From Candidatus Sulfobium sp. (GTDB lineage: Bacteria; Nitrospirota; Thermodesulfovibrionia; Thermodesulfovibrionales; UBA6898), in contig JARRRI010000050.1 of the NCBI GenBank assembly GCA_037380845.1, forward strand, positions 1 through 14,772: a stretch of 14,772 nucleotides of DNA, in the 5' to 3' direction. The position numbers and the translations under genes are program-made. The first letter of the stretch is position 1. Every line of letters begins with the position of its first letter. Below, one piece after another: positions 1 through 14,772 of this stretch. The notes under the pieces were generated by a model. That model was not told the origin of the DNA, ran no database searches, and was given only the letters and a program-made list of their open reading frames with translations.

Positions 1-744
1 CCGCCCGGGCGGCGGCCGGTCGTCACCGAGATTGTACGTCCGGCGGATAAAGCCCGCATATACGCCATTCTGGAAAGGGAAATAGGGCGGGGCAGGCAGG
101 CCTATGTCGTGTATCCGGTCATCGAGGGGTCCGAGAAAACCGACTGGAAGTCGGCCTCTGAGGGAAAGGAGGCATTTGAAAGGATATTTCCCGGTTACAG
201 GATCGCGCTGCTTCACGGCAGAATGGGCTCAGCCGGGAGGGAGGCAGTGATGACCGCTTTCAGAGACGGGGAGATAGACATCCTCGTAACGACGACGGTA
301 GTTGAGGTGGGCGTCGACGTTCCTAACGCGACGGTTATGGTGGTCGTCCATGCGGAGAGGTTCGGCCTTGCCCAGCTCCATCAGCTGCGGGGTCGGGTGG
401 GAAGGGGAGAGGAAGACTCACGATGCCTGCTTGTCTCCTACGGGCGGGGCGACGGCGATGCGGGGAGGAGGCTCGACGCGTTGGTGAGAAGCAGCGACGG
501 TTTCAGGATAGCAGAGGAGGACCTTGCAATAAGGGGCCCGGGGGAGTTTTTCGGGACAAGACAGGCCGGCGTCCCGGAATTGAAGGTTGCTGATATAATA
601 AGACACGCGGGGGTGCTGGAAACAGCCAGGAGGGAAGCCTTCCGGTTGATAGAGGCGGACCCGGGACTGATGGAGCACCCTTTGCTGAAGAAGGCGGTGG
701 AGAAGTCATGGAGAGGGACCACCGGCCTCCGGATGACGGGGTAA
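1..744 (+). CDS. recG: ATP-dependent DNA helicase RecG, C-terminal part (5' truncated by the window edge)
   Basis: Frame 1 is open from base 1 (PPGRRPVVTEIV...GRQAYVVYPVIE). It carries helicase motifs LLHGRM, TTVVEVGVDVPNA and AERFGLAQLHQLRGRVGRG, plus the RecG/Mfd TRG motif DGFRIAEEDLAIRGPGEFFGTRQAG. Stop TAA at 742-744. Confidence 0.96.
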   Translation, partial: PPGRRPVVTEIVRPADKARIYAILEREIGRGRQAYVVYPVIEGSEKTDWKSASEGKEAFERIFPGYRIALLHGRMGSAGREAVMTAFRDGEIDILVTTTVVEVGVDVPNATVMVVVHAERFGLAQLHQLRGRVGRGEEDSRCLLVSYGRGDGDAGRRLDALVRSSDGFRIAEEDLAIRGPGEFFGTRQAGVPELKVADIIRHAGVLETARREAFRLIEADPGLMEHPLLKKAVEKSWRGTTGLRMTG

Positions 745-748
745 CCAC

Positions 749-829
749 GAACCGTTTGAACCGTTTAAACTGTTTAAAACGTTTGAGCCGTTTAAAACGT
801 TTGAGCCGTTTGAACCGTTTGAACCGTTC
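749..829. repeat. Tandem 9-bp repeat, 9 degenerate units (consensus GAACCGTTT)
   Basis: Units read directly: gaaccgttt, gaaccgttt, aaactgttt, aaaacgttt, gagccgttt, aaaacgttt, gagccgttt, gaaccgttt, gaaccgttc. The array starts 4 nt after the recG stop. Confidence 0.95.
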
Positions 830-850
830 TTTTGGAGAGAGGAGGGAAGC

Positions 851-1165
851 ATGCTGAAGAGAATTATAGGCAATTTCAGGGACGGGCTGTCGAGGATCAG
901 ATGGTTTGCGCATGTTTTTTCGGAAAGGGTGAAGATCGAGATAGCTGTCATCAAACTGTTGTACCGGTCGGACGAAATGGAAAAGAGAAGACAGGAACTT
1001 TTCAGGACCATAGGGGAGCGGATTTATGAGGTAAAGGGAAATCACGAAAAGAACGTCTTCAGGGACAAAGTGATTGTGGAGGCCATGGAGGACATCGAGA
1101 AGATGGAAAAGAATATCGAGGAACTTAAAGAGCGGGTTTCCGAGATACACGGCGTAGGCGTCTGA
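851..1165 (+). CDS. Hypothetical coiled-coil protein (104 aa)
   Basis: Strong SD (GAGGAGG) before the ATG. The sequence is E/K-rich and helical. Its stop overlaps the pilD start (TGATG). Confidence 0.8.
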   Translation: MLKRIIGNFRDGLSRIRWFAHVFSERVKIEIAVIKLLYRSDEMEKRRQELFRTIGERIYEVKGNHEKNVFRDKVIVEAMEDIEKMEKNIEELKERVSEIHGVGV

Positions 1166-1944
1166 TGCCGCTGTATATTATAGTTATCGCCTTCGGGGCG
1201 GTCATCGGCTCTTTCCTTAATGTTTGCATTTACAGGATACCCAGAAAACAGTCAATTGTGTTTCCATCATCGAGATGTCCCTCGTGCGGCACGCCCATAA
1301 AGCCATGGGACAATATTCCGGTCCTCAGTTATATCTTTCTGCTCGGAAAATGCCGCAGCTGCGGAGAGAGGATATCTCTCAGGTATCCGCTGGTCGAGGC
1401 ATTGAACGCTTTCTTTTACGCGGCGGCCCTCTGGAGGTACGGGCCGGGATGGGATTTCGTCATATACTGTCTTCTCCTTTCAGCACTCATAGTGGTTACT
1501 TTCATAGACCTGGAATTCCTCATAATTCCCGACCGGATAACCCTTCCCGGAATCCCGGTGGGGCTTGCGGCGGGCTGCCTCCTACTTCCCGATCCCTTCA
1601 TGAGGGCTAATCTCCTGGGTTATAAGGCATCGCTGATCGGGGCGGCAGGGGGCTTTATCTTCTATTTCCTCATGGCGGAGCTGAGCATCAGACTTTTCAA
1701 AAAAGAGGGAATGGGCGGAGGTGACATCAAATTGATGGCCATGATAGGAGGGTTCATGGGATGGAAGAGCGTGATCCTGACTACGTTTGCAGGCAGCCTT
1801 TTGGGCTCGGCAGGCGGGATAGCGTTGATGGTCGCCAGGGGCAAGGGCAGGGGGACGCTGATACCGTTCGGCCCGTTCCTGGCCGTCGGTGCGGTAATAA
1901 GCCTGTTTTTCGGTCAGGAGATACTACTGTGGTATTTACACTGA
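1165..1944 (+). CDS. pilD: Type IV prepilin peptidase / N-methyltransferase (peptidase A24A)
   Basis: GSFLNVCIYRIP N-terminus, two Cys pairs (CPSC, CRSC), catalytic Asp motifs (FIDLE, MGGGDIKL), the IPFGPFLA motif and multiple transmembrane segments. Confidence 0.95.
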   Translation: MPLYIIVIAFGAVIGSFLNVCIYRIPRKQSIVFPSSRCPSCGTPIKPWDNIPVLSYIFLLGKCRSCGERISLRYPLVEALNAFFYAAALWRYGPGWDFVIYCLLLSALIVVTFIDLEFLIIPDRITLPGIPVGLAAGCLLLPDPFMRANLLGYKASLIGAAGGFIFYFLMAELSIRLFKKEGMGGGDIKLMAMIGGFMGWKSVILTTFAGSLLGSAGGIALMVARGKGRGTLIPFGPFLAVGAVISLFFGQEILLWYLH

Positions 1945-1978
1945 TGACTAACGCTGGAGAAATATGTAAATATGATCC

Positions 1979-2007
1979 CTCTGCGCCCTCTGCGTCTTTG
2001 CGGTGAA
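1979..2007 (-). repeat. Solo arm of the TTCACCGCAGAGACGCAGAG repeat family
   Basis: ctctgcgccctctgcgtctttgcggtgaa is nearly identical to the arm at 13087-13117. Confidence 0.85.
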
Positions 2008-2084
2008 CCGGTTTTGGTCGGCCTTGCGATCCTGAACTTCGGGAGTTGCAGTTTGTAGCTGACAGCTGGGCTGAGTGCTGAAGG

Positions 2085-2119
2085 ATTGCCGGCTTGTGAG
2101 CTTGCCGGCTTGCCAGCTA
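2085..2119 (-). repeat. Short cluster of 8-bp CAAGCnnn repeats (reverse orientation)
   Basis: attgccgg-cttgtgag-cttgccgg-cttgccag-ct belongs to the same family as 3448-3607. Confidence 0.7.
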
Positions 2120-2139
2120 TACTCATATGTGAGTAACCC

Positions 2140-3372
2140 ATGGAAAACGTAATTTTCACAGTCATCATTCTTTCATCTCTTTTTCTCGTTCTCATTCTTA
2201 TGTCCACATTCAGGGCACTTATGAACTTTCACAGGAAGAAGGTGAAGAAGGAAGAAAATGACACCACGCAGGTCGGTTTTGTGGTGGACACCTTTCATGA
2301 ACTTGTGGCGAAGTTGAAAGAGAAGGAGAGGGAACTGGAGGGGCTTAAGACAAGGGCCGAGGACAGGGCATCTTCGATAGAGATATACAACGAAGACATC
2401 CTGCAGAGCGTGCCGAGCGGGGTAATAAGTTTCGATAAGGGATTGATTATCACAAAGATGAATTCCTCTGCGGGAAAGATACTGGACCTGACGGAAGATG
2501 AGGTGATAGGAAAGGACTATGACTCGGTGTTGAGCGGTCCGGTAGCCGATGTGATCGGGGAGAGAAAGACGGTGGAGAGGGCCGAAGTTGCCTATGTGAC
2601 CGGGGACGGGAAGAGGATATGGCTGGGCCTCAACATGTCGCCCCTGAAGGACAGTGCAAACAACATCATAGGGCAGATACTGGTCTTTACGGACCTGACT
2701 GAACTGAAGGCCTTTCAGTCCCAGATGGAACTGAGGGAAAGGCTTTCCAATCTCGGCGAAATGTCGGCCGGTATAGCCCACGAGCTGAGAAACCCCCTCG
2801 GCGTAATATCGGGTTATACGAAGATGCTGATGAAGAAGGCCGGTCCCGGCTCTCTGGCGGCGGTCGAGGCGATAGCCAAAGAGGTGGAAGTAATGGACCG
2901 GATAATCAAGGACTTCCTCTCATTCGCGAAGCCCACTGAGCCCGCCTTCTCAGAGGTGGACCTGAACGAGCTCATCGACGGGTGTCTCGGCGGAATCCCG
3001 GGGGGAGAGGAGGGGATCAAGGTTATCAGGAAGACCGACGGACTGTCAAAGGTGCGGGGGGACGAAGTGCTGCTGCGTCAGGCACTGACCAACCTCGTCC
3101 AGAACGCGATAGAGTCGATGCCTGATGGCGGGGAACTCCGCATATCGGGCTCCGGCGGCGACCCCCTCAGCGTTGCCGTCTCGGACACGGGCCATGGCAT
3201 CCCTGAAAGCATCAGGGACAAGATCTATATGCCTTTCTTCACGACAAAGGAGAGGGGCACCGGCCTCGGACTCTCGATCGTCCATAAGATCGTGGTATCC
3301 CACGGCGGCAGCCTGGACGTGGAAAGCGGCGAACAGGGCACGACTTTCACCATCAACCTGCCGAAGTCATAG
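2140..3372 (+). CDS. Membrane-anchored PAS-domain sensor histidine kinase (NtrB/PilS-like class)
   Basis: N-terminal TM helix, coiled coil, PAS-like region (ILQSVPSGVISFD...NSSAGKIL), H-box AGIAHELRNPL, N-box TNLVQNA, G1 DTGHGI, F-box PFFTTK and G2 GTGLGL. Confidence 0.93.
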   Translation: MENVIFTVIILSSLFLVLILMSTFRALMNFHRKKVKKEENDTTQVGFVVDTFHELVAKLKEKERELEGLKTRAEDRASSIEIYNEDILQSVPSGVISFDKGLIITKMNSSAGKILDLTEDEVIGKDYDSVLSGPVADVIGERKTVERAEVAYVTGDGKRIWLGLNMSPLKDSANNIIGQILVFTDLTELKAFQSQMELRERLSNLGEMSAGIAHELRNPLGVISGYTKMLMKKAGPGSLAAVEAIAKEVEVMDRIIKDFLSFAKPTEPAFSEVDLNELIDGCLGGIPGGEEGIKVIRKTDGLSKVRGDEVLLRQALTNLVQNAIESMPDGGELRISGSGGDPLSVAVSDTGHGIPESIRDKIYMPFFTTKERGTGLGLSIVHKIVVSHGGSLDVESGEQGTTFTINLPKS

Positions 3373-3403
3373 ATAGTGGGCAAGGGGTGAATCTTTAAGG
3401 AAA

Positions 3404-3684
3404 CCGCAGACCCTCAGGGACTAACAAACACACACGCTGGCAAGCACCAAGCTTACAAGCTATCAAGCCTACAAGCTATCAAGCCTACAAGCTATCAAGC
3501 CTACAAGCTATCAAGCCTACAAGCTATCAAGCCTACAAGCTATCAAGCCTACAAGCTGTCAAGCCTACAAGCTGTCAAGCCTACAAGCTATCAGGCCAGC
3601 AAGCTAGGAGGCAAAGTCCGGTATATCAGCCCTCGGCTGTCGGTTTTCAGCTGAAAAACAGCCTTTTTTACCGCAGACACTCGC
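3404..3684 (+). repeat. Long direct repeat, copy 1 (281 bp), containing a 16-bp tandem array (CAAGCCTACAAGCTAT-like x10, 3448-3607)
   Basis: Aligns with 4688-4904 from ccgcagaccctc to ccgcagacactcgc. The 3' part (caagctaggaggcaaagtccgg...ccgcagacactcgc) reads identical in both copies. Confidence 0.95.
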
Positions 3685-3788
3685 GGACTTGCGCAGACAA
3701 AGACGATTTCTTTTTTTCGGCCACGTCGGCCGAAAGAAAAAACTTGCAGTTCAATCTTAATCCTTTCGTCCGTGCCCGTCTGCGGTTG
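3669..3788. repeat. Palindromic REP/MITE-like element with CCGCAGAC arms and a central hairpin
   Basis: Left arm accgcagacactcgcggac matches the reverse complement of the right arm, accgcagacgggcacggac. The central hairpin is ttttttcggcc-acgtc-ggccgaaagaaa. A related solo arm lies at about 14498-14517. Confidence 0.75.
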
Positions 3789-3798
3789 ATCGTCGTTA

Positions 3799-3826
3799 TT
3801 GGCCTGACAGGCGGTTGTGATATAAT
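3799..3826 (+). promoter_or_regulatory. Sigma70-type extended -10 promoter for the MNT-HEPN operon
   Basis: TGTGA-TATAAT at 3816-3826 is a perfect TGnTATAAT. There is a weak -35 (TTGGCC, 3799-3804). The ATG at 3834 lies 8 nt after the -10. Confidence 0.7.
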
Positions 3827-3833
3827 TGTGCAT

Positions 3834-4256
3834 ATGCGGAGGCGACAATGTTCAGCAGCAGAGAAAGCGATTGTACTGAGAGAAATCTCGGATGCACTCA
3901 ATGAGAAGGATTATATTTTGTTTGCTTATGTTTTCGGCTCTTTCGTTTCCGATGAAAGGTTCGGAGACATTGATGCGGGTATCTTTGTGCGCCTGGAAGA
4001 GCGCCGCTCTCCGCTAAAGCTTGAATTGAGGGTCGAAGAAGAGTTGGCGGACAGGCTCCGTATGCCGGTTGATGTGAGAGTGATTAACAATGCTCCATTG
4101 TCCTTTCTTTACAATATCTTGAGGAGGCAGGTCGTTGTTGTCGACAGGGACCGCACGGCGAGGGCCGATTTCGAGGGACTTATTTATAAGAAGTATTTTG
4201 ACTTTCAGCACCTGAGAAAGGAATATCTCAGGGAGATGGTGAATGCCCCTCTTTAA
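3834..4256 (+). CDS. Minimal nucleotidyltransferase (MNT; MntA-type antitoxin), about 140 aa
   Basis: Pol-beta-like motif FAYVFGSF...GDIDAGIF and VDVRVINNAP. It overlaps the downstream HEPN gene. The start is placed at ATG 3834 because the upstream in-frame extension is repeat and promoter DNA. Confidence 0.9.
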   Translation: MRRRQCSAAEKAIVLREISDALNEKDYILFAYVFGSFVSDERFGDIDAGIFVRLEERRSPLKLELRVEEELADRLRMPVDVRVINNAPLSFLYNILRRQVVVVDRDRTARADFEGLIYKKYFDFQHLRKEYLREMVNAPL

Positions 4257-4677
4257 TCCCGACAAGATCGCCAAACTTGTTTCTGAAATGCGGAAGGCCG
4301 TGGGTCACCTGAAAACTCTTCGGGAACTTGGTAAAGAGAAGTTTGCCGGTGATCCCGACAAGGTCGGCAGTGCCAAATATCATTTTATAGTCGCCATTGA
4401 AGCTGCCATCGACATTTGCAATCATATTATTTCGCAAAACGGGTACAGGGCACCCGAAGATTATGCCGACACCTTTCAGGTTTTGCGGGAGCAGGGGGCC
4501 TTCGATAGCGTGTTTACAAGAGAACTGCGAGAGATGGCGAAGTTCCGTAACAGGCTGACACATTTATACTGGGAAGTCGATGATGTGCAGGTCTACGACA
4601 TCTTGAGTGAAAGGCTCGGCGACTTCAAAAAGTTTCTCGACGGACTCTCGGCTTTCCTGGAACTGGAAAAACTTTAA
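4243..4677 (+). CDS. HEPN-domain RNase toxin (DUF86 / HepT-like)
   Basis: RX4HXY motif (FRNRLTHLY) and the typical AIEAAIDICNHII...PEDYADTF segment. SD GGGAG upstream. Paired with the MNT gene. Confidence 0.92.
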   Translation: MPLFNPDKIAKLVSEMRKAVGHLKTLRELGKEKFAGDPDKVGSAKYHFIVAIEAAIDICNHIISQNGYRAPEDYADTFQVLREQGAFDSVFTRELREMAKFRNRLTHLYWEVDDVQVYDILSERLGDFKKFLDGLSAFLELEKL

Positions 4678-4687
4678 CTGAACGCGG

Positions 4688-4904
4688 CCGCAGACCCTCG
4701 CAGACTAACAAACACACACGCTAGCAAGCACCAAGCCGACAAGCTATCAAGCCAGCAAGCTATCAAGCCTACAAGCTGTCAAGCCTACAAGCTATCAGGC
4801 CTACAAGCTATCAGGCCAGCAAGCTAGGAGGCAAAGTCCGGTATATCAGCCCTCGGCTGTCGGTTTTCAGCTGAAAAACAGCCTTTTTTACCGCAGACAC
4901 TCGC
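4688..4904 (+). repeat. Long direct repeat, copy 2 (217 bp), with 6 units of the 16-bp array (4732-4827)
   Basis: Same sequence as 3404-3684 but 64 bp (4 x 16 bp) shorter. Confidence 0.95.
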
Positions 4905-4926
4905 TGGACAACGGCTAAAAAAATAG

Positions 4927-5022
4927 TTCACCACAGAGGCGCGGAGAGCACAGAGATTTATCCGCCTCCGGCGAAATAAAACGATTCTTTGTTTTCCGTT
5001 GAGAGGACGGAGAACAAAGAAT
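4927..5022 (+). repeat. Arm + TGAGAGG-loop hairpin repeat unit
   Basis: Arm ttcaccacagaggcgcggagagcacagaga. Hairpin attctttgttttccgt-TGAGAGG-acggagaacaaagaat (4984-5022). Confidence 0.85.
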
Positions 5023-5101
5023 ATCAGCTAGCCTCACGCCCATTGTCTTCTTCTTTTTGATTTTTACCATAGCCTATAGCCTATTGCCTTCTTTTTGCCT
5101 G

Positions 5102-5144
5102 TTGACACAAAAGGGCGGGAATTGTTATTGTTCAAAAGATGAAC
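5102..5144 (+). promoter_or_regulatory. Sigma70 promoter with an overlapping inverted-repeat operator candidate
   Basis: TTGACA at 5102-5107, an 18-bp spacer and TGn-TATTGT at 5123-5131. GTTCA-N5-TGAAC at 5130-5144 spans the ATG at 5139. Confidence 0.7.
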
Positions 5145-5747
5145 GACGAGCGCTTCCCGGGTGCTGAACAGCACAGGGCACTGCAGATACTGGATGAACT
5201 GTCCTCTGATGAATCACTGACGCAGAGGGATTTGAGCAGTAGATTGGGCATCGCCCTGGGTCTTGTCAATTCCTATCTGAAGAACCTTGTAGCAAAAGGA
5301 TATGTTACCGTGAAGTCAATACCGCCCAGGAGGTATGCCTATTTTCTTACACCCAAGGGGTTTGCCGAAAAGACAAGGCTTACCTATGATCTGCTCCATG
5401 ACTATACCAGGATTTATCGTGAAGCAAGGGGCGGCTTCAAGAGGCTGTTTGCCGGACTGATGGCAGAGGGAGCCGGAACCGTTGTTCTGGCGGGCGCCGA
5501 CGAGGTGGCGGAGATAGCCTACCTGACCCTCCAGGAGATCGGACTCGGGCTCTCGGGTGTCGTAGACGAGGAGCTGGCGGGAAAGAAATTCTTCGGATGG
5601 GAAGTGAAGCCGCTGAAAGATGTGAGGTCCTTCGCATATGACAAGGTTGTGGTGGCGTCCTATTTAAAAAGAGAGAAGATTTACGATCAACTCCTCCGTT
5701 ACAAGGTGGCTGAGGAAGACATAAAAGTGGTTTTTGGAACAAGCTGA
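5139..5747 (+). CDS. Winged-helix transcriptional regulator, EPS-associated MarR-like, with C-terminal Rossmann-like domain
   Basis: HTH TQRDLSSRLGIALGLVNSYLKNLVAKGYV and wing YAYFLTPKGFAEKTRLT, typical of the MarR_EPS-type family. The C-terminal VVLAGADEVAEIA...GVVD segment resembles a dinucleotide-binding fold. Confidence 0.85.
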   Translation: MNDERFPGAEQHRALQILDELSSDESLTQRDLSSRLGIALGLVNSYLKNLVAKGYVTVKSIPPRRYAYFLTPKGFAEKTRLTYDLLHDYTRIYREARGGFKRLFAGLMAEGAGTVVLAGADEVAEIAYLTLQEIGLGLSGVVDEELAGKKFFGWEVKPLKDVRSFAYDKVVVASYLKREKIYDQLLRYKVAEEDIKVVFGTS

Positions 5748-5985
5748 CGCTCCAAGCTGGCAGGCTGACAAGCTATCAAGCTGGCAAGCGAAAAGAAGCT
5801 ATCAAGCCTGCAGCTTGTTAGGTTGGTTTTAAAGCTCTCCAGCGGGTTAGTTTTTCTGGACGAGCTATTGCCGGCAGCCGAGCTGAACGCATGTAAGCTT
5901 TTGGGTTTGTGAGCTTGAGAGCTTGCCGGCTTGATGGCTTGTAAGCTTTTGGGTTTGTAAGCTTGATAGCTTGTAAGCTTGTAAG
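5740..5985. repeat. Two convergent clusters of 8-bp CAAGCnnn repeats
   Basis: The forward cluster at about 5740-5814 (caagctgg caggctga caagctat caagctgg...) faces a reverse cluster at about 5892-5985 (gcttgata gcttgtaa gcttgtaa). tgtaagcttttgggtttgt is duplicated at 5892 and 5940. Confidence 0.85.
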
Positions 5986-6035
5986 GCGGTAGCCCGTCCA
6001 AAATCAGGGAAAAGACAAAAAGAAGGCTCGAGGCA

Positions 6036-9000
6036 ATGGGCTATCGACAATCACAAAAGAGATTACGGATAGTGGACGGTACGCGTTTCTTCCTGTCACC
6101 TATTGCCTATCGTCTGTTGTTGTTTTTTTGCGTTATGCTCGTCGCCCTCTGTTCCCTCAGTTCGATGGCTTACGCGGAAACCGGCAAGACCCCTCAGCTC
6201 GATATCAAGGCTCTTGCGCCGGGCATCGCGAAACAGTTGGAAAAGAGCGGCCTGGCGAATGTGCTTGTGGTGCTGGATGACAGCGACGCATGGACCTTTG
6301 CCGCCCGGCAGAGAAAGATACACGGTCTCAGATACGACAACGCGGCGATTCTGGCCGGGAAAGTCCCTATCCTGAGACGGGAGAAGGACAGCGTACTTTC
6401 GAGGATGTCGCTTCAGAATTACAGGGTCCTCGCCGATTATGACAATTTCCCTGTCCTTTATCTGCAGGTCAATGAGCATGCCGTGGCGCATTTGCAGGCA
6501 ATGAAAGAAGTAAAGGCTGTCAGCGAAAACAGGGCCCTGAGGCCTTTCTACACGGACAACCAGAACCTCATAGGCGCGGCGTCGGCCTGGACATATGGAG
6601 GAGGACAGACGGGCGCCGGCACTGCGGTGGCCGTGCTGGACAGCGGCGTAGATTATTTGCTGAGCGACTTCGGTACATGTTCGGCGCCGGGCGATCCCGG
6701 TTGCAGCGTTGCCTTCGAACAATGCTTCGCGACTGAGGGCGGGGCCCTGGCGACTCCCAGTTGCTATCCCGATAATTCGCATGGTACGAACGTCCAGGGG
6801 ATCGTCCTTCAGGTAGCGCCCGGCACGAAGCTGCTTTCCCTTGATGTATTCGGCCCTTATGACTACGCCTATGACAGCGATGTCCTGGATGCCTTGAACT
6901 GGGTCGTCGCAAACCAGGCTACTTACAATATCGTAGCGGCAAACATGAGCATGGGCGCGGGCATTTATACTGCCCCTTGTCCGAACGATCCCCTCGCTTC
7001 CGCAATAAGCACCCTGAGGAGCGCCGGTATGGTTACGACGGTTTCATCGGGCAACAGCGGGTGGGCCGGCGGGCTCGCTTCTCCGGCCTGCGCGCCGGAT
7101 GCGGTCTCTGTCGGCGCCGTATATGCGAATGATTATGGACCGCAGTCCTGGTCGGTCTGCAGCGATTCTTCAACCGCGGCAGACCAGGTGGCCTGTTTTT
7201 CGGACAGTTCATCTTTTCTGACGCTGCTTGCCCCCGGTTCGGTCATTACCGCTGCGGGGATCACCATGAGCGGCACTTCTCAGGCGGCCCCGCATGTGGC
7301 GGGCTCCGCGGCGGTGCTGAAGGAGCAGAACAGCGCCCTGACGGTCGATGAGGAAGTCGCCAGACTGGAGGCCACGGGCGTGCCCGTTCTCGACGGGAAG
7401 AACGACATCACCAAGCCCCGAATCGATCTTTACTCCGCTGTTTCTGTAACAAGCCCGATCCTGGTGACAAGCCCGGCGGATTTTGAATTTGTGTCGCCGG
7501 ACAATGTTGCGCCCCCCGGCCAGACACTCAAGATAATTAACGGCGGAACGGGTACGATGAACTGGACTGCAGACAACGGCGGGTCGTCGTGGTTGCTGCC
7601 TGCGCCCGGGTCGGGGACGGGTACCACAGACGTCTCGGTGGACATTGACCCGACGGGCCTCACTCCCGGAACATACAACGGCCAGCTTACGATATCGGCG
7701 ACGGATGCGTCGGCCAATCCGGCACTTGATTCGCCGGCAAACATACCGGTTACCCTCAAAGTGCTGGACCCGGCCTACAGCGAGGATTTCGAAACCGGCG
7801 ACCTGGCAAAGCTGCCATGGGTGACCGGAGGGGACGGAACATGGTCTGTGGAGAGCGCGACCGTCTTCCGGGGTACTTACTCTGCACAGTCTCCGGCAAT
7901 CTCAGACAGCCAGTCCAGCTATCTGCAGGTCACCCTGAATGTGACGTCCCCGGGATATGTTTACTTCCGGCTTAAGACGGACACCGAGCCGACCTACGAT
8001 AACCTCAAGTTCTATGTGGACGGTGTCAACGAAGGACCTTTTTACGGGTGGTCCGGAAATACGGACTGGACGCTGGGCCGGTCGGAGTACGAGGTAACTC
8101 CGGGCGTTCACACATTTAAATGGATATATTCAAAGGATGGAAGCGTATCGGATGGTAGCGACGCAGTCTGGCTCGACGATGTCTTCTTCCCGCCCTGGAA
8201 CCTGGTGTCCGTTGATCCGGAGGCATATGACTTCGGTGAAGTGGCCCTGAGCAGCTCGTCTTTCCCCCGGACCTTTACGGTGTCGAATATCAGCGGAGCC
8301 GCGGTCTCGCTGGGAAGTGTTTCTATATCCGGTCCGGATGCCGCCGAGTTTGCGATCGGTGCGGACAACTGCTCGGGACAGTCACTGGGAGCGGCAGGCA
8401 GCGGGACCGATACCTGCACGGTGGACGTGACCTTCAACCCTGTGTCGCCAAAGGGTGTCAAAAGCGCTCTGCTGTCGATTCCGGCAGGCCCGACTGTAAG
8501 CATCGCTTCAATAAGCGGAACCGCCGGTCTCAAGCGTACGCTTACCATCGACAAGAATACTGCCTATGCCAGCGGCACGGGTGTCGTCTCGAGCACTCCT
8601 GCGGGCATAGACTGCGGAAGTGTATGCTCGGCAAGGTTTTTTGACGGTGACACCGTCACATTGAATGCAACGCCCGACCCCGGCTCGACCTTCAGCGGCT
8701 GGTCGGGCGGCTGTACGAGCGACCCATGCAATATAACGCTTACGGCCGACACAACGGTTTACGCAACCTTTGAGACCATACCGCCAACCGCCGGCTTCAG
8801 CGGCTCTCCGCTGTCGGGGATGGCGCCTCTGGCGGTTACGTTTACGGACGCGTCCTCGGCAAATACATCTGCCTGGTCCTGGAATTTCGGCGACGGAGGA
8901 CAAAGTTCGGTACAGAATCCGGTTTACACTTACACCAATCCCGGCACCTATTCAGTATCTCTCACGGTTGCAAATCCGGGAGGTTCGGATACCATGACGA

Positions 9001-9299
9001 GGAACGACTATGTGATCGTGTCGTGTCCGGTCCTGCCGGTGCGGATCTCGAGGCAGGCATCACTCTATTTTTCCATTGTTCAAGACGCTTTTAACGCCGC
9101 GTTCTATTCCGGAGATACTATAGAGATACATGACGGCGCGACCATCGCTGACACGCCGTCCCTCGACGGGCTCAAGACAATAACACTCAGGGGCGGATAT
9201 GATGAGTGTTTCGCCGCCAGTTCGGGGTACAGCACGATCCAGGGCTCCCTTACGGTAGTCAACGGGACGCTAACTGTCGACCGGATAATAATGCAATGA
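6036..9299 (+). CDS. Secreted multidomain S8 (subtilisin-like) serine protease with propeptide, BACON/Ig-like, jelly-roll, ASH/Hydin-like Ig, InlB-B-like and PKD domains
   Basis: Catalytic motifs are AVLDSGVD (Asp), NSHGTNV (His), SSGNSG (oxyanion Asn) and SGTSQAAPHVAG (Ser). The signal-like segment ends in AYA and the PKD motif is WSWNFGDG. The start codon is uncertain (6036 or 6135). Confidence 0.92.
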   Translation: MGYRQSQKRLRIVDGTRFFLSPIAYRLLLFFCVMLVALCSLSSMAYAETGKTPQLDIKALAPGIAKQLEKSGLANVLVVLDDSDAWTFAARQRKIHGLRYDNAAILAGKVPILRREKDSVLSRMSLQNYRVLADYDNFPVLYLQVNEHAVAHLQAMKEVKAVSENRALRPFYTDNQNLIGAASAWTYGGGQTGAGTAVAVLDSGVDYLLSDFGTCSAPGDPGCSVAFEQCFATEGGALATPSCYPDNSHGTNVQGIVLQVAPGTKLLSLDVFGPYDYAYDSDVLDALNWVVANQATYNIVAANMSMGAGIYTAPCPNDPLASAISTLRSAGMVTTVSSGNSGWAGGLASPACAPDAVSVGAVYANDYGPQSWSVCSDSSTAADQVACFSDSSSFLTLLAPGSVITAAGITMSGTSQAAPHVAGSAAVLKEQNSALTVDEEVARLEATGVPVLDGKNDITKPRIDLYSAVSVTSPILVTSPADFEFVSPDNVAPPGQTLKIINGGTGTMNWTADNGGSSWLLPAPGSGTGTTDVSVDIDPTGLTPGTYNGQLTISATDASANPALDSPANIPVTLKVLDPAYSEDFETGDLAKLPWVTGGDGTWSVESATVFRGTYSAQSPAISDSQSSYLQVTLNVTSPGYVYFRLKTDTEPTYDNLKFYVDGVNEGPFYGWSGNTDWTLGRSEYEVTPGVHTFKWIYSKDGSVSDGSDAVWLDDVFFPPWNLVSVDPEAYDFGEVALSSSSFPRTFTVSNISGAAVSLGSVSISGPDAAEFAIGADNCSGQSLGAAGSGTDTCTVDVTFNPVSPKGVKSALLSIPAGPTVSIASISGTAGLKRTLTIDKNTAYASGTGVVSSTPAGIDCGSVCSARFFDGDTVTLNATPDPGSTFSGWSGGCTSDPCNITLTADTTVYATFETIPPTAGFSGSPLSGMAPLAVTFTDASSANTSAWSWNFGDGGQSSVQNPVYTYTNPGTYSVSLTVANPGGSDTMTRNDYVIVSCPVLPVRISRQASLYFSIVQDAFNAAFYSGDTIEIHDGATIADTPSLDGLKTITLRGGYDECFAASSGYSTIQGSLTVVNGTLTVDRIIMQ

Positions 9300-9303
9300 G
9301 AAA

Positions 9304-9364
9304 CAAGCCGGGAAGCCACCAAGCTATCAAGCTGACAAGCGTGCAAGGCTTCAAGCTATCAGCT
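9304..9364 (+). repeat. Cluster of 8-bp CAAGCnnn repeats
   Basis: caagccgg gaagccac caagctat caagctga caagcgtg ... caagctat, directly after the protease stop. Confidence 0.8.
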
Positions 9365-9597
9365 GTTGGCAGAAAAAAAGCGGTAAACGATATAGACAAG
9401 AACTGAATGGAGAATGGAAGATGAAGCATGGCGCAAGGACCAAGAAAGACCAAACAACGATGACAATCAGCGAAAGCGTGCTGCGGAGCCGGAGCGCCTC
9501 TGGAGACAGGTCGCTATCAATAGTAATTTCATGGTTATACTCTCTGCGCTCTGCGCTGCGCCGTCTGCGTAACGCGAGCCTCACGATTAATCGGAAT

Positions 9598-10113
9598 ATG
9601 GTTTGTCTTTTGATGGTCGTAGGACTGGGAATGATTTCAACTGTAGTTCCTGCCCGGGCTGTGATGGTGGGACTGAGCACCGAGGAACTTACGAAAAATG
9701 CGGACCTGGTTGTCAAGGGGAAAGTGGAGAGCGTCAAGAGTGTATGGGACGAAGACGGTAAGCGCATCGTCACAAGAGTTACGATAGCAGGTCCATCGGT
9801 GATTAGAGGTGCTTCAGATCGGGGGCGTATAATTATCGAATATCCCGGCGGAGAAGTCGGCGGCATCGGCATGAAGGTATCGGATGTTGATCCTCTCCAG
9901 GAAGGTGAAGAGGTAATTCTCTTCCTGAAAGCGGGAAGAACCGTGAAGGACGGACGTATATATCACCTTGTCGGGAAAGCCCAGGGGAAGTACACGGTGG
10001 GAGATGACGGCATCGCGAGAAAGAAGGGGTTTTCACTTGCCGCGGGGGCTGAGAAGGTCGATAACAATATCCCGGTCGACAGGTTGATAGAAAAGATAGA
10101 GAGGGTGCAATGA
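9598..10113 (+). CDS. Secreted hypothetical protein, probable TIMP/NTR-like OB-fold
   Basis: Signal peptide ending PARA, then LSTEELTKNADLVVKGKV...PGGEVGG...GEEVILFL. Its stop overlaps the next ATG (ATGA). The ORF is open from 9421, but that extension is repeat-rich, so the start is uncertain. Confidence 0.75.
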   Translation: MVCLLMVVGLGMISTVVPARAVMVGLSTEELTKNADLVVKGKVESVKSVWDEDGKRIVTRVTIAGPSVIRGASDRGRIIIEYPGGEVGGIGMKVSDVDPLQEGEEVILFLKAGRTVKDGRIYHLVGKAQGKYTVGDDGIARKKGFSLAAGAEKVDNNIPVDRLIEKIERVQ

Positions 10114-11819
10114 TGGTAAAGACTGCACTTCTCGCATATGCCCTTTTTCCGGTTCTGCTCGCCGGTCTGATGCCCGTGAATGCCCTCGGGTATGTGGCAT
10201 GTAAGACGGGTGGCGGGCTCGACATAAAGTGGAGCACTCCTAACGTGAATTACATGGTCAACGAGGCGGGCGGGCCTGTGGGGGGGAGCCTTGCGGCTTT
10301 GCAGGCGGGTATGCAGACATGGACAGATGTGGGCAGCTCGATTTTTGTCTTTTCTTATGGTGGTGCGACTTCGAAGACTGCGGCCGACTGCGGCACCAAC
10401 GACGGGGTAAATATGATTGCCTTTGGCCCTATGGGAACGGGGGACGGGATTCTGGCCCAAAATACCTATTGGTACACAAACGGAGGCGGCATACTGGACA
10501 GCGACATCCAGGTCAACACCAGCTATTCATGGAGCGCCGCCGGGGCTGCGGGATACTACGATATACAGAATGTAGTAACTCACGAGATGGGACATACGCT
10601 CTGCCTGGCGGACTTGTATAACTCCTCCGACGCGGAGAAGACCATGTACGGATATGCTGCAAAGGGCGAGACAAAGAAGAGGACGCTCGATCCGGACGAC
10701 ATAAGCGGAATTTCATATCTCTACCCGGCACCCAATATAGTGGTAACGCCGGCATCCTTAGCGTTTGGAAGCGTCGATGTCGGAAATGCCTTGCAGCAGG
10801 ACATTACGGTGACTAATAATGGAGCGGCAAATCTTGTCTTAGGGACTGTTATCGGGCCTTCCGCGCCTTTCAGCCTCGTGAGCGATTCCTGTTCGGGGAA
10901 GACTGTAGCTCCTGCGACTGGAAGCTGCGCGGTTACGTTGAGATTTGAACCCGCTGCGGCGACGGTATACAGCGGTAATCTCAACATTCCATCTAACGAC
11001 CCCGATCAGAACCCGGCAACAGTGGGCCTGAGCGGAACGGGAGTTATGACCACCTATACGCTTTCAGTGAGCAGGGGCGGCACCGGAAGTGGCACGGTTA
11101 CGAGCACGCCGGGGGGAATAGACTGCGGTCCGACCTGCTCTGCAGCGTATATCCAGGGAGCGGGCGTGACACTCGGCGCAGTGCCGGGAGCTGATTCAAC
11201 TTTTGCGGGCTGGCAAGGCGCGGGCTGCAGCGGGACAGGCTCGTGCGGTGTAACGATGACCGGCGATATGATTGTCACCGCGACTTTCAACATGATTCGG
11301 CCGACCGCTGATTTCAGCGCCGTGACGACAACCGGCCAGGCCCCGCTGTATGTAAGCTTCACCGACACCTCGACGCACAGTCCTTCCCAGTGGACCTGGG
11401 ACTTCGGTGACGGGGGGATCAGTACCCTGGAGAACCCGTCATATACTTACACGACCGCTGGTACTTACACGGTCTCGCTCACCGTGGCGAACGATGGTGG
11501 TTCGGATCTGGTAACCAAAACGGGACTTATCACGGTCTCAACATGCTCAAACTCGTCTGTGCGGCTTATGTCAGGGGCCTCGACGGTGGATTATGCGGAT
11601 CTGGCTACGGCTGTCGGCGACGCTGTCGTCGCGGGAGATGTCATCGAGGCCCAAGCCGTGTCTTTCACCGGAGACCTCATCTTCGACAAGGGTGTTGAGG
11701 TGACCCTGAATGGAGGATACGGTTGCGATTATCAGGCAAATCCCTCGGCGACAACAGTCACGGGATCTCTTGCGGTAACCTCGGGCACACTTACGGTGGA
11801 AGGAGTGTCAATTCAATAG
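10110..11819 (+). CDS. Secreted matrixin-like (metzincin) zinc metalloprotease with ASH/Hydin-like Ig, InlB-B-like and PKD domains
   Basis: Signal peptide ending VNA, zinc motif YDIQNVVTHEMGHTLCLAD, Met-turn KTMYG, LDPDDISGISYLY helix and PKD motif WTWDFGDG. Confidence 0.9.
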   Translation: MMVKTALLAYALFPVLLAGLMPVNALGYVACKTGGGLDIKWSTPNVNYMVNEAGGPVGGSLAALQAGMQTWTDVGSSIFVFSYGGATSKTAADCGTNDGVNMIAFGPMGTGDGILAQNTYWYTNGGGILDSDIQVNTSYSWSAAGAAGYYDIQNVVTHEMGHTLCLADLYNSSDAEKTMYGYAAKGETKKRTLDPDDISGISYLYPAPNIVVTPASLAFGSVDVGNALQQDITVTNNGAANLVLGTVIGPSAPFSLVSDSCSGKTVAPATGSCAVTLRFEPAAATVYSGNLNIPSNDPDQNPATVGLSGTGVMTTYTLSVSRGGTGSGTVTSTPGGIDCGPTCSAAYIQGAGVTLGAVPGADSTFAGWQGAGCSGTGSCGVTMTGDMIVTATFNMIRPTADFSAVTTTGQAPLYVSFTDTSTHSPSQWTWDFGDGGISTLENPSYTYTTAGTYTVSLTVANDGGSDLVTKTGLITVSTCSNSSVRLMSGASTVDYADLATAVGDAVVAGDVIEAQAVSFTGDLIFDKGVEVTLNGGYGCDYQANPSATTVTGSLAVTSGTLTVEGVSIQ

Positions 11820-11868
11820 CTATCAAGCGCACAAGCTATCAAGCCGGCAAGCATACAAGCTATCAAGT
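11817..11868 (+). repeat. Cluster of 8-bp CAAGCnnn repeats beginning at the stop codon
   Basis: tagctat caagcgca caagctat caagccgg caagcata caagctat caagt. Confidence 0.85.
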
Positions 11869-11956
11869 CGCAAATATTCCAGTATGATCGTTACGCAGGA
11901 ACATATAGTTTGAACGGCAAGCGGGATAAAATCTTGAGGACATACGATGATATTTT

Positions 11957-12026
11957 TTGTTTTCCATCTTCTCAACGGAAAACAAGAGGGAATATTTCTC
12001 CGCGCCCTCTGCGTCTCTGCGATGAA
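11957..12026 (-). repeat. Arm + hairpin repeat unit (minus strand, loop TGAGAAG)
   Basis: On the minus strand the arm is ttcatcgcagagacgcagagggcgcggag and the hairpin is ttgttttccgt-TGAGAAG-atggaaaacaa. Confidence 0.85.
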
Positions 12027-12072
12027 AGTCTTTTTTATCTTTTGTCTATGCATAAGTGAAGAATTGTTGTGG

Positions 12073-12918
12073 ATGAGAATCGACATTCTGAAAATCATTG
12101 AAATCGCCGAACTGGCCGGTAAGGCGGTCATGGATGTCTATTCCAGGGAAGACCCGGGCACTACCTACAAGGAGGATTGTTCTCCGCTGACCCTGGCGGA
12201 CACCGCTTCCCAGAAAGTCATCCTGGCTGCTCTCCGGAAGCTGACCCCGGAGTTGCCGGTATTGTCGGAGGAGTCGAAGACGGTGCCTTACGAGGAAAGA
12301 AAAGCGTGGAGAGCTTACTGGCTTGTAGACCCTCTTGACGGGACAAAGGAATTCATAAAGAGGAACGGGGAATTTACGGTCAATATTGCATTGATCGAGG
12401 GCGGGGTACCAGTCATGGGAGTCGTGAATGCTCCGGTCCTGGGACGTACATATTACGCTGCAAGGGGAGAAGGGGCCTTCAGGAAGGAGGCCGGTAAAGA
12501 GCCGGAGAGGATCGGGGTCAGCAGCGACTCGGCGGGCGTCCTGAAAGTGGCCGGCAGCCGTTCCCACGGCGTAGGGGCGCTTGAGAAGTTCCTTGAAGGC
12601 CTCGGTCCCCACGAGCTGGTGAGCATGGGGAGTTCGCTGAAGTTCTGCCTGGTGGCCGAAGGATCGGCCCACCTCTATCCAAGGCTGGGTCCCACGATGG
12701 AATGGGACACCGCAGCCGCCCAGTGCGTAGTAGAAGAGGCCGGCGGCTTTGTAACGGATTTGCAGGGGAACAGGCTGAGGTATAACAAAGAAGACCTGCA
12801 TAATCCCAACTTCATCGTCGTATGTTGCGAAGGGATCGGGCTTGCAAGCCAACAGGCTTACAAATCCGGAACCGAAATACATTCACCGCAGAGACGCAGA
12901 GTGCGCAGAGAGGTTTAG
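12073..12918 (+). CDS. cysQ: 3'(2'),5'-bisphosphate nucleotidase (PAP phosphatase)
   Basis: SPLTLAD, VLSEE, WLVDPLDGTKEFIKRNGEFTVNIALI, SRSH, GSSLKFCLVAEG and MEWDTAAAQ. The start is placed at ATG 12073 because the upstream extension is repeat DNA. Confidence 0.95.
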   Translation: MRIDILKIIEIAELAGKAVMDVYSREDPGTTYKEDCSPLTLADTASQKVILAALRKLTPELPVLSEESKTVPYEERKAWRAYWLVDPLDGTKEFIKRNGEFTVNIALIEGGVPVMGVVNAPVLGRTYYAARGEGAFRKEAGKEPERIGVSSDSAGVLKVAGSRSHGVGALEKFLEGLGPHELVSMGSSLKFCLVAEGSAHLYPRLGPTMEWDTAAAQCVVEEAGGFVTDLQGNRLRYNKEDLHNPNFIVVCCEGIGLASQQAYKSGTEIHSPQRRRVRREV

Positions 12919-13117
12919 TTATATATTTCTGCTGAGAGGGCAGAAATATATAAAACTGCCGGCTTTCCGCATAACCTTGATGGAGGAAGATATAATTTGG
13001 ACGGTAAACGGGGATAAGATCGTGAGAGCAAGTACAGGATATTTTTTTATTTTCCGCCCTCTCAGCGGAAAACAAAAAGGGAGTATCTCTCAGCGCCCTC
13101 TGCGTCTCTGCGGTGAA
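12882..13117. repeat. Inverted doublet of arm+hairpin units (236 bp; REPIN/MITE-like)
   Basis: 31-bp terminal inverted arms with 2 mismatches (12882-12912 and 13087-13117). Hairpins lie at 12919-12953 (+ strand loop TGAGAGG) and 13044-13078 (- strand loop TGAGAGG). Confidence 0.92.
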
Positions 13118-13186
13118 TATATGTCTTTTGTTTCATATAGCAGTTTACGCAATAACAGAAACATATAAACTGCCAAGGGGGATTTG

Positions 13187-13570
13187 ATGGATCTTAATGA
13201 ATTAAGCAGTTCGATTATCGGTGCGGCTATAGAGGTGCATAAATTTGTAGGACCCGGTCTTCTTGAATCGGCGTATGAAGAATGCCTGTGTCATGAGTTA
13301 ACTCGCCGAAAAATAGCATTTGAAAGGCAAAAGGCTTTGCCGATAGTTTATAAAGATTGTAGATTGGACTGCGGTTATAGGGTTGACGTTGTTGTTAACA
13401 ATGCAGTAATAGTTGAATTGAAAGCGTGCGAACAGGTGGAGCCGATTCACAAGGCACAGCTGTTGACATACCTCAGGTTATCCGGCATTGCTTTGGGGCT
13501 TCTTTTGAACTTCAATATGCCGGTCATGAAGGATGGTATCATTCGCATAGTAAATGAGATAAGTGAATGA
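13187..13570 (+). CDS. GxxExxY protein (PD-(D/E)XK nuclease fold, PDDEXK_3)
   Basis: IIGAAIEVHKFVGPGLLESAYEECL signature, YRVDVVV...IVELKA nuclease motif and HKAQLLTYL...GLLLNF. SD-like AAGGGGG upstream of ATG 13187. Confidence 0.95.
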   Translation: MDLNELSSSIIGAAIEVHKFVGPGLLESAYEECLCHELTRRKIAFERQKALPIVYKDCRLDCGYRVDVVVNNAVIVELKACEQVEPIHKAQLLTYLRLSGIALGLLLNFNMPVMKDGIIRIVNEISE

Positions 13571-13618
13571 CCGCATAACACCAGGCTTATCTCGGAGATC
13601 ATAAGACAAGGCAAATGG

Positions 13619-13793
13619 TTCACCGCAGAGATACAGAGATCGCAGAAAAAGATTCTTGGCGAGACGTTGGAGCACCGAGTGCCGGATTTCTGTTTTTTCC
13701 GGCGTCTCAGCGGAAAACAGAAAAGATATTCACCTGCGGTTGCAGGCGAATGGAGGATTTTAAAGCTCTGTGACCTCTGCGTCTCTGCGGTGA
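13619..13793. repeat. Inverted arm pair with internal hairpins (175 bp)
   Basis: Arms are ttcaccgcagagatacagagatcgcaga and ctctgtgacctctgcgtctctgcggtga. The hairpin at 13687-13723 has minus-strand loop TGAGACG. An extra hairpin reads attcacctgc-ggtt-gcaggcgaat. Confidence 0.88.
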
Positions 13794-13857
13794 GGGACCT
13801 TTTTAGAAGCTTGCTACCCACCGACTTACGAATTGAGGACCAAAGGAAATATTGAAA

Positions 13858-14499
13858 ATGGACAACGGTAACGTCATCTGGCACCACGCCACTGTTACCC
13901 GGAAGCGGCGGGAGGAGAAGAACGGCCACCGGAGCGTTATTCTTTGGTTTACGGGGCTGTCCGGGGCGGGGAAGTCGACTCTTGCCCATGCGGTGGAGGA
14001 GAGGCTGCATCAGATGGGCTGCAGGACATTCGTTTTCGACGGCGACAACGTCCGCCACGGCCTGAACTGCAACCTGGGCTTTTCACCGGAAGAGCGGAAG
14101 GAGAACATCAGGCGGATCGGCGAGATGTGCAAGCTGTTCGTCGAGGCCGGCGTTATCGCACTGACAGCCTTCATTTCACCCTTCCGGGAGGACAGGGAGA
14201 AGGTCCGCAGTCTTGTGAACGAGGGTGATTTTATCGAGATATTCTGCGCCTGCAGCATCGAGGTCTGTGAAAGCAGGGACGTGAAGGGCATGTACGCCAG
14301 GGCGAGAAGGGGAGAAATCGAAAATTTCACCGGCATATCTTCGCCTTATGAACCGCCCGAAAATCCGGAGCTTGTTTTCGACACCGGAAATGTCCCCCTG
14401 GAAGAATGCGTAGAGAGGATCGTGTCCTACCTGGTGGAGAAGGCAGTGATAAAGAAGAAAATTCACCACGGACACACTGAGGCACGGAGGAAGTTGTAA
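13858..14499 (+). CDS. cysC: Adenylyl-sulfate (APS) kinase
   Basis: NVIWH start, P-loop [48 protein letters not shown] and [11 protein letters not shown]. An alternative start is TTG at 13852. Confidence 0.96.
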
Positions 14500-14552
14500 C
14501 CGCGGACGGGCACAGACGGTCAGGCAGACCACGGGAATAAGAAAAACAATGT

Positions 14553-14624
14553 TTCACCGCAGAGACGCAGAGGTCTCAGAGGGTTTTAATTATATGTTTC
14601 TGCTGAGAGGGCAGAAACATATAA
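14553..14624 (+). repeat. Arm + TGAGAGG-loop hairpin repeat unit
   Basis: Arm ttcaccgcagagacgcagaggtctcagag. Perfect 14-bp hairpin ttatatgtttctgc-TGAGAGG-gcagaaacatataa (14590-14624). Confidence 0.92.
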
Positions 14625-14673
14625 ACTGCTCGCCGTCGGCATGATGGTTTTGAGAGTATCCAAAAGTCTTATT

Positions 14674-14770
14674 CGTCATTCCCGAGGCATTAGTCAGGCG
14701 AAGCGACTCTCAGCGAAGTCGTAGCGACCCTGCGCGGAGACCCGCTTCGGGACTCGCATCGAGAATCCAG
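14674..14770 (+). repeat. CGTC-tagged REP-like palindrome with an expanded interior
   Basis: Begins cgtcattcccga and ends tcgagaatccag, resembling CGTCATTCCCG...CGGGAATCC repeats. It contains small internal hairpins. Confidence 0.5.
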
Positions 14771-14772
14771 GT

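Follow-up and report, generated by a model that had tools for sequence, protein, structure and literature searches.

Palindromic elements in the window

The window, by which we mean the whole stretch of 14,772 nucleotides (14.8 kb) analysed here, contains one gene-bearing copy of a palindromic cassette, one complete miniature and several half or decayed ends (Table 1). In the gene-bearing copy, hairpin A is reduced to its 3′ half, located just upstream of the start codon of the GxxExxY gene, and an extra arm lies between this ORF and hairpin B. The left arm of the complete gene-less element is crossed by the cysQ reading frame, the stop codon of which is found at 12916-12918. Likewise, the variant arm of the last element end sits within the 3′ end of cysC, and the decayed end overlaps the 3′ end of a prepilin peptidase gene.

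Table 1. Positions of hairpins, arms and elements in the window.
Feature	Position	Strand	Loop	Parts and remarks
Decayed end	1956..2007	-		arm 1978-2007, A-type hairpin 5′ half 1956-1976
Half element	4927..5022	+		arm, small extra hairpin 4957-4980, B-type hairpin
Arm of hairpin 4984-5022	4927-4955	+
Hairpin, B-type	4984-5022	+	TGAGAGG
Half element	11861..12026	-		arm, B-type hairpin, centre 11861-11954
Hairpin, B-type	11955-11987	-	TGAGAAG
Arm of hairpin 11955-11987	11997-12026	-
Complete gene-less element	12878..13121	+		arm, hairpin A, 90-nt centre, hairpin B, reversed arm
Arm of hairpin 12919-12953	12882-12912	+
Hairpin A	12919-12953	+	TGAGAGG
Hairpin B	13044-13078	-	TGAGAGG
Arm of hairpin 13044-13078	13087-13117	-
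Gene-bearing cassette	13122..13798	+		approximate boundaries; hairpin A remnant (3′ half, 13156-13174), GxxExxY/PDDEXK_3 ORF 13184-13570, extra arm 13619-13646(+), hairpin B, reversed arm
Hairpin B	13687-13723	-	TGAGACG
Arm of hairpin 13687-13723	13766-13794	-
Element end	14462..14624	+		variant arm 14462-14489(+), arm, hairpin A
Arm of hairpin 14590-14624	14553-14582	+
Hairpin A	14590-14624	+	TGAGAGG

The hairpin of the first half element is not followed by a reversed arm, and no partner half of the last element end was seen before the scaffold gap at 14773. In a nucleotide alignment, which is suggestive only, the centre of the second half element (11861-11954) has a weak similarity to the 3′ end of the GxxExxY gene. 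A tblastn search for gene remnants in this centre (taken as 11861-11958) and in that of the complete gene-less element (12954-13045) yielded only a 15-residue match with E=13, and no fragment was detected there when the genome was searched against Pfam.

A preliminary description of this DNA had reported six hairpins with TGAGA(G/A/C)G loops, all of which were recovered in place by reading the sequence and by exact string location, as was the compensatory A-T/G-C pair between the copies at 12919 and 14590. A CGCAGAG-type arm is present 5′ of each of the six hairpins on the same strand, and the polarity of the loop relative to the arm is constant. When folded as DNA, every one of the six outscored all 200 of its dinucleotide shuffles (z -3.4 to -9.0). 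A covariance model of the hairpin retrieved 17 sites at E≤0.01 in the 3.18-Mb genome, 6 of them inside the window, and the reversed reading of the exact 21-nt pattern gave no match across all 41 genomes searched. In addition to these six copies, the window holds the decayed end at 1956-2007, the two further arms beginning at 13619 and 14462, and the A-type 3′ half at 13156.

The hairpins are the inner pieces of cassette ends

The hairpins are not free-standing sites, but inner end-pieces of a composite palindrome, in which an arm is followed by hairpin 1 with the loop TGAGAGG, a centre, hairpin 2 with a loop that reads CCTCTCA on this strand, and a reversed arm. The preliminary description had missed that the units are inverted relative to each other and form the ends of a single cassette, the full form of which encodes a GxxExxY nuclease. 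In the full form of approximately 0.6 kb, the outer arm starts with TTCACC and consists of three tandem CGCAGAG-type units; it is followed by hairpin 1, which has a stem of 12-20 bp and lies immediately 5′ of the ribosome-binding site of the nuclease gene (PF13366, PD-(D/E)XK; approximately 127 codons). Hairpin 2, the loop of which reads TGAGAGG on the opposite strand, lies immediately 3′ of the stop codon and is followed by the reversed arm; the ends of the element read GGTGAA. The arms are 80-90% complementary to each other, and the loop shares an AGAG(G) core with the arm units.

Sixteen complete elements were examined in full. The consensus fold of 14 compact copies comprises an arm-arm pairing of 27 bp and two local hairpins of 15 and 13 bp, and the order given above recurs in loci from genome contigs, where a hairpin with the loop CCTCTCA and a reversed arm lie downstream. 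The short form, a product of internal deletion, lacks the gene; these miniatures measure 110-230 nt and are more numerous than the copies with a gene. In genomes G002, G003, G012 and G022 we observed A(+)/B(-) hairpin pairs approximately 52 nt apart, that is, inverted doublets; G022 also has elements with a single hairpin.

Loop and pairing are under selection

The proposal that structure and loop are under selection gained support from 59 hairpins, for which a covariation score of 0.398 was obtained as compared to 0.152 in shuffles; none of 500 shuffles reached it, and all slid controls remained at or below 0.18. Among 14 copies from five genomes, the loop and both hairpins are near-invariant and the spacers variable. 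Within the 7-nt loop, position 6 is the one that tolerates substitution. The columns between arm and hairpin likewise vary among the 14 copies, and no conserved GTAG-type motif was observed at the hairpin foot. Both strands fold equally well. The stem mismatches had been described as G-T wobbles only on the strand that reads TGAGAnG; this is correct for the three window copies concerned, but does not extend to 98 distinct hairpins, in which 16 isolated GT/TG mispairs are balanced by 15 AC/CA mispairs.

No match to an Rfam family was obtained (0 at E≤1 for the whole window on both strands). Nor is the hairpin a simple terminator, because on either strand the T-rich run is paired with the A-rich one. 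Neither strand has a U-tail.

Kissing between the two loops was considered as the cause of loop conservation and rejected: one case agrees (L146, with TGAGACG at both ends) and several disagree, with unmatched loops in L127, in the C39 copy of the window's own genome, in L199 and in the group L056/L057/L121/L137.

The hairpins are linked to one clade of GxxExxY genes

The gene of the cassette belongs to PF13366/TIGR04256. Complete units of arm, hairpin 1, ORF, hairpin 2 and arm were found at four loci (L197, L198, L199 and L201), and 6 of 15 GxxExxY genes or remnants from four genomes are hairpin-linked when L200, with an interrupted hairpin 1, and L208, with only the 3′ half, are included. 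Moreover, a piece of the GxxExxY gene lies on the inner side of 9 of 104 hairpins, N-terminal pieces in sense and C-terminal pieces in antisense orientation, as would be expected of two ends. In a tree of 36 proteins, the six hairpin-bearing ones fall on one side of a single branch (support 94/96), a clustering matched by none of 500 label shuffles. Here, a single protein clade has acquired a structured module in subterminal position, the loop of which is invariant. Arms without such hairpins are found in many other GxxExxY cassettes; the hairpin is therefore accessory to one clade and dispensable for the class as a whole.

The nuclease had no sequence match in the PDB at E≤0.01 and no Foldseek match at E≤0.001; its fold resembles generic PD-(D/E)XK enzymes only, namely Cas4 (E 3e-3), lambda exonuclease and Hjc. 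The sole PF13366 gene of G002 is flanked by CACAGAG/CACGGAG arms without a hairpin, despite 36 pattern matches in this genome, and no PF13366 gene was found in G003 (89% complete; 46 pattern matches). Hence, no cognate nuclease is evident in the genomes richest in miniatures. The PDDEXK_3 copy number does not correlate with the number of elements.

In 30 of 32 cases, the GxxExxY gene points the same way as the host ORF upstream of it, and in 24 of 33 the same way as the ORF downstream. Miniatures occur in either orientation, matching the upstream ORF in 15 of 23 cases and the downstream ORF in 7 of 11.

The elements are patchily distributed and differ between congeners

The module recurs in metagenome-assembled genomes titled Desulfobacterota-type and Thermodesulfovibrionales/Nitrospirae. 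It is present in 7 of 24 other genomes of the window's family, in none of 150 other genomes of its phylum at E≤1e-4, and in 11 of 41 genomes of the order of G146, including G146 itself; its spread is patchy and extends across distant lineages. Four congeners contain 7, 2, 36 and 46 pattern matches, respectively, many of them at contig ends, and the genes neighbouring the elements are unrelated.

There is gain and loss between congeners. At three sites (L222, L228 and L226), an element present in G002 or G003 is missing from the window's own genome, where the site is short and empty, and some such sites are occupied by a different foldback instead (L029 and L030). The cysQ-cysC spacer, which here harbors the cassette, is filled in G001 and G002 by a gene of the PF05635 family with other arms on its two sides. 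Comparison with empty sites, as had been suggested, bore out presence and absence in ten orthologous spacers aligned pairwise, but revealed no clean excision boundary, and the spacers around the sites have diverged as well. No direct repeat indicative of a target-site duplication was found at the flanks of 16 elements or in three filled/empty pairs. The contigs of four DNA sequencing runs yielded no usable empty-site allele; the joints and loose ends in these mixed communities derive from other repeat copies. Marsh communities contain this stretch of DNA, and among the sequencing runs listed for positions 11800-14772 none is of RNA.

What the terminal module may do

Taken together, arm and hairpin probably constitute a terminal module that acts in cis as the end of a foldback cassette of selfish nature. 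This cassette is presumably a selfish unit of operon spacers and points in the direction of the host gene upstream of it. Each end would be recognized in a folded state, as extruded or single-stranded DNA and with no difference between the two ends, by a loop-reading protein for which the nuclease of the cassette itself is the first candidate; cutting and repair at existing arms could then propagate the cassette or replace one with another. We infer both what is read, DNA or RNA, and the protein that reads it. The strand symmetry of the mispairs (GT 16 vs AC 15) counts for this reading, and the co-orientation with the upstream ORF, which fits an RNA-level role equally well, counts against it. 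In its furthest-reaching form, which we put forward tentatively as a possibility with the weight of probability against it, the GxxExxY clade would represent a new class of prokaryotic mobile element, in which a putative minimal PD-(D/E)XK nuclease reads the AGAG(G) core, present three times in the tandem arm and once in the hairpin loop, of its own folded-DNA ends, and spreads or replaces rivals by cutting foldbacks already present in operon spacers.

An element acting at the RNA level, akin to an rRNA intervening sequence but residing in operons, appears doubtful to us. The cassette would be transcribed from the upstream host gene, the arms would pair into a long double-stranded stem cut by RNase III, and the nuclease mRNA set free in this way, or else the host mRNAs on either side, would carry the hairpins as caps at their 5′ and 3′ ends. 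A kissing interaction might form between the loops UGAGAGG and CCUCUCA, which are complementary. Consistent with this scenario, RNA folds predict an arm pairing of approximately 27-35 bp (-105 kcal/mol, z -9.9), hairpin 1 precedes the ribosome-binding site and hairpin 2 follows the stop codon, and the elements adjoin coding regions so tightly that cysQ and cysC end inside arms. The co-orientation of the GxxExxY genes (30/32 upstream, 24/33 downstream) likewise favors it, as does the gene for a '23S rRNA-intervening sequence protein' (PF05635) that fills the same spacer in G001 and G002. However, the loops do not covary pairwise within elements, the single-hairpin elements of G022 lack a kissing partner, the miniatures lie in either orientation (15/23 and 7/11), the wobble pairs have no strand bias, and capping of mRNA ends does not require an invariant loop.

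We regard it as very improbable that the module is an intergenic signal kept by the need of the host, such as a terminator, an insulator or a regulator binding site. The strictly intergenic location, and hairpins and arms that are more conserved than the spacers, would be in agreement with such a signal, but U-tails are absent from both strands, presence or absence differs at orthologous sites of congeners with copy numbers from 2 to 46, the occurrence across lineages is patchy and the neighbouring genes are unrelated. A REP/REPIN-type substrate of an HUH enzyme (RAYT or IS200/IS605 TnpA), one of the partners proposed in the preliminary description, is in our view extremely improbable. The inverted doublets of hairpin-bearing repeats do resemble REPINs, and the genome encodes two PF01797 proteins; however, neither of the two 3.3-kb loci contains the hairpin pattern or a three-unit arm, the C35 copy of PF01797 has its own unrelated inverted repeat of 24 nt, and the gene inside full elements is PF13366 and not PF01797. 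In addition, the two hairpins lie on opposite strands, in contrast to IS200/IS605 elements, which have a Y1 TnpA and the subterminal hairpins of which share one strand.

Relation to known elements and significance

REP/RAYT systems are defined by a Y1 HUH transposase and a GTAG-type motif at the 5′ foot of the palindrome. With REPINs and their RAYT (the REPtron) the cassette shares short hairpin-forming intergenic repeats arranged as inverted doublets, many gene-less copies beside a rare or single enzyme gene flanked by the same repeats, and a copy number that varies among relatives. In contrast, its enzyme is a PD-(D/E)XK protein (PF13366) of approximately 127 amino acids, its ends are composed of tandem-heptamer arms and a separate hairpin with an invariant loop, and the conserved tetranucleotide at the hairpin foot is absent.

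ORF-bearing intervening sequences of the 23S rRNA occur in Leptospira. Like these, the cassette is a small selfish insert, the inverted repeats of which pair into a long stem enclosing a small ORF, and the orthologous spacer of G001 and G002 contains a PF05635 gene; ORF-bearing intervening sequences are also described for Coxiella (PMC4990558). The cassette differs by its location in protein-coding operon spacers, with protein-coding flanks and no rRNA match in the window, by its ORF family and by the additional subterminal hairpins.

Terminal inverted repeats, a size of 110-230 nt, internal deletion from a longer coding parent and bursts in some genomes that break assemblies are features in common with MITEs; however, there is no target-site duplication, the parent has no recognized transposase and the repeats consist of tandem short units. 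As in integron attC sites, imperfect palindromes lie between genes, structure is more conserved than stem sequence and a fixed site has variable cassette content. Here, however, the conserved part is the loop together with the tandem-repeat arms and not R and L boxes, the ends read GGTGAA, and the element is flanked by syntenic housekeeping genes, cysQ and cysC among them.

In the openly searchable literature, we found nothing on the function of GxxExxY/PDDEXK_3/PF13366/TIGR04256, no occurrence of the arm sequence in a relevant context and no paper on an intergenic palindromic MITE repeat of Desulfobacter. The function of PF13366/TIGR04256 is entered as 'Unknown' in the list in PMC3424549. The cassette looks like a selfish element that has not been described before and occurs in many genomes of the sulfate-reducer type and of Nitrospirota; its hairpin with the conserved loop is new.

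PF13366/TIGR04256 is a large family, and the hairpin is the most testable handle yet on how its cassettes are recognized. With an invariant loop on a freely varying stem, mutants can separate the read-out of sequence from that of structure, and DNA from RNA substrates. If the nuclease does read its own folded ends, the 7-nt loop would be the first concrete and mutable recognition site for the family. Furthermore, the element moulds the intergenic regions of entire lineages, provides host genes with stop codons and C-terminal tails and breaks assemblies. For annotation, knowledge of the module guards against spurious small ORFs and mistaken assignments as 'regulatory RNA'.

Structure and Loop of the Hairpins

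Reading the sequence and locating the exact strings bore out the six hairpins of the window, their loops and their upstream arms as they had been described. Folded as single-stranded DNA, all six were better than 200 of 200 dinucleotide shuffles (z −3.4 to −9.0). Searching the 3.18-Mb source genome for TGAGANG loops closed by 9 or more stem pairs yielded 13 sites, of which the window holds five. A search with the covariance model R1 placed 6 of 17 sites (E ≤ 0.01) within the window. The window was without any Rfam match at E ≤ 1. The genome also contains 43 arm-like strings (≤3 mismatches to an 18-mer). When these were inspected with their downstream sequence, two hairpin types emerged, A with a TATATATTTCTGC-type stem and B with a TTTTGTTTTCCGG-type stem, as well as compact units of ~160–200 nt in which arm-A faces arm-B.

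The proposed covariation of the stems was examined in 59 hairpins, 53 picked by the arm only and six from the window, and was recovered with a score of 0.398 versus 0.152 in shuffles, reached by 0 of 500; slid controls remained at or below 0.18. Paired cells amounted to 86.4% versus 73.6% in shuffles, double-sided changes to 155 versus 61, and the pattern-free columns 13/43, 15/41, 16/40 and 17/39 showed 13–27 double changes per pair. In this set, loop positions 1–5 (TGAGA) and 7 (G) were invariant and the sixth letter variable.

Distribution among Genomes

An exact 21-letter hairpin-core pattern was searched in the source genome and 40 relatives. It matched 7 times in the source genome, 2, 36 and 46 times in its congeners G001, G002 and G003, and 7, 8, 1 and 1 times in G012, G022, G008 and G014, which belong to other genera of the family. 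The remaining 33 genomes had no match, nor did the reversed pattern in any of the 41. The distribution is patchy: the pattern occurs in 7 of 24 further genomes from the family, none of 150 other phylum genomes carried the element at E ≤ 1e-4 under stricter filters, and in the order of genome G146 it was found in 11 of 41 genomes (G146 counted), with 1 to 35 matches each.

The wider genome collection contains at least 126 core-pattern loci, the calculated chance expectation for the whole collection being some tens. Among the matches listed, 104 hairpins were long-stemmed or preceded by an arm; by record title, most came from Desulfobacteraceae, Desulfobacterales, Syntrophaceae, Syntrophorhabdales or Thermodesulfobacteriota MAGs, some from Thermodesulfovibrionales, Nitrospirae, Nitrospira or Nitrospinaceae, and a few from others. 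Chance-type matches among those listed had 7–9 bp stems without an arm, eight of them inside one Streptomyces gene.

The Hairpins as Ends of a GxxExxY Cassette

The hairpins are the structured end module of a foldback cassette carrying a GxxExxY (PF13366) nuclease gene, and of its gene-less miniatures. The earlier interpretation as a selected recognition site was right in part. The GxxExxY foldback cassette class is apparently unpublished, and the hairpin-ended form is a new variant within it; PMC3424549 gives PF13366 as 'Unknown'.

Core-pattern matches are paired +/− at a spacing of ~52 nt, many at contig ends. Complete copies in G002 and G003 measure 158–162 nt in 12 of 16 cases and 204–228 nt in four, and G022 has a ~110-nt form with one hairpin. 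When 14 compact copies, drawn from five genomes, were aligned, the arm units and both hairpins proved near-invariant and the spacers variable. In their consensus fold, a three-way junction, the arms contribute 27 pairs, hairpin A 15 and hairpin B 13. The complete miniature of the window folds with −105 kcal/mol (z −9.9); in an alternative fold the A region pairs with the B region. At the wider-collection loci, hairpin 1 is followed 3′ by a variable centre, a second hairpin and the reversed arm, the second hairpin having quite different stems and a loop that reads CCTCTCA on the strand of hairpin 1. Many copies have one more conserved module (AATATTTTGGTTCCGGCTTTGC type) beyond the arm, in some cases on either side and inverted. 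As this module is missing from the empty site of the source genome, the true element end may lie beyond the arm.

Several wider-collection centres contain a GxxExxY reading frame, whole or in pieces. Four such loci were followed into their genomes, where 15 PF13366 genes or remnants were examined: six are hairpin-bearing, and nine have different arms without a hairpin. Complete cassettes surround the gene at loci L197, L198, L199 and L201, hairpin 1 is interrupted at L200, and only the 3′ half is present at L208. A profile from 32 proteins detected a GxxExxY piece at ≤250 nt on the inner side of 9 of the 104 listed hairpins, four C-terminal and antisense, five N-terminal and sense. In a 36-protein tree, a branch (94/96) separates the six hairpin-bearing proteins from the rest, a clustering matched in 0 of 500 shuffles. 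The predicted nuclease structure is confident (pLDDT 94.4) and matches only generic PD-(D/E)XK enzymes, weakly.

In the window, the A-type half precedes the start of the GxxExxY frame, and hairpin B and the reversed arm follow downstream, indicating that in this genus A is the start-side and B the stop-side end. Downstream of cysC, G003 has an arm with hairpin A and the remnant of a start codon. In three metagenome runs (X3, X8, X9), contigs have at full depth an extra T after 13355, which would frameshift the gene in those populations; the window copy is intact.

Among 121 sampled genomes of the window's class, 34 contain PF13366, frequently along with N- or C-terminal pieces; the genes are directly flanked by inverted arrays made of different short repeats in tandem, and no TGAGAGG hairpins were found at these cassettes. 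In four genomes of the class (L179, L182, L188, L196), cassettes with different arms lie downstream of a YebC-type gene, followed by a RuvC-type start in L179, L188 and L196; L182 stops before the next gene. These neighbours were Pfam-checked for L179 and read by eye for the other three.

Coordinates of repeats, hairpins and genes
Feature	Location	Remark
TGAGA(G/A/C)G hairpins	window 4984-5022 (+), 11955-11987 (-), 12919-12953 (+), 13044-13078 (-), 13687-13723 (-), 14590-14624 (+)	
Complete miniature	window 12878-13121	
A-type hairpin, 3′ half	window 13156-13174	just 5′ of ORF start
GxxExxY ORF	window 13184-13570	PF13366/TIGR04256
AATATTTTGGTTCCGGCTTTGC-type outer module	window 12858-12881	also flanks of elements in L007, L029, L222, L230, L234, L226
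Arm entered by cysQ frame	window 12882-12918	
Arm entered by cysC frame	window 14462-14499	
PF05635-bearing cysQ-cysC spacer	L038 (G002:C69:8333-8698), L035 (G001:C58)	
CAAGCTAT/CAAGCCTA arrays	window 3423-3626, 4707-4846 (+); 5877-5992 (inverted); also 9295-9378, 11817-11880	
GAACCGTTT-type units	window 749-837	eight tandem 9-nt units
GTCATTCCCGAGG-type stretch	window 14674-14772	last 100 nt before scaffold gap
PF01797 gene	L002 (G000:C35:24512-27838)	

Turnover at Orthologous Sites

Orthologous spacers are unlike between congeners. Three loci filled in G002 (L222, L228, L226) correspond to gaps of 26–34 nt between aligned flanks in the source genome. Two filled sites (L029, L030) are occupied there by a different foldback, and three of its elements (contigs C57, C66 and C5) have same-place counterparts in G002 or G003. 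The cysQ-cysC spacer contains a GxxExxY cassette in the source genome and, in G001 and G002, a PF05635 gene ('23S rRNA-intervening sequence protein') between inverted GCATAG-type arrays. No target duplication or exact boundary was readable. In the window, the cysQ and cysC frames run into the repeat arms, so that the element supplies the last 10–13 codons and the stop codons of both genes; their orthologues in G002 have other repeat types at the gene ends.

DNA, RNA and the Selfish-Nuclease Reading

The preliminary description had noted G-T wobbles only on the strand that reads TGAGAnG. This polarity disappeared in 98 distinct hairpins, in which isolated mispairs were balanced (16 GT/TG versus 15 AC/CA). 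As miniatures also show both orientations relative to host genes (matching the upstream gene in 15 of 23 cases and the downstream gene in 7 of 11), one functional strand is disfavoured. On the other hand, an RNA side to the role of the element is favoured by the GxxExxY genes, of which 30 of 32 point, by rough ORF calls, the same way as the upstream ORF, and by the close adjoining of elements to coding regions. Kissing of the loops does not explain their conservation, since, apart from a single case, the two loops of an element do not covary. The motif AGAG(G) is common to loop and arm units, a likeness that may bear on recognition.

The cassette is probably a selfish nuclease element. Against this reading, G002 and G003, the genomes richest in miniatures, lack a cognate hairpin-clade gene in their assemblies (94% and 89% complete, respectively), and most GxxExxY cassettes lack the hairpin. 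Searches of the literature, of Rfam and for HUH enzymes, the latter having been among the partners proposed, revealed nothing that accounts for the element.

Other Repeats

At L002 in the source genome, a frameshift appears to have separated a PF01797 (Y1 transposase) gene from an HTH part downstream of it; a 24-nt inverted repeat of its own, unrelated to the GxxExxY element, lies around the gene. A nucleotidyltransferase/HepT toxin-antitoxin pair and a MarR-like gene are surrounded by long inverted arrays of 8-nt units in tandem (CAAGCTAT/CAAGCCTA), which look like one more arm family of this foldback type; window segments 3512-3684 and 4732-4904 are 97% identical. The GAACCGTTT-type units separate the 3′ end of recG from the ORF that follows. 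The GTCATTCCCGAGG-type stretch is another widespread repeat, which reaches a summed contig depth of up to ~1290 in marsh metagenomes and recurs beside elements in relatives (L013, L033).
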